DNA from: Obrimoposthia wandeli
Lineage: Eukaryota
Length of the DNA stretch: 64,000 nt
Assembly (NCBI GenBank): GCA_977020255.1
Contig: CDROCS010000506.1
Coordinates: 1,178,001 to 1,242,000 of the forward strand
Direction of reading: 5' to 3'
In this document: positions 1 to 64,000 of the stretch, piece by piece
Numbering within the stretch: the first letter of the stretch is position 1
Layout of the letters: each line of letters opens with the position of its first letter
Translations under genes and position numbers: made by a program
The notes under the pieces: model-generated
Told to the model about the DNA's origin: nothing
Seen by the model: only the letters and a program-made list of their open reading frames with translations
The model's database searches: none

Positions 1-1467
1 GCCGCCCATTGGCACACCTTTACTATAACCAATTTTTACCGCATCACTTGCCGATACGTCCGCCGCCTTATAATCCCAACCACCAAAAAATCTGACCGTC
101 ATTCTTGGGCCTGTCGTGGCGTACGTTTCTTTTCTTTCCATCGCATCAAATAACGCTTCACGGGTATTTTCATGTGCCCAAATACCGGTATATCCAGATG
201 CAACTAAGGTATAACCTTCAATCGCGCCTAGTTTTGATTCTATAAACGGGTGATTAACACGGCCGACACTGGGTTCAACACTCGGTGATTTACCAAAGAA
301 GTTTTCTTCTTCAGCGGTAACGAGTGATGTGTGGCTATCGGTCGCACCACCGACACCAAATTTGTACGGGTTAACACCAAACTGTTTCTCGAGTAATAAG
401 CCTTGTTTAAGTGCCTCACGCGCGTATTCACCTTTTAACATTTCTGGTTTTTTAAGTTCGGAGATATCTAAATTACCGACATCCCAATTTTCATAATCAG
501 CGAACTCATCTTTTGGGGACAAGTCAGGATGTGCTTCCCCATCACCTTTTATTTGAGTAACTTCGTAATGCGGTTCCCATTTAGCACGAGCTTCGACATA
601 CGCTTTATCGACCACACCGCCGTGGTATGTTTTTTTAGTTGGAAACATCCAGCCATTAGATAAATTACCATTGTGAGCAAAAGCAAATGCTCTACCGCCA
701 GTGTCTTTTTCATAAGCCGCTAGCCATTTATATAAAGATTTAGGGTCGGTACTGCCGTAAGGCGAAAGTGTCGTCGCGGGTTGAACCTGTAGTGCTTTAT
801 CAGCATTATCTCTAAAAATAACATTACGATGAAGGTTGAATCCTTTAGGCACTGAGGTCCACTCATAACCAATAAAAGCGGTAAATAAACCCGGCTCATT
901 ATGTTTCTCGGCGGCTTCGACAATATCTTTCCATACCCCGTTAAACACTTTAGACCCGGGGCTGTAATCCTCTAAAAATGCTTTCGGTAGTGTGCCTTGG
1001 GAAAAGTTTTGAATTAAATCAAATGCTGCTTTTCCTGCTTCTTGACCGCCTTTTTGAAAAGCGGCGTTATATTCTTTGCCTTTGTCTACAGCGAGAATGT
1101 TAGGTGTACCTGATTTTATATCCGCAGCAATGCCCATTAAGTCGGTATGGTCGGTAATGACCATCCAATCAAGGGGACGAGATAATTTAACGGGTAGGCC
1201 CGTTGATGAGGTGATTTCTTCGCCTTTAGCTAAACGGTAAGCTTCATCAAGACCAACGGTATTACCAAACAAGCCTGCGTCGAGTGATAAACCAGTATGC
1301 AAATGAGAGTCACCCCAATATACATTTACAGGCATCGTTGATGAGGCATAAGGAGAGTAGCTTTGATCTGCAGGACTTTTGTTTGCACTGGAATCTGCGA
1401 TTACAATACTTGAGGCTAGCCCCATTTGAATTGCGACTGTAAGTTGTAATAACTTAATAGTTTTCAT
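1..1467 (-). CDS. DUF3604-family secreted metal-dependent hydrolase-like protein; 5' 489 codons, runs off the left edge (not in the ORF track)
   Basis: Manual translation from ATG at 1467: [24 protein letters not shown] (signal-like), [74 protein letters not shown]; frame open to base 1. Confidence 0.85.
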
Positions 1468-1787
1468 GTAATTTCCTTACTATTTAATGTCAATTACCTA
1501 GTAATTCATTTCACGCCAAAATTTACTTTACGTTATAGACAATAAGGCCTACAACCTGATATTCATTACCTTTAATTAACGATGACGCCCTAACTAACAA
1601 GTCACTAACCAATCAGCAAACGATAAACTATAGATTAGTATTTATTTAATATTTATCTATCAATACTAAAATTATTTTATGAAATAAATGCTTGAAACCG
1701 TCCTAAACGCAATGTGGTTATGAAAGTAGTTAATATGTTAAAAATAATATCGTAGAATAAGTAATCTTATCCAAAGTTCATAATCTA

Positions 1788-2489
1788 ATGAAAATTCAAC
1801 TACAAAAAGCCACTTTAATAAAACGCTACAAACGCTTTTTAGCCGATGTCATCCTTGAAAATGGTGAAGAAGTCACAATCCATTGTGCCAATACCGGTGC
1901 AATGACTGGTTGTGGCGATGCTGGCGATACGATCTGGTATTCGACATCTGATAATCCAAAACGTAAATATTCACGCTCTTGGGAACTGACCGAAAAAGCC
2001 AATAGCGATATGATCTGTATTAATACTGCCAGAGCCAATCAACTGGCTAAAGAAGCCATTGAGTTATCGGCAATACCACAATTAATCGGCTATGAAAATC
2101 TGACTACTGAAGTTAAATACGGTAATGAGAATAGCCGCATTGATCTATTACTCGAAGACAGCAAATTAGGCAAATGCTATATCGAGGTAAAGAGTGCTAG
2201 TTTATTACAAGATGGCTGTGGTTATTTTCCAGATACTGTCAGCGTACGTGGCCAAAAACATCTACGCGAACTGATGGCTGTAAAGGAAAATGGACACCGA
2301 GCAGTATTATTATTTGTGGTACAGCACACCGGAATTACCACTTTAAAACCTGCGAAACACTTAGATAAGGACTATAGTGATCTTGTTAAGCAGGCCATTA
2401 ACCAAGGAGTAGAAGTATTCGCATACGCGAGTACAATAGAAACAGACAACATTTCACTGGTAGAACAAATTTCATTCAAATGTGATTAA
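1788..2489 (+). CDS. sfsA: DNA/RNA nuclease SfsA
   Basis: [35 protein letters not shown] motifs; upstream of dksA. Confidence 0.95.
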
Positions 2490-2643
2490 GATCACAGCCA
2501 AACTAACCCAAAAGAGGGTGTGAATGAACAATTTTCCAGTTTAGTTTGCGCAGTTTGTGTGTTTCTGCTATTTATACCGCCCATAAATATTGCTAAGCAG
2601 TGCTCGGTAATATTACGGCGTAATGCGGACTAGGAGAGATAGC

Positions 2644-3087
2644 ATGCCTGAAGCGAAAAAATTACTCGGTGTTTTAGCCATCGCAGGTGTAGAAGCTTAC
2701 CAAGAACAACCTGGTGAAGAATACATGAGCGAGAAGCAACGCGATCACTTTAAAAACATTTTAAGTGCTTGGCGTAATGAACTACGTGAAGAAGTTGATC
2801 GCACAGTGGTTCACATGAAGGATGAAGCGTCAAACTTCCCAGATCCTGTGGATCGTGCAGCCCAGGAAGAAGAATTTAGCTTGGAACTTCGAGCGCGTGA
2901 TCGTGAACGTAAACTGATCAAAAAAATCGAAAAAACACTTCAATTAATTGAAAATGATGAATTCGGTTTTTGCGACACCTGTGGTATCGAAATTGGTATC
3001 CGTCGTCTAGAAGCTCGACCGACTGCAGATCAATGTATTGACTGCAAAACGCTTTCTGAAATTAAAGAAAAGCAAATGGTTGGCTAA
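2644..3087 (+). CDS. dksA: RNA polymerase-binding transcription factor DksA
   Basis: [31 protein letters not shown]...CIDC zinc finger; GGAGAG RBS before ATG 2644. Confidence 0.97.
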
Positions 3088-3113
3088 TCAGTTTCTACTG
3101 ACATGATTTTATT

Positions 3114-3135
3114 GAGGGCTAATTAGCCCTCTTTC
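3114..3135 (+). terminator. Hairpin/terminator after dksA
   Basis: GAGGGCTA-AT-TAGCCCTC followed by TTTCT. Confidence 0.6.
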
Positions 3136-3183
3136 TATTTCTAGCCTTTTTTATTTTACACACTCGATTTAAGAACCCCATTT

Positions 3184-4062
3184 ATGTCCAATAGCTATGT
3201 AGGACGCTTTGCGCCCTCACCTTCAGGACCATTACATTTTGGCTCCCTGATCGCTGCTGTTGGCAGCTACTTACAAGCAAAAGCCAACCAAGGTACTTGG
3301 TTAGTGCGAATGGAAGATCTTGACCCTCCACGCGAAGTTGCCGGTGCTGCAGCGAATATCTTAACGACACTTGACGCCTTTGGTTTACATTGGGATCGTG
3401 ACGTTATTTATCAAAGCCAGCGCAGTAGTGCCTACCAAGATGCCATTGCCCAGCTTAGCCAGCAAGATTTAACCTATTACTGCCATTGCACGCGTAAGCA
3501 GATCCAAACGCAGGGTGCTTTTTATCAAGGCCAGTGTAAACATAAACAGCTTGCTGCTGATAATGCTTCGTTACGCGTAACAACAACCACGCCAGTGAAT
3601 GATTTTATTGACGAACTGCACGGTAGAATCGCGATTAACCAAGAACTTGCGGCTGAAGATTTTATTATTCATCGTAAAGATGGTCTATTTGCTTACAATC
3701 TTGCGGTCGTGGTTGATGATATTTACCAAGGCATCACCGAAGTTGTACGTGGCGCGGATTTAATTGACCCCACAGGTCGTCAGTTGTATCTGTTTGAACA
3801 ATTTGCGCAACCGGCACCGTCCTATTTACATTTACCTTTGGTCAGTAATGCCGATGGTTCTAAATTGAGTAAGCAAAATCACGCGCCCGGTTTAGACAGC
3901 AGTCAGGCTAAAACGACGTTAATTGCTGCGTTTAGATTTTTAGCATTGCCTGTTTGCCATGAGCTTGAAGATCTTTCTATCCCTCAGCTATTAAAATGGG
4001 GCACAGAACATTGGTCCGTCAAAAACCTACCCAGACAGAAATCAATCGTATTAAGCCTATAA
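3184..4062 (+). CDS. gluQ: Glutamyl-Q tRNA(Asp) synthetase
   Basis: GRFAPSPSGPLHFGS, CHC/C zinc site, KLSKQN; canonical position after dksA. Confidence 0.95.
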   Translation: MSNSYVGRFAPSPSGPLHFGSLIAAVGSYLQAKANQGTWLVRMEDLDPPREVAGAAANILTTLDAFGLHWDRDVIYQSQRSSAYQDAIAQLSQQDLTYYCHCTRKQIQTQGAFYQGQCKHKQLAADNASLRVTTTTPVNDFIDELHGRIAINQELAAEDFIIHRKDGLFAYNLAVVVDDIYQGITEVVRGADLIDPTGRQLYLFEQFAQPAPSYLHLPLVSNADGSKLSKQNHAPGLDSSQAKTTLIAAFRFLALPVCHELEDLSIPQLLKWGTEHWSVKNLPRQKSIVLSL

Positions 4063-4173
4063 GGCAAGATTAATACTAAATTTCTTCAACAATCTTTGTC
4101 ATTTTACCAGTGCAGCGCTATGATAGGCGGCACAAAAAATTCAACCTATTTTAATATTAATTCGAGGTGTACC

Positions 4174-5739
4174 ATTTTCACTCAAATCACTAAATTCTGT
4201 AAAAATATACTGAGCAGAAAGCAGATAGATCAAACGCCAGATGCGCAAGATACAGCTTCTGCAGCAGCGCCAAAGGCGCGCAACGATCGTGATACACAGA
4301 GTAAAGACGCACCTGAAGAGACTCGCTCTACTAACGCTATTGCGCCTGTACCTGCGTCAGTTGTACAACCAGATGCACAGAATCTAGGATTAAATGAGCT
4401 GAAGTTGGAAAAGGGTCAACACCCGGTAAGCCATAATTTAATTAGTGAAAACGCCCTGAAAGTACTCTATCGTTTACACAAATCAGGTTACCAAGCTTAT
4501 CTTGTCGGTGGTGGTGTACGTGATATCTTTATTGGTCAAGAACCAAAAGATTTCGATATTGCGACCAATGCAGAACCAGAACAAATCAAAAAATTATTCC
4601 ATAACTGCCGCTTAGTTGGCCGCCGTTTCCGTCTTGCTCACATCCTATTTGGCCGTGACATGATTGAAGTAGCAACCTTCCGTGGTCATCACGTAGAAGA
4701 AGAAAACCAACAAACATCAAAGCAATCTGATGGCGGCATGTTATTACGCGATAACGTCTACGGCACTATCAGTGAAGATGCTGAACGTCGTGACTTTACC
4801 GTGAATGCGCTTTATTACAACATTGCTGACCGTGCGGTTTATGACTACGCTGGCGGCCTTGCTGATTTACAAAGCAAACAACTGCGTTTAATTGGCGATC
4901 CAGAAACGCGTTACCGTGAAGATCCTGTACGTATGTTACGTGCAGTACGTTTTGCGGCTAAATTAGACATGCAAATTAGCCCTGAAGCTGCCGCGCCAAT
5001 CAAGCAGCTAGCAAGCTTGTTACAAAGCATCCCATCAGCACGTTTGTTTGAAGAAACGTTGAAACTGTTTTTAAACGGCAAAGGCTTAGCAACATACAAA
5101 TTAATGAAAGAATACGGTTTATTCCAACCATTATTCCCATTAGTAAGCAAATACCTGAATGAAGACGGTTCAAGTAACGGCGATAAATTCATTGAGATTG
5201 CACTAGAAAATACGGACAACCGTATTAATGCGGGCAAGCGTGTAACACCAGCTTATTTATATGCTGCGATGTTATGGTATCCACTCGAAGCGTTAGCTGA
5301 AGAACGTGTGATTGACAGTGGTCTTAGCTACAATGATGCCTTGTTATTAGCGATGAATGACGCGCTAGACTCACAAACCAAGAGCATTGCTATTCCACGT
5401 CGCTTTACCTCAACAATCCGTGATATCTGGCATTTACAAGGCCGCTTACCACGTCGCCAAGGTAAACGCGCAGAAAAAGCGTTTGAGCACTTAAAATTCC
5501 GTGCTGGTTTTGACTTTTTAGAAATGCGCGCCGATATCCAAGGTGGCGATTTAGTTGAAGTAACGCAATGGTGGTCTGATTATCAAAGTGCGAATGCCAC
5601 TGGCCGCCTTAACTTAATTAAAGAATTAAATGCACCTGCAGTTAAAAAAACACGCCCTCGCCGCGTGAAAAAGAAAAAGCCAGCAGGCGAAACGATTGAG
5701 CAAAATAACGATCAAAGTAACGACCAAAGCAATGATTAA
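4174..5739 (+). CDS. pcnB: Poly(A) polymerase I, probable ATT start
   Basis: AYLVGGGVRD, PKDFDIAT, GRRFRLAH, RRDFTVNALYY, EDPVRMLRAVRF; GAGGTG RBS then ATT TTC ACT at 4174, like E. coli pcnB. Confidence 0.95.
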   Translation: MFTQITKFCKNILSRKQIDQTPDAQDTASAAAPKARNDRDTQSKDAPEETRSTNAIAPVPASVVQPDAQNLGLNELKLEKGQHPVSHNLISENALKVLYRLHKSGYQAYLVGGGVRDIFIGQEPKDFDIATNAEPEQIKKLFHNCRLVGRRFRLAHILFGRDMIEVATFRGHHVEEENQQTSKQSDGGMLLRDNVYGTISEDAERRDFTVNALYYNIADRAVYDYAGGLADLQSKQLRLIGDPETRYREDPVRMLRAVRFAAKLDMQISPEAAAPIKQLASLLQSIPSARLFEETLKLFLNGKGLATYKLMKEYGLFQPLFPLVSKYLNEDGSSNGDKFIEIALENTDNRINAGKRVTPAYLYAAMLWYPLEALAEERVIDSGLSYNDALLLAMNDALDSQTKSIAIPRRFTSTIRDIWHLQGRLPRRQGKRAEKAFEHLKFRAGFDFLEMRADIQGGDLVEVTQWWSDYQSANATGRLNLIKELNAPAVKKTRPRRVKKKKPAGETIEQNNDQSNDQSND

Positions 5740-6256
5740 TAGCGGCGACCAGAATAGCAATCAGGGTTATACCCGTTGCTATGTGGCGATCGGCAGTAAC
5801 CTTGCCGATCCCGTCACACAAGCGCAAGAAGCGATTGTTACTTTACAAACATTAGCTTTAAGCCGTTTGGTTTCGGTATCCTCGCTTTACGCAAGTAAAC
5901 CTATGGGTCCGCAAGAACAGCCTGACTATATTAATGCTGTAGTTTGTATTGATACACGTTTAGCACCCATTGAATTATTGGATGCACTACAGCATATTGA
6001 AAATGAACAAGGCCGTGTACGTAAAGAGCATTGGGGGGCAAGAACCCTTGATTTAGATATCTTACTATACGGTAATGAAATTATGAGTACACCACGCTTA
6101 ACCGTGCCACATTACGGCATGAAAGAGCGTGAATTCGTACTTTATCCCTTAGCTGAAATAGCGCCACAGTTACAACTACCTTGTGGCCAAGCATTGTCCG
6201 TATTACTTGAGGACTGTCCTCGTAACGGCTTAGCTATTTATCAAAACATAGAGTAA
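5732..6256 (+). CDS. folK: 2-amino-4-hydroxy-6-hydroxymethyldihydropteridine diphosphokinase
   Basis: VAIGSNL, QPDYINAV, WGARTLDLDILLY, PH..MKEREFVL; ATG overlaps the pcnB stop region (start uncertain). Confidence 0.93.
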   Translation: MINSGDQNSNQGYTRCYVAIGSNLADPVTQAQEAIVTLQTLALSRLVSVSSLYASKPMGPQEQPDYINAVVCIDTRLAPIELLDALQHIENEQGRVRKEHWGARTLDLDILLYGNEIMSTPRLTVPHYGMKEREFVLYPLAEIAPQLQLPCGQALSVLLEDCPRNGLAIYQNIE

Positions 6257-6274
6257 TGTGAAGAAGGATTTCCA

Positions 6275-7069
6275 ATGAGTAAAGTTACCGTATCTAAACT
6301 GCTTAAAATGAAAGAAGCAGGTCAGAAGTTTGCCAGTATTACTGCTTATGATGCCAGTTTTTCCGCATTGTTTGACGAAGTTGGGATGCCAGTATTATTA
6401 GTTGGTGATTCGATGGGCATGGTATTACAAGGCCACAATGATACGCTACCTGTTACTGTTACAGATATTGCTTATCATACCCGCTGTGTACGTGCTGGTG
6501 CCACCAAAGCACTGGTTATCGCTGATATGCCTTTCATGAGCTATGCCACTAAAGAACAGACCTTAACCAATGCGACAACGCTAATGCAAGCGGGCGCCAA
6601 TATGGTTAAAGTCGAAGGCGGTGAATGGTTAGTTGATAGCGTTTCAGCATTGACTGAACGTGGTATTCCAGTATGTGGTCATCTTGGCTTAACACCGCAA
6701 TCAGTACATGTATTTGGTGGTTTTAAAGTACAAGGGCGTGCGCAAGATAAAGCCGATGAAATGGTTGAGCACGCACTGTCATTACAAGCCGCTGGCATCC
6801 AACTGTTAGTAGTAGAGTGTATCCCTGCGCCACTAGCAAAACGTATTACTGAAGCCTTAACTATCCCTGTCATTGGTATTGGCGCTGGTCGTGATACCGA
6901 TGGTCAAATCTTAGTGATGCATGATGCATTCGGTATATCGAAAGGTTTTGTGCCTACATTCTCGAAAAACTTCTTAGCCGAAACCGGTGATATGCGTAAA
7001 GCTGTTAGCGCTTATATCGATGAAGTTGCTGCGCAGACTTTCCCTGCCGATGAGCACATGTTTTCATAA
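6275..7069 (+). CDS. panB: 3-methyl-2-oxobutanoate hydroxymethyltransferase
   Basis: [34 protein letters not shown]. Confidence 0.97.
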
Positions 7070-7216
7070 ATAATGTTTTCATAAATTACGCTTCGCATAA
7101 GTACACGTGTTCTCACCGTTCACATGTCCGCATAAAAGAACGTGGGGTCGATAAGCAAATAATTTAAATTTGCACGCCCCTCTTTCACCATCCCTCATTT
7201 ATTAGGTAATTCATAT

Positions 7217-8068
7217 ATGGATATTATTGCAAATATTGATGTGCTGCGAGAGCAAGTTATCGCTTGGCGTCGTCAAGGTCTATCTACTGCATTCGTACCG
7301 ACTATGGGTAATTTGCATGATGGTCATTTGACCTTGGTAAAAGAAGCGCAAAAATTCGCAGACCGTGTCGTAGTCAGCATTTTTGTTAATCCGATGCAAT
7401 TTAACCAAGCTGCCGATTTAGCCGCTTACCCACGCACACTCGATGCAGATTGCCGCGCATTGCAAAGTGTTGATACTGATTTGGTATTCACACCTGCTCC
7501 AGAATTAATTTATCCACACGGTTTAGCCGCGCAAACGTTTATTCAAGTACCGGTTATTTCTGAAGTACTCGAAGGTGCACATCGTCCTGGTCACTTTAAT
7601 GGTGTATCAACTATCGTGGCGAAGTTGTTTAATTTAGTACAACCTGACGTGGCATTATTTGGTGAAAAAGATTTTCAGCAACTTGCCTTAATTCGTCACA
7701 TGGTCGCTGATTTAGCCATGCCGATTCAGATTGTTGGCGTACCGACCGTACGCGAAGAATCAGGTTTAGCAATGAGTTCTCGTAATGGTTTATTAACGGC
7801 TGAAGAGCGTACTGTCGCGCCACTATTAGCAGAAGTGATGACTACCATTGCTAGCCAAGTATCAGTGGATGAGCAAGCCAATCAAGCCTTAATCACACAG
7901 GCAACAACACAACTTAATGCTGCTGGTTTCAATACTGATGCAATTGATATTGTTGATGCTGATACCTTAGCTATGCTCACCAAAGACAGTGCACAAGCCG
8001 TGGTATTGATGGCTGCATTCTTAGGTAAAGCGCGTTTAATCGATAATAAAGTTGTTAAACTACGCTAA
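7217..8068 (+). CDS. panC: Pantoate--beta-alanine ligase
   Basis: [40 protein letters not shown]. Confidence 0.97.
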
Positions 8069-8265
8069 CGATTAGCGTAGTTTAACTGGTCATTAAGGTA
8101 AATTAGTCTAACAAATAGTACAAATTTAGCTTACCGCTAGTACAATTGCGCTAATTAAACAAATACGCTACTATGGACGCCGGTACATAATGTGTACGGT
8201 ATGTCGTCGGTAAATAATACGTACGGTATATAGTCATAAACTTTAATGGAATGGGTTTTAGAACA

Positions 8266-8646
8266 ATGCAAACCACAATGCTAAAAGGTAAGTTACACCA
8301 AGCGCGTGTAACACATGCCGAATTAAACTATGAAGGTTCATGTGCCATCGATCAAGATATGCTTGATGCATCAGGGATCCTAGAATATGAAGCAATCGAT
8401 ATCTACAACATTGATAATGGTGAGCGCTTTTCAACTTACGCAATCGCTGGCGAACGCGGTTCAAAAATCATTTCTGTGAACGGTGCTGCAGCACGTAAAG
8501 CAGCAGTAGGCGATCGCATCATTATCTGTGCTTACGTACGTATGGACAATGAAGCGGCGAAACGACACAAGCCTGATCTAGTTTATCTTGATCAAGGTAA
8601 TGACATCGTGCGCACAAGTAACGATATTCCAGTACAGGTTGCTTAA
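8266..8646 (+). CDS. panD: Aspartate 1-decarboxylase
   Basis: [21 protein letters not shown] (G-S autocleavage site), NGAAAR. Confidence 0.97.
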
Positions 8647-8670
8647 TTAGCGAATCGATACGGAATAATG

Positions 8671-8696
8671 AAAAACCAGCTGATGCTGGTTTTTTT
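8671..8696 (+). terminator. Intrinsic terminator after panD
   Basis: AAAAACCAGC-TGAT-GCTGGTTTTTTT. Confidence 0.85.
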
Positions 8697-8830
8697 ATGC
8701 CTGCAATTCAACGGACTCCTCGACTCATACCAATTCCTATAAACCACGATGCAGGAAAATATTATTTAGAGCACTTAATTATCGGCATCAACATCTTTCA
8801 GTTTCAGGTCACAGCTAAATATCAGGCAAT

Positions 8831-8859
8831 AAAAAAGAGCACCGCAGCGCTCTTTTTTT
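8831..8859 (-). terminator. Intrinsic terminator after tkt (bidirectional type)
   Basis: AAAAAAGAGC-ACCGCAGC-GCTCTTTTTTT. Confidence 0.7.
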
Positions 8860-8923
8860 ATATCAACATGTATCACTAAACATAATTAAATCAGGCATAA
8901 CAAGTATTATGCCGATGTCATTA

Positions 8924-10912
8924 TTATAGTGATTCAGCCGTTGCAATTACGTTAGCAACAGTGAAACCGAACATTTCAAACAGTTGCTCAGCAGGTGCTG
9001 ATTCGCCGAATGTAGTCATGCCGATGATAGCACCGTTAAAGCCAGTGTATTTGTGCCAGAAGTCAGCAATACCCGCTTCAACCGCAACACGTTTAACAAC
9101 GTCTGACGGTAAAACTGATTCGCGGTATGCAGCGTCTTGCTTGTCAAATACGTCTGTAGCAGGCATAGATACAACACGAACCTTACGGCCTTTCGCTGTA
9201 AGCTCTGCAGCCGCTTTAGTACAAAGTTCAACTTCAGAACCTGTAGAGATAAGGATTAGCTCTGGTTTACCATCACAATCAACTAGCGTGTAACCACCTT
9301 TAGCAACGTTTGCTAATTGTGCTTCGTCACGCGGCATAGGTGCTAGACCTTGGCGGCTGAAGATTAGTGCAGTAGGACCATCTTTACGTTCAATTGCGTG
9401 TTTCCAAGCAACTGCTGATTCAACAGAATCACATGGACGCCATGCGCTCATGTTAGGCGTCATACGTAAGCTAGCAATTTGTTCTACAGGTTGGTGAGTT
9501 GGACCATCTTCACCTAGACCGATTGAATCATGTGTATAAACTTGGATGTTTTGCACTTTCATCAATGCAGCCATACGCATTGCGTTACGCGCATATTCCA
9601 TGAACATCAGGAATGTAGCACCGTAAGCTGTGAAGCCACCGTGTAGAGACATACCGTTGATGATTGCAGTCATACCGAACTCACGTACACCGTAGTGTAA
9701 GTAGTTACCAGATGCGTCATCAGCAGTGATTGCTTTAGTACCAGACCACATAGTTAAGTTAGATGGTGCTAAATCAGCAGAACCACCTAGTAGCTCAGGT
9801 AACATTGCACCGAACTCTTCGATACAGTTTTGTGATGCTTTACGTGTTGCTACTTTAGCTGAATCAGCTTGTAGCTGTTTGATGTAGCTAGACGTTTTAG
9901 CTTCCCAATCAGCTGGTAATTGACCAGAAGTACGACGAACGTATTCTGCAGCTAGTTCAGGGTATGCAGCTTCATATGCAGCAAATTTTTCATTCCATGC
10001 AGCTTCCGCTTGTGCGCCAGCTTCATTAGCATCCCATTCAGAATAGATATCTGCAGGGATTTCGAATGCAGGGTGTTTCCAACCTAATTTTTCACGTGTA
10101 GCAATGATTTCTGCGTCACCTAGAGGAGCACCATGACAGTCATGCGTACCTTCTTTGTTTGGTGAACCAAAACCAATTACTGTTTTACAACAGATAAGGC
10201 TTGGACGTGATGTTTCTGCTTTAGATGCATCAATTGCCGCTTGGATTTCTGCAGGGTTGTGACCGTCTACAGAAACAACATGCCAACCGTAAGCTTCAAA
10301 ACGTTTCACAGTATCGTCTGTGAACCAGCCGTCTACTTCGCCGTCAATTGAAATACCGTTGTCATCCCAGAATGCAACAAGCTTGCCTAGGCCTAATGTG
10401 CCAGCAAGTGAACATGCTTCATGTGAGATACCTTCCATTAGGCAACCATCACCTAGGAAAGAATAAGTGAAGTGATCAACAACGTCATGTTCTGGTTTGT
10501 TGAACTGTGCTGCTAATGTTTTTTCAGCAATCGCCATACCTACAGCATTTGTGATGCCTTGACCTAGTGGGCCAGTTGTAGTTTCGATACCTGGTGCATA
10601 ACCGTATTCTGGGTGACCTGGTGTTTTTGAATGTAGTTGACGGAAGTTTTTCAATTCTTCAATTGGTAATGCGTAACCTGTTAGGTGTAGCAGTGAGTAA
10701 ATAAGCATTGAGCCATGGCCGTTTGAAAGAATAAAGCGGTCACGGTCAACCCAGTTTGGATTTGCTGGGTTATGGTTTAGGTTTTTACGCCATAATACTT
10801 CGGCAATATCTGCCATGCCCATAGGTGCGCCTGGATGGCCTGAATTTGCTTGTTGAACTGCGTCCATACTTAGGGCACGAATTGCGTTCGCTAGCTCTTG
10901 ACGAGTTGGCAT
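8924..10912 (-). CDS. tkt: Transketolase
   Basis: [27 protein letters not shown] motif, [19 protein letters not shown]. Confidence 0.98.
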
Positions 10913-11385
10913 ATTTTGCTCCTGCTGAGAATAATTTAAAATACTTTTAAGCTGTTATATTGTCATAAAATTATCTTATGTATAACAAGTTTTTTTAGTT
11001 TATTTATATTTATCGATTTTTAACTTCGCAATTACGCTTTAACATTCTAAGCTAACCACAAGTGGTTTCGAATGAAAGCATTTTAGCACTCAAACGAATT
11101 TCAATGTGCACTTTTATTCGTAATTATGTGAGCCTCACACATAAAATATATTTTTTAATCGCCATTATTTTTTATAATGCCTATCTAAAAAGAAATACTA
11201 TCTAAGCTGTTTATTCGCTATACTGCTTTGGCATTGATCCTCCACAACGATTTAAATAATAGCCATTACACAACGATAATAAATAACGCGATAATACCGC
11301 TATATTACCTTGCGCTAACGCCTAGTTTTTACAACTCGATACGAGCTATTTGCATTCTTATCACTCGAACAGGTGGCACAAGAAA

Positions 11386-12801
11386 ATGGCTAAATCACCC
11401 AATCTTACATTTTTCAAAACCGCGTTACGCAAACACCGCACCAGCCCGAAATTACTTTCTGCCAAACATGATCACATTGTTTTACCTATTATCTCGGCAT
11501 TGGTCGGAGGGGTGACGGGATTAATGATTGCCTTATTTGAAGCCGCCGTATTATGGACGAATAGTCAAAGATTAGAGATATTTAATCCTTTAAATCTACC
11601 TTCAAGTCTCAACATACTGTTAATCATGTTATTAAGCGGTGCCATGGTAGGTTTATCCTTTTGGCTAACCTTACGCTTTGCTCCTGAAGCATCTGGCAGT
11701 GGCATTACCCATATTGAAGGTGCACTTGATGATATGTATGACATTCGTTGGCGACGTTTATTACCGGTAAAATTAGTCGCAGGGACATTAGCAATCGCGT
11801 CGGGGATGATTTTTGGTCGTGCCGGCCCTGCGATTCAAATCGGTGGCACTGTAGGTCGTATGTTTGCTGATACCGCTAAGCGCTATACCAACTCTACCCA
11901 TATTTTGGTCGCTGCGGGTGCTGCTGCCGGTCTTGCCGCCGTGTTTAATGCACCACTCGCCGGTATTTTATTTGTTATTGAAGAAATGCGCCCGCATTTT
12001 CGCTACAACATGACCTCGATTAAATGCGTGACGCTCGCAGCCGCAATGGCAACCATTGTCATGCGCGCTTTTCATGGCCAAGATGCCGTCATGCCCCTCA
12101 TGCACTTTGATGTACCACCACTGACTTCACTGTGGTTGTTTCTATTATTAGGCAGTATTTTTGGGGTCATCGGGGTTTATTTCAACCGTTGGATAATCAG
12201 TAGCACTAAACTGTTAAAACGGAAGCAGAATAATAAAATGAGCCGGATCATTATTACCGGTATTTTATTTGGTTGCTTGTTTGCGCTACTGCAGTCGTTT
12301 GCACCCGATACCGCAGGTAATGGTCGAGACTTGATGGTGCGCATGATCCAAGAGCCAAGTACTTGGGCTATTTTAGTGGGATTATTTGTGGTCCGCTTAT
12401 TCGGCACCATCGCTTGTTTTGCATCTGGAGCGCCCGGTGGTGTATTCACTCCAATGCTGACATTAGGCACTTTATTTGGTTTAGCTTTTGGTGTCGTGGC
12501 TGCAGAACTCTTTCCCAGTTTTGTAGCAGAACCGACAGTTTACGCGATTGCAGGGATGGGCGCATTATTTGCCGCGACGGTCAGAGCGCCTGTAACAGGC
12601 ATCGTATTAGTGGTAGAAATGACCGACAGTTACGAACTTATTTTACCTTTACTCATCACCTGCCTTGGCGCTACGTTTGTTGCTCAAGCTATCGGTGGAA
12701 AACCACTTTATGCAGAATTATTAAAACTGTCATTACCAAAGCAAGAAGCAGACGAAAATATAGATAAGGATCCAGTTGTAACAACCTCTCCTACTGCTTA
12801 G
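11386..12801 (+). CDS. ClcA-like ClC chloride transporter with GRAGP in place of GREGP
   Basis: GSGITHIEG, GRAGPAIQIGG, AAVFNAPLAGILFVIEEMRP, GAPGGVFTP, PLY motifs; AGGTGG RBS before ATG 11386. Confidence 0.92.
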   Translation: MAKSPNLTFFKTALRKHRTSPKLLSAKHDHIVLPIISALVGGVTGLMIALFEAAVLWTNSQRLEIFNPLNLPSSLNILLIMLLSGAMVGLSFWLTLRFAPEASGSGITHIEGALDDMYDIRWRRLLPVKLVAGTLAIASGMIFGRAGPAIQIGGTVGRMFADTAKRYTNSTHILVAAGAAAGLAAVFNAPLAGILFVIEEMRPHFRYNMTSIKCVTLAAAMATIVMRAFHGQDAVMPLMHFDVPPLTSLWLFLLLGSIFGVIGVYFNRWIISSTKLLKRKQNNKMSRIIITGILFGCLFALLQSFAPDTAGNGRDLMVRMIQEPSTWAILVGLFVVRLFGTIACFASGAPGGVFTPMLTLGTLFGLAFGVVAAELFPSFVAEPTVYAIAGMGALFAATVRAPVTGIVLVVEMTDSYELILPLLITCLGATFVAQAIGGKPLYAELLKLSLPKQEADENIDKDPVVTTSPTA

Positions 12802-12850
12802 ATTAGCCTCACCATTTTGATGCCAAAGAAATCTATATCCCAGAAACAAC

Positions 12851-12876
12851 AAAAGCACCTACATAGGTGCTTTTTT
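12851..12876. terminator. Bidirectional terminator between clc and yfaZ
   Basis: AAAAGCACCT-ACAT-AGGTGCTTTTTT between convergent genes. Confidence 0.85.
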
Positions 12877-12916
12877 ACGTGCTATTAACTAGGAATTAAG
12901 TACTAAGTTTAAATAC

Positions 12917-13453
12917 TTAGAATACCCACGCTAGACCAAATAGAAAGTCACTTGTTAGACGTTCTTCTGGCATTTTCTCGTATTCAACCGTTGTATAGTT
13001 ATACTCAGCAAATAAAGTTGCCGTTGGTATTAACGCATAGCTAGCACGGAAAACCCACTGCGAGTAATTCTCTGTATCACCAAATGCTAGTATTTCAGGG
13101 CTATAATGAAATTCAGCTTCTAAGCTAAACTCTTCAGTTAAACGTAACCCACCTAAACCACCAAATGCTAATGCGTAACCATCGCCATTATCATTATCCA
13201 TTCGCATTGCTTTAGCACCAAGCTCAAAGAATGTCGCACCTGCATCTTGGAATGCGTAAAGACCAGTATCAACGGTATAACCATTATCGATAGTCTGTAG
13301 GAAATCACCTTTAATTTTCAGTGCTTCTTGCATTTCAACATCATAACCTAACACAATATTGTCGTTATTGAACGCAAGCGAAACATTTGATGCTGCACTA
13401 CTAAAGCTCGCTAATAACCCTGCAGTAATAATTAATGATTTTTTCAATGACAC
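12917..13453 (-). CDS. YfaZ-family outer-membrane beta-barrel protein
   Basis: Signal peptide, alternating beta-strand pattern, YSPEILAFGD motif, C-terminal aromatic F, 178 aa. Confidence 0.75.
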   Translation of the reverse strand: MSLKKSLIITAGLLASFSSAASNVSLAFNNDNIVLGYDVEMQEALKIKGDFLQTIDNGYTVDTGLYAFQDAGATFFELGAKAMRMDNDNGDGYALAFGGLGGLRLTEEFSLEAEFHYSPEILAFGDTENYSQWVFRASYALIPTATLFAEYNYTTVEYEKMPEERLTSDFLFGLAWVF

Positions 13454-13694
13454 TTTATTCTTCCCAATAGCAAATGAGTCTAATTACATTTAATGATAGT
13501 AAACGATTATTTATTTTCAGTTATAAAACTGTCGCCACTTCATACTTTATAATACTTTCGCACTATGCTACTTCATATTGCCTATTTATTACATATATAC
13601 ATAAATAAAAATCCACTGAAAATAGCAAGTTTAAACAATTTAATAATAAATATGGCCTAGGGTCTATCTTAATACTGGCAAAATAGATTAGAAT

Positions 13695-13726
13695 AGCCGT
13701 CTAGATGTTAAAACTTCTACACATAT
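13695..13726 (+). promoter_or_regulatory. Four tandem Met boxes (MetJ operator) upstream of metK
   Basis: AGCCGTCT AGATGTTA AAACTTCT ACACATAT = 7/8, 5/8, 6/8, 5/8 to AGACGTCT in an 8-bp register. Confidence 0.85.
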
Positions 13727-13774
13727 GAACGTATATTACGTCGGTTGTGTTTAAATAAAGAGAGAATTAAAACC

Positions 13775-14926
13775 ATGGCTAAACATTTGTTTACCTCTGA
13801 GTCAGTATCAGAAGGTCATCCTGATAAAATTGCAGACCAAATCTCCGATGCTGTACTTGATGCAATCATCGCTCAAGACCCTAAAGCACGTGTAGCCTGT
13901 GAGACTTATGTTAAAACAGGTATGGTTATGGTTGGCGGTGAAGTTACCACTAACGCTTGGGTTGATATCGAAGAAATCACCCGTAAAACTGTACGTGAAA
14001 TCGGTTACATCAACTCAGAAATGGGTTTTGACGCTGATTCTTGCGCAGTATTAAACACAATTGGTAAACAATCTCCTGATATCAATCAAGGTGTTGACCG
14101 TGATGATCCACTAGAACAGGGTGCTGGCGACCAAGGTTTAATGTTTGGTTATGCAAACAATGAAACTGAAGAGTTAATGCCTGCGCCAATTACTTACTCG
14201 CATAAATTGGTTAAACGCCAAGCTGAAGTACGTAAAAGTGGTGAACTTTCTTGGTTACGTCCTGATGCAAAAAGCCAAATCACATTTGCTTATGACGACG
14301 GTAAAATTGTTGGTATCGATGCAGTTGTTCTTTCAACTCAGCATTCTGAAGATATCAAACAAGCAGACCTTGTTGAAGCTGTGATGGAAACTATCATCAA
14401 GCCAGTACTACCAGAGCAATGGTTAAACAAAGACACTAAGTTCTTCATTAACCCAACAGGCCGTTTTGTTATCGGTGGCCCAGTAGGCGATTGTGGTCTA
14501 ACTGGTCGTAAAATTATCGTTGATACATACGGCGGCATGGCTCGTCACGGCGGCGGCGCATTCTCTGGTAAAGATCCTTCAAAAGTAGATCGTTCAGCAG
14601 CATACGCAGCACGTTATGTAGCTAAAAATATCGTAGCAGCTGGTCTTGCAGACCGTTGTGAAATCCAAGTTTCTTACGCTATTGGTGTTGCAGAACCAAC
14701 GTCAATCTCTGTTGAAACATTCGGTACAGGTAAAGTAAGCGAAGAGTTATTAATTCAACTTATTCGTGAACATTTTGAATTACGTCCACATGGTCTAATC
14801 AAAATGCTTGACCTTATGCGCCCAATCTACCAAAGCACTGCTGCTTATGGTCACTTCGGTCGTAGCGAATTCCCTTGGGAAGCGACAGACAAAGCTGAAA
14901 TCCTACGTGATGCAGCTGGTCTTTAA
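13775..14926 (+). CDS. metK: S-adenosylmethionine synthetase
   Basis: [28 protein letters not shown]. Confidence 0.98.
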
Positions 14927-14975
14927 TCAACACTAGTGTTTAGCTAACAGTTGATAGCTTTTAATTAGACAGTAA

Positions 14976-15012
14976 GAGGCGCTTTTGGTAATTTAACCAA
15001 AGCGCCTTTTTT
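14976..15012 (+). terminator. Terminator after metK
   Basis: AGGCGCTTT..GGT/ACC..AAAGCGCCT followed by a T-tract. Confidence 0.75.
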
Positions 15013-15025
15013 ATAGATATCGATA

Positions 15026-15541
15026 ATGTCTGACGACTTACTACAAACAAACCTAACAGCTCAAATGCTAGAACAATTAGTATTAGATAAGATCACAGCC
15101 TGTTATCACCAAGCCGAACAACGCTTAAACCGAACTTTCCCCCGCCCTATTATTAATTTCAAGCAACGTGGTAAAGCGGCCGGTAGCGCCCGATTACAAA
15201 CCAATGAATTACGCTTTAATCCTATTTTATTGCAAGAAAACCAACAACACTTTATAACACATACCGTCCCACATGAAGTTGCGCATCTATTAACGTATCA
15301 AGTTTATGGTCGTACTAAGCCACACGGAAAAGAGTGGCAACAAATGATGAATCGAGTATTTGATCTCGCAGCCAAAACCACACACCAATATGATGTCGCC
15401 AGCGTTAAAGGCAAAACCTTTACCTATGCTTGTCAGTGCACAGATCATCAACTCACGATTCGACGTCATAATAAAATTATACGTGATAACATCAAATATA
15501 TTTGTCGTTTATGCAAGAAAAGTTTAACCATAAAATATTAA
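15026..15541 (+). CDS. sprT: SprT-family zinc metalloprotease
   Basis: HEVAH zinc motif, PHGKEW, C-x-C...HNK...C-xx-C; follows metK. Confidence 0.93.
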   Translation: MSDDLLQTNLTAQMLEQLVLDKITACYHQAEQRLNRTFPRPIINFKQRGKAAGSARLQTNELRFNPILLQENQQHFITHTVPHEVAHLLTYQVYGRTKPHGKEWQQMMNRVFDLAAKTTHQYDVASVKGKTFTYACQCTDHQLTIRRHNKIIRDNIKYICRLCKKSLTIKY

Positions 15542-15692
15542 ATCACACTTAATAACAATAAGTTAACTTAAGTCTACAGAAGTGACAACTTGTTTGATAA
15601 TAATCTAAAAAATTAACTTATATAGGTGTATTTATCTAATTTCATCAGATAAAATAACGCTATACACACCATTGTGATTAGGGAACTAGGTT

Positions 15693-15923
15693 ATGACTCA
15701 CACGTTAGATACTGCTAAATCAACCGATTATGAAATGGAAAAACTGATAACAGCAGTTTTAAAGCGTAACACCAGCCAAGCAGAGCAAATTGCTCGTACT
15801 CTCGATCTTAGCGCTTTATCAATTTCTCAACGTATTTTCATGGCTAAATCCGGTGTGTTAAAAGAAAAAATGCTAATCGATTCTGATATCGCCGTCCGTT
15901 ACGCTGCGTCTCGCGCAAACTAA
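15693..15923 (+). CDS. Small hypothetical protein (76 aa)
   Basis: ATG with purine-rich RBS and its own terminator at 15943; no recognised family. Confidence 0.65.
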   Translation: MTHTLDTAKSTDYEMEKLITAVLKRNTSQAEQIARTLDLSALSISQRIFMAKSGVLKEKMLIDSDIAVRYAASRAN

Positions 15924-15942
15924 TTACGTCGAAGTCGAATCT

Positions 15943-15974
15943 AAAGAGCAGTTGTTATCATCTGCTCTTTTTTT
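15943..15974 (+). terminator. Terminator after the 76-aa gene
   Basis: AAAGAGCAG...CTGCTCTTTTTTT. Confidence 0.8.
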
Positions 15975-16191
15975 ATGTCTACTTTTTAGCGCTCCTTTTT
16001 ATACCGTCACGTCCCTGCGTAGACTCAAAAATTTAGTTTAGCCTGTCCCCCTTTTCAAATTACCTATTTCAGCATCATCATGCGTTGTTATTAAATAAAC
16101 CCTGCAATTACAAACCACACTCATCTCACCATCCTATCGTCTTGTTTTAGCTGTGCTACAATGTTGAATTATTACATTGGAGCAGTCTGTA

Positions 16192-16950
16192 ATGTTAAAA
16201 CAACTCAGTATTATGGTTATATCAACCACATTATTAATCCCTTCTTTCTCCTATGCGTCTGACAACGGCAATCAAACTAACCAATCTTTTAGTAAAGCTA
16301 AAAAAATGCTTGAACGAGAGGTCTATACACAAGTACCGAAACTGACTATCTATTGTCAGGCTGATTTTAATAAAAAAAAGAAGATCACTGATCACAATGG
16401 TTTTACATCAACAAAGCATGTGAAACGTCAGGCTAAAGTGGAATGGGAACATGTCGTTCCAGCTGAGAATTTCGGACGTAATTTTAAAGAGTGGCGTGAA
16501 GGTAATAGTGCTTGTGTAAATAGCAAAGGTAAGCATTTTAAAGGTCGTCGCTGCGCTGAAAAAGTAAATATCCCTTACCGTTATATGCAAGCTGATATGT
16601 ACAATCTCTACCCTGCGATTGGCGCTGTTAATGCCCTGCGCAGTAACTATAACTTTGCTAGTTCTGTCAGTGCAGAAAAAAATCAATTTGGACGCTGCCC
16701 AATCAAGATAAAAAGTAAAACAGTGCAGCCGCCCAATTATGCCAAAGGTGAAATAGCCCGCGCGTATCTGTATATGGAATCAGCTTACCCTGGATACAAG
16801 ATAGGTAGACAAAAGCGTGAGTTGCAAGCCTGGGATAAACAATATCCGGTAACGGCAAGCGAATGTCGCCGCACTCAGTTAATCGAAAGCTTACAAGGTA
16901 ACGAAAACCGAGTGGTTAAATCTGCCTGTTTAGATCGTGGATTATGGTAG
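16192..16950 (+). CDS. endA: Endonuclease I (periplasmic/extracellular DNase)
   Basis: Signal peptide, SFSKAKK, EWEHVVPA, DMYNLYPAIGAVNALRSNY, GEIARAYLYM, QGNEN. Confidence 0.92.
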   Translation: MLKQLSIMVISTTLLIPSFSYASDNGNQTNQSFSKAKKMLEREVYTQVPKLTIYCQADFNKKKKITDHNGFTSTKHVKRQAKVEWEHVVPAENFGRNFKEWREGNSACVNSKGKHFKGRRCAEKVNIPYRYMQADMYNLYPAIGAVNALRSNYNFASSVSAEKNQFGRCPIKIKSKTVQPPNYAKGEIARAYLYMESAYPGYKIGRQKRELQAWDKQYPVTASECRRTQLIESLQGNENRVVKSACLDRGLW

Positions 16951-16952
16951 GA

Positions 16953-17199
16953 AAAATAGCGCCAAGGTCTACCCAACTGTCTTTGTAGACTTCCACTGTC
17001 TAACTCAGCGTGGTTCACGCCAATCCATTTTTGTAATCCCTATAACTGCTTAAATGGGATCACACCACTGATAACACTGCCGTCAGCAATCGCGACACGG
17101 CAGTTTCTTTCTTTATATTGCGCTAATACATGCGGTATTGCCATTTTATTTGGGCTACCAATTTGAGTTGTAAACCCAAGAATATCGTACTTGATGGCA
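16953..17199 (-). pseudogene. Possible degraded coding remnant
   Basis: About 80 codons open except one TAG (17040-17042), no start; reads AIKYDILGFTTQIGSPNKMAIPHVLAQ...ADGSVISGVIP; more GC-rich than neighbouring intergenic DNA. Confidence 0.25.
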
Positions 17200-17337
17200 T
17201 TACTTTACCTTTAATATGACATCTAATTTTTAGTGATTATCATTAAATTATAATAAAAATAAAGAGTAAAAATAAAAGTAAACACAAAGGATTATGCCTA
17301 GACGCTCATTTTTAATTATTCTAATTAATAATCTGAT

Positions 17338-17760
17338 TCATATATTAGGCATGTGAAGCTCCATATACACCTCTGGTGAGGCTAAGGCTGTAAATCCAAA
17401 TTTGTGATACAGACCATGCGCGTCACTGGTTGCTAGCAGCATACGCCTAAGTCCCTGCAATTCAGGGTGAGCAATTATAGCGGCCATGAGCAATTTACTT
17501 AAGCCTTGACCTTGATGTGCTTCGAGTATGAATACATCCGCTAAATAGGCAAAGGTTGCCTTATCGGTGATCATACGCGCAAACCCCACTTGCTCACCAG
17601 CTTGGGTAAATACACCAAAGCATAACGAGTTTTCTAGCGAACGCTGCAACGTGGCCATCGGAATTCCTTTTGCCCAATATGACGCTGAAATAAATCCATG
17701 GATAACATCTAGATCCATATCAGCAAAATTAGTGCTGACGTTATAAGCTTCATCCATCAT
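17338..17760 (-). CDS. GNAT-family N-acetyltransferase
   Basis: QVGFARMITDKATFAYLADVFIL, HQGQGLSK motif A, AHGLYHKFGF. Confidence 0.92.
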   Translation of the reverse strand: MMDEAYNVSTNFADMDLDVIHGFISASYWAKGIPMATLQRSLENSLCFGVFTQAGEQVGFARMITDKATFAYLADVFILEAHQGQGLSKLLMAAIIAHPELQGLRRMLLATSDAHGLYHKFGFTALASPEVYMELHMPNI

Positions 17761-17865
17761 TATTACCTTCCTTATTACTTAAATTGCTAGCAGCCATTAA
17801 TACTTAACACCCATTTAAGGTTACAATAACCTATATAATAACTTTATTGTTAACAAAGGATTGCC

Positions 17866-19155
17866 ATGAAAATTGATCTCACATTAAGCGGCTTAGTTGC
17901 ACAGAAGTACACATTCACCTTGCCACTTGATTACAACAAACCTGACGGTGACAAGGTTGAGGTATTTGTACGCGAACTTGTCGCATCAGATAAACAAGAT
18001 CAAGACCTGCCATATTTGGTTTATTTTCAAGGTGGTCCAGGGTTTGGCGCGGTACGTCCGATGGCTAATGCCGGTTGGATCAAACGTGCATTACAAGGGT
18101 ATCGTGTATTACTGTTAGATCAGCGTGGCACTGGGCTATCGACACCAATTAGCTCAGTGAGTCTTGCCCATTTGACGCCAAGTGAACAAGCTAATTATCT
18201 TGCCCATTTTCGTGCTGATAATATCGTCCGTGATGCTGAAGCTATACGCGCTCAATTATCACCGTTTAATACCTGGAGTATTATTGGCCAAAGCTTTGGT
18301 GGTTTCTGTGTATTACGTTATTTAACTGCCGCACCAGAAGGTTTAACACAAGCTTTTGTGACTGGCGGATTACCCTCACTAACACGCCCTGCTACAGAAG
18401 TTTATCAAGCAACTTATAAACGTGTGTTAGCAAAGAATAATGACTTCTTTAAGCGTTTTAATGACGCGCAAGATCTTGTAACGGCATTAGCGACACATAT
18501 TAGTGAACACGATACTTACCTTGCGACAGGCGAGAAACTGACGGTTGAAATGTTGCAACTACTTGGTGTCAACATTGGTATGGAAGAAGGCCCTGAAGCG
18601 GTTTATTATTTACTTGAACAAGCACTTATCACTACGCCAAGTGGCACACAAGTCAACCCACTGTTCTTAGCGCAGTTCTGTCAGTTCCTTGATTTCAATA
18701 CCAACCCGATCTTTGCCGTGCTACACGAATCTATCTATTGCCAACAACAAGCATCAAATTGGGCTGCGCATACTGTTCGCGCTGATCATGATGAATTTAA
18801 TTATAAGCCGGGTCAGCCGTTCTTATTCACTGGTGAAATGATTTATCCATGGATGTTCGAGCAATTTAATAACTTAAAACCACTGCAAGCAGCGGCGCAA
18901 CAGTTAGCTGGTAAACAAGATTGGTCAGATCTTTACGATCTTGATGTCCTTAAAAACAATCAAGTACCCGTGGCAGCTGCTATCTATAGCGAAGACATGT
19001 ATGTAGAAATGCAATACAGCCTAGAAACCGCTGCGTGCGTTAATAACCTCAAATACTGGTTAACGTCAGAGTTCGAACACAACGGTATTCGTATGGACGG
19101 TGATAAAGTACTAAGTAAGCTTATCGACCTAAATAATGGCGTTACGCTGCGCTAA
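17866..19155 (+). CDS. Prolyl aminopeptidase-like alpha/beta hydrolase
   Basis: FQGGPG, LDQRGTGLS, GQSFGG nucleophile elbow, DMYV, HNG. Confidence 0.88.
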   Translation: MKIDLTLSGLVAQKYTFTLPLDYNKPDGDKVEVFVRELVASDKQDQDLPYLVYFQGGPGFGAVRPMANAGWIKRALQGYRVLLLDQRGTGLSTPISSVSLAHLTPSEQANYLAHFRADNIVRDAEAIRAQLSPFNTWSIIGQSFGGFCVLRYLTAAPEGLTQAFVTGGLPSLTRPATEVYQATYKRVLAKNNDFFKRFNDAQDLVTALATHISEHDTYLATGEKLTVEMLQLLGVNIGMEEGPEAVYYLLEQALITTPSGTQVNPLFLAQFCQFLDFNTNPIFAVLHESIYCQQQASNWAAHTVRADHDEFNYKPGQPFLFTGEMIYPWMFEQFNNLKPLQAAAQQLAGKQDWSDLYDLDVLKNNQVPVAAAIYSEDMYVEMQYSLETAACVNNLKYWLTSEFEHNGIRMDGDKVLSKLIDLNNGVTLR

Positions 19156-19160
19156 CCACA

Positions 19161-20099
19161 TCATTGAAACTTTTCAGCCTGCTGCTGTAACCAAGCTAAT
19201 AACACCTTAACGCGCGGGTTAGGTGTTATGTCTGCGCTATATACCGCGTGATATTGATACGTGGCAGGGCTAATGAGCGCAGGAAAGGGCGCGATTAATT
19301 CACCACTGCGTAAATGTTTATCAACTAGACGTTTACGGCCAATCGCCAAACCGGCATTATTGATCGCGGCGACCATCGCCAAATCAGAACGATCAAAGCT
19401 TAAACCGCGATTATAATTAACGTCACTTATCTGATAACGCTCGACCCATTCTAACCATTCGGCATTATAAGCCGCTTGCGGCCAAGCCTTACAATCATGC
19501 AATAAACTGCAATGACGAATATTTTCGGGGTTACCTATCAGATTGTGTAGTTCAGCATAAGCCGGAGAGCAGACTGGCGTGACTTCCTCTGACATTAATT
19601 CAATGTTCGATAAGCCAGGAAAAGGGCCCGAGGTATAATAAAGCGCAACATCAATAAATTCGGTTTGAAAGTTAATATCATCATTACCGGTAAGAATATC
19701 CAACTGAATAGCCGGATACTGGCGATGAAAGTCATGGATCCGCGGTACTAGCCAGCACAATGAAATCGACGGTCGAGCATAGATTGTCAGACGACCAGAT
19801 AACTCATTACTGCGAATATCATTTAACTCTTCATCCAATGAATTAAATAACTGCTCGCAACTGCGGCACAACCGCGCGCCCTCACCTGTCAATTTAAGCT
19901 GTTTATGCAAACGATGAAATAGCTTAAAACCAAGCTCTTGCTCCAACTTGGCAATACGATGACTCACGGCACTAGGAGTGAGGCACAAAACCTCCGCCGC
20001 TTGTGTAAATGACCCGTACTGCGCAGCTTTTACAAAGGTATCTAGGTTAGCTAATTGGCTACCGCTAAATTGTTTAGGACTGGCGAATGTTAATTCCAT
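19161..20099 (-). CDS. dsdC: LysR regulator DsdC
   Basis: LysR HTH (SFTQAAEVLCLTPSAVSHRI), CWLVPR, SFDRSDLA; adjacent to dsdA. Confidence 0.85.
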   Translation of the reverse strand: MELTFASPKQFSGSQLANLDTFVKAAQYGSFTQAAEVLCLTPSAVSHRIAKLEQELGFKLFHRLHKQLKLTGEGARLCRSCEQLFNSLDEELNDIRSNELSGRLTIYARPSISLCWLVPRIHDFHRQYPAIQLDILTGNDDINFQTEFIDVALYYTSGPFPGLSNIELMSEEVTPVCSPAYAELHNLIGNPENIRHCSLLHDCKAWPQAAYNAEWLEWVERYQISDVNYNRGLSFDRSDLAMVAAINNAGLAIGRKRLVDKHLRSGELIAPFPALISPATYQYHAVYSADITPNPRVKVLLAWLQQQAEKFQ

Positions 20100-20211
20100 G
20101 ACTTAATACCCATGCTTCCTATATCGCTGGGATAACAAAACCGAGTCCTAAGAAAAATATCATTGAAATATTGTAACGCAGTATTGTTATTCATATCAAG
20201 CGAAGGCAGGC

Positions 20212-21543
20212 TCAGCTTTTAGCTTGTTGTAAATAAGCAGTCATTTCCGACTCTGGCACCATACCACCGCCAGTAGCCCAGACTAAATGGGTCGCATTCG
20301 CTAATTTATCATCAAGTTGCATTCGAGCAAGGTAATCAGCATTATTGGTCACATGGACAATACCGGGCATACCAGCCAGTGCAGAAGGCTCTAATTTAAG
20401 CAGTTCAGTCTCATGTATCAGCCCTAATAACTGATACATATCGGCATCTGTTAACGTAATATAGCCATCTAACATTCGTTCCATTGCTTTGCCAATAAAG
20501 CCCGAAGCGCGACCAACAGCAAGGCCGTCTGCAGCAGTGACATTATCGATACCAAGATCTTGCACCGAGATCTGATCATGCAGCCCAGTATAAACGCCTA
20601 ACAACATACTCGGAGAATGAGTCGGTTCGGCAAAAATACAATGCACATGATCGCCAAAAGCTAATTTAAGACCAAACGCAACGCCACCAGGGCCACCACC
20701 AACACCACAAGGTAAGTAAACAAATAACGGATGCTCGGCATCAACCACGACCCCTTGTTCATCAAACTGCTGCTTTAAGCGCTCTCCAGCAACGGCATAA
20801 CCTAAGAACAGCGACGTCGAGTTTTCATCATCAATAAAATGACAGAACGGATCTTGCAGTGCTTCTTCACGACCGTGTTCGACCGCAATGCTGTAGTCAG
20901 ATTGATACTCAACCACATTCACGCCATGCTGACGCAAGCGATCTTTTTTCCACTGTCTTGCATCGGCAGACATATGCACACTAACTTGAAAGCCTAAACT
21001 GGCACCTATAATACCAATCGATAACCCTAGGTTACCTGTTGAGCCGACTGCAATTTTATATTGGCTAAAAAATGCCTTAAACTTTGGCGAATTAATTTTA
21101 CTATAATCATCATCGATACGCAGTATGCCCGCTGACATGGCCAATTTTTCTGCATGCTGCAGTACTTCATAAATACCACCTCGCGCTTTAATTGAGCCCG
21201 AGATTGGTAATTGCGCATCAAGTTTAATCATCATGCGTCCAAGTAAATCAACCTGATAGTGTTTACCTAACGCCGCTTGCATCAGCGGTATAGCCTGCAA
21301 TGGAGACTCTATAATACCGTTACTTTCTTGTGTCTCAGGAAATGCCAGGCATAGAAAAGGCGCAAAACGTAATAGGCGATCACTGGCATCTTGTACATCA
21401 AGCGCGGTTAAGCCAACATAAGGTAAAGCCTCGACATAGCTCGTTACCTTCGGATTGAACCAACTCAGCGGTTGAAGATCTATCAGTAATTCCAGCAATG
21501 GAAACTCATTTATTAGTTGTATTATTCGCGTATTGTTCATCAC
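20212..21543 (-). CDS. dsdA: D-serine ammonia-lyase
   Basis: [17 protein letters not shown] (PLP Lys), [32 protein letters not shown]. Confidence 0.95.
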
Positions 21544-21776
21544 ATGCTCTTAATTAAACGATTAAAAATAGTATGCATTGACTCTGCTAGTACGAACAAA
21601 GGATCAATTTTTAGCCTTAGGATGAATCTGACGATGCCATAAATGCGACAATCGTCACCTCGATGACAACATCCATAAGCAACTATTTTTTTTGTTAACC
21701 GATAAATTTCATCTGCTCATAAAAAAAGTGGGTATAATCATTTTATTAACTACATATTTAAATAAAGGTAACCAGC

Positions 21777-22508
21777 ATGCGTCATCCTCGCATCTTCGAA
21801 TCAGGCGAACTAATCGTAGGTTCTAGTTTTGAATTATCACCAGACGGCGCAGGCCATGTTGGTCGTGTACTACGCATGACAACTGGTGATACGCTAACTT
21901 TATTTAACGGTAAAGGTGGCCAATACCAAGCCACAATTGAACAAACCACAAAAAAATCAGTGACAGTTCAGATTGACGAATTCCAAGATATTAACAGTGA
22001 ATCACCATTAAAGATCCACCTTGGTCAAGCGATCTCGCGTGGCGAAAAAATGGATTTCACCATTCAAAAATCGGTCGAACTGGGTGTAACAACCATCACG
22101 CCACTGTTTAGTGAGCGTTGTGGTGTTAAGTTATCTGGCGAACGTTTAGAGAAAAAAGTACAGCAATGGCAAAAAATTGTCATTTCTGCGTGCGAACAAA
22201 GTGGCCGTAACTTCGTGCCGCAAGTATTAGCACCAAAACAGTTAAAAGACTGGGCAGCAGAAGAAACAACAGAACTTAAATTAAACCTGCACCCACGCGC
22301 AAAATACAGCATTAACACCTTGCCCGAGCCTACTAATGGCGTGCGTTTGTTGATTGGTCCTGAAGGCGGTTTATCTGCGGATGAAATCAGCATGACAGAG
22401 CAATTTAACTTTGAAGAAACGTTATTAGGTCCTCGAGTATTACGAACAGAAACAGCAGCATTAACGGCGATCACCGCACTACAATGCCGCTTTGGCGATT
22501 TAGGATAG
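21777..22508 (+). CDS. rsmE: 16S rRNA m3U1498 methyltransferase
   Basis: [33 protein letters not shown]. Confidence 0.97.
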
Positions 22509-22518
22509 GATAAATAAT

Positions 22519-23472
22519 ATGACAATTAAACTTGGCATCGTGATGGATCCCATTGCAGACATCAACATTAAAAAAGACTCTAGCTTTGCAATGTTAATGG
22601 AAGCGCAAAACCGTGGTTACGAACTTTTCTACATGGAAATGCAAGACCTATTTATGCTTGAAGGCCGTGCATATGCTGCGTCTCGTTCATTGAAAGTACA
22701 ACAAGACCCAGCAAGCTGGTACGAACTAGGTGAAGAAAAAAATCACCTATTATCAGATCTTGATGTGGTATTGATGCGTAAAGATCCTCCATTCGATACT
22801 GAATTTGTTTACGCTACTTACATGCTTGAACGCGCTGAAGACGAAGGCACGTTAATCGTTAACAAACCGCAAAGTCTACGTGATGCAAATGAAAAACTGT
22901 ACACAGCATGGTTTAGCGAATTCACGCCAACAACGCTAGTAACACGTCGTAAAGACAAATTACGTGCATTCCATAACGAACACAAAGACGTGATCTTAAA
23001 GCCATTAGATGGCATGGGCGGCGCATCAATCTTCCGTCTTAACGAACAAGATAAAAACGTTAGCGTGATCATCGAAACATTAACAGAACATGAAACGCGT
23101 TACTGCATGGCACAAAAATTCATCCCAGATATTAAAGATGGCGACAAACGCATCTTAGTAATCGATGGTGAACCAGTACCGTATTGCCTAGCTCGTATCC
23201 CAGCAAGTGGTGAAACGCGCGGTAATATCGCAGCTGGCGGTCGTGGTGTTGCACGTCCACTGTCTGAAAGTGATTGGAAAATTGCTAAAGCATTAGGCCC
23301 TAAGTTAAAAGAAAAAGGCCTGATCTTTGTTGGTCTAGACGTGATTGGCGACAAGCTAACTGAAATCAACGTCACTAGCCCTACTTGTATCCGTGAAATC
23401 GAAGCAGCCTATGATGTTAGCATCACAGGCATGTTGATGGATGCGATTGAAGTACGTTTAAACAAAGCGTAA
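22519..23472 (+). CDS. gshB: Glutathione synthetase
   Basis: KKDSSFAM, MRKDPPFD, KPLDGMGG, RGNIAAGG, EINVTSPT. Confidence 0.97.
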   Translation: MTIKLGIVMDPIADINIKKDSSFAMLMEAQNRGYELFYMEMQDLFMLEGRAYAASRSLKVQQDPASWYELGEEKNHLLSDLDVVLMRKDPPFDTEFVYATYMLERAEDEGTLIVNKPQSLRDANEKLYTAWFSEFTPTTLVTRRKDKLRAFHNEHKDVILKPLDGMGGASIFRLNEQDKNVSVIIETLTEHETRYCMAQKFIPDIKDGDKRILVIDGEPVPYCLARIPASGETRGNIAAGGRGVARPLSESDWKIAKALGPKLKEKGLIFVGLDVIGDKLTEINVTSPTCIREIEAAYDVSITGMLMDAIEVRLNKA

Positions 23473-23602
23473 TAGACCTACCCACTCTTAAATAAAGAAT
23501 CAAAATAAAGAGTGAATAAATCATAGCTTATAGTGAATTTAACCGCTTAAGCTATGATTGTCTGCCATAATAAATTCACTGCTAACAACAAAAGATAGGC
23601 CT

Positions 23603-24184
23603 ATGGACTCTTTACAAGATCACTTCCTTATCGCAATGCCAAGCATGAAAGATGGTATTTTTGAACGCTCTGTTATCTATATTTGTGAGCATAACAACGA
23701 AGGTGCGATGGGTATCATCATCAACCTACCCGTCAATATTTCTATCGACGAGTTGTTATCACAAACTATTGAAGCTGATCTTGACGATGAAACAGCCGCA
23801 CCAACAGAGCCTAAACAAGCCATCGACAAGCCGGTATTTAAAGGCGGTCCCGTATCTGAAGACCGTGGTTTTGTATTGCATACTGCCTATCCAGGTTTTA
23901 GCTCGAGTTTACAAATCAATGATGAATTGATGATCACGTCATCACTTGATGTATTAGCCACACTGGGCACCAACAAACAACCTGACAATTATATCGTCGC
24001 GTTAGGTTATTCCGGTTGGACTAAAGGCCAGTTAGAGCAAGAAATAGCAGACAACAGTTGGTTAACCATTAATGCCGACGAAAATATTCTATTTAACGTG
24101 CCCGTACACCAACGTTGGGAACAGGCCGTGCAGAAAATAGGTATCGACGTCAGCCAATTATCTAGTCAGGTAGGACACTCTTAA
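23603..24184 (+). CDS. yqgE: YqgE/AlgH family protein
   Basis: LQDHFLIAMP, GGPV, GYSGW..GQLEQE, QVGHS. Confidence 0.95.
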   Translation: MDSLQDHFLIAMPSMKDGIFERSVIYICEHNNEGAMGIIINLPVNISIDELLSQTIEADLDDETAAPTEPKQAIDKPVFKGGPVSEDRGFVLHTAYPGFSSSLQINDELMITSSLDVLATLGTNKQPDNYIVALGYSGWTKGQLEQEIADNSWLTINADENILFNVPVHQRWEQAVQKIGIDVSQLSSQVGHS

Positions 24185-24217
24185 TCTAAGTAATTAAAAG
24201 TGCCTACGGAGAAGAAT

Positions 24218-24664
24218 ATGAGTAACGCAGAAAGCGGACAAAGAACCTTACTTGGTTTTGATTTCGGAACAAAAAGTATTGGTATTGCTGTTGGCCAAGA
24301 GATCACTGGCACAGCCCGCCCGCTTGTGGCTTTTAAAGCCAATGACGGTATTCCAGATTGGGATTTGATCGAGCAACAAATTAAAGAATGGCAACCCGAT
24401 CTCGTTATCGTTGGTAAACCACTGAACATGGACGGTACCGAACAAGAGATCACCAAGCGTGCAATCAAGTTCGCTAACCGCTTAACCGGTCGTTTTAATG
24501 TTAAAACAGAAATGCATGACGAACGTCTAACAACCAAAGATGCCAAAGCTCGTTTATTTGAAGAAGGCGGTTTTAAAGCCCTGCAAAAAGGCGCAATTGA
24601 CAGTGCCTCAGCCATGGTTATCTTAGAAGGCTGGATGGAATCACAATACGGCGCTGAGTTATAA
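24218..24664 (+). CDS. yqgF: Pre-16S rRNA nuclease / resolvase-like YqgF (RuvX)
   Basis: [31 protein letters not shown]. Confidence 0.95.
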
Positions 24665-24680
24665 ATAGGATACGCACGAC

Positions 24681-25171
24681 ATGACGTTTATTAATGGATT
24701 ATTACAGCGCTTATTATTCACTTTTGGCGTCATGTTATTTATGCAACTACCGCAGTTTATTGATCATTACAGCCAGCAATTTTCTGGTTATTATCTTGCC
24801 CAGCAAACCCAGCTACAACAATTTCAATTCATTGCCGATACTAACTTTAGTGGTCAGTTAGATACATTAATTGCCGACTTTAATGCTAGCCCTGCACCTG
24901 CAGTGCAACAAGTGGGTAAGCAAGTATTCACTTTACAACAATCATTACCAGTTCTCGCTGCAGATTTAGCGATTCTAACCGACGGTAGTTATGTGCATAA
25001 ACTGGGTTATCAAGCAATTTAAAAATACTTGCAGGTATCCCGTTAAGCCAAGCGGCGATAGTGACGGGATTAATCGGCGGCGTAAGCTTAAACCTATTTT
25101 GGTTATTCAGCTTAAAACTACTCTCGATTATGTTCTCGCGTTTTCGTCTTTTAACGAACAAGCCTGCTTAA
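24681..25171 (+). pseudogene. DUF2937-like membrane protein split by a frameshift near 25001-25020
   Basis: Frame 1 (24681-25022) gives the N-terminus (QLPQFIDHYSQ); another frame open 25001-25171 gives a hydrophobic C-terminus GIPLSQAAIVTGLIGG... Confidence 0.6.
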
Positions 25172-25204
25172 CGGCACAGTGCGGTCATGAATAAAGGAAA
25201 TACC

Positions 25205-25858
25205 ATGAAAAACGTCATTATTGTTGGTGCCACTGGCGCAACAGGCAATCAATTAATGCAGCAACTAATCAATGATACGACTGTTGAAAATATTTATGTT
25301 GTGCATTATCGAACGACACCATTTAAAAATTTAGAAAAGGTCACAGAGATCACGCTCGATTTAGCTAATTTTGATAAGTTGGATGTTGAAAAAAATATAG
25401 ACTGCGCTTATTGCTGCCTAGGTACGACGCGTAAAAAAGCGGGCTCGTTAGCCGCATTCAGACAAGTAGATAAAGATTACATTGTTAACTTTGGCACTTG
25501 GGTAGCAACGAATACCAAGGCGCAACTACATGTCATCAGTGCTGTTGGTGCCAATGCTAAATCGGCAAGTAGTTACTTACAAACTAAAGGCGAAACAGAG
25601 CAGTTATTACGTCAATTACCGCTTACCGCCCTATACCTTTATCAGCCAACACTGTTACACGGTAAGCGTGACGAATTCAGATTAATGGAAGCTGTCGCTT
25701 ATTACCCACTGGCGATATTATCTCTGCTACCTTTGCCGTTATTAAAGCAGCAAAAGCCGATAGCCATCGAGCAACTTGCCAATGCTATGTATCAGCTTAG
25801 CCAGCAAGTCACAGATGGCCACCACGTCATCAGTAGCCTAGAGATCCAACAGTATTAA
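25205..25858 (+). CDS. NAD(P)-binding Rossmann protein (YraR/HTATIP2-like)
   Basis: GATGATG, CCLGTT, VDKDY, SAVGA, YLQTKGETE. Confidence 0.85.
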   Translation: MKNVIIVGATGATGNQLMQQLINDTTVENIYVVHYRTTPFKNLEKVTEITLDLANFDKLDVEKNIDCAYCCLGTTRKKAGSLAAFRQVDKDYIVNFGTWVATNTKAQLHVISAVGANAKSASSYLQTKGETEQLLRQLPLTALYLYQPTLLHGKRDEFRLMEAVAYYPLAILSLLPLPLLKQQKPIAIEQLANAMYQLSQQVTDGHHVISSLEIQQY

Positions 25859-25925
25859 CTTATTTTATAAGTGCTAACAAGGATTCCAGTACTGACTAAA
25901 TAACTACAACTATTATTGTCTGCAT

Positions 25926-26873
25926 CTATTTATTGTCAGCACGCAGCTCCGTTGCCGCTTCAAGCACTAGCTGACGGAACCAAATATGGCTGGCGTCATG
26001 ATGTAATAGCGGACTCCAGATCATCTTTAATTCAATGTTCGGGATCGGAAACGGTGGTTCCAGCAAAGTATAGCTGCTGTTATTTTTATGAACCAGTGCA
26101 GCTTGAGTCGGTAATGTCGCAATCAGTTCATCTTGCAACGCCAATTGCATCGCGACATTATAGTTACGCGTGAAAACCTTAATATCACGTTTCTTGCCTA
26201 AGCGATTCAGCGCTTCATCAACCCAACCTAATTTTTGCACATCATGCGGATTCATACCCACACCAACGCCAAAACCAGTCTTCGATACCCACACGTGTTT
26301 TGATGCTAAGTAATGATTCAAATTAAATTTATTTACGATCGGATTGTCTGCATTCATCATGCAGGTAAATGAATCATGCCATAAGGTTTTTTGATAAAAC
26401 GATTGTGGTAATTCATCAAAGCGGTTGATCGCCATATCAATCTTGCCTTCCTCTACATCATGGAAGGTCACATCAGACGGCGTCATAATATCGACAGTCA
26501 TGTTTGGCGCAACTTTACTTAACTTACTCAGCAGTCGTGGGATCAGCGTCGATTCGGCATAGTCACTGGCCATAATACGAAACACCCGATGACTACTTTG
26601 ATCAAATTCTTTTTCTTCTTGTAAGGCTTCTTCGAGTTCCAACAGTAATTTTCTGATCACCGGGGCTAATTTACGCGCCTTTTCAGTTGGGGTCATACCG
26701 CCAGAGGTGCGAACTAAAACAGGATCGTCCAGTAGAGTCCGTAATCGGCGTAAACCATTACTCATTGCTGGTTGGGTAATATTAAGCATACTCGCCGCGC
26801 GGGTAACGTTCTTCTCACGCAGTAGAACATCGAAGTAAATCAATAAATTAAGATCAATCCCTGATATATTCAT
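25926..26873 (-). CDS. LysR regulator divergent from aceA copy 1
   Basis: DLNLLIYFDVLLREKNVTRAA..L.ITQPAMS, DPVLVRT; NodD/LeuO-like substrate domain. Confidence 0.92.
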   Translation of the reverse strand: MNISGIDLNLLIYFDVLLREKNVTRAASMLNITQPAMSNGLRRLRTLLDDPVLVRTSGGMTPTEKARKLAPVIRKLLLELEEALQEEKEFDQSSHRVFRIMASDYAESTLIPRLLSKLSKVAPNMTVDIMTPSDVTFHDVEEGKIDMAINRFDELPQSFYQKTLWHDSFTCMMNADNPIVNKFNLNHYLASKHVWVSKTGFGVGVGMNPHDVQKLGWVDEALNRLGKKRDIKVFTRNYNVAMQLALQDELIATLPTQAALVHKNNSSYTLLEPPFPIPNIELKMIWSPLLHHDASHIWFRQLVLEAATELRADNK

Positions 26874-27023
26874 AAAATAAATACCTACAATAAAAATTTA
26901 ATAAAGCATTAATGAAACAGCACTAATTAAGCTATACAAAAGCTGACACATCGTCAAATACACCCATATTTAACCACTTCAACCAGAATACACCATAAAT
27001 AAGCTAAATGACCAGCCCTCTAC

Positions 27024-27038
27024 ATTCACAGTGTGAAT
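27024..27038. promoter_or_regulatory. Perfect palindrome, candidate LysR T-N11-A site
   Basis: ATTCACA-G-TGTGAAT between the divergent LysR gene and aceA. Confidence 0.55.
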
Positions 27039-27178
27039 GGTGACTATAAAAATTATAAACTAACTAAATATCAATTGAGCGTTTAATATTAACTCATCAA
27101 AACGCAAACGAATAAAAGGCTTTAGTCGCTGCGTTTCAATTTAATTAATCATCATTTGATCACTGAAAGGGATTTGCT

Positions 27179-28774
27179 ATGTCAACATACAACACTGATA
27201 TCGATTCGGTTGCTACACTGAAAGCTGAACAAGGTTCTAAATGGGCTGCAATTAACCCAGAATATACGGCGCGTATGCGTGCTCAAAACCGTTTTAAAAC
27301 AGGTATTGAAATTGCACAGTACACAGCAGACATTATGCGTGCTGATATGGAAAACTACGATAATGATTCTTCACTGTATACGCAGTCTTTAGGTTGCTGG
27401 CATGGTTTTATCGGTCAACAAAAAATGATTTCTATTAAGAAACATTTTGAAAACAATACTGACCGTCGTTATCTTTACCTTTCAGGTTGGATGGTTGCTG
27501 CATTACGCTCTGAGTTCGGTCCACTACCAGACCAATCAATGCATGAAAAAACATCTGTTTCAGATCTAATCGAAGAACTATACACTTTCCTACGTCAAGC
27601 TGATGCACGTGAACTAGGCGGTTTCTTCCGTGAACTAGACGCTGCAAGAAAAGCGGGCGATACAGCTAAAGCAGCTGCGGTACAAGACCAAATTGACAAC
27701 CATGTAACGCACGTTGTGCCAATCATTGCAGATATCGATGCTGGTTTTGGTAATGCAGAAGCAACTTACCTAATGGCTAAGAAAATGATTGAAGCGGGTG
27801 CATGTTGTATCCAAATTGAAAACCAAGTATCTGATGAAAAACAATGTGGTCACCAAGATGGTAAAGTAACGGTTCCACATGAAGATTTCCTAGCGAAAAT
27901 CAATGCTGTTCGTTATGCATTCCTAGAACTTGGTATCGACAACGGCGTTATTGTTGCCCGTACTGATTCATTAGGCGCTGGTCTAACAAAACAAATCGCA
28001 GTAACGAATGAAGCAGGTGACCTTGGTGACCAATATAATTCATTCCTTGATTGTGATGAGATCACAGAAGCAGAGCTAGGTAATGGCGATGTTATTCTGA
28101 AGCAAGACGGTAAGTTATTACGTCCTAAACGTTTACCAAGTAACTTGTTCCAATTTAAAGAAGGCACGGGTGAAGCACGTTGTATCCTTGATTGCATTAC
28201 ATCACTACAAGGCGGCGCTGATTTATTATGGATTGAAACTGAGAAACCACACGTTGGTCAAATCGGTGCAATGGTTAATGAGATCCGTAAAGTAGTACCG
28301 AATGCGAAACTTGTTTATAACAACTCGCCATCATTCAACTGGACACTTAATTTCCGTCAACAAATCTTTGATATCATGGTTGAAGCAGGTCAAGACGTTG
28401 CAGCATATGACCGTGCAGACTTGATGAATGAGAAATACGATACAACTGAATTATCAATCCAAGCTGATGAGAAGATCCGTACATTCCAAGCTGATTCAGC
28501 ACGTGAAGCAGGTATCTTCCACCACCTAATTACGTTACCAACTTACCATACAGCTGCGCTATCAACTGATAACCTAGCGAAAGAGTACTTCGGTGACCAA
28601 GGTATGCTGGGTTATGTTAAGGGTGTTCAACGTAAAGAAATCCGTCAATCGATTGCATGTGTTAAGCATCAAAACATGGCTGGTTCTGATATGGGCGATG
28701 ACCATAAAGAATACTTTGCTGGTGATGCAGCATTGAAAGCTGGCGGCGAAGATAACACGATGAACCAGTTCTAA
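27179..28774 (+). CDS. aceA: Isocitrate lyase, 531-aa type, copy 1
   Basis: YLSGWMVAA, PIIADIDAGFG, QIENQ, KQCGHQDGK catalytic loop, WIET, YNNSPSFNW. Confidence 0.96.
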   Translation: MSTYNTDIDSVATLKAEQGSKWAAINPEYTARMRAQNRFKTGIEIAQYTADIMRADMENYDNDSSLYTQSLGCWHGFIGQQKMISIKKHFENNTDRRYLYLSGWMVAALRSEFGPLPDQSMHEKTSVSDLIEELYTFLRQADARELGGFFRELDAARKAGDTAKAAAVQDQIDNHVTHVVPIIADIDAGFGNAEATYLMAKKMIEAGACCIQIENQVSDEKQCGHQDGKVTVPHEDFLAKINAVRYAFLELGIDNGVIVARTDSLGAGLTKQIAVTNEAGDLGDQYNSFLDCDEITEAELGNGDVILKQDGKLLRPKRLPSNLFQFKEGTGEARCILDCITSLQGGADLLWIETEKPHVGQIGAMVNEIRKVVPNAKLVYNNSPSFNWTLNFRQQIFDIMVEAGQDVAAYDRADLMNEKYDTTELSIQADEKIRTFQADSAREAGIFHHLITLPTYHTAALSTDNLAKEYFGDQGMLGYVKGVQRKEIRQSIACVKHQNMAGSDMGDDHKEYFAGDAALKAGGEDNTMNQF

Positions 28775-28806
28775 TAACCGTTTAGACACGCATTATTTAG
28801 AATGAT

Positions 28807-28869
28807 TTATCAGTTAAAATAGCAAGTCAGTAAATATGAAAAAACCAGCCTCGGCTGGTTTTTGCGTTT
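28807..28869 (+). terminator. 3' tract with terminator, shared with aceA copy 2 (37300-37363, reverse)
   Basis: TTATCAGTTAAAATAG(C/A)AAGTCAGT(A/T)AATATGAAAAAACCAGCCTCGGCTGGTTTTT. Confidence 0.85.
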
Positions 28870-28872
28870 CGA

Positions 28873-28920
28873 GACCCCTCATCCAGCCTCAACCCCTTCG
28901 TTAAAAAGGGGGAGCTAAGA
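28873..28920 (+). repeat. Degenerate GC-rich REP-like palindrome
   Basis: ACCCCTCATCCAGCCTCAACCCCTTCGTTAAAAAGGGGGAGCTAAGA, similar to 37381-37422. Confidence 0.65.
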
Positions 28921-29057
28921 GATGAAATAAAAACAAGATCAAAAACATCAACAGGTGCAGACTGTCAGTTGAGGTTGGCTTGATTTGCAACAGAAATCAG
29001 CTTGCCTGACGAAGAACATTTAACGCTAAATAAAATTTGTAATTGGTAGTTTGTTTA

Positions 29058-29097
29058 GTCCCCTCCCCTTGTTTTAAGGGGAGGGTTAGGGTGGGGT
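29058..29097 (-). repeat. GC-rich REP-like palindrome
   Basis: Reverse strand ACCCCACCCTAACCCTCCCCTT-AAAAC-AAGGGGAGGGGACT, starting at the stop codon of the MltA-like gene. Confidence 0.75.
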
Positions 29098-30225
29098 TTA
29101 TCTTTTATCTTTCAACAATAATATCCGCGCTTCAAAATAGTCAGGAAATGTTCTGTAGGTATTAATATAGTCATCCCAGTTTTTGAAGTAACCACCAAGG
29201 TAATCAAGCTGGTATTGGTTATTCTCAAATGCGCCGCCCGTGTCTGCTAATACGGTTAAACGACTTTCGCCATTGTGGGTCAACATAATGAGTTTACCCA
29301 AACCTAGGTGAGCGAGATCGCCTGCTACTGTGACTAATGGATAAACAGGGATCTTATAATTAGCATCTTTACCGTATCCCATAACCGACTCGGTTTTCTT
29401 GAAGTACCAATAACGCCCCTGATCCTCTTTCTTTAAATTACGTTTATAACCAATGCCGTTATTACGGTGTACGTTAAAGAACTGACTGGTAATTACTGGG
29501 CTGTTTTTATTAGTAATGTCGACTTTGACAGTGCCCTGCATTAACGAATCTTCTAAATCATAACGCGATAGCCACACCATCGGCTGGGCTAATTTATCTT
29601 TATCCAAAATGCCGGTGATGACATCTTGCTTAGTCAGTTGGTGACGGGTCAAACTCGGATCAGCATCAGCTTGCTCAAGCGAGAGAGCTTTTTCATCATT
29701 CGGAATGGCATATAACGCATAAGGGGTTTCAGGCGTTTGCTTTGCCGTTCCCTTCGCGAGTTTTATATAATATTTGGTCAGTAAAATTTTATCGTCAGGA
29801 ATATTTTTCAACAGCGGTTTATCTTTAGCAAAGCCCTGCGCTTGGTTTTTATCTGGCATCCAGCGGATCACATCAAAGTGCTTGGCAATAAAATCGGCAT
29901 CCATTAAACGGCTTTCAGTACCCGCTAATTTATCTTCTTGCTCTACTTGGCAAATAAAATTAAGGGTACGTTTTACGCGGTCTAAATCGCCACCAAATTG
30001 CGCAGTGATACCAGCGGTGATAATACCGGGATCATAATCTTCCCCCAAATTAAGGTAATCCACAGAACCTTTGGCAACTTCACACAGTTCAGCGTTAGAT
30101 GACGTCACCATTTCACCAATTTCAGGTTTGGCCTCTAATTTAAAAATAGGATTTACAGCCACGTTCGCAGCAGCGTTAAACGCCACCAGCAAAGTTAAAG
30201 GTAATAATGCACTTAGTTTCATCAT
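29098..30225 (-). CDS. MltA-like (3D-domain) lytic transglycosylase
   Basis: LTKYY, SLMQG, NGIGY, TVAGD, LADTGGAF...QLDYLGG resembles the MltA DxGGA...D catalytic region; cleavable-type signal peptide. Confidence 0.7.
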   Translation of the reverse strand: MMKLSALLPLTLLVAFNAAANVAVNPIFKLEAKPEIGEMVTSSNAELCEVAKGSVDYLNLGEDYDPGIITAGITAQFGGDLDRVKRTLNFICQVEQEDKLAGTESRLMDADFIAKHFDVIRWMPDKNQAQGFAKDKPLLKNIPDDKILLTKYYIKLAKGTAKQTPETPYALYAIPNDEKALSLEQADADPSLTRHQLTKQDVITGILDKDKLAQPMVWLSRYDLEDSLMQGTVKVDITNKNSPVITSQFFNVHRNNGIGYKRNLKKEDQGRYWYFKKTESVMGYGKDANYKIPVYPLVTVAGDLAHLGLGKLIMLTHNGESRLTVLADTGGAFENNQYQLDYLGGYFKNWDDYINTYRTFPDYFEARILLLKDKR

Positions 30226-30451
30226 TTTAACGATCTCGATATTCGAAAATAAACAGCTAATATTAATTATATCAACATTAAATATTCCCGTATTCACAAC
30301 TTACAAATGTACATTTATTACTCTGACGTAAATCAAAACGGCAAATTTAAAACACAAGTCTGTAATGTAAACCAAGCAAAATATAAACTCTAGTCACTAT
30401 TTTCGGCAATCGTCGTTAAATCTGCAGACATCTATTAATTAAGGTAACGGA

Positions 30452-31330
30452 ATGCATTTCTTAATCATTACAAATTTAGTATGGGCTTTTTCATTTAGTC
30501 TTATCGGGGTTTATTTATCCGGTCAGGTTGATGCTTGGTTCTCGGTATTATTCCGTATCGGTTTAGCTATGTTGGTCTTCATCCCATTTTTACGCCTGGG
30601 CAACCTCGCTCGCTCGACCATTATTAAAGTCATGGCTATCGGTGCTTGTCAGTTAGGTATTATGTATGGTTTCTATTATCAATCGTTCTTATTATTATCC
30701 GTGCCTGAAGTACTGCTATTTACGGTGTTCACGCCTATCTATGTAACCTTAATTGATGACTTATTACATTCACGCTTCAGCCCTTGGTATTTAGGTACAG
30801 CGCTTATCGCTGTACTCGGTGCTGTGGTAATTAAATATGCAGGTATTAACGAAGGTTTTGTTATCGGTTTCTTAGTTGTGCAAGGCGCGAATATTGCCAT
30901 GGCGATTGGCCAAGTGGCTTACAAGAAATTATCAGAAAACGAATTAAAAGACGTTAAACATCGTGACGTATTTGGTCTGTTTTATATTGGCGCATTCCTG
31001 GTTGCTGCAATCGCATTCATGTTACTAGGTAGCACTGAAAAAATGCCAACGACCACAACACAATGGGGCGTATTAACTTACCTTGGTATTATCGCTTCAG
31101 GTTTAGGTTACTTCATGTGGAATAAAGGCGCATGTTTGGTTAATGCCGGGACATTAGCGGCAATGAATAACGTACTTGTACCATTAGGTTTATTGGTTAA
31201 CTTAGTTATTTGGAATCGTGATGCGGACTTAGTGAAACTGGCATTAGGCGGTAGTATTATTATTCTGTCATTGGTATTTAATGAAACTGTGGTTAAGAAG
31301 CGCGTGTCACAAAAGGCACCAGCACTGTAA
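30452..31330 (+). CDS. EamA/DMT transporter, YigM (BioP)-like
   Basis: WAFSFSLIG.YLSGQVD.WFSVLFR, QLGIMY, LFTVFTPIYV, GLGYFMWNKG. Confidence 0.8.
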   Translation: MHFLIITNLVWAFSFSLIGVYLSGQVDAWFSVLFRIGLAMLVFIPFLRLGNLARSTIIKVMAIGACQLGIMYGFYYQSFLLLSVPEVLLFTVFTPIYVTLIDDLLHSRFSPWYLGTALIAVLGAVVIKYAGINEGFVIGFLVVQGANIAMAIGQVAYKKLSENELKDVKHRDVFGLFYIGAFLVAAIAFMLLGSTEKMPTTTTQWGVLTYLGIIASGLGYFMWNKGACLVNAGTLAAMNNVLVPLGLLVNLVIWNRDADLVKLALGGSIIILSLVFNETVVKKRVSQKAPAL

Positions 31331-31491
31331 CTATTAGTGCTAATTCAGTAAGCACTAATACAGCAGACAAGACCCGCGAATAACGCAAAACCAAGGTGAT
31401 GATCCTAGCCCATTACATCGCCTTGGTTTATTCTCTATAAATTACATTATATTCTCTGCTACAATCCTCTTTTTATACGCAAGCAGATCCT

Positions 31492-32385
31492 ATGTATTTT
31501 TTACTCCCGCTATTCACGGTTATCATCTGGTCAGGCAATTCAATTGTTAATATTTTATCGACCAATGTGATCGCACCCGAAACGATTTCTTTCTATCGCT
31601 GGTTCATTGCCTTAATGACGCTTACGCCTTTTCTAATCAAACCAGTATGGAAAAAACGCCATGCAATTAAACCTTATTTACCTAAGCTAGCATTCCTCGC
31701 CTTACTGGGCATGGCGATTAATCAATCCCTAGCCTACTTTGCTGCGGCGACAACGACAGCAACTCACATGACGTTAATTTTTGCCTTAGTCCCTTTGCTA
31801 AGCTTGATGTTTAGCGTGCCGATACTCGGGCTGACATTAACTAAAAAAGCCTTGTTTGGTGCGATGATTTCACTGACAGGTTTAGTGTATATGCTGAGCC
31901 ACGGTAAAATCAGTAACTTGTTATCAGAAGGCATTAACATTGGCGATACTTACATGCTAATTGCAGCGTGTAGTTACTCTCTGTACGGCGTATTACTTAA
32001 ACGCTGGCGCCTACCGTTCAATAACTGGATCGCGCTGTATGTGCAGATGGTATTTGCAGTAATCATCTTATTACCAGTATTGACGTACCACGGCCAAGTC
32101 AGCCTAACTACTGAGTCACTCCCCTTGGTACTATATGCCGCAATACCGACGTCAATCTTAGCCACTTGGTTATGGATGCAGAGTATTCAACATCTTGGCG
32201 CAGATAAATCGGCAATGTTCATGAATCTATTACCGGTATTTACCGCAATCATGGCGACCTTTATTCTTAATGAACAGCTATCAAGTGAACAGTTTATTGG
32301 CGGTGGATTGGTACTTACAGGTGTGGCGATGACGCAGTTTAAATCGAGAAAGGCAGTCAAAAAAGAAGTGGTTATTCCGTCTTAG
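31492..32385 (+). CDS. EamA/DMT transporter
   Basis: Ten hydrophobic segments, IWSGN, FYRW, W...IQHLGA, FMNLLPVF, LNEQL. Confidence 0.88.
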   Translation: MYFLLPLFTVIIWSGNSIVNILSTNVIAPETISFYRWFIALMTLTPFLIKPVWKKRHAIKPYLPKLAFLALLGMAINQSLAYFAAATTTATHMTLIFALVPLLSLMFSVPILGLTLTKKALFGAMISLTGLVYMLSHGKISNLLSEGINIGDTYMLIAACSYSLYGVLLKRWRLPFNNWIALYVQMVFAVIILLPVLTYHGQVSLTTESLPLVLYAAIPTSILATWLWMQSIQHLGADKSAMFMNLLPVFTAIMATFILNEQLSSEQFIGGGLVLTGVAMTQFKSRKAVKKEVVIPS

Positions 32386-32416
32386 CAGTTATTTAGTTTT
32401 ATAAATGACGAGTACG

Positions 32417-32442
32417 AGTAACGGACTAGCTTTAGTCCGTTA
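32417..32442. terminator. Hairpin between the convergent EamA gene and metC
   Basis: GTAACGGACTA-GCTT-TAGTCCGTTAC. Confidence 0.7.
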
Positions 32443-32472
32443 CTTCTCATTATGTTCAGTAACGCTGAATAG

Positions 32473-33657
32473 TTAAAGTCGCGCAAAACCCGCTTCTAAA
32501 TCAGCAATCAAGTCTGCTACATCTTCCAAACCTATGTGTAAACGCACTAGCGTACCAGTGAAATCTACATCTCCAGCAGGTCGAATACGATTCAACTCTG
32601 ACGCTTGATTCGCCAAGATTAATGACTCATAACCGCCCCACGAATATGCCATGCTAAAATGGGCAAAGTTATCTAAATAGTTAGCCATTTGCTCATTACT
32701 TAATTTGTCTTTTAAGATAAACGAGAACAAACCATTACAGCCATTAAAGTCACGTTTGTAGAACTCATGGCCTTTACAGCTTGGTAATGCTGGATGATTA
32801 ACGCGTTCAACTTCTGGACGAGCGCTTAACCAATTTGCAACTTCAATACTGGCTTTTTCATGCTGCTTTAAACGAATACCCATAGTGCGTAAACCACGGC
32901 TCGCCATGTACGCTGTATCAGCATCAACCATTTGCCCCATTAAGTAGGACTGTTCACGTAATTGTGCCCAGCAGCGCTCATTAGCAACTGCAGTACCTAA
33001 CATATAGTCTGAATGACCAATGATGTATTTCGTACCCGCTTGAATTGAGATATCAATATCATGTTCAAGTGCTTTAAATAACACACCCGCTGCCCACGTA
33101 TTATCCATCATGATAATCACTTGTGGGTTTACCGCGCGCACGGCTTTTACAATCGCAGGAATATCTTGCACTTCCATGGTCACCGAACTTGGTGACTCTA
33201 AAAATACCACGCTAGTATTTGGTTGCATTAACGCTGCAATGCCCTCGCCTAACATAGGATCGTAATACGTCGTTGCTACGTTCATTTTAGCTAACATCAC
33301 ATTACAAAAATCTTGCGTTGGTTCATACGCTGCACCAGTCATGAGGATATGCTCACCCGCGCTTACAAATGACAAGATAGAGTTAGTCACAGCGGCCGCA
33401 CCACAAGGATAAAGTGCGCAACCTGCACCACCTTCTAGTTCGGTCATCGCTTCTTGTAAAGAGAAATGCGTTTGGGTACCACGGCGACCATAAAAAAGTT
33501 CACCGTCTGCACGTTTCACTGTCGCTGCTTTTTTTGCTTTAACTGATTCAAATACAATGGATGATGCGCGCTGAACAACAGGGTTAACTGAACCGTGTGA
33601 GAATTTTCTGTCGCGTCCTGCTGATACCAACTGTGTGGCTAATTTGTCTGAACTCAT
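32473..33657 (-). CDS. metC: Cystathionine beta-lyase
   Basis: [29 protein letters not shown] (PLP Lys), [22 protein letters not shown]. Confidence 0.95.
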
Positions 33658-33754
33658 AGTAATGTCTTTCCCTGATTATGCTTGGTCATCATGTCAATAT
33701 AAAAACACAGTAACGAAAGATACTAATCCAAGCAATAAATAATTCCCCATAAAA

Positions 33755-33792
33755 ACAAAACCCCCGCCTATTTAAATAACAGACGGGGGTTT
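33755..33792 (-). terminator. Terminator after the alanine/glycine symporter
   Basis: AAAACCCCCG...CGGGGGTTT stem. Confidence 0.7.
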
Positions 33793-33809
33793 GGGTATTA
33801 TTAATTCAA

Positions 33810-35171
33810 TTACTCTTTCGCAGCATTACCTTGCTTGGCAAAGTACTCTTTCGTTAACTTAAATACCACAGGGCTAAGCAGCGCCAGTGCGATCAAGTTA
33901 GGCAGTGCCATCATCGCATTAAGCGTATCAGCCAACAACCAAACGAAACTGAGTGAACTTGTCGCGCCAATTGGCACTGCAATGATCCACAAGATACGGA
34001 ATGGTACAATCGCTTTCACGCCAAATAGATACTGCACACATTTTTCGCTGTAGAAACTCCAGCCAAGGATCGTAGTGAACGCAAATACCGACAGTGCAAT
34101 AGCAACGATGTAGTTACCAATGCCAGGTAATGCACTCGCAAACGCAGCAGATGTTAATGCAGCGCCTGTTTCACCCGATGTCCACGCACCTGATACCACA
34201 ATAGCCAGACCAGTGATGGTACAAACAACAAGCGTATCAATAAACGTACCTAACATAGCGATAAGACCCTGTTTAACCGGATCATTAGTTTGAGCAGCAG
34301 CATGCGCAATTGGCGCGCTACCTAAACCAGCTTCATTAGAGAATACACCACGTGCGACACCGAAACGAATAGCAGCCCAAACAGCAGCACCAGCGAAACC
34401 GCCTTGTGCAGCAACAGGACTAAATGCGCTTTCAATGATTAATGAAAATGCAGCAGGGATCTCGCTCGCATTCATCGCTAATACAACAACACCAGCACCG
34501 ATATAGAAGATAGCCATTAGCGGCACTAATTTACCAGCAACATCAGCAATACGCTTAACGCCACCCATTAGCACGAGACCAACCAATACCATCATCACTA
34601 AACCAGATACAATTGGTGCAATACCAAAACTACTTGATAAAGCGTCAGCAACTGAATTTGACTGTACTGTGTTACCAATACCAAAACCAGCAATTGAACC
34701 AAAGATAGCAAACGCAGTACCGAGCCAAGCCCACTTACTGCCTAAACCATTTTTGATGTAATACATTGGACCACCAACGTGGTTACCATTGGCATCCGTT
34801 TCACGATATTTAACCGCACAGACTGCTTCAGCATATTTCGTTGCCATACCCACTAACGCAGTACACCACATCCAAAATAACGCGCCCGGTCCACCTAAAA
34901 AGATAGCCGTTGCAACACCAGCAATGTTACCAGTACCGATAGTCGCAGAAAGCGATGTCATTAACGCATTAAACGGCGATATTTCACCTTTGTCACCGGC
35001 ACTCGTTTTTCGTCCCGCCCAAAGTAATTTAAAGCCAGTACCTAATTTTAAAATAGGCATTAATTTCAGTCCCAAGGATAGGTATAGTCCTACCCCAAGA
35101 ATCATGACGAGCATAGGTACACCCCACACGACACTATTTACCGCAGAAATAAAATTTGTTAAAGCTTCCAT
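33810..35171 (-). CDS. Alanine/glycine:cation symporter (AGCS family)
   Basis: ATIGTGNIAGV, GGPGALFWMW, GGPMYY, RGVFSNEAGLGSAP, FIDT. Confidence 0.93.
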   Translation of the reverse strand: MEALTNFISAVNSVVWGVPMLVMILGVGLYLSLGLKLMPILKLGTGFKLLWAGRKTSAGDKGEISPFNALMTSLSATIGTGNIAGVATAIFLGGPGALFWMWCTALVGMATKYAEAVCAVKYRETDANGNHVGGPMYYIKNGLGSKWAWLGTAFAIFGSIAGFGIGNTVQSNSVADALSSSFGIAPIVSGLVMMVLVGLVLMGGVKRIADVAGKLVPLMAIFYIGAGVVVLAMNASEIPAAFSLIIESAFSPVAAQGGFAGAAVWAAIRFGVARGVFSNEAGLGSAPIAHAAAQTNDPVKQGLIAMLGTFIDTLVVCTITGLAIVVSGAWTSGETGAALTSAAFASALPGIGNYIVAIALSVFAFTTILGWSFYSEKCVQYLFGVKAIVPFRILWIIAVPIGATSSLSFVWLLADTLNAMMALPNLIALALLSPVVFKLTKEYFAKQGNAAKE

Positions 35172-35570
35172 CTACATCCCTTCCTTAAGATTTACAATTC
35201 TGACAACGCACATTATCAGGCTAAATATTCAACAAACAGATAAACATAATACCCACAACTGTTTAACATGCAACCAAGTGCTGATAAATCAAGGCAGTGA
35301 AACATAATATTTCAAATGAAAATATCACTGGTTATCATCATAAAATAATTTATAGCATGTCAAAAAAGCGAGCTCGAAGCCTACCAGAGCTGGATTTATA
35401 AAAAATAACACCCTGTTTTATAAATAACTCCTTGTGGTTAGTAAAAAAAGTTAAAAAAAACAAAAAATAAACATCTAGTTAACAGTTCAAGTACGACAAT
35501 ATATAAAATTTTATAAAAAAATGACTTAATAAGACATGTTGTTATTTTTAATGGATCACAAGGTTAGGCC

Positions 35571-37271
35571 ATGAATAATTTAAGAATGCAGAATAAATTA
35601 CTACTGATTGCTATAGTTCCCATGATTATTGCGCTATCAGTTGCACTCGCAATCATCGCTAATTTACAAGCTAAATCAGTCACCAGCATGATCAATAACC
35701 ACGAATCTCTGTTACTTGGCGAACGCCAGAAACAAATCAGTGATGCCGTAAAAATAACGCAAAAAATAATACAACGACAAATGACCATCGCCTCAGCGAA
35801 CAATCTAAATCAACAGCAAAATCTAGCCGATGTACGCGATCTACTTAAACAAGCTCGTTATGGCGACAAAAGCCTCGGTTATTTCTTCATTTATGACAGT
35901 AAAGGTATCAATATTGCCGATGCTTCTAACGATGCTAATCAAGGCCAAAACCGTTTCGCACTGCAAGATAAAAATGGCGTAATGCTGATCCAAGAGCTCA
36001 TCAAGGCAAGCCAATCTGGTGGTGGTTTTGTTGAATATGTTTACCCTAAGCCAGGTACCGATTCACTGCAGCCAAAATTAAGTTATTCAGCGCCAATAGT
36101 CGGTACAGATTGGTTCATCGGCACAGGCGTTTACATTGACGATATTGACAAAGACTTAGCGATCTACAGCGCTTCAGCATGGCAACAACTTTACACACAA
36201 ATACAATACGCGGTTATCAGTGCAGTCGTGATCGTGATCCTCACCAGTTTAATGATGTTATGGATAGCGAAACGTGTTGCTAACCCAATTAACGATATGC
36301 TCAACACCCTCAATGACATTGCTGATGGCGAAGGTGATTTAACCCGCCGCTTAGAAGTCAAAGGCAGTGACGAGATAGCCCAACTGGGTAATGCCTTTAA
36401 CCGATTTACATCGAAATTACAGTGCATTATCAGTTCAGTGGCCGATGTCACTCGCCAAGTCACAGATTCAGCGAGTAGTTTAAGCCTGCAGACGCAAAAA
36501 ACCACAGCGCAACTTACCATTCATAATAATGAAACAGACCAAGTCGTTACCGCGGTGACGCAAATGAATGCCACTGCCAATGATGTCGCTGAAAATGTAA
36601 TCCAGGTCGCAGATGCTACCCAATTAGCAACGCAAGATTCGCTATTGGCGCAAGACAATGTTTCAACATCGAATAATGCCATTACGAACTTAGTTGATAA
36701 CGTCGAACAAGCCAGTGGCCACATGAACTCATTACATGAGCAATCACAAAAGATTGATCATGTATTGCAAGTGATTGGTGCGATTGCCGAACAAACGAAT
36801 CTGCTCGCACTCAATGCCGCGATCGAAGCGGCAAGAGCTGGTGAACAAGGCCGAGGTTTCGCAGTGGTTGCTGATGAGGTGCGTAGCTTAGCCAGTCGGA
36901 CACAAGACAGCACATTAGAAATTAAAGTCATGCTTGATGGTTTACATGAATTTGTCGCCAAAGCAGTAAGTGCGATGAAAACCAGCCAAGAAACCAGTGC
37001 CCATGTGATGCAATCATCGACGCAAATCAGCGGGAGTTTATCTGCTGTTACCGATGCAGTGGATGGTATCAATGATATGACGACACAGATTGCCACCGCC
37101 GCGACAGAACAAAGTTCAGTCAGCGATGAAATAAACCGTAACATGATCAACATTCGCGATGTCGTTACCCAGTTATTAGCATCAAGTCATGAAACGACAC
37201 AAGTTTCTACTGACTTATCAGCAGCTGGTGAGGAATTGGAATTATTATTAGGTCAGTTCAAACTCGAATAA
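35571..37271 (+). CDS. Methyl-accepting chemotaxis protein with a Cache sensor domain
   Basis: TM-Cache (YFFIYD, GGGFVEY.YPKP)-[40 protein letters not shown]. Confidence 0.95.
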
Positions 37272-37299
37272 CGCTTCCAGATCGTTATTTACACATACA

Positions 37300-37363
37300 A
37301 AACGCAAAAAACCAGCCGAGGCTGGTTTTTTCATATTAACTGACTTTCTATTTTAACTGATAA
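37300..37363. terminator. Bidirectional terminator for the MCP gene and aceA copy 2; homologous to 28807-28869
   Basis: AAAAAACCAGCCGAGGCTGGTTTTTT. Confidence 0.85.
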
Positions 37364-37380
37364 TAAAATAGTAACTCTCT

Positions 37381-37422
37381 TGCTCCTCCCCCTTTTTGCA
37401 GGGGGAGGCTGGGAGGGGGTTA
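37381..37422 (-). repeat. GC-rich REP-like palindrome
   Basis: Reverse strand TAACCCCCTCCCAGCCTCCCCCTGCAAAAAGGGGGAGGAGCA, just after the aceA2 stop. Confidence 0.75.
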
Positions 37423-37429
37423 TAATCAG

Positions 37430-39025
37430 TTAGAACTGGTTCATCGTGTTATCTTCGCCGCCAGCTTTCAGTGCTGCATCACCAGCAAAGTATTCTTTAT
37501 GGTCATCGCCCATATCAGAACCAGCCATGTTTTGATGCTTAACACATGCAATCGATTGACGGATTTCTTTACGTTGAACACCCTTAACATAACCCAGCAT
37601 ACCTTGGTCACCGAAGTACTCTTTCGCTAGGTTATCAGTTGATAGCGCAGCTGTATGGTAAGTTGGTAACGTAATTAGGTGGTGGAAGATACCTGCTTCA
37701 CGTGCTGAATCAGCTTGGAATGTACGGATCTTCTCATCTGCTTGAGCTGACAATTCTGTTGTATCGTATTTCTCATTCATCAAGTCTGCACGGTCATATG
37801 CTGACACGTCTTGGCCTGCTTCAACCATGATATCAAAGATTTGTTGACGGAAATTAAGCGTCCAGTTGAATGAAGGCGAGTTGTTATAAACAAGTTTCGC
37901 ATTCGGTACTACTTTACGGATCTCATTAACCATTGCACCGATTTGACCAACGTGTGGTTTCTCAGTTTCAATCCATAATAAATCAGCGCCGCCTTGTAGT
38001 GATGTAATGCAATCAAGGATACAACGTGCTTCACCCGTGCCTTCTTTAAATTGGAACAAGTTACTTGGTAAACGTTTAGGACGTAATAACTTACCGTCTT
38101 GCTTCAGAATAACATCGCCATTACCTAGCTCTGCTTCTGTGATCTCATCACAATCAAGGAATGAATTATATTGGTCACCAAGGTCACCTGCTTCATTCGT
38201 TACTGCGATTTGTTTTGTTAGACCAGCACCTAATGAGTCAGTACGAGCAACAATAACGCCGTTGTCGATACCAAGTTCTAGGAATGCATAACGAACAGCA
38301 TTGATTTTCGCTAGGAAATCTTCATGTGGAACCGTTACTTTACCATCTTGGTGACCACATTGTTTTTCATCAGATACTTGGTTTTCAATTTGGATACAAC
38401 ATGCACCCGCTTCAATCATTTTCTTAGCCATTAGGTAAGTTGCTTCTGCATTACCAAAACCAGCATCGATATCTGCAATGATTGGCACAACGTGCGTTAC
38501 ATGGTTGTCAATTTGGTCTTGTACCGCAGCTGCTTTAGCTGTATCGCCCGCTTTTCTTGCAGCGTCTAGTTCGCGGAAGAAACCGCCTAGTTCACGTGCA
38601 TCTGCTTGACGTAGGAAAGTGTATAGTTCTTCGATTAGATCTGAAACAGATGTTTTTTCATGCATTGATTGATCTGGAAGTGGACCGAACTCAGAGCGTA
38701 ATGCAGCAACCATCCAACCTGAAAGGTAAAGATAACGACGGTCAGTATTGTTTTCAAAATGTTTCTTAATAGAAATCATTTTTTGTTGACCGATAAAACC
38801 ATGCCAGCAACCTAAAGACTGCGTGTACAGTGAAGAATCATTATCGTAGTTTTCCATATCAGCACGCATAATGTCTGCTGTGTACTGTGCAATTTCAATA
38901 CCTGTTTTGAAACGGTTTTGAGCACGCATACGCGCCGTATATTCTGGGTTAATTGCAGACCATTTAGAACCTTGTTCCGCTTTTAATGTAGCAACCGCAT
39001 CGATATCATTTGTGTATGTAGACAT
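37430..39025 (-). CDS. aceA: Isocitrate lyase, 531-aa type, copy 2
   Basis: Same motifs as copy 1; six amino-acid differences; follows aceB. Confidence 0.96.
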   Translation of the reverse strand: MSTYTNDIDAVATLKAEQGSKWSAINPEYTARMRAQNRFKTGIEIAQYTADIMRADMENYDNDSSLYTQSLGCWHGFIGQQKMISIKKHFENNTDRRYLYLSGWMVAALRSEFGPLPDQSMHEKTSVSDLIEELYTFLRQADARELGGFFRELDAARKAGDTAKAAAVQDQIDNHVTHVVPIIADIDAGFGNAEATYLMAKKMIEAGACCIQIENQVSDEKQCGHQDGKVTVPHEDFLAKINAVRYAFLELGIDNGVIVARTDSLGAGLTKQIAVTNEAGDLGDQYNSFLDCDEITEAELGNGDVILKQDGKLLRPKRLPSNLFQFKEGTGEARCILDCITSLQGGADLLWIETEKPHVGQIGAMVNEIRKVVPNAKLVYNNSPSFNWTLNFRQQIFDIMVEAGQDVSAYDRADLMNEKYDTTELSAQADEKIRTFQADSAREAGIFHHLITLPTYHTAALSTDNLAKEYFGDQGMLGYVKGVQRKEIRQSIACVKHQNMAGSDMGDDHKEYFAGDAALKAGGEDNTMNQF

Positions 39026-39109
39026 TTTTATTCCCTTAATAATTATTTTAATACTTGATACAACAAGAACACAGCGGGATAAACTAACCCCGCCCTATTC
39101 CAAAAATTT

Positions 39110-40726
39110 CTAATCTAAGAAATCGTAACCTGGAAGGGTTAAGAACTCAGCAAGATGATCACTGGTTGTTAGCTCTTCAAACAGTTTTGATGCTTCAGCA
39201 AAACGGCTATTTTCGTAAGCTTCAACACCAATTTCTTCATCGCGAATAACCACAAGTTCTTCTTGTAATAATTGGCAGAACAATTCTTTAGTCACAACTT
39301 TACCGTTGCTTAATGTTTTGCCGTGTTGGATCCACTGCCAAATTGATGCGCGAGAGATTTCAGCTGTTGCCGCATCTTCCATTAGGCCGTAGATAGGCAC
39401 ACAACCATTACCCGAGATCCATGCTTCTAAGTAACGAACACCAATACGGATATTTAAACGCATGCCTGTTTCAGTACGTTCGCCATCACACGGTTGTAAT
39501 AATTCAGCCGCAGTAACAGGTGCATCATCTGCACGACTTACTTGAAGTTGGTTGGCATTACCTTCACCAATGTATTCGTTCATCACGCCCATCGCTGTAT
39601 CAGCAAGACCAGGGTGAGCAACCCAAGTACCGTCATGACCATTTTGTGCTTCTAAGGTCTTATCTGCGGTTACTTTGGTTAATACTTTATCGTTTTCTTC
39701 TGCTGTTTTAGCTGGAATAAATGCAGCCATACCGCCCATAGCAAGCGCACCACGTTTGTGACATGTTTTGATTAACAAACGTGAGTAAGCGCTAAGGAAA
39801 GTTTTATCCATCGTTACTGAATGACGATCAGGCAGTACACGGTCAGCATGCTTACGCAGTGTTTTAATGTAGCTAAAGATGTAATCCCAACGACCGCAGT
39901 TAAGGGCAACAATGTGCTCTTTCATGCTATATAGAATTTCTTCCATTTCAAATACAGCTGGGATAGTTTCAATCAGTAGTGTTGCTTTGATCGTACCGCG
40001 ATCTAGGTTTACTTTATCTTCTGCATAGCTAAATACTTCACTCCACCATTTAGATTCGTGATGGCTTTGTAATTTAGGCACATAGAAATAAGGACCAGCG
40101 CCTTTCGCTAACAATTCTTCGTAGTTATTCGAGAAGAATAGTGCGAAATCAACCAAACAACCCGGTACAATTTTACCGTTAAAAGTGATGTGTTTTTCTG
40201 GTAAATGCAGACCACGTACACGACAAATAAGCGTCGCAGGATCTTCATCTAAAGTATAGTGTTTGCCGTTAGCAGGGTTGGTATATTCAATAGTCCCGTT
40301 TACAGCATCACGTAAGTTAACTTGTCCATCGAGTACACCCGCCCAAGTTGGTGCGAATGAATCTTCAAAGTCAGCCATGAATACTTTAACGCGTGCGTTG
40401 AGGGCGTTGATCACCATTTTACGGTCAACTGGACCAGTAATTTCTACGCGACGGTCTTGTAGTTTTGCAGGGATACCTTGAATCTGCCAATCACCTTCAC
40501 GGATATGGGCAGTTTCAGGTAAGAAATCTGGTAATTCGCCAGCATCCATACGCGCTTGTTTTTTCACACGTTGGTTTAGTAACTCATCAACTTGAGGAGC
40601 GAACTTTTCGACTAACTCAGTCAACAAAGCAACTGCTGCAGGATTTAGGATCTGTTGTTGTTCTTGGTTGATTTCCCCATGGAAAATCAGAGAACCTGTT
40701 TCATGAGACTGGGTATTGGCAGTCAT
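39110..40726 (-). CDS. aceB: Malate synthase A
   Basis: DRRVEITGP, MADFED, RVRGLHL, LNCGRWDYIFS, GGMAA, DGTWVAHP, LMEDAATAEISR. Confidence 0.97.
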   Translation of the reverse strand: MTANTQSHETGSLIFHGEINQEQQQILNPAAVALLTELVEKFAPQVDELLNQRVKKQARMDAGELPDFLPETAHIREGDWQIQGIPAKLQDRRVEITGPVDRKMVINALNARVKVFMADFEDSFAPTWAGVLDGQVNLRDAVNGTIEYTNPANGKHYTLDEDPATLICRVRGLHLPEKHITFNGKIVPGCLVDFALFFSNNYEELLAKGAGPYFYVPKLQSHHESKWWSEVFSYAEDKVNLDRGTIKATLLIETIPAVFEMEEILYSMKEHIVALNCGRWDYIFSYIKTLRKHADRVLPDRHSVTMDKTFLSAYSRLLIKTCHKRGALAMGGMAAFIPAKTAEENDKVLTKVTADKTLEAQNGHDGTWVAHPGLADTAMGVMNEYIGEGNANQLQVSRADDAPVTAAELLQPCDGERTETGMRLNIRIGVRYLEAWISGNGCVPIYGLMEDAATAEISRASIWQWIQHGKTLSNGKVVTKELFCQLLQEELVVIRDEEIGVEAYENSRFAEASKLFEELTTSDHLAEFLTLPGYDFLD

Positions 40727-40882
40727 AGTTTCACTCCGTTGAAATATGTGTATTGACTACAATTCGACACTATTTAAACGCTGGAAAAATAACGCCCCAA
40801 TGTTTTAAACATGTGTACGAATTGCTTTCTCTATCTACACATTGCAACAAGTTAACCACAAATGCAACATATTTCACACTAA

Positions 40883-40895
40883 TGACACAGTGTCA
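40883..40895. promoter_or_regulatory. T-N11-A palindrome upstream of aceB
   Basis: TGACAC-A-GTGTCA. Confidence 0.4.
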
Positions 40896-41002
40896 AATTA
40901 TGGTTTTTCACTTTCTTAAAAATCAGCGAAGAATGAAGTGAATAGTGACATTAATAGTGAAGTAAAATGTACTTTCATATGAAGTCGACATTAACCATGA
41001 AA

Positions 41003-41908
41003 TTAGCTGATTGTTGATGTAACCCAATCCGTTACATCGTTAAATACCGCACTCGCATTCGATTCATTCAGCATCTCGTGACGACCATCAGGGTAAAGCT
41101 TACATTGTACATTTTCACAACCATTCGTTGTAATGTGCTGCTCTAATGCTAATACGCCTTTGCCTTGTAAACCGACCGGATCTTTATCACCACTAAAAAT
41201 ATAAATCGGTAACTGATTTGGTATCTTAGCTATCTCTGATTTTTGGCTGATCGTAATTAATCCCGACATAAAATCGAGCCAAAATTGTGGCGAGCATGGA
41301 AAACCACAATAGTCATCATTGATATATTTATCGACTTGTACGGGATCACGGCTTAACCAGTCTGATGCGGTACGTGTCGGTTTGAATTTACTATTGAAGG
41401 CGCCAAATGACACAAAATCTAGAAAACGACTTGGCGAGCGCGCACCAATACGCATTTTTTCAATTTGACTGGCCAAGCTTGCCAATTTATATAACATTGG
41501 ATTTTGGTAATTAGAGCCACTAAGTATTAAGCCACTCAATTTATTACCATGTAAGATCGCATATTGCTGTGCAATAAAAGATCCCATGCTATGACCAAAT
41601 AACACCAGCGGCGCAGCATGACGCTTCGCCACATCATCAACGATAAGATCTAAATCACTGATCACTTTCTGCCAACCATTATCATCGGCGTAATGGCCTA
41701 ATACAGGTGCATCGTCCCCATGACCACGGTGGTTAGCACCATACACTGCAATACCAGCGGCATTACACGCCAAGGCAAAACTGGCATAACGCTGGATATG
41801 CTCAGCCATACCGTGGCTTAATACCATCACGTAACGGATTTCTTGCTCTGGTAACCAAGCAAATAATTTTATCTCGCGACCATCAGCGGCTGTCAGTACA
41901 GAATGCAT
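41003..41908 (-). CDS. Alpha/beta hydrolase (lysophospholipase-like)
   Basis: HGMAEH, NHRGHG, GHSMGS, SGDKDPVG, RHEMLNE. Confidence 0.9.
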   Translation of the reverse strand: MHSVLTAADGREIKLFAWLPEQEIRYVMVLSHGMAEHIQRYASFALACNAAGIAVYGANHRGHGDDAPVLGHYADDNGWQKVISDLDLIVDDVAKRHAAPLVLFGHSMGSFIAQQYAILHGNKLSGLILSGSNYQNPMLYKLASLASQIEKMRIGARSPSRFLDFVSFGAFNSKFKPTRTASDWLSRDPVQVDKYINDDYCGFPCSPQFWLDFMSGLITISQKSEIAKIPNQLPIYIFSGDKDPVGLQGKGVLALEQHITTNGCENVQCKLYPDGRHEMLNESNASAVFNDVTDWVTSTIS

Positions 41909-42043
41909 CCCTATATCCTTATCAATTAATACCCGTTCAGTTAATGACACATATACTCGCATGCTGACCTGGCTTGTAAAGCAAAATTAATCTGCCATGC
42001 GATTTCATCGTCATTGTAATTACATTTGTGTGAGAAACAAAAA

Positions 42044-42075
42044 AGCCTTGTTTATCAATTGATAAACAAGGCTTA
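42044..42075. terminator. Long palindrome/terminator after phoU
   Basis: AAGCCTTGTTTATCAATTGATAAACAAGGCTT with upstream A-tract. Confidence 0.75.
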
Positions 42076-42107
42076 ATTTATTCACTGGCAGGTGCAATAT
42101 AACGCGT

Positions 42108-42815
42108 TTATTTAGCGAGTAAATCTCTCACTTCGTCGTGATTAATATGGCGAATATCTTTACCTTTAACAAAGTAGATAATGTATTCAGAAATGTTCTG
42201 ACAACGATCACCAACACGCTCTAACGCACGTGCACACCAAAGTACATTCAGTACTTGTGGGATTGAACGTGGATCTTCCATCATGTACGTCATTAACTCA
42301 CGAATGATACTTTCGTATTCGCGGTCAACTTTGACATCTTCTTGATATACTTTAAACGCAGCATCAACATCCATACGCGCGAATGCATCCAGTACGTCAT
42401 GTAACATTTTAACCGTATGACGGCCCATGTTTTCCATGCTTACTAGCGGCGGTGATTTCTTGTTACGGTTTTCAATCACAGTACGCGCAATACGGTCTGC
42501 CACATCACCAATGCGTTCTAAATCGGTAATGGTTTTAATGATGGCCATGACCAGACGTAAATCACTTGCTGCCGGTTGACGCTTTGCAATAATACGAGTG
42601 CAAGCTTCATCAATCGCCACTTCCATTGAATTAACGCTTTTATCGGTATCGATGATCTTGTTAGCAGCTTCAATGTCTTGCGACGATAATACTTCAATTG
42701 CTGAATTTAATTGTTCTTCAACTAAACCACCCATCACCATTACTTGGTTACGAATGCTTTCTAACTCTGCATTAAATTGGCCAGAAATATGACGGCCTAA
42801 TGTTAAATTATCCAT
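42108..42815 (-). CDS. phoU: Phosphate signalling protein PhoU
   Basis: [37 protein letters not shown]. Confidence 0.97.
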
Positions 42816-42847
42816 TTTGTGTCCTTTGCGTATCTTAAAGAGTCAAA

Positions 42848-43666
42848 TTAACCGTATTTACCCGTAATATAATCTTCGGTCTGCTTTTTAGCGGGTGTGG
42901 TAAATAACGTATTCGTGTCAGAGTACTCAACAAGCTTGCCCATATACATAAATGCAGTATGGTCTGATACACGTGCGGCTTGTTGCATATTATGCGTTAC
43001 GATAACCACAGTGAATTTTTTCTTCAGCTCGGTGATCAACTCTTCAATAACCAATGTCGAGATAGGATCCAGTGCCGATGTTGGTTCATCCAACAATAAG
43101 ATTTCCGGTTCAATCGCAATAGCACGGGCAATAACCAAACGTTGTTGCTGACCACCCGATAGACCAAATGCATTTTCGTGTAAACGGTCTTTCACTTCAT
43201 CCCAGATTGCTGCACCACGTAGTGAAGATTCAGCCGCTTCATCTAGACGACGTTTATCATTGATGCCTTGTAAGCGTAAACCATAAACCACATTTTCATA
43301 AATTGATTTAGGGAATGGATTAGGACGCTGGAACACCATACCAACATTACGACGTAGTGTTGCTACATCAACATCACGGTCATAAATATTCTTATCGTGT
43401 AAATTAATATCGCCTTTAATGCGGCAGATATCAACTAGGTCATTCATGCGGTTAATACAACGTAATAATGTTGATTTACCACAACCAGACGGACCAATGA
43501 AAGCGGTGACTTGTTTTTTCGGTATTTTCATACTCACATCAAACAAAGCTTGCTTGTCACCATAGAATAAATCTAAGTTTTTAATTTCTAATGCTGTATC
43601 TGCTGCTGATAAGTTATTAACATCTAAGCTTACTGCATCAGTCAAATTTGAACTCATATCAATCAT
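42848..43666 (-). CDS. pstB: Phosphate ABC transporter ATPase
   Basis: [42 protein letters not shown]. Confidence 0.97.
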
Positions 43667-43674
43667 GTTCTTTC

Positions 43675-45321
43675 CTATAGCTCTAAATTTTTGAATTTTT
43701 CGCGTAAATGGTTACGCACACCAATTGCCGTTAAGTTGAGCCCGATAATAACCGTCACTAACAAGAACGACGTGGCATAAACTAATGGTCTTGCCGCTTC
43801 AACGTTTGGACTTTGGAAACCAACATCATAAATATGGAAACCTAAGTGCATGAACTTACGTTCAACGTGAATGTACGGGAAGTTCATATCAACCGGCAGT
43901 GTTGGTGCAAGTTTTACGACACCCACTAGCATTAACGGTGCAACTTCACCCGCAGCACGAGCAACCGCCAAAATCAGACCAGTCATAATAGCCGGACTTG
44001 CCATTGGCACAATAATACGCCATAACGTTTCAAACTTCGTTGCACCCAGTGCCAGCGAACCTTGACGTAATGATGTCGGAATACGCGATAAGCCTTCTTC
44101 CGTTGATACAATCACTACTGGTAACGTTAAAATAGCCAATGTTAATGCCGACCATAATACACCTGGCGAACCAAATACCGGTGATGGTGACGATTCAGGA
44201 TAGAATAAATCATCTATCGAACCACCTAACATATAAACAAAGAAACCCAGACCAAATACACCGTATACGATTGATGGTACACCTGCGAGGTTAATCACCG
44301 CAATACGGATCATTTTCGTCAAGCCATTCTTCGGAGCATATTCGTGTAAGTAAATCGCTGCAACCACACCTAATGGCGTCACAATAACAGCCATCAACAT
44401 CACCATGAAGATAGTACCAAAGATAGCCGGAAAAACACCGCCTTCGGTATTTGCTTCACGTGGGTCGCTGGTAATAAAGCTACCCATGTTACCAAACCAA
44501 TGACCGATCTTACTGACGATACTCATGTCGTTCGGGTAAGTCACGTCCAGCACGTTTGATAATGGAATGCGTACTTCTTCACCGCGCATATCTTTGACAA
44601 TAACAGCATCACGATTTGCTTGGTCACGGTAGCTGAATAATTGCGCTTCATCAACTTTGTATTCGGCACGCAGTCCTGCAGAAATCTTGCTATATTTCGC
44701 TTCAATTTCGCTAGTCAGTTCATCTTTCAGTTCATAACTACGTAGCTTTAAGCGAATACGCTCTAACTCATAGTTAACTGAACTAATATCACCTTTCTGT
44801 AGATCTTGTGCTTTGTCGTTCAATGCGACAGCACGGTCAATCAAGGCATCTAATTGCGCCGCAGACGTTAAGGTCTTCTTCACCCCATCTTCTTCGATAG
44901 CAATCGGGTAACCGTAAAAGTTACCGTTATTGAAACGTTCAAACACAGCAACTGCAGCTGGTGTTGATTGCTCGGTAATTGCAGGCCCCAGTAACCAGCT
45001 GAAATCTAAATCTACATATTCACGGTTACCGGTTTTAACTAAAATACGCTCTACTGTTTCTAGCGTAGGATCAATCTTGACCCCCGCTTCCAGTAAACGT
45101 TGAATAGGCACGACTTCACGGTCATAAATCTCACCAATAACCGTACGATGTGAGCCATCTTCTAGCTGTACATTAAATTCATGTATCGCACTTGGCCAAA
45201 AGTAAGTCAGACCACGCCATGCGATCAACATTAACAAACCAAGTACAGCAATCAAACTTATGCTTACAGCACCACCTGTCATCCATATCCAAGGCGATCC
45301 TGAGCGAAACCAATTTTTCAT
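43675..45321 (-). CDS. pstA: Phosphate ABC permease PstA, long form
   Basis: [29 protein letters not shown]; extra N-terminal periplasmic region. Confidence 0.95.
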
Positions 45322-45348
45322 TTTAATATCCTAGTTATCAGCTTTAGA

Positions 45349-47559
45349 TTAAATCGCGCTGTATTTTTCACGTAAACGCTGTCTCACGAATTCCGCAATG
45401 GTATTGAATATAAACGTCAGTACAAACAGTACGAATGCCGCTAAGAACAGGACGCGATAATGCGAGCTACCCACTTCTGATTCAGGCATTTCTACCGCAA
45501 TATTGGCTGCCAATGTTCTCATACCAGAGAAAATATTGAAGTCCATTACTGGGGTGTTACCGGTTGCCATTAATACAATCATCGTTTCGCCAACCGCGCG
45601 GCCTAAGCCCATCATGACAGCAGAGAAGATACCTGGACTCGCTGTTAGCAATACCACTTTAACCAGTGTTTGCCAGCTTGTAGCACCTAATGCCAATGAA
45701 CCTTGCGTTAAATGCTTTGGTACACTGAAAATTGCATCTTCAGCAATCGAGAAGATAGTCGGAATAACCGCAAAGCCCATCGCGATACCAACAATCAGTG
45801 AGTTACGTTGGTCGAAACCAAAGATATCATTGATGTAAGCACGTGCATCACCATCAAATACTAAATCTTCTACTAGCGGACTCGCTAATACCGATAAGTA
45901 ACCCACCAACAGTAATACTGGCAATAGGATGATAACGTGTGCGCCTTCAGGAACACGATTAACAAATGACTGTGGTAAGAAATGCCAAATTGCAGCCACC
46001 AGCACGGCGGAGAATGGCAATAACACCGCGATCATCATGACCCCGGGCAAATGCATTTCCACAAATGGTGCTAACCACAGACCCGCAAGGAAACCAAGGA
46101 TAACCGTTGGTAACGCTTCCATGATTTCAACGGTTGGTTTAATTACTTTACGTAAACCAGAATTCATGAAGTAAGCAGTATAAATAGCACCTGCTACCGC
46201 GATAGGCACCGCGAATAACATCGCATAGAATGCCGCTTTAATGGTACCAAATGTGATTGGCACTAAGCTTAATTTCGCTTCAAAGTCATCTGATGCTGAT
46301 GTTGACTGCCACACATAATCTGGTTCAGGATAACCTTCATACCAAACTTCTTGCCACAATGCGCTCCATGTTACTTCTGGATGCTCATTGGTTAGCTTGT
46401 AAAAACCAATACCTTGTTCTGATTCAACCATAAACGCATTTGCTCGAGGAGAGATAGCAACGTGTTGTAGGGAACCCATTTTAAGGTCTTGGTGTAATAA
46501 TGTTGTTTCGCCAGTAGTATGGAAAATGCTTAAGCTATTATCCGCACCCACAGTCATGAAACCTTTACGTGAATATTCAATGGTAATATCAGTCACACTT
46601 GATTTAGCATCAAACTGACGGATCTTAGTAAACTTACGCTCACCGTCTTTCGCCACTTCAAACCACTGACTGACTACGCCATTGTCATTACCGACTAATA
46701 ATGAACTTGCACCCGTGAGCAATGCCACATGAGTTACATTCTGTTGGTGTTCATTAATGTCGAGTACTTCTACAATAGTAATATCATCGGTATCACGGAT
46801 ATCGTAGATAGATAATTTGTTACCGCTGCGCATAAAGATGAAACGGAAGTTAGGTGTTAACAATACCTGCTCAACATCCATTGGCATTGAAGGCAGTTCG
46901 ATTGTTTCGCTGCTCCATTCCAATTCTTCAGTCATGAAGTTTTCTTCAGCTACATAACGTACTAATACACCACGGTTGTCGGCAGTAACCGCAACGATAG
47001 CTGCATCTTCACCTTCAACTTCAATTGCAACATGTTGCAATGCTTGGCCTTGGCTATCAATTTCAATCGGTTGCTCGCCAAATGGGAACTCAACTTGAGG
47101 AGTGATAAGACGCTTATCACCAGGATAAGTAATATCGAAATCTGCTGCCGCAACAATCGCATTACCATCACTTAAACCAAATACCACGGCTGCTGATGTT
47201 GGTCCACTTTGACCAAACGAGACTGCTTGCTGTGGTAATGCATACTGCATTAACGCCACATCAGGGTCGGTGGTATTAAAGAAGTTAATCCCTAAATCAC
47301 TATAACGGTAAGCAATTTCATTTTGCTCTTCCATTGCTAATGCATAAGTTTTACCAGCAAAAGACTGACTGTATTGTGCTTTTGATTCTATTTTCGCAGA
47401 TTCAAAAACCGGATAAACCACATACAATAGATAGAAAAATATTAACAAAAGTGTCATCAGTACAACACCACCGCCCATTTTAATACCGTATTCTGCAAGT
47501 TTATCTTTAAGTAAACGCTTGCGGGAGCCCGCAATCGTTAAAGAAAACTGTTCAGCCAT
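45349..47559 (-). CDS. pstC: Phosphate ABC permease PstC, long form with a large periplasmic repeat domain
   Basis: EALPTVILG, RAVGETMIVLMATGN, TLAANIAVE; about 400-aa beta-rich insert. Confidence 0.93.
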   Translation of the reverse strand: MAEQFSLTIAGSRKRLLKDKLAEYGIKMGGGVVLMTLLLIFFYLLYVVYPVFESAKIESKAQYSQSFAGKTYALAMEEQNEIAYRYSDLGINFFNTTDPDVALMQYALPQQAVSFGQSGPTSAAVVFGLSDGNAIVAAADFDITYPGDKRLITPQVEFPFGEQPIEIDSQGQALQHVAIEVEGEDAAIVAVTADNRGVLVRYVAEENFMTEELEWSSETIELPSMPMDVEQVLLTPNFRFIFMRSGNKLSIYDIRDTDDITIVEVLDINEHQQNVTHVALLTGASSLLVGNDNGVVSQWFEVAKDGERKFTKIRQFDAKSSVTDITIEYSRKGFMTVGADNSLSIFHTTGETTLLHQDLKMGSLQHVAISPRANAFMVESEQGIGFYKLTNEHPEVTWSALWQEVWYEGYPEPDYVWQSTSASDDFEAKLSLVPITFGTIKAAFYAMLFAVPIAVAGAIYTAYFMNSGLRKVIKPTVEIMEALPTVILGFLAGLWLAPFVEMHLPGVMMIAVLLPFSAVLVAAIWHFLPQSFVNRVPEGAHVIILLPVLLLVGYLSVLASPLVEDLVFDGDARAYINDIFGFDQRNSLIVGIAMGFAVIPTIFSIAEDAIFSVPKHLTQGSLALGATSWQTLVKVVLLTASPGIFSAVMMGLGRAVGETMIVLMATGNTPVMDFNIFSGMRTLAANIAVEMPESEVGSSHYRVLFLAAFVLFVLTFIFNTIAEFVRQRLREKYSAI

Positions 47560-47612
47560 CACTTCCTCGTCTTTAGCTGTAATTAATCACAACGGGATTA
47601 TAGGGAATTTAT

Positions 47613-47630
47613 ATGACAGTTATATGACAT
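47613..47630 (-). promoter_or_regulatory. Pho box for pstCAB-phoU
   Basis: Reverse strand ATGTCAT-ATAA-CTGTCAT. Confidence 0.9.
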
Positions 47631-47719
47631 GCCGCAACAAGGTCAAATATATTCAACATTAGCTCGACTAAGCTCTGATTTTTAGATAACAGCACTGTAT
47701 TTATGCACACTATTTGCAT

Positions 47720-47756
47720 ATAGTACGCCGCATCATAATAATAGTACGCCGCATCA
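47720..47756 (+). repeat. 16-bp direct repeat, 21-bp period
   Basis: ATAGTACGCCGCATCA at 47720 and 47741. Confidence 0.9.
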
Positions 47757-47779
47757 AATTTATTACATAGGGCTTAACA

Positions 47780-48283
47780 ATGCTTAAACAACTTATCGTA
47801 ACGCTTATTGGTGATGACAAATCAGGTCTCATCAATAATTTATCGCGTGTCGTCGCCGAACATAAGGGCAATTGGTTAGCAAGTAATATGAGTGAGCTAG
47901 CAGGGCAATTTGCCGGCATTCTACAAATTTCAGTCGAAGATGAATATTACCGTGATTTATGTGAAGCATTGAGCCTCATTCCAGGCCTGACCATCAATTT
48001 CGCCGAAGGTAAGAATCAAAGCATTTGGCAACAATCACCCTGCCTGATTATTCAAGACAGTGATCGCCCTGGTATTATTAATGAAGTATCACAAGTGCTT
48101 ACACAGCATGGCATTGAATTAAAAGCGATCACAACGCATTGTAAAGACCTATGGCAATCAGATAATAATTGTTTTTACGCCAAACTAAAACTCGCGTTAC
48201 CAGAAAACTTAGATATGGATAAATTTAATATTGCGCTTGCAAAAATTTCACCTACTTTAATTTCTGAAATGACCGAAGCGTAA
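47780..48283 (+). CDS. Tandem ACT-domain protein (GcvR-like)
   Basis: GDDKSGL and DRPGII ACT loops, GNWLASNMSELAGQFAG. Confidence 0.85.
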   Translation: MLKQLIVTLIGDDKSGLINNLSRVVAEHKGNWLASNMSELAGQFAGILQISVEDEYYRDLCEALSLIPGLTINFAEGKNQSIWQQSPCLIIQDSDRPGIINEVSQVLTQHGIELKAITTHCKDLWQSDNNCFYAKLKLALPENLDMDKFNIALAKISPTLISEMTEA

Positions 48284-48298
48284 AACACCGCACAAACA

Positions 48299-48338
48299 AA
48301 ACGGCGCCATTATCAATAAGATAATGGCGCCGTTTTTC
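48299..48338. terminator. Bidirectional terminator
   Basis: AAACGGCGCCATTATC-AATAA-GATAATGGCGCCGTTTTT. Confidence 0.85.
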
Positions 48339-48403
48339 TTTCATGTAGCCACATAATCACATTGTAACAATCAATATTCATGCTAATTAACTGTCACTAT
48401 CAA

Positions 48404-48421
48404 CCGTCATAAACCAGTCAT
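48404..48421 (+). promoter_or_regulatory. Orphan Pho-box-like site
   Basis: CCGTCAT-AAAC-CAGTCAT (11-bp register) with flanking CTGTCAC (48391) and TTTCAC half sites. Confidence 0.55.
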
Positions 48422-48465
48422 AAACGGTTTCACAACCTCAATATAAATATCAAGCGTTAGCTCGT

Positions 48466-49926
48466 TTATGACACATTGATTAACGTGACTTTACCGTCTT
48501 CATCTACTTCTGCAATATGACCTTTTGGCTCTTCCATTAACAGCAAGGCAATAAAGCCCACGATAGCTGTCACTGCAATGGCATAAAAGAACACTTGCGT
48601 TGATACGATTGAATACAGCGTTAAGTAAAATACCGCACCGACATTACCATATGCACCAGTCATACCAGCAATCTGCCCAGTTAAACGGCGCTTGATTAAT
48701 GGTACAGCCGCGAATACAGCGCCCTCACCTGCTTGCACGAAGAACGAACACGCCATTGCTGTAGCGATAGCCAGAGGCAGCGACCACTCACCAGTGATTT
48801 GTGACATTGCATAGTAACCAACCGCCAAACCAGCCGTCAGAATAAGTAAAGTTTTCTTACGGCCAAAGCGATCACTGATCCAACCGCCACCAGGGCGAGA
48901 CATCAGATTCATGAAGGCATAAGACGCAGCAACCATACCCGCTTCAGCCATGCCTAAACCGAAGGTTTCAGCAAAGAATAATGGCAACATCGAAATAACC
49001 GCAAGTTCAGAACCAAATGTTGAGAAATACAATACGTTAAGTACCGCCACTTGCTTAAACTTATAACGCTCAATTTCCGGTACTTCTTTGACAAAGATAT
49101 CGCTATTTACTTGATAGGTTTTCCAACAATCTAATACGTACAACACAGCTAGGCCAGCATAAATCATATATGTGGTCATTTCAGTGAACATATCAACTTG
49201 TAATAACTTCCATGCTAAAAGATCGAGCGTTAAATACATTGGTAATTTCATGAACAACAGTAGATAGAAATCACTTTTACTCGTGACTTCCATTGCGCCG
49301 CCTTTTTTCGGACGGAAATACGTTGCACCTTTCGGAGTATCTGTCACATTAAGGTAATAGACAACACTGAACAATAAGCTCATTAAACCGGTAATGGCAA
49401 TCGCATAACGCCAGCCATCTTCACCACCAAATAATAAAGCAATAGTCGGCAGTGTGAATGCAGCAGCAGCAGAACCGAAGTTACCCCAACCGCCATAAAT
49501 ACCTTCTGCCGTGCCTAATTCATTGGCCGGAAACCACTCACTGACGATACGAATACCAACCACAAAACCCGCACCAATCAAGCCCATCATGAAACGCGCA
49601 ATGGCCAATTGTTCGAAAGTCGTTGCCAGTGCAAACATAAAGCACGGTATTGAGCAGACTGCTAATAAGGTCGAATAAACAATACGAGGCCCGTATTTAT
49701 CGGTTAGCATACCAATAATAACCCGCGCAGGGATCGTTAACGCCACATTCAAAATAAGTAAGGTTTTCACCTCTTCCGTGGTCAGTCCCATACTGTCTTT
49801 AATGGCTAACATTAATGGCGCGGCATTAAACCACACCACAAAGGTAATAAAAAACGCCATCCACGATAGGTGTAATGTTTTCATCTTCCCTGAAAAAGAC
49901 AATATGTTAAATTTTTCTTGTCCCAT
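48466..49926 (-). CDS. NarK/NasA-family nitrate/nitrite MFS transporter
   Basis: LHLSWMAFFITFVVWF, GAGFVVG, GTAEGIYGGWGNFG, FGSELAV, RPGGGW.SD, GAYGNVG. Confidence 0.92.
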   Translation of the reverse strand: MGQEKFNILSFSGKMKTLHLSWMAFFITFVVWFNAAPLMLAIKDSMGLTTEEVKTLLILNVALTIPARVIIGMLTDKYGPRIVYSTLLAVCSIPCFMFALATTFEQLAIARFMMGLIGAGFVVGIRIVSEWFPANELGTAEGIYGGWGNFGSAAAAFTLPTIALLFGGEDGWRYAIAITGLMSLLFSVVYYLNVTDTPKGATYFRPKKGGAMEVTSKSDFYLLLFMKLPMYLTLDLLAWKLLQVDMFTEMTTYMIYAGLAVLYVLDCWKTYQVNSDIFVKEVPEIERYKFKQVAVLNVLYFSTFGSELAVISMLPLFFAETFGLGMAEAGMVAASYAFMNLMSRPGGGWISDRFGRKKTLLILTAGLAVGYYAMSQITGEWSLPLAIATAMACSFFVQAGEGAVFAAVPLIKRRLTGQIAGMTGAYGNVGAVFYLTLYSIVSTQVFFYAIAVTAIVGFIALLLMEEPKGHIAEVDEDGKVTLINVS

Positions 49927-49985
49927 AAAAAATCCCTCTTCGATAATTAACACAAAATATAAAGTCTTTATCCTAATGAAGGTAT

Positions 49986-50001
49986 TGCAACACTAATGCC
50001 A
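49986..50001 (-). promoter_or_regulatory. Sigma54 -24/-12 promoter of the nitrate transporter
   Basis: Reverse strand TGGCATTAGTGTTGCA = GG-N10-GC. Confidence 0.8.
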
Positions 50002-50085
50002 ACTAATAGAAGTTCAAACAAAACACTAACTATCAACAACTTGCAGTATTTAAGTTGTATTTACTTAGGCTTAAAAAGCAGAATG

Positions 50086-50102
50086 TGCACCAAAACGGGG
50101 AT
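50086..50102. promoter_or_regulatory. Candidate NtrC site
   Basis: TGCACCA-AAA-CGGGGAT; one strong half site about 90 bp upstream of the sigma54 site. Confidence 0.5.
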
Positions 50103-50148
50103 TAAATGTGAGGAATGTATCATTTTATGAGCAATAGTTCTAAACGCA

Positions 50149-50177
50149 AAAAGCCCGCTATATAGATAGCGGGCTTC
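50149..50177 (-). terminator. Terminator after pstS
   Basis: AAAAAGCCCGCTA-TATAGA-TAGCGGGCTT. Confidence 0.8.
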
Positions 50178-50203
50178 GAATTATTTAACTTAAGTAAGTT
50201 GTA

Positions 50204-51181
50204 TTACAGTGTAATACCCGCTTTCTTAAGGTCTTTTGCTGTAACTGAGTTAGGTAGTGGGATGTAACCATCTTTCGCTACGATCTTCTGACCTTGTTTT
50301 GATAACATCAATTTCAAGAACTCTGCTTGCATTGGTGATAATGCTTTGTTTGGCGCCTTGTTGATGTAAACATATAGGTAACGAGACAGTGGGTATTTAC
50401 CTGATGCTGCATTATCTAGTGATGCATCAATGTAGTTAGTGCCTTTTTTAGCAATTGCTACTGCACGTACACCTGATGTTTTATAACCGATACCCGAGTA
50501 ACCAACTGCGTTCAGTGATGATGATACTGACTGTACTACAGATGCTGAACCAGGTTGCTCATTTACGTTGTTCTTGAAGTCACCTTTACACAGTGCTTTT
50601 TTCTTGAAGTAACCATAAGTACCTGATACTGAGTTACGACCGAATAATTGAATGTCACGCTCTGCCCAAGAACCTTCTAGTCCTAGCTCACCCCAACGTT
50701 CAACACGCTTAGATTCACCACATTTCAATGTGCTTGAGAAGATTGCATCAACATCAGCAATGCTTAAACCTTTAATTGGGTTATCTTTATGTACGAATAC
50801 CGCCAGTGCATCAATCGCTACACGAATTGCCGTTGGCTTGTAACCGTAACGTTTTTCAAACGCTTCAATTTCTTTCGACTTCATTTTACGGCTCATTGGA
50901 CCGAACTGTGAAGTACCTTCTGTTAGTGCAGGTGGCGCAGTAGAAGAGCCAGCCGCTTGAATTTGTACATTAACACTTGGGTAAGTATGTTTGAATTCTT
51001 CAGCCCACAACGTCATCATGTTTGCTAATGTATCTGAACCAACTGTAGATAGATTACCTGAGATGCCGCTTACTTTTTGATACTCTGGTAATTTAGGGTC
51101 TAGACCTGCAGCAAATGCGCTTTGTGAAGCGATTGCTGTCATTGAAATCCCTAATGCTACAACAATTTGTTTAATATTCAT
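50204..51181 (-). CDS. pstS: Phosphate-binding protein PstS
   Basis: [32 protein letters not shown]; signal peptide. Confidence 0.95.
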
Positions 51182-51274
51182 TTTTTACTTCTCCAAGTAT
51201 AATGTTTTATTTCGTCTTAATGACTAATAATGTTTTGTATCTCGTTTCTGTGACTACAAGTATCCAAGAAACTG

Positions 51275-51314
51275 ATGACAATAATATGAACGAAACATGA
51301 CGGTTTGATGACAG
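51275..51314 (-). promoter_or_regulatory. Double Pho box for pstS
   Basis: ATGAC/ATGAA half sites at 51275, 51286, 51297, 51308 (exact 11-bp period). Confidence 0.9.
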
Positions 51315-51350
51315 TCACCGATTTATACTAAATAAAGTTAATCTATGACA

Positions 51351-51379
51351 AAAAAAAGCCCATCACAATGGATGGGCTT
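51351..51379 (-). terminator. Terminator after phoR
   Basis: AAAAAAAGCCCATC-ACAATG-GATGGGCTT. Confidence 0.8.
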
Positions 51380-51396
51380 CAATCGTTATTATAACC

Positions 51397-52695
51397 TTAA
51401 TGACGTTTTACAGTCGTCACTAACGGCAATGTGAAGCTAAAGCAGCTGCCTTTATTCACTTTACTGTCAATATTCAACAAACTGTCATGATTGGTCAATA
51501 CATGTTTAACAATAGATAAACCAATACCAGAACCACCAGAATCACGTGAACGCGCATCATCAACACGATAAAAACGTTCGGTTAAATGATGGACGTGCTC
51601 CGCAGAAATACCGTCACCATTATCAGTCACGCTAAAGAAACCACCAGCCGATGTTTTCTTCCACTCAACGACAACGTTACCTTCTTCAGGTGTATAGCGT
51701 ATCGCATTGTAAATCAAGTTAGACACCGCGCTGCGTAATTGCGATTCATCACCCATGGCAAACAAACCATTTTCTATATTAAATTCAACCTGCAAGGCTT
51801 TATCCGCCCCTAAAATTAATACTTCTTGCTCTAACATCGACAACATAAACGGTATATCAACTTGTTTTTCAAAGTCGACAGCCTGTGCTGCTTCAATACG
51901 AGACAAGGCCAACAATTGATTCACCAATGAATCCATACGTGCCGTTTGTTCAGACATCACTTTATGTGCACGCAAAAACATTTTGTCCGACTCATCCGGT
52001 TCAAGCATTTCCAGATAACCTTTTAATACGGTTAACGGCGTCCGTAATTCATGTGACACATTGCCCATAAAATTACGTCTGACTTGTTCCAGTTGACGCA
52101 GTTCGGTGACATCTCGCGCCACCAGCATCGACTGATCATCAGTATAAGTCATGATACGGATTTCTAATGTTTTCGAATTGTGCGTCGGAGAAGTGATCTC
52201 TAACGGCTCTTGATAGTCTCTAGAATTTAAATATTGGATAAAATCCGGGGTACGGATCAAGTTACCAATATGCTGATTAGCATCCTCTGGCCATTTCAAA
52301 CCAATCATTTGTCGCGCTAATTTATTACACCACATAATCGAGTAATCAGTATCTAACGCGACGACCGCATCGGGCAATGCTTCTGCACCTTCACGAAAAC
52401 GGCGGATCACCACACGTAATTCTTTACGCTTACGTTTATGGCGGCGCTGTAAACTGTAGATACCATTAAAAATTGATTCCCAACTGCCTTTACCTTCCGG
52501 CGGCGTTGCACTGCGCCCTACCCACAGCCATTTATGCAATACATATTGATTGCGATACAGGGCGATGACATTGATAACAGCCGCAATGAGTAAACTCAAG
52601 ATGATGTCATCAATGATTAAACCAACAAGAAAAAACGGGATATACCAATATAACAGTCGCCATAAGCCACTGAGAAAAACGTTCGTTTTCTTCAT
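51397..52695 (-). CDS. phoR: Sensor kinase PhoR
   Basis: NVSHELRTPLTVLKGYLEM, NLIYNAIRYT, DNGDGI, GGSGIGLSIVKH. Confidence 0.97.
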   Translation of the reverse strand: MKKTNVFLSGLWRLLYWYIPFFLVGLIIDDIILSLLIAAVINVIALYRNQYVLHKWLWVGRSATPPEGKGSWESIFNGIYSLQRRHKRKRKELRVVIRRFREGAEALPDAVVALDTDYSIMWCNKLARQMIGLKWPEDANQHIGNLIRTPDFIQYLNSRDYQEPLEITSPTHNSKTLEIRIMTYTDDQSMLVARDVTELRQLEQVRRNFMGNVSHELRTPLTVLKGYLEMLEPDESDKMFLRAHKVMSEQTARMDSLVNQLLALSRIEAAQAVDFEKQVDIPFMLSMLEQEVLILGADKALQVEFNIENGLFAMGDESQLRSAVSNLIYNAIRYTPEEGNVVVEWKKTSAGGFFSVTDNGDGISAEHVHHLTERFYRVDDARSRDSGGSGIGLSIVKHVLTNHDSLLNIDSKVNKGSCFSFTLPLVTTVKRH

Positions 52696-52717
52696 ATTGT
52701 CACTTCAACTCTACTGA

Positions 52718-53404
52718 TTAACGTACCGAGAAGCGGTAACCTGCACCACGCACAGTTTGCACATATTTATCGTGTTCACTCGGTGTTAATGCTTTACGTA
52801 AGCGACGGATATGCACATCTACCGTACGGTCTTCGACGTACACATTCATACCCCAAACATTATCAAGCAACTGCTCTCGAGAGTATACGCGCTCGGTATG
52901 GGTCATAAAAAAGTGCAAGAGTTTGAATTCTGTTGGACCTATATCAATAACCTCGTCACCCGCTGACACGCGATGCGCAACAGGATCAAGCTGTAAGCCA
53001 TTAATATCAATTACTGAATCTTGAGTCATTGGGGCAACACGGCGCATCACTGCATTTAACCGTGCAATCAATTCTTTTGGTGAGAATGGTTTAGTTATGT
53101 AATCATCAGCCCCAACTTCCAAGCCTTTGACTTTATCTTCCTCTTCACCACGTGCGGTTAACATCACGACTGGAATAGCAGATGAATGAGGTTGAGATTT
53201 TAGGTGCTTAATATATTTTATGCCGCTACCACCCGGTAACATCCAATCAAGTAAAATCAGATCAGGGTAAGGTTCAACAAGTCGCTCTACCGCTTCGTTG
53301 TAATCCCCAGCCTCAGTAACATCAAATCCTTTTTGCTCTAATGCAAAACACAGCATTTCACGGATCGCAAGTTCATCTTCAACTACTAAAATTCGCTTAG
53401 ACAC
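52718..53404 (-). CDS. phoB: Response regulator PhoB (GTG start)
   Basis: [46 protein letters not shown]. Confidence 0.97.
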
Positions 53405-53547
53405 TTTAAATATCCTTTACTATTCTTCCCTTATCAACTGCGCACAGTCAGTAAAAGGTTTCTATTTAAATGATGAAAGACTTATTTATCTTTCGACTTT
53501 AACTGAAAGCGATTATCAGCTCAATATGTTTCAGAATTATTACATTG

Positions 53548-53565
53548 ATGAATTATTTATGAAAA
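53548..53565 (-). promoter_or_regulatory. Candidate autoregulatory Pho box for phoBR
   Basis: Reverse strand TTTTCAT-AAAT-AATTCAT; 11-bp register but a weak match. Confidence 0.45.
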
Positions 53566-53802
53566 AACAGATTTAGACCAAACAAATCATAACAATTATG
53601 TATAAATATAATACTTAATTGAAGGTATTGGTTTAATTACAAAAACAACCGTCACTATAAATCTATCGCGATTATTATTAATATCCGCCATACAATAATG
53701 AAGCCAATCATTAACGTCAGTTAGCCACTAACCAAACTGGCAATTTCCAATAGCCTTAAGTATACTGGTTATCCAAACAGTTGATACCAAGGTCCTGCTA
53801 TA

Positions 53803-54717
53803 ATGTGGTTTAAAAACTTACTAATTTATCGTTTCACCCGTCCATTTGAACTAGATATTGAGCAACTTGAAACCAAGTTAGCTGACTTCCCGTTTACCCC
53901 TTGCGGTAGCCAAGACTTGTCAAAGTTCGGTTGGATCAAACCACTGGGTAAATCAGGCCAAGCATTAACACACGGTATCAGCGATAACATCCTGATCTGT
54001 GCTAAAAAAGAAGACCGCGTATTACCAGCATCAGTGGTTAAAGACATGCTACAAGAAAAAGTAGATACCATTGAAGCAGAACAAGGTCGCGGCCTGAAGA
54101 AAAAAGAAAAAGATGCACTCAAAGAAGATATCGTGCATCAGCTTTTACCACGTGCATTCCCACGTAGCAGCCAAACGTTTGCTTGGATCTGTCCGTCACA
54201 AAATTTATTAGTGGTGGATGCATCAAGCGCTAAAAAAGCCGAAGACCTTATCGCATTATTACGTAAGTGTGTTGGTAGCCTACCCGTTGTGCCTGTTGCG
54301 TTAACAACACCTGCAGACGTAACCATGACTGAATGGTTAAATAAAGGTAATGCAGCACCTGGTTTTGAATTAGGTGATGAAGCTGAATTACGCTCTGCAC
54401 TTGAACACGGCGGTATTATCCGTTGTAAAGAACAAGACTTAACCAGCGACGAGATCCAGCACCACCTTAACGCTGATAAGTTAGTGACTAAACTAGCTTT
54501 AGATTGGGCTGAGTCACTGTCTTTCTTATTGGGCGAAGACATGTCAGTAAAACGTCTTAAGTTCAGCGACCTTATCAAAGAACAAAATGATGATGTAGCA
54601 ACCGAGGATTATGCAGCTAAATTTGATGCAGACTTTGCTTTGATGACAGGCGAATTAACGCGTTTTATTCCTGACTTAATCACTGCACTCGGCGGCGAAG
54701 AATCTGCGGCAAAATAA
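53803..54717 (+). CDS. rdgC: Recombination-associated protein RdgC
   Basis: MWFKNLLIYRF, LPRAF, CKEQDL, VTKLALDW, FDADF.LM. Confidence 0.97.
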   Translation: MWFKNLLIYRFTRPFELDIEQLETKLADFPFTPCGSQDLSKFGWIKPLGKSGQALTHGISDNILICAKKEDRVLPASVVKDMLQEKVDTIEAEQGRGLKKKEKDALKEDIVHQLLPRAFPRSSQTFAWICPSQNLLVVDASSAKKAEDLIALLRKCVGSLPVVPVALTTPADVTMTEWLNKGNAAPGFELGDEAELRSALEHGGIIRCKEQDLTSDEIQHHLNADKLVTKLALDWAESLSFLLGEDMSVKRLKFSDLIKEQNDDVATEDYAAKFDADFALMTGELTRFIPDLITALGGEESAAK

Positions 54718-54744
54718 CAACTCGTAATAAACTGTCGTAATTAA

Positions 54745-54825
54745 AAGGTGCAGCAAGCTACAACAACACCTTACTATGCAGTATACCGACTCTGGTATGC
54801 TGCATTTATCCTTGACCTGCACCTT
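54745..54825 (+). other. Nested stem-loop (structured RNA candidate)
   Basis: AAGGTGCAG/CTGCACCTT outer stem and ATGCAGTATACC/GGTATGCTGCAT inner stem. Confidence 0.6.
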
Positions 54826-55016
54826 ATATCCGCATAATCAACATGACAACACTGTCACAATTGCTATTTTTTGTGCATAAAAACGCCACAAACTCCCCAT
54901 CTAAGCTACCGACCCTAACTAACAACAGCAAAAATTAAAAATAACTAATCATAAATAACCATATAAAAACAGTTACTTAAATATTAATAAAGATTTTTTA
55001 TGACATTAAGAATTCA

Positions 55017-55034
55017 CTGTAATATTTCTGTCAC
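55017..55034 (+). promoter_or_regulatory. Pho box upstream of the Na+/Pi cotransporter
   Basis: CTGTAAT-ATTT-CTGTCAC. Confidence 0.85.
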
Positions 55035-55111
55035 ACAAGTTTGTTCTAATCCTTCTCGTCAACTAACTGAAGCAAATCTGTCAAGAGCGACGGATAAAAC
55101 GGTACCTAGAG

Positions 55112-56266
55112 ATGAAAAACAACAACGAAGCAATTGAATTGAACCCAAGCACAATGCAAAAAGTATTTAGCTGGGTAAGTGTAGCCGCATTGGTATACTT
55201 CGTATTGGTAGCTGTATCTACAGTAAGCGGAGGCTTTAAAATGTTCTCCGGTGGTAGTGCTGGTGCAGAACAAATATTCGCTTTCGCAACTAACCCATTT
55301 GTCGCTTTACTACTAGGTATCCTAGTTACAGCGTTAGTGCAATCTTCAAGTACAGTAACATCAGTAATCGTTGGCCTAGTAGCCGGTGGTTTACCACTCT
55401 CAATCGCAATCCCGATGGTTATGGGTGCGAACATGGGTACTACAATTACCAACACTTTCGTGAGCATGGGTCATATCCGTGACAAGAAAGAGTTTGAGCG
55501 TGCATTTAGTGCAGCAACAGTACATGACTTCTTTAACTTACTCGCTGTGGCAATCTTCCTACCATTGGAAATTGCATTCGGTATCCTTGAGAAAATGGCC
55601 ACTTTCCTAGCAAACTTCTTTGTTTCGGATAGCAGCTTAAGTATTAAAGAATTCAACTTTATTAAACCGTTAACAAAACCTGCGGTAAACCAAATTAAAG
55701 AACTTGCTGGTTCATTACCTGTAGAAAGTAATACAGCTGGTCTAATCATGGTGTTCATCGGTATCTTCATGATTGGTTTCTCAGTTACCTTCCTAGGTAA
55801 AGTATTGAAATCAGTAATGGTTGGTCGTGCTAAAGCAGTATTACACGGTGCAATCGGTCGTGGTCCAGTAAGCGGTATCTTATCGGGTACAGCAGTAACT
55901 GTGATGGTGCAATCATCATCAACGACAACAAGCTTAATGATTCCACTAGCGGGTAGCGGTGTATTTACTACACGTCAAATCTTCCCATTCACACTAGGTG
56001 CGAACATAGGTACAACAATTACAGCGTTACTTGCTGCAACATCAATCAGTGGTGACACAGCACAACTAGCGATGACAATTGCACTGGTACACGTAATGTT
56101 CAACGTATTCGCAGTAGCACTTATCTACGGCATCCCGTTCTTACGTGAGATTCCAATCAAGTGTGCTGAATCATTAGCACGCCAAGGTACTGAAAACAAA
56201 TTCATCGCCTTTGGTTATGTAATCGGTGCTTTCTTCGCACTACCTGGTTTGATGATTATTTTCTAA
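55112..56266 (+). CDS. Na+/phosphate cotransporter (NptA-like, SLC34 family)
   Basis: Two QSSS motifs (VQSSSTVTS, VQSSSTTTS), MGANMGTT, LGANIGTT. Confidence 0.9.
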   Translation: MKNNNEAIELNPSTMQKVFSWVSVAALVYFVLVAVSTVSGGFKMFSGGSAGAEQIFAFATNPFVALLLGILVTALVQSSSTVTSVIVGLVAGGLPLSIAIPMVMGANMGTTITNTFVSMGHIRDKKEFERAFSAATVHDFFNLLAVAIFLPLEIAFGILEKMATFLANFFVSDSSLSIKEFNFIKPLTKPAVNQIKELAGSLPVESNTAGLIMVFIGIFMIGFSVTFLGKVLKSVMVGRAKAVLHGAIGRGPVSGILSGTAVTVMVQSSSTTTSLMIPLAGSGVFTTRQIFPFTLGANIGTTITALLAATSISGDTAQLAMTIALVHVMFNVFAVALIYGIPFLREIPIKCAESLARQGTENKFIAFGYVIGAFFALPGLMIIF

Positions 56267-56291
56267 ATCCAGATTACAAAATAACGAAATA

Positions 56292-56320
56292 AAAAGCTCA
56301 GACTTGTTCTGAGCTTTTTT
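56292..56320 (+). terminator. Terminator after the Na+/Pi cotransporter
   Basis: AAAAGCTCAGA-CTTGT-TCTGAGCTTTTTT. Confidence 0.85.
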
Positions 56321-56371
56321 GTATCTGCACTAAAATATCCGTTAACGACGCCAAAGCTCTTCCAATAAAAC

Positions 56372-56385
56372 CTGATCTAGATCAA
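56372..56385 (+). promoter_or_regulatory. FNR-like box upstream of trhP
   Basis: CTGAT-CTAG-ATCAA (9/10 to TTGAT-N4-ATCAA). Confidence 0.7.
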
Positions 56386-56475
56386 CACCAAAAAACCAGC
56401 CAACACGTAGAATCGCGAACCTTGATGTCCGAAGGGCATTCCCTGACTTGAACTCAGACAATTATTGAGGTTGAC

Positions 56476-57840
56476 ATGTTTACTCCAGAATTACTTTCCC
56501 CTGCCGGTTCTTTAAAGAACATGCGCTATGCTTTTGCTTACGGTGCTGATGCTGTTTACGCTGGCCAACCACGCTATAGCCTACGTGTTCGTAACAATGA
56601 ATTTAGCTTAGAAAACCTAGAAATTGGTATCAATGAAGCACACGCACTTGGTAAACAATTCTACGTGGTTTGTAATATTCAACCTCATAACTCAAAGTTA
56701 AAAACTTTCATCCGTGATTTAACACCTATCATCGCGATGAAACCAGACGCGATCATCATGTCTGATCCAGGTCTGATCATGATGGTACGTGAAGCTTTCC
56801 CTGATATGGTTATTCACCTTTCGGTACAAGCAAACGCTGTAAACTGGGCAACCGTTAAATTCTGGTATACCCAAGGTATTAAACGCGTGATCTTATCGCG
56901 TGAATTATCACTGGATGAAATTGAAGACATCCGTTTCCATTGCCCTGACATGGAAATCGAAGTATTTGTACACGGTGCATTATGCATGGCTTACTCTGGC
57001 CGTTGCCTATTGTCTGGTTACATCAATAAACGCGATCCAAACCAAGGTTCATGCACAAACTCATGTCGTTGGAAATACGATGCACATGAAGCGACTGAAA
57101 ATGAAACTGGCGACATTGTTGCAACAAGCCCTGAGATCTATACCCCAGAAGCTGCAGAACCAACATTAGGCGTAGGCAAACCGACTGATCAAATATTCTT
57201 ATTACAAGAACAAGGTCGTCCAAACGAATACATGCCAGCATTTGAAGATGAGCATGGTACTTACATCATGAACTCAAAAGACCTACGTGCTATCCAACAC
57301 GTTGAACGTCTGACTAAAATGGGCGTACATTCATTAAAAATTGAAGGTCGTACTAAATCGTTCTACTACTGTGCACGTACTGCGCAAGTATATAAGCAAG
57401 CGATTAACGATGCAGTGGCAGGCCGTGACTTTGATCCATCACTATTGGGTACGCTAGAGCACCTTGCACACCGTGGTTACACTGAAGGTTTCTTAAGCCG
57501 TCATACTCACGATGCATACCAAAACTACGATTACGGTTATTCAATCAGTGAAACACAGCAATTTGTTGGTGAGATAAACGGTCGTAACGACAAAGGTCTT
57601 GCAGAAGTTATCGTGAAGAACAAATTCTTAGTGGGTGATTCATTAGAATTAATGACACCACAAGGCAACATGACCTTCAAGCTTGATGAATTAGAAAACC
57701 GTAAAGGTGAAGCAATGGACGTGGCGCCAGGTTCTGGTCACATTGTTTACCTACCGGTTCCAGAAGAAGTTAAACTTGACCATGCGCTACTTATGCGTAA
57801 CTTTGCCAATAGTGAAGATACTCGTAACCCGCATAAATAA
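56476..57840 (+). CDS. trhP: Prephenate-dependent tRNA 5-hydroxyuridine synthesis protein (U32 family)
   Basis: PELLSPAG, HGALCMAYSGRCLLSGY, NQGSCTNSCRW, KIEGRTKS. Confidence 0.95.
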   Translation: MFTPELLSPAGSLKNMRYAFAYGADAVYAGQPRYSLRVRNNEFSLENLEIGINEAHALGKQFYVVCNIQPHNSKLKTFIRDLTPIIAMKPDAIIMSDPGLIMMVREAFPDMVIHLSVQANAVNWATVKFWYTQGIKRVILSRELSLDEIEDIRFHCPDMEIEVFVHGALCMAYSGRCLLSGYINKRDPNQGSCTNSCRWKYDAHEATENETGDIVATSPEIYTPEAAEPTLGVGKPTDQIFLLQEQGRPNEYMPAFEDEHGTYIMNSKDLRAIQHVERLTKMGVHSLKIEGRTKSFYYCARTAQVYKQAINDAVAGRDFDPSLLGTLEHLAHRGYTEGFLSRHTHDAYQNYDYGYSISETQQFVGEINGRNDKGLAEVIVKNKFLVGDSLELMTPQGNMTFKLDELENRKGEAMDVAPGSGHIVYLPVPEEVKLDHALLMRNFANSEDTRNPHK

Positions 57841-57866
57841 TCCATTAGGAAAGAAGAAATAACCTT

Positions 57867-58130
57867 ATGGCATTATTAATTAATGATAAGTGTATTAACT
57901 GTGACATGTGCGATCCGGAATGTCCGAATGGCGCGATCACTTTTGGTGCGAAGATTTATGAAATCGACCCGCTGTTATGCACTGAATGCATAGGTCATTA
58001 TGAGAAACCAACCTGTAAGACGGTTTGCCCGATTAACTGCATTATTACCGATCCGGATTATGTAGAAAAAGAGGAAACGTTATGGGAAAAATTTGTCATG
58101 ATCCAAGAAGCGACAAAAGCAGCCCGCTAA
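57867..58130 (+). CDS. yfhL: YfhL-family 2x[4Fe-4S] ferredoxin
   Basis: CINCDMCDPECP, CTECIGHY..PTC..VCP. Confidence 0.93.
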   Translation: MALLINDKCINCDMCDPECPNGAITFGAKIYEIDPLLCTECIGHYEKPTCKTVCPINCIITDPDYVEKEETLWEKFVMIQEATKAAR

Positions 58131-58217
58131 TCAGATCTAGCAGAGGTTCGATTTCAGTCGAATAAATACGAAAACGGCGAGCTTATAGCTCGCCGTTTTT
58201 CTTTAATGCCGTATTGC

Positions 58218-58796
58218 TCAGTTCAATGCTTTACGCGCTGACCAATCTTCATGTAACAATGCCGTTAATACATGGTCCTGCCAGCTTCCTGCTATTTTTA
58301 AATATTTACGGGCATAACCTTCACGTTCAAAACCAAGTCGCTGTAATAACGCGCCACTGCGTTCATTCACCGGAATATAATTAGCCATCACCCGATTCAA
58401 GCCAACATTTTCAAACATAAACCCTAAACAGCTTTGTAAAAACTCCACCATCAGTCCCTGCCCTTCATATACTTTGGAAATTGAATAACCGAGGGAGCAA
58501 GACTTAAACACACCTTGAATAATATTACTAAAATTAGCCACCGCAACGATCTCAGCAGAATGCCGATCGATAGCAATAAAACTAATGGCACTCGCAGCAT
58601 TAAATTCAATGCGGATCTGTTCGATACGTAGTTGCCACCAACGCAAGGTATAATAAACCTCACTGCGTATTGGTTCCCAAGGTGCTAAATGAACTTGATT
58701 ACGAATATAATACTGACATAGTTTCTCAGCATCACTCGCCACCGCAACACGGATAACTAAACGTTCGGTAACAAATTGGGGAAATTTCGATGACAT
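58218..58796 (-). CDS. rimJ: Ribosomal protein S5 alanine N-acetyltransferase
   Basis: HLAPWEP, LGYS, GQGLM, ANYIP.NERSG, GSWQDHVL. Confidence 0.9.
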   Translation of the reverse strand: MSSKFPQFVTERLVIRVAVASDAEKLCQYYIRNQVHLAPWEPIRSEVYYTLRWWQLRIEQIRIEFNAASAISFIAIDRHSAEIVAVANFSNIIQGVFKSCSLGYSISKVYEGQGLMVEFLQSCLGFMFENVGLNRVMANYIPVNERSGALLQRLGFEREGYARKYLKIAGSWQDHVLTALLHEDWSARKALN

Positions 58797-58833
58797 TCAA
58801 CACCTCAGCTAAACTAGTCCAAACTAAACCAGA

Positions 58834-59412
58834 CTAGGCGAGATGTAACCTTGTTGACGATAATAGACCACCATTATCAACTAATTGCTTCATCAAGCCT
58901 AAATTAGCCAGTATACGTTCAACTAATGGGGTTTCAAATGGATAATAGGTTTCTTTGCAATTATTAACCGATTCAATTGTCGCTACAATAAAATGCTCTA
59001 AGATCAAACAAGTATGATTTTGACGGAAGTTGGCCATCGATAGCTCTGTCGGCGAGTAAGCGCCACGACAATTGCTGCCAACCCGTAATACCGCACAGGG
59101 CAGTAAAGGAAAGTTATCATGCTGACAGAATGCATAAAAATTATCTAAGCTTTCTTCTTCCCACTCTGGGCTGACGATAATGAGGGCATCAGCAGATCGC
59201 ACTAACTCCGCGGTGAGTTGCCACTCATTTTGCCAATCATCCAGCTCATTTTTTATCGCGTTATCCCAAATTGGCAAGGCTACTTTAACGAAATCTAATA
59301 AGTTAACTTTACTAAATAACTGCGATTGCTCGGCTAATTGCAATACTGACTGTGCAACTTTAATCGTTGTAGACCTGTTTCTGGTACTGCCACTAATAAC
59401 AACTAGTCTCAC
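58834..59412 (-). CDS. Divergent NADPH-dependent FMN reductase-like flavodoxin-fold protein (GTG start)
   Basis: ISGSTR, LPIWD, ADALIIVSPEW; the following loop is degenerate. Confidence 0.7.
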   Translation of the reverse strand: MRLVVISGSTRNRSTTIKVAQSVLQLAEQSQLFSKVNLLDFVKVALPIWDNAIKNELDDWQNEWQLTAELVRSADALIIVSPEWEEESLDNFYAFCQHDNFPLLPCAVLRVGSNCRGAYSPTELSMANFRQNHTCLILEHFIVATIESVNNCKETYYPFETPLVERILANLGLMKQLVDNGGLLSSTRLHLA

Positions 59413-59505
59413 GGTATGCTCCCTGCCTCAAATTATTCACGACTACATCGTTTCCATATCCGTATGGAAATAACGTCAATCTAGTGATGATATGAGGGAA
59501 GCATA
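59413..59505 (-). promoter_or_regulatory. Long leader hairpin covering the RBS
   Basis: TATGCTTCC-CTCA pairs with TGAGG-CA-GGGAGCATA; apical TTTCCATA-CGGA-TATGGAAA. Confidence 0.55.
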
Positions 59506-59585
59506 AGCAAGGTCTATAGCGAATAGCTAAAGTAATACTATAACCATGCTATAACCATACGAAGGCATGATGCGATTATAACTTT

Positions 59586-60128
59586 TTACTGCGCAGTTGC
59601 TTGCGTCGCTGTATTCGTGTTTTTTTCACTGCTTAGGACGGGTTCAGCTAATCCTTGCTGAATAAATTCTGCCACATACGACAATAGTGTCGTTACTGCT
59701 TTAGGTAGTTCATCCAGATCAAAACTATCCAGCATGTTTTTTACTTCCAGACCGAGTTCGGTATCGCCTTCAATTTTTAAACGACGCTGAAAAAATAGTG
59801 TATCCGGATCTTCTTTACGAGCAGTAATTAACACCAATTCATTTAAATTACCTTTAAAGCTCACATCAACGTTTGCTGCGTTTGGCGCTATCACCAATTT
59901 ATTGTCCATACAGCTAATAAACCAATTAATCCCTAAGTCAGTAATTTCAACTTGTAGCCATTTTTGCTCAAGAAATTCAAACTCATCATCCGCGAGCGCT
60001 TCAGCGAATACTTTATTAAATACTTGTGATAGCACTTTTTCTTGCAGTGAAAAAGGCAATACTTTAGCAGGTATCGCTAATAGCGTTGGTACAGTGTGTA
60101 CCAACTTACGGTGTAGAGTATGTAACAT
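59586..60128 (-). CDS. ubiT: Anaerobic ubiquinone accessory factor (SCP2 domain)
   Basis: ARKEDPDTLFFQRRL.IEGDTELGL.VKN; divergent from ubiUV. Confidence 0.93.
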   Translation of the reverse strand: MLHTLHRKLVHTVPTLLAIPAKVLPFSLQEKVLSQVFNKVFAEALADDEFEFLEQKWLQVEITDLGINWFISCMDNKLVIAPNAANVDVSFKGNLNELVLITARKEDPDTLFFQRRLKIEGDTELGLEVKNMLDSFDLDELPKAVTTLLSYVAEFIQQGLAEPVLSSEKNTNTATQATAQ

Positions 60129-60210
60129 TGAGCATTGTTCCTTGAGCCTAGTTTATTAGGCATGATTTATAGGCATAGTTTCTTGTATATAGAAATCATT
60201 CTAGCCCTGT

Positions 60211-60243
60211 TAAATTGACCTGTTCATAATCGAGGTCAATTTA
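60211..60243. promoter_or_regulatory. 11-bp inverted repeat in the ubiT/ubiU intergenic region
   Basis: TAAATTGACCT-N11-AGGTCAATTTA. Confidence 0.55.
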
Positions 60244-60275
60244 TGGTGAATTTAAACGAAGTAAATTAGTTAATC

Positions 60276-60289
60276 CTGCCCTAAATCAA
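60276..60289 (+). promoter_or_regulatory. FNR-like box upstream of ubiUV
   Basis: CTGCC-CTAA-ATCAA; perfect right half site. Confidence 0.55.
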
Positions 60290-60351
60290 TTATCCATAAA
60301 AATGCTTGCCTTACACTTTCGTCCTGATTCATGGTTCGAGATAATATAACA

Positions 60352-61347
60352 ATGGAATTGCTTTGCCCCGCTGGTAACTTACCTGCGCTAAAAACGGCTG
60401 TCGATAATGGCGCCGATGCCGTTTATATCGGTTTTAAGGACGATACTAATGCCCGCCACTTTGCTGGTTTAAACTTTACCGATAAAAAACTCGATAAAGC
60501 GGTCGATTATATTCGTAGCCACAATCGTCACTTACATGTAGCGATTAATACCTTTGCCCACCCAGGAAAACTAGAACGCTGGGAACGTGCCGTTGACCGC
60601 TGTGCAGATATGGGGGTAGATGCTGCGATCATTTCTGATGTAGCAGTGCTTGATTATGCCACCAAGAAATACCCAGACTTAGAACTGCATTTATCGGTGC
60701 AAGCTTCAGCAACCAATGTGGAAGCAATTAACTTCTATACCAATAATTTTAATGTCAGCCGTGTGGTATTACCGCGCGTATTGTCTATTCACCAAGTAAA
60801 ACAATTAGCCCGTAATACCGATGTCGAATTAGAAGTTTTTGCCTTTGGTAGCTTGTGTATTATGGCTGAAGGCCGTTGTTATTTATCCTCATATTTAACC
60901 GGTGAATCGCCAAATACAGTCGGTGCATGTTCGCCAGCAAAATTCGTGCGCTGGGAAGAAACCGAGCAAGGTCTAGAGTCTCGCTTAAACGGCGTGCTTA
61001 TCGACCGCTATCAACCAGAAGAAAAAACCGGTTACCCAACACTTTGCAAAGGCCGCTTTAACGTCGACGGTAAAGTATTCCATGCACTGGAAGAGCCGAC
61101 TAGCTTAAATACTCTGGCATTAATACCTGAGTTGGCACAAGCCAAGATCTCAGCCGTTAAAATTGAAGGTCGCCAACGTAGTCCTGCCTATACCGAGCAA
61201 GTGACTAAAGTATGGCGCGCCGCACTTGATCGCTATCGCCGAGATCCAGCGCAATATCAAGTTGAAGCCGCATGGAATAAGCAGCTTGATCAGCTTTCTG
61301 AAGGCACCAGTACCACGTTAGGCGCTTATCATCGAGATTGGCAGTAA
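60352..61347 (+). CDS. ubiU: Anaerobic ubiquinone hydroxylase subunit UbiU (U32 family)
   Basis: MELLCPAGN, FGSLCIMAEGRCYLSSY, GACSPA, YPTLCKGRF. Confidence 0.95.
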   Translation: MELLCPAGNLPALKTAVDNGADAVYIGFKDDTNARHFAGLNFTDKKLDKAVDYIRSHNRHLHVAINTFAHPGKLERWERAVDRCADMGVDAAIISDVAVLDYATKKYPDLELHLSVQASATNVEAINFYTNNFNVSRVVLPRVLSIHQVKQLARNTDVELEVFAFGSLCIMAEGRCYLSSYLTGESPNTVGACSPAKFVRWEETEQGLESRLNGVLIDRYQPEEKTGYPTLCKGRFNVDGKVFHALEEPTSLNTLALIPELAQAKISAVKIEGRQRSPAYTEQVTKVWRAALDRYRRDPAQYQVEAAWNKQLDQLSEGTSTTLGAYHRDWQ

Positions 61348-61444
61348 CCTTTAATTTATATTGGCAACAAGCAAGTTTGCAAATCTATGTGGATGATACC
61401 TATATTTGCAAACTCACATTGGCAAAACAGCCACGAGAGTAATT

Positions 61445-62326
61445 ATGAAATACGCATTAGGCCCAATCTTATATTATTGGCCAAAACAACAAGTCGAAGA
61501 TTTTTATGCAGCAGCGGTTAACTCCGATGCCGATATTATTTATCTTGGTGAAACCGTTTGCAGTAAACGCCGAGAATTAAAACCCAAAGACTGGTTAGGG
61601 TTAGCCAAAGAAATAGCTGATTCCGGTAAGCAAGTGGTGATCTCAACCATGGCGTTATTAGAAGCACCGTCAGAGGTGAATATACTGCGTAAATACTGTG
61701 AAAACGGCGATTTTATTGTTGAAGCAAACGACTTTGGTGCGATTAATTTATTGTCTGAAGCTAAAACACCTTTTGTTTGTGGTCATGCGTTGAATGTCTA
61801 TAACGCGCAAGTATTACAGCTACTCGTTAACAAAGGTATGCAACGCTGGGTCATGCCTGTGGAATTATCACGAGATTGGTTAGTGCAGTTGCAAGAAGAC
61901 AGCAGAATACTTAATATCCGCGACCAATTTGAAATCGAAGTATTTGCCCATGGCCATTTACCACTAGCCTACTCTGCTCGCTGTTTTACCGCTCGTTCAG
62001 AAAACAAAGCCAAAGATGATTGCGAGCTGTGCTGTATAAACCATGCCAATGGCAAACCAGTGTATAGCCAAGACGATAAAGAGTTATTTACCATTAATGG
62101 TATTCAAACCATGTCAGGCTATAAATACAATTTATTAAATGATGTGGCCAGTATGCAGGATTTAGTCGATGTGGTGCGCGTGAGTCCGTTAGGTGATTCA
62201 GCATTTGAAACCCTTGGACAATTTAAACAAGCGGCAGAAAAAAATATTAAATTCGACTTACAGCTCGACCGAGAATGTAATGGCTATTGGCATCAAATCG
62301 CCGGATTCGATACGGTAAATACGTAA
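61445..62326 (+). CDS. ubiV: Anaerobic ubiquinone hydroxylase subunit UbiV (U32 family)
   Basis: MKYALGPILYYW, GETVCSKRR, YSARCFTAR, CELCC, INGIQT. Confidence 0.95.
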   Translation: MKYALGPILYYWPKQQVEDFYAAAVNSDADIIYLGETVCSKRRELKPKDWLGLAKEIADSGKQVVISTMALLEAPSEVNILRKYCENGDFIVEANDFGAINLLSEAKTPFVCGHALNVYNAQVLQLLVNKGMQRWVMPVELSRDWLVQLQEDSRILNIRDQFEIEVFAHGHLPLAYSARCFTARSENKAKDDCELCCINHANGKPVYSQDDKELFTINGIQTMSGYKYNLLNDVASMQDLVDVVRVSPLGDSAFETLGQFKQAAEKNIKFDLQLDRECNGYWHQIAGFDTVNT

Positions 62327-62418
62327 CCCCTCCATAAACCCTCCCCTTTACTTCAAGGGGGAGGTCGGGAGGGGGTTTCCTCCCCCCTTTATTTTGCAAT
62401 TAAAAGTAGGGGGAGGCT
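62325..62418. repeat. Composite GC-rich REP-like palindromes
   Basis: AACCCCTCCATAAACCCTCCCCTTTACTTCAAGGGGGAGGTCGGGAGGGGGTT plus CCTCCCCCC...GGGGGGAGG between convergent ubiV and nlpI. Confidence 0.75.
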
Positions 62419-62427
62419 TAAAAGGCG

Positions 62428-63318
62428 TTAGCCCTTATTCGCTAAACGACTCAACTCTAAACGCGCATAACCATGCTCAATAAATTCATAAACATTGTTA
62501 CTTAATGCTAATTTGAAATAACTTTCAGCGGCACGTTCATCATTCATTAATAGCTTGTATTTACCAAGATAGAAATACGTTTCAGTTAAACGATGCGCGA
62601 GTATTTTGTTATAGCTCGGGTCAGCTTTATCTAATCCGTCGAGCAATTTAGCCAATAATTGCGTCTCATTTAATTCTTGAGAGTATAACGCGACAATATT
62701 CCACGACCAATTGTTATCAATATGCTGGCTGTAACGCGTTTTAACGGCTGTTAATGCATCTTGTGCACTTACTTCATATTCAGGATAATACAACCACAGA
62801 GTTCTAAATGGGTCATTAGGTGCTTCATTATAAGCACTAACCAGATCTTCAGTGGCTAAACTATAACGCTCACCATAATATAAAGCGATACCGCGATTGA
62901 GCAGTACATAATTATTCTCTGGATCTAACTGCGCAATCGAATCATAAGCATCGAATGCTTCATCAAACTGTTCGGTTTGAGTCATATACAAACCAATAAA
63001 GTTATAAGCTGGTACAAAATCAGGCTGCAGTGTTAATGAACGTTGGAAGTCAGCGTGTGCCAGTGAGCGTAAGCCCATGCTATCAGCCAATAAACCACGT
63101 TCATAAAAATAACGCGCTTGACGACTACGATCGTCTTTAGCATCCAGGATCAACTGGCTGTAACGCATTAACATAATTTCGGTTTGGTAATTAACTTGAA
63201 GTGGTTCTGCGAGAATTAATTCGGAAGGCGTACGGTCGTCAGTTGAAAAAGACCCCGACAATGAACTACAGCCTGAAAGTAAGGCTGTAACAATTAATAA
63301 ACTAAGACATCTTTTCAT
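62428..63318 (-). CDS. nlpI: TPR lipoprotein NlpI
   Basis: Lipobox LLSGC, YERG, DPFRTLWLY, ETYFYLGK, FIEH; follows pnp. Confidence 0.93.
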   Translation of the reverse strand: MKRCLSLLIVTALLSGCSSLSGSFSTDDRTPSELILAEPLQVNYQTEIMLMRYSQLILDAKDDRSRQARYFYERGLLADSMGLRSLAHADFQRSLTLQPDFVPAYNFIGLYMTQTEQFDEAFDAYDSIAQLDPENNYVLLNRGIALYYGERYSLATEDLVSAYNEAPNDPFRTLWLYYPEYEVSAQDALTAVKTRYSQHIDNNWSWNIVALYSQELNETQLLAKLLDGLDKADPSYNKILAHRLTETYFYLGKYKLLMNDERAAESYFKLALSNNVYEFIEHGYARLELSRLANKG

Positions 63319-63345
63319 AATCACCACTTATTTATTTACAGATAC

Positions 63346-63371
63346 AAAAAAGGAGCGTATCAACGCTCCTT
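63346..63371 (-). terminator. Hairpin/terminator after pnp
   Basis: AAAAAAGGAGCG-TATCAA-CGCTCCTT. Confidence 0.75.
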
Positions 63372-63399
63372 AAAATAATCAATCTAAATTAACAACAAG

Positions 63400-64000
63400 T
63401 TATTCGCTAACTGGTTGCTCAGCAGCAGGTGCAGCAGGTGCATCCATCGCTTCTTTAATACTTAGACGAATACGACCTTGACGGTCTACTTCTAGAACTT
63501 TAACTTTAACTACTTGTTCTACAGACAGGTGATCTGCAACTTTGTTCACACGTTCTTGCGTAATTTGCGAGATATGAACTAAGCCATCTTTACCAGGTAA
63601 GATGTTAACAAATGCGCCGAAGTCAGCTAGACGTACAACTTTACCTTCGTAGATTTGACCAACTTCAACTTCAGCTGTTAGTTGGTGGATACGTTCGATT
63701 GCTGCTTGTGCCTGTTCGCCACTTGTCGCTGCAATTTTCACTGTACCGTCATCTTCGATTTCGATCGTAGTACCAGTTTCTTCAGTAAGTGCACGGATTG
63801 TTGCGCCGCCTTTACCGATGATGTCTTTGATCTTATCCGTGCTGATTTTGATTGTATGAATACGCGGTGCGAATTCAGATACATCATCACGGTTAGTTGC
63901 GATAGCTTGATCCATCACACTTAAGATGTGTAGACGTGCAGCTTTTGCTTGTACAAGCGCTTTCTGCATGATGTCTTTAGTGATACCTTCAATTTTGATA
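63400..64000 (-). CDS. pnp: Polynucleotide phosphorylase, 3' end (KH and S1 domains)
   Basis: [34 protein letters not shown]; frame open to the right edge. Confidence 0.97.

Follow-up and report, generated by a model that had tools for sequence, protein, structure and literature searches.

The window, a stretch of 64,000 nucleotides whose host is probably a marine bacterium of the genus Moritella, contains two isocitrate lyase (ICL) genes, aceA1 and aceA2, at the two ends of a segment with unrelated genes. From the comparison of this region with those of related genomes, we consider it highly probable that the pair represents an old, genus-wide inverted duplication that has been homogenised by recurrent gene conversion, that is, by concerted evolution. 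The pair is neither recent nor strain-specific, and it most probably adds a further instance to a known process, of the tufA/tufB kind, rather than being a flipping switch. The preliminary description of this DNA had missed both the apparent antiquity of the duplication and the likely evolution of the copies in concert.

The genes aceA1 (+) and aceA2 (−) point inward. A repeat search delimited their inverted arms at 27167-28774 and 37430-39037, each of 1608 nt and 98% complementary to each other, with a gap of 8655 nt, which is also the distance between the copies. The two open reading frames, of 1596 nt each, differ by 30 substitutions (98.12% identity), 21 of them at third codon positions; six amino acid changes were counted (N5T, T6N, S10A, A23S, A408S and I427A), and the AceA2 protein is 99% identical to AceA1. 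This count agrees exactly with the preliminary description (1596 bp each, about 30 substitutions, about 98% identity and six amino acid changes). The profile match of aceA1 (NF005074/PRK06498) exceeds the curated cut-off of 446 bits and is full-length, with residues 1-531 aligned to profile positions 1-530 of 531. A second inverted pair, of 57 nt and 96%, lies beyond the stop side of the genes, at a distance of 32 nt in copy 1 and of 66 nt in copy 2; it corresponds to a terminator tract whose sharing had been correctly noticed, but which had been given a length of 63 bp. Upstream of the ATG, the sole homology of the two copies is the RBS-like motif AAGGGA. Along the gene, the 30 differences form clusters (permutation P < 0.0002) that leave uninterrupted runs of identity of 353, 326 and 267 nt, and 18 of them are alleles that are also found in other species, not private mutations.

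The features of the segment and its flanks are listed in Table 1. NCBIfam and Pfam supported the two EamA genes, metC, the AGCS symporter and the methyl-accepting chemotaxis protein previously proposed for the interior, but not the MltA-like assignment of the gene that we call hyp399. This gene is the inner-side neighbour of aceA1, a position kept in seven genomes; its product gave no NCBIfam or Pfam match at E ≤ 0.001, and its score against the MltA insert domain (17.9 bits) is under the cut-off of 24.3. The top NCBIfam match of the chemotaxis protein, CtpM, is also below threshold (441 bits, cut-off 900). Neither a serine nor a tyrosine recombinase was detected in or beside the segment (open reading frames of at least 100 aa, positions 25926-41962, NCBIfam/Pfam); all but one of these proteins were assigned, none of them as a recombinase, as had been claimed. 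Short recombination sites were absent from the inner segment, and an Rfam scan of the window gave no match at threshold. When the terminator flanks of the window were aligned with those of another genome of the genus (G500), an element related to the REP-like hairpin was observed 3′ of the terminator in copy 1 and in G500. The final 40 nt of the aceB-aceA2 spacer are near-invariant across the genus (one A/G difference), and the amino acid identity across the genus is 92-99% for the LysR regulator and 95-100% for aceB. No malate synthase G was found in five genomes of the genus.

Table 1. Position, strand and supporting evidence of the features in and around the segment flanked by the aceA copies (positions in the window)
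Feature	Position	Strand	Evidence
LysR-family regulator, divergent from aceA1	25926..26873	-	Pfam HTH_1 + LysR_substrate
aceA1, isocitrate lyase subfamily 3, 531 aa, left arm	27179..28774	+	NF005074, 1052.1 bits; repeat arm
Shared 3′ flank and bidirectional terminator hairpin, copy 1	28807..28863	.	repeat search, terminator scan
hyp399, 399-aa protein, family unassigned, weakly MltA-like	29098..30297	-	MltA insert domain, E 0.0034
EamA/DMT transporter 1	30452..31330	+	TIGR00950, PF00892
EamA/DMT transporter 2	31492..32385	+	PF00892, 1.7e-37
metC, cystathionine beta-lyase	32473..33657	-	NF005990, 754.5 bits (cut-off 634)
AGCS family Na+/alanine-type symporter	33810..35171	-	TIGR00835, 511.5 bits
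Methyl-accepting chemotaxis protein (mcp), sCache_2 sensor, inner neighbour of aceA2	35571..37271	+	Pfam sCache_2, HAMP, MCPsignal
Shared 3′ flank and terminator hairpin, copy 2	37307..37363	.	repeat search, terminator scan
66-nt spacer with REP-like hairpin (CCCCCTCC...AAAAAGGGGGAGG)	37364..37429	.	sequence comparison
aceA2, isocitrate lyase subfamily 3, 531 aa, right arm	37430..39025	-	repeat arm, 99% aa to aceA1
84-nt aceB-aceA2 spacer, hairpin at 39073-39094	39026..39109	-	terminator scan
aceB, malate synthase A, directly upstream of aceA2	39110..40726	-	TIGR01344, 803 bits (cut-off 594.5)

In the genus of the window, which is the sole genus of its family and whose members were located by a transketolase search at the order level, 13 of 13 species genomes showed signs of the paired layout. 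A relative in the Colwelliaceae was considered and rejected, with a 16S identity of at most 91% against 220 genomes of that family and at most 67% for malate synthase A. In seven assemblies (that of the window, G500, G582, G458, G405, G537 and G595), both junctions lie on a single contig in the same order: lysR and aceA1 in divergent orientation, the inner genes, and then aceA2 preceded by aceB, both of these reading toward the interior. The inner genes comprise hyp399, two EamA genes, metC, agcS and mcp plus a variable cargo, and extra cargo accounts for the wider spacing of the copies in the six other species (11-44 kb). The partial assemblies of the genus are consistent with the same lysR-aceA1 and aceA2-aceB ends. 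Short-read assemblies of the genus, as well as metagenome contigs, break at the aceA repeat; all eight metagenome loci found through hyp399 end inside or before aceA, and are therefore uninformative on orientation.

Outside the family, the best 80 ICL loci from species genomes of other families, a set apparently without records of the window's own genus, reached at most 85% amino acid identity; no further aceA lies within 10 kb of any of the 80, and the divergent lysR-aceA pairing is present in 15. The compact cluster of Alteromonadaceae-type genomes, in which aceB converges on a divergent lysR-aceA pair, comprises members of the three families found in the window: malate synthase A (65-67% relative to the window), LysR (66-70%) and an ICL that is likewise of subfamily 3. 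These loci show only one aceA, beside lysR, and lack a copy behind aceB, whereas in the window's genus a second aceA is located behind aceB and the inner segment separates the two halves.

Full-length aceA pairs could be compared in only eight genomes. In all of them the paralogues are 97.7-99.6% identical at the nucleotide level, in contrast to 74-97% for orthologues of different species; the corresponding dS values are 0.008-0.097 and 0.14-0.56, which places the synonymous divergence of the paralogues approximately 2- to 60-fold below that of the orthologues. In a maximum likelihood tree from nucleotide 61 to the end, the copies pair by genome, with UFBoot values of 99-100 in six of the eight pairs and 98 in a seventh. 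The genus contains two aceA allele types, which differ by approximately 25%; within any one genome, the two loci always share the same type. Differences specific to a locus and common to several species are restricted to the first ~30 nt: position 6 is A in eight of eight aceA1 and T in eight of eight aceA2, and positions 8, 15 and 28 are likewise mostly locus-specific, in both allele types. These 5′ sites indicate that the duplication is older than the radiation of the genus, and their distribution suggests that the 5′ edge of aceA escapes conversion. The proposal that the copies are substrates of homologous recombination without a recombinase is thus borne out by the genus comparison, in the form of repeated gene conversion.

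The preliminary description had further proposed a potentially invertible segment, for which we obtained no positive support. The orientation of the inner segment is identical in the seven assemblies that cover both junctions with a single contig: the hyp399 end adjoins lysR-aceA1, and the metC/agcS (mcp) end adjoins aceB-aceA2. Two other genomes with one junction each (G519 and G435, the latter across a scaffold gap) are concordant, and a flipped gene order was seen in none of these seven full and two partial assemblies. If orientation were neutral and randomised, agreement in eight independent cases would be expected with a probability of about 0.004. The occurrence of one orientation throughout the strains argues against an inversion that is fixed or common, and because no recombinase is present either, fixed or frequent inversion is not supported. 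The sign of the GC skew is the same in the inner segment and in the flanks, and this speaks weakly against a flip in the recent past.

This constancy complicates plain conversion. In Salmonella, almost half of the tuf conversions selected at one site were accompanied by inversion (PMC5485169, citing Hughes 2000), so some flipped species would be expected; none was seen, and the explanation therefore needs an added assumption, either selection on orientation or a bias toward non-crossover repair. Exchange would be frequent enough to hold the copies at 98-99.5% identity, yet no flipped segment was seen. We regard as rather unlikely, although worth considering, a combined reading of this contrast: a selected orientation, near-total non-crossover repair or inversions limited to a minority, together with the takeover of both loci by a foreign allele. 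Orientation could be selected for a reason that is not visible in the gene content, and inversions may be a standing minority form in populations, generating hybrid aceA alleles. Regarding the takeover, an ICL allele of foreign origin, with a divergence of about 25%, could have displaced the gene body at both loci in one clade; the top match of the type II allele outside the genus is 79% (in a sample of 301 genomes of the order). If true, this would represent a whole-gene conversion primed only by the ~100 nt of conserved ends.

That RecA-mediated crossover between the aceA copies flips the segment at an appreciable rate, so that the population would contain two forms of the chromosome as well as hybrid alleles, seems to us improbable. 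The 1.6-kb arms with 98% identity and identity runs of 267-353 nt, the many past recombination events between the copies, the link between conversion and inversion in Salmonella tuf, and the fact that both genes and both promoters would survive an inversion intact all speak for it; nevertheless, it has to face the uniform orientation in the seven full and two partial assemblies, a segment devoid of a recombinase and of short recombination sites, and an assembly of its own in which no alternative contig bears a near-identical aceA.

The similarity of the copies might also be attributed, without conversion, to purifying selection or codon bias, or to repeated independent transfer into both loci. 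ICL is conserved (83% amino acid identity to other families), and the imported-looking patches in aceA, together with the two allele types, point to recombination between lineages, which does seem to occur at the allelic level. However, a paralogue synonymous divergence ~2- to 60-fold lower than that of the orthologues does not fit with this explanation, and matched independent imports at both loci in eight of eight genomes would be far less economical than copying, which makes it very unlikely. Although 98% identity alone resembles a young duplicate, there is almost no chance that a strain-specific duplication occurred recently and accumulated 2% divergence since, given that both loci, with distinct flanks, are present throughout the genus, that the 5′ locus-specific differences are common to several species, and that 18 of the 30 differences also occur elsewhere. 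An assembly artefact, one aceA gene assembled twice, might be suspected from the breaks at the repeat in short-read and metagenome data, but it is hardly credible when 30 sites and the flanks distinguish the copies, the window contig extends over 3.78 Mb, and six other, independent assemblies hold both copies on one contig, which settles the doubt about misassembly raised in the preliminary description.

For gene conversion between the two loci, we propose the following scheme. aceA1 would be driven by its own promoter, divergent from the LysR regulator, and aceA2 is the distal gene behind aceB, so that, in these separate contexts, one enzyme would be under two controls. The repair of a break or gap in one copy would use the other as template, in a non-reciprocal homologous recombination that requires RecA; both properties are borrowed from the Salmonella tuf system. 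Conversion tracts would rarely extend to the edge of the homology, and crossover outcomes, which invert the segment, would be rare or purged by selection.

As in the Hin, Gin, Cin, FimB/E and shufflon systems, inverted repeats bracket a DNA segment in this region. In those systems the repeats are of tens of bp, the recombinase is linked and both orientations coexist, whereas the aceA repeats are 1.6-kb genes without a recombinase and only one orientation is seen. The resemblance to tufA/tufB of Salmonella enterica and E. coli (Abdulkarim & Hughes 1996; Hughes 2000; Paulsson et al. 2017, PMC5485169) is closer: inversely oriented, near-identical protein-coding paralogues in different operon contexts, an ancient duplication, no dedicated recombinase, and a conversion that is weaker at the gene ends, where its frequency drops in Salmonella (PMC5485169). 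In contrast to tuf, which encodes a translation factor and whose copies are hundreds of kb apart, aceA encodes a metabolic enzyme, its copies are 9-44 kb apart, and the pair occurs in a single genus; moreover, the inversion by-product of the tuf selections was seen in no genome carrying the aceA pair. A genome-wide survey of concertedly evolving bacterial genes, which reported only 26 genes, used the same diagnostic, namely conserved synteny of both loci and by-species clustering of the paralogues, also at synonymous sites. The words "Isocitrate" and "aceA" are absent from the main text of that survey, and the orders in its Table 1 do not appear to cover the window's genus.

ICL phylogenies and copy counts based on short-read and metagenome assemblies broken at the repeat will mislead. 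The pair offers, as a test case, inverted copies only 9-44 kb apart, a visible homology edge that appears to escape conversion, an orientation that is uniform in all informative genomes although conversion in the tuf model is often coupled to inversion, and two very different allele types, each filling both loci of a genome. In this genus, the aceA pair would constitute a clean natural example of the long-term concerted evolution of a bacterial metabolic gene.

A repeat search of the window revealed two inverted arms of 1608 nt, 98% complementary and spaced 8655 nt apart, together with a further inverted pair of 57 nt. The two isocitrate lyase (ICL) genes carried by the arms, aceA1 and aceA2, are each 1596 nt long. 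Of the 30 nucleotides that distinguish them (98.12% identity), 21 occupy third codon positions; the proteins show six amino-acid changes, four of which lie inside the first 23 residues. Both products are subfamily-3 ICLs (NF005074; score 1052 bits, cut-off 446). Profile searches found no recombinase among the genes between the copies and, with the repeat search and a recount of the differences, confirmed the preliminary description of the repeat, its sizes and the enclosed genes. The chemoreceptor gene of this segment has CtpM as its best NCBIfam match, at 441 bits, which falls short of the cut-off (900). CtpM is the malate chemoreceptor of Pseudomonas aeruginosa, and a candidate C2-C4 carboxylate sensor adjoining glyoxylate-shunt genes would make sense.

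Features of the aceA region (window coordinates)
Feature	Position	Strand	Remark
LysR regulator	25926-26873		divergent from aceA1
40 nt 5' of aceA1	27139-27178		
Repeat arm, aceA1	27167-28774		
aceA1	27179-28774	+	
Further inverted pair	28807-28863 / 37307-37363		
REP-like hairpin, aceA1	28880-28915		beyond terminator
hyp399 (399-aa protein)	29098-30297	-	MltA insert-domain match sub-threshold, E 0.0034
Two EamA transporters	between aceA copies		profile matches
metC	between aceA copies		profile match
AGCS symporter	between aceA copies		profile match
sCache_2 chemoreceptor	35571-37271		between aceA copies; profile match
REP-like hairpin, aceA2	37364-37429		between stop and terminator
Repeat arm, aceA2	37430-39037		
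aceA2	37430-39025	-	
40 nt 5' of aceA2	39026-39065		
Hairpin	39073-39094		within aceB-aceA2 spacer
aceB, malate synthase A	39110-40726		upstream of aceA2, 84-nt spacer

The window covers positions 1178001-1242000 of its contig. This contig (C506; 3.78 Mb, at least 16 16S genes) belongs to a 1.35-Gb assembly of many bacteria. Its 16S genes change strand between 2.04 and 2.10 Mb, which is probably the replication origin. Against genomes of the Colwellia-containing family, the 16S identity of this organism does not exceed 91%. Searching the order with transketolase returned 13 species genomes at 93-99% identity, all from one genus that constitutes a whole family; this and the 41% G+C are at least not at odds with Moritella. 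Among 301 genomes sampled from the order, 78 have ICL of this type, and the seven from the genus are the only ones with two matches. Malate synthase G was absent from five genomes of the genus; therefore, the two ICL genes serve one malate synthase.

Within each of eight genomes, aceA1 and aceA2 are 97.7-99.6% identical, whereas orthologues across species are 74-97% identical. Selection on the ICL protein, as the cause of this likeness, is ruled out by the synonymous divergence, which is 0.008-0.097 between paralogues versus 0.14-0.56 between orthologues. In a maximum-likelihood tree built on nt 61 to the end of aceA, the copies pair by genome. Ultrafast bootstrap reaches 99-100 in six pairs and 98 in assembly G500; the copies of G519 are neighbouring, their pairing not being resolved. 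The first ~30 nt show the opposite pattern, since differences there follow the locus: position 6 is A in 8/8 aceA1 and T in 8/8 aceA2, and positions 8, 15 and 28 are mostly locus-following. This old, locus-specific kind accounts for five of the 30 differences in the window, and because these sites are common to the genomes, the duplication must predate the radiation of the genus. The alignments thus indicate that the aceA body is homogenised repeatedly, while the outer margin of the homology is largely spared; an edge effect in conversion is described by the quantitative tuf model of Salmonella (PMC5485169).

The genus carries two ICL types that are ~75% identical in both nucleotides and amino acids: type I (the window, G500, G582, G458 and G405) and type II (L111-L113 in G537, L114-L115 in G595, L116-L117 in G519 and L121 in G435). 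The lysR and aceB flanks of the type II genomes are 95-98% identical to those of the window, and the first ~90-130 nt of aceA are genus-specific in both types (90% between types, 55-60% to outgroups). From ~nt 135 on, type II is equally distant from type I and from other families, and over the last ~40 nt the types, compared by eye within the genus, are alike again. The combination of a genus-specific 5' end, native flanks and a divergent body means that one type must be a gene-body replacement; no donor of type II was found in the 301-genome sample, where the best match was 79%. Both loci of a genome are always of one type, which is the strongest single sign of whole-gene tracts having been copied between loci.

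The 30 differences in the window are clustered (permutation, P<0.0002), with identical runs of 353, 326 and 267 nt. At 18 of the 30, both alleles are also present in other species, mostly with the two copies of a genome agreeing; at sites 1221-1222 and 1279-1280, for instance, aceA1 is like G458 and G405, and aceA2 like G500 and G582. Such sites look like patches imported by allelic recombination and yet to be copied across.

The homology of the copies starts essentially at the ATG, 5' of which only an RBS-like AAGGGA is common, and extends beyond the stop codon into a common terminator. The 40 nt preceding each start codon are almost invariant genus-wide at each locus, with a few single-base differences at aceA1 and one at aceA2. 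Between the loci the two stretches are completely different. Both features suggest that control elements are conserved at each locus and separate from one another. Each of the copies is accompanied by a small REP-like hairpin (CCCCCTCC...AAAAAGGGGGAGG), and in G500 it lies beyond the terminator at both. Among the 80 nearest ICL loci outside the family, 15 have the divergent lysR-aceA pairing, including Colwellia, Shewanella and Porticoccaceae. At 12 malate synthase A loci of the Colwellia-containing family (L090-L101), lysR is directly beside aceB in nine, L090 having lysR and then the start of aceA, and aceA was found behind aceB in none within the stretch examined. A single-aceA cluster, aceB> <lysR aceA>, is probably ancestral to the split, two-copy layout. 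Taken together, we consider it very probable that the two genes are old paralogues in inverted orientation, each under its own control, and that gene conversion maintains their likeness.

The preliminary description had also proposed potential RecA-dependent inversion of the segment, an idea reasonable in principle since in Salmonella tuf inversion accompanied nearly half of the conversions that were selected at one site, according to PMC5485169 (citing Hughes 2000). Homologous recombination between the copies is supported by their pairing by genome; for inversion the assemblies gave no evidence. Both copies lie on one contig in six further assemblies (G500, G582, G458, G405, G537 and G595), and all six share the layout lysR<>aceA1> <hyp399, eamA, eamA, <metC, <agcS, (mcp>) <aceA2 <aceB <hydrolase. 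In G519 the copies are on two contigs, with mcp adjoining aceA2-aceB, and in G435 hyp399 is next to aceA1-lysR, with a scaffold gap (N) between them. Short-read assemblies (G553, G568, G607 and G479) break at the repeat, with lysR and aceB present at contig ends, and metagenome contigs break likewise.

The spacing of the copies in the six assemblies is 11 to 44 kb because of inserted cargo, which accumulates between them (L103:5253-7575; L106:4585-10689; L105:542-11500; inner regions of G405 and G537). The cargo is an SPFH/NfeD pair adjoining aceA2 in G500, an M20 peptidase, two ATP-grasp enzymes and an M14 carboxypeptidase in G458, a CS1-type pilus usher cluster in G582, and inserts of 25-33 kb in G537 and G405. 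Several relatives have a similar-sized gap at the position of the SPFH/NfeD pair; the window has neither pair nor gap.

In all seven assemblies where a single contig spans both junctions, and in two partial ones, the inner segment is oriented identically. Its GC skew agrees in sign with that of the flanks, and the window's own assembly contains no alternative contig bearing a near-identical aceA. Were orientation neutral and randomised, eight independent agreements would have P ~0.004; relatedness among the species makes this figure only rough. Either crossovers occur here much less often than conversions, or selection acts against the flipped form. The inner gene content offered no visible reason for such selection; the leading strand carries ~3.7 kb of these genes and the lagging strand 3.5 kb, as judged from a replication direction taken from rRNA operon orientation and skew.

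The aceA pair is not a site-specific invertible-segment system. Among known systems, tufA/tufB comes closest. Long-lasting concerted evolution has been surveyed genome-wide, with 26 genes listed, and the main text of that survey contains neither 'isocitrate' nor 'aceA' (PMC6053082). Full-text searches yielded no literature describing ICL duplicates in Moritella, nor any reporting conversion among bacterial ICL copies. The aceA pair adds a fresh case to a known process, the concerted evolution of paralogues.
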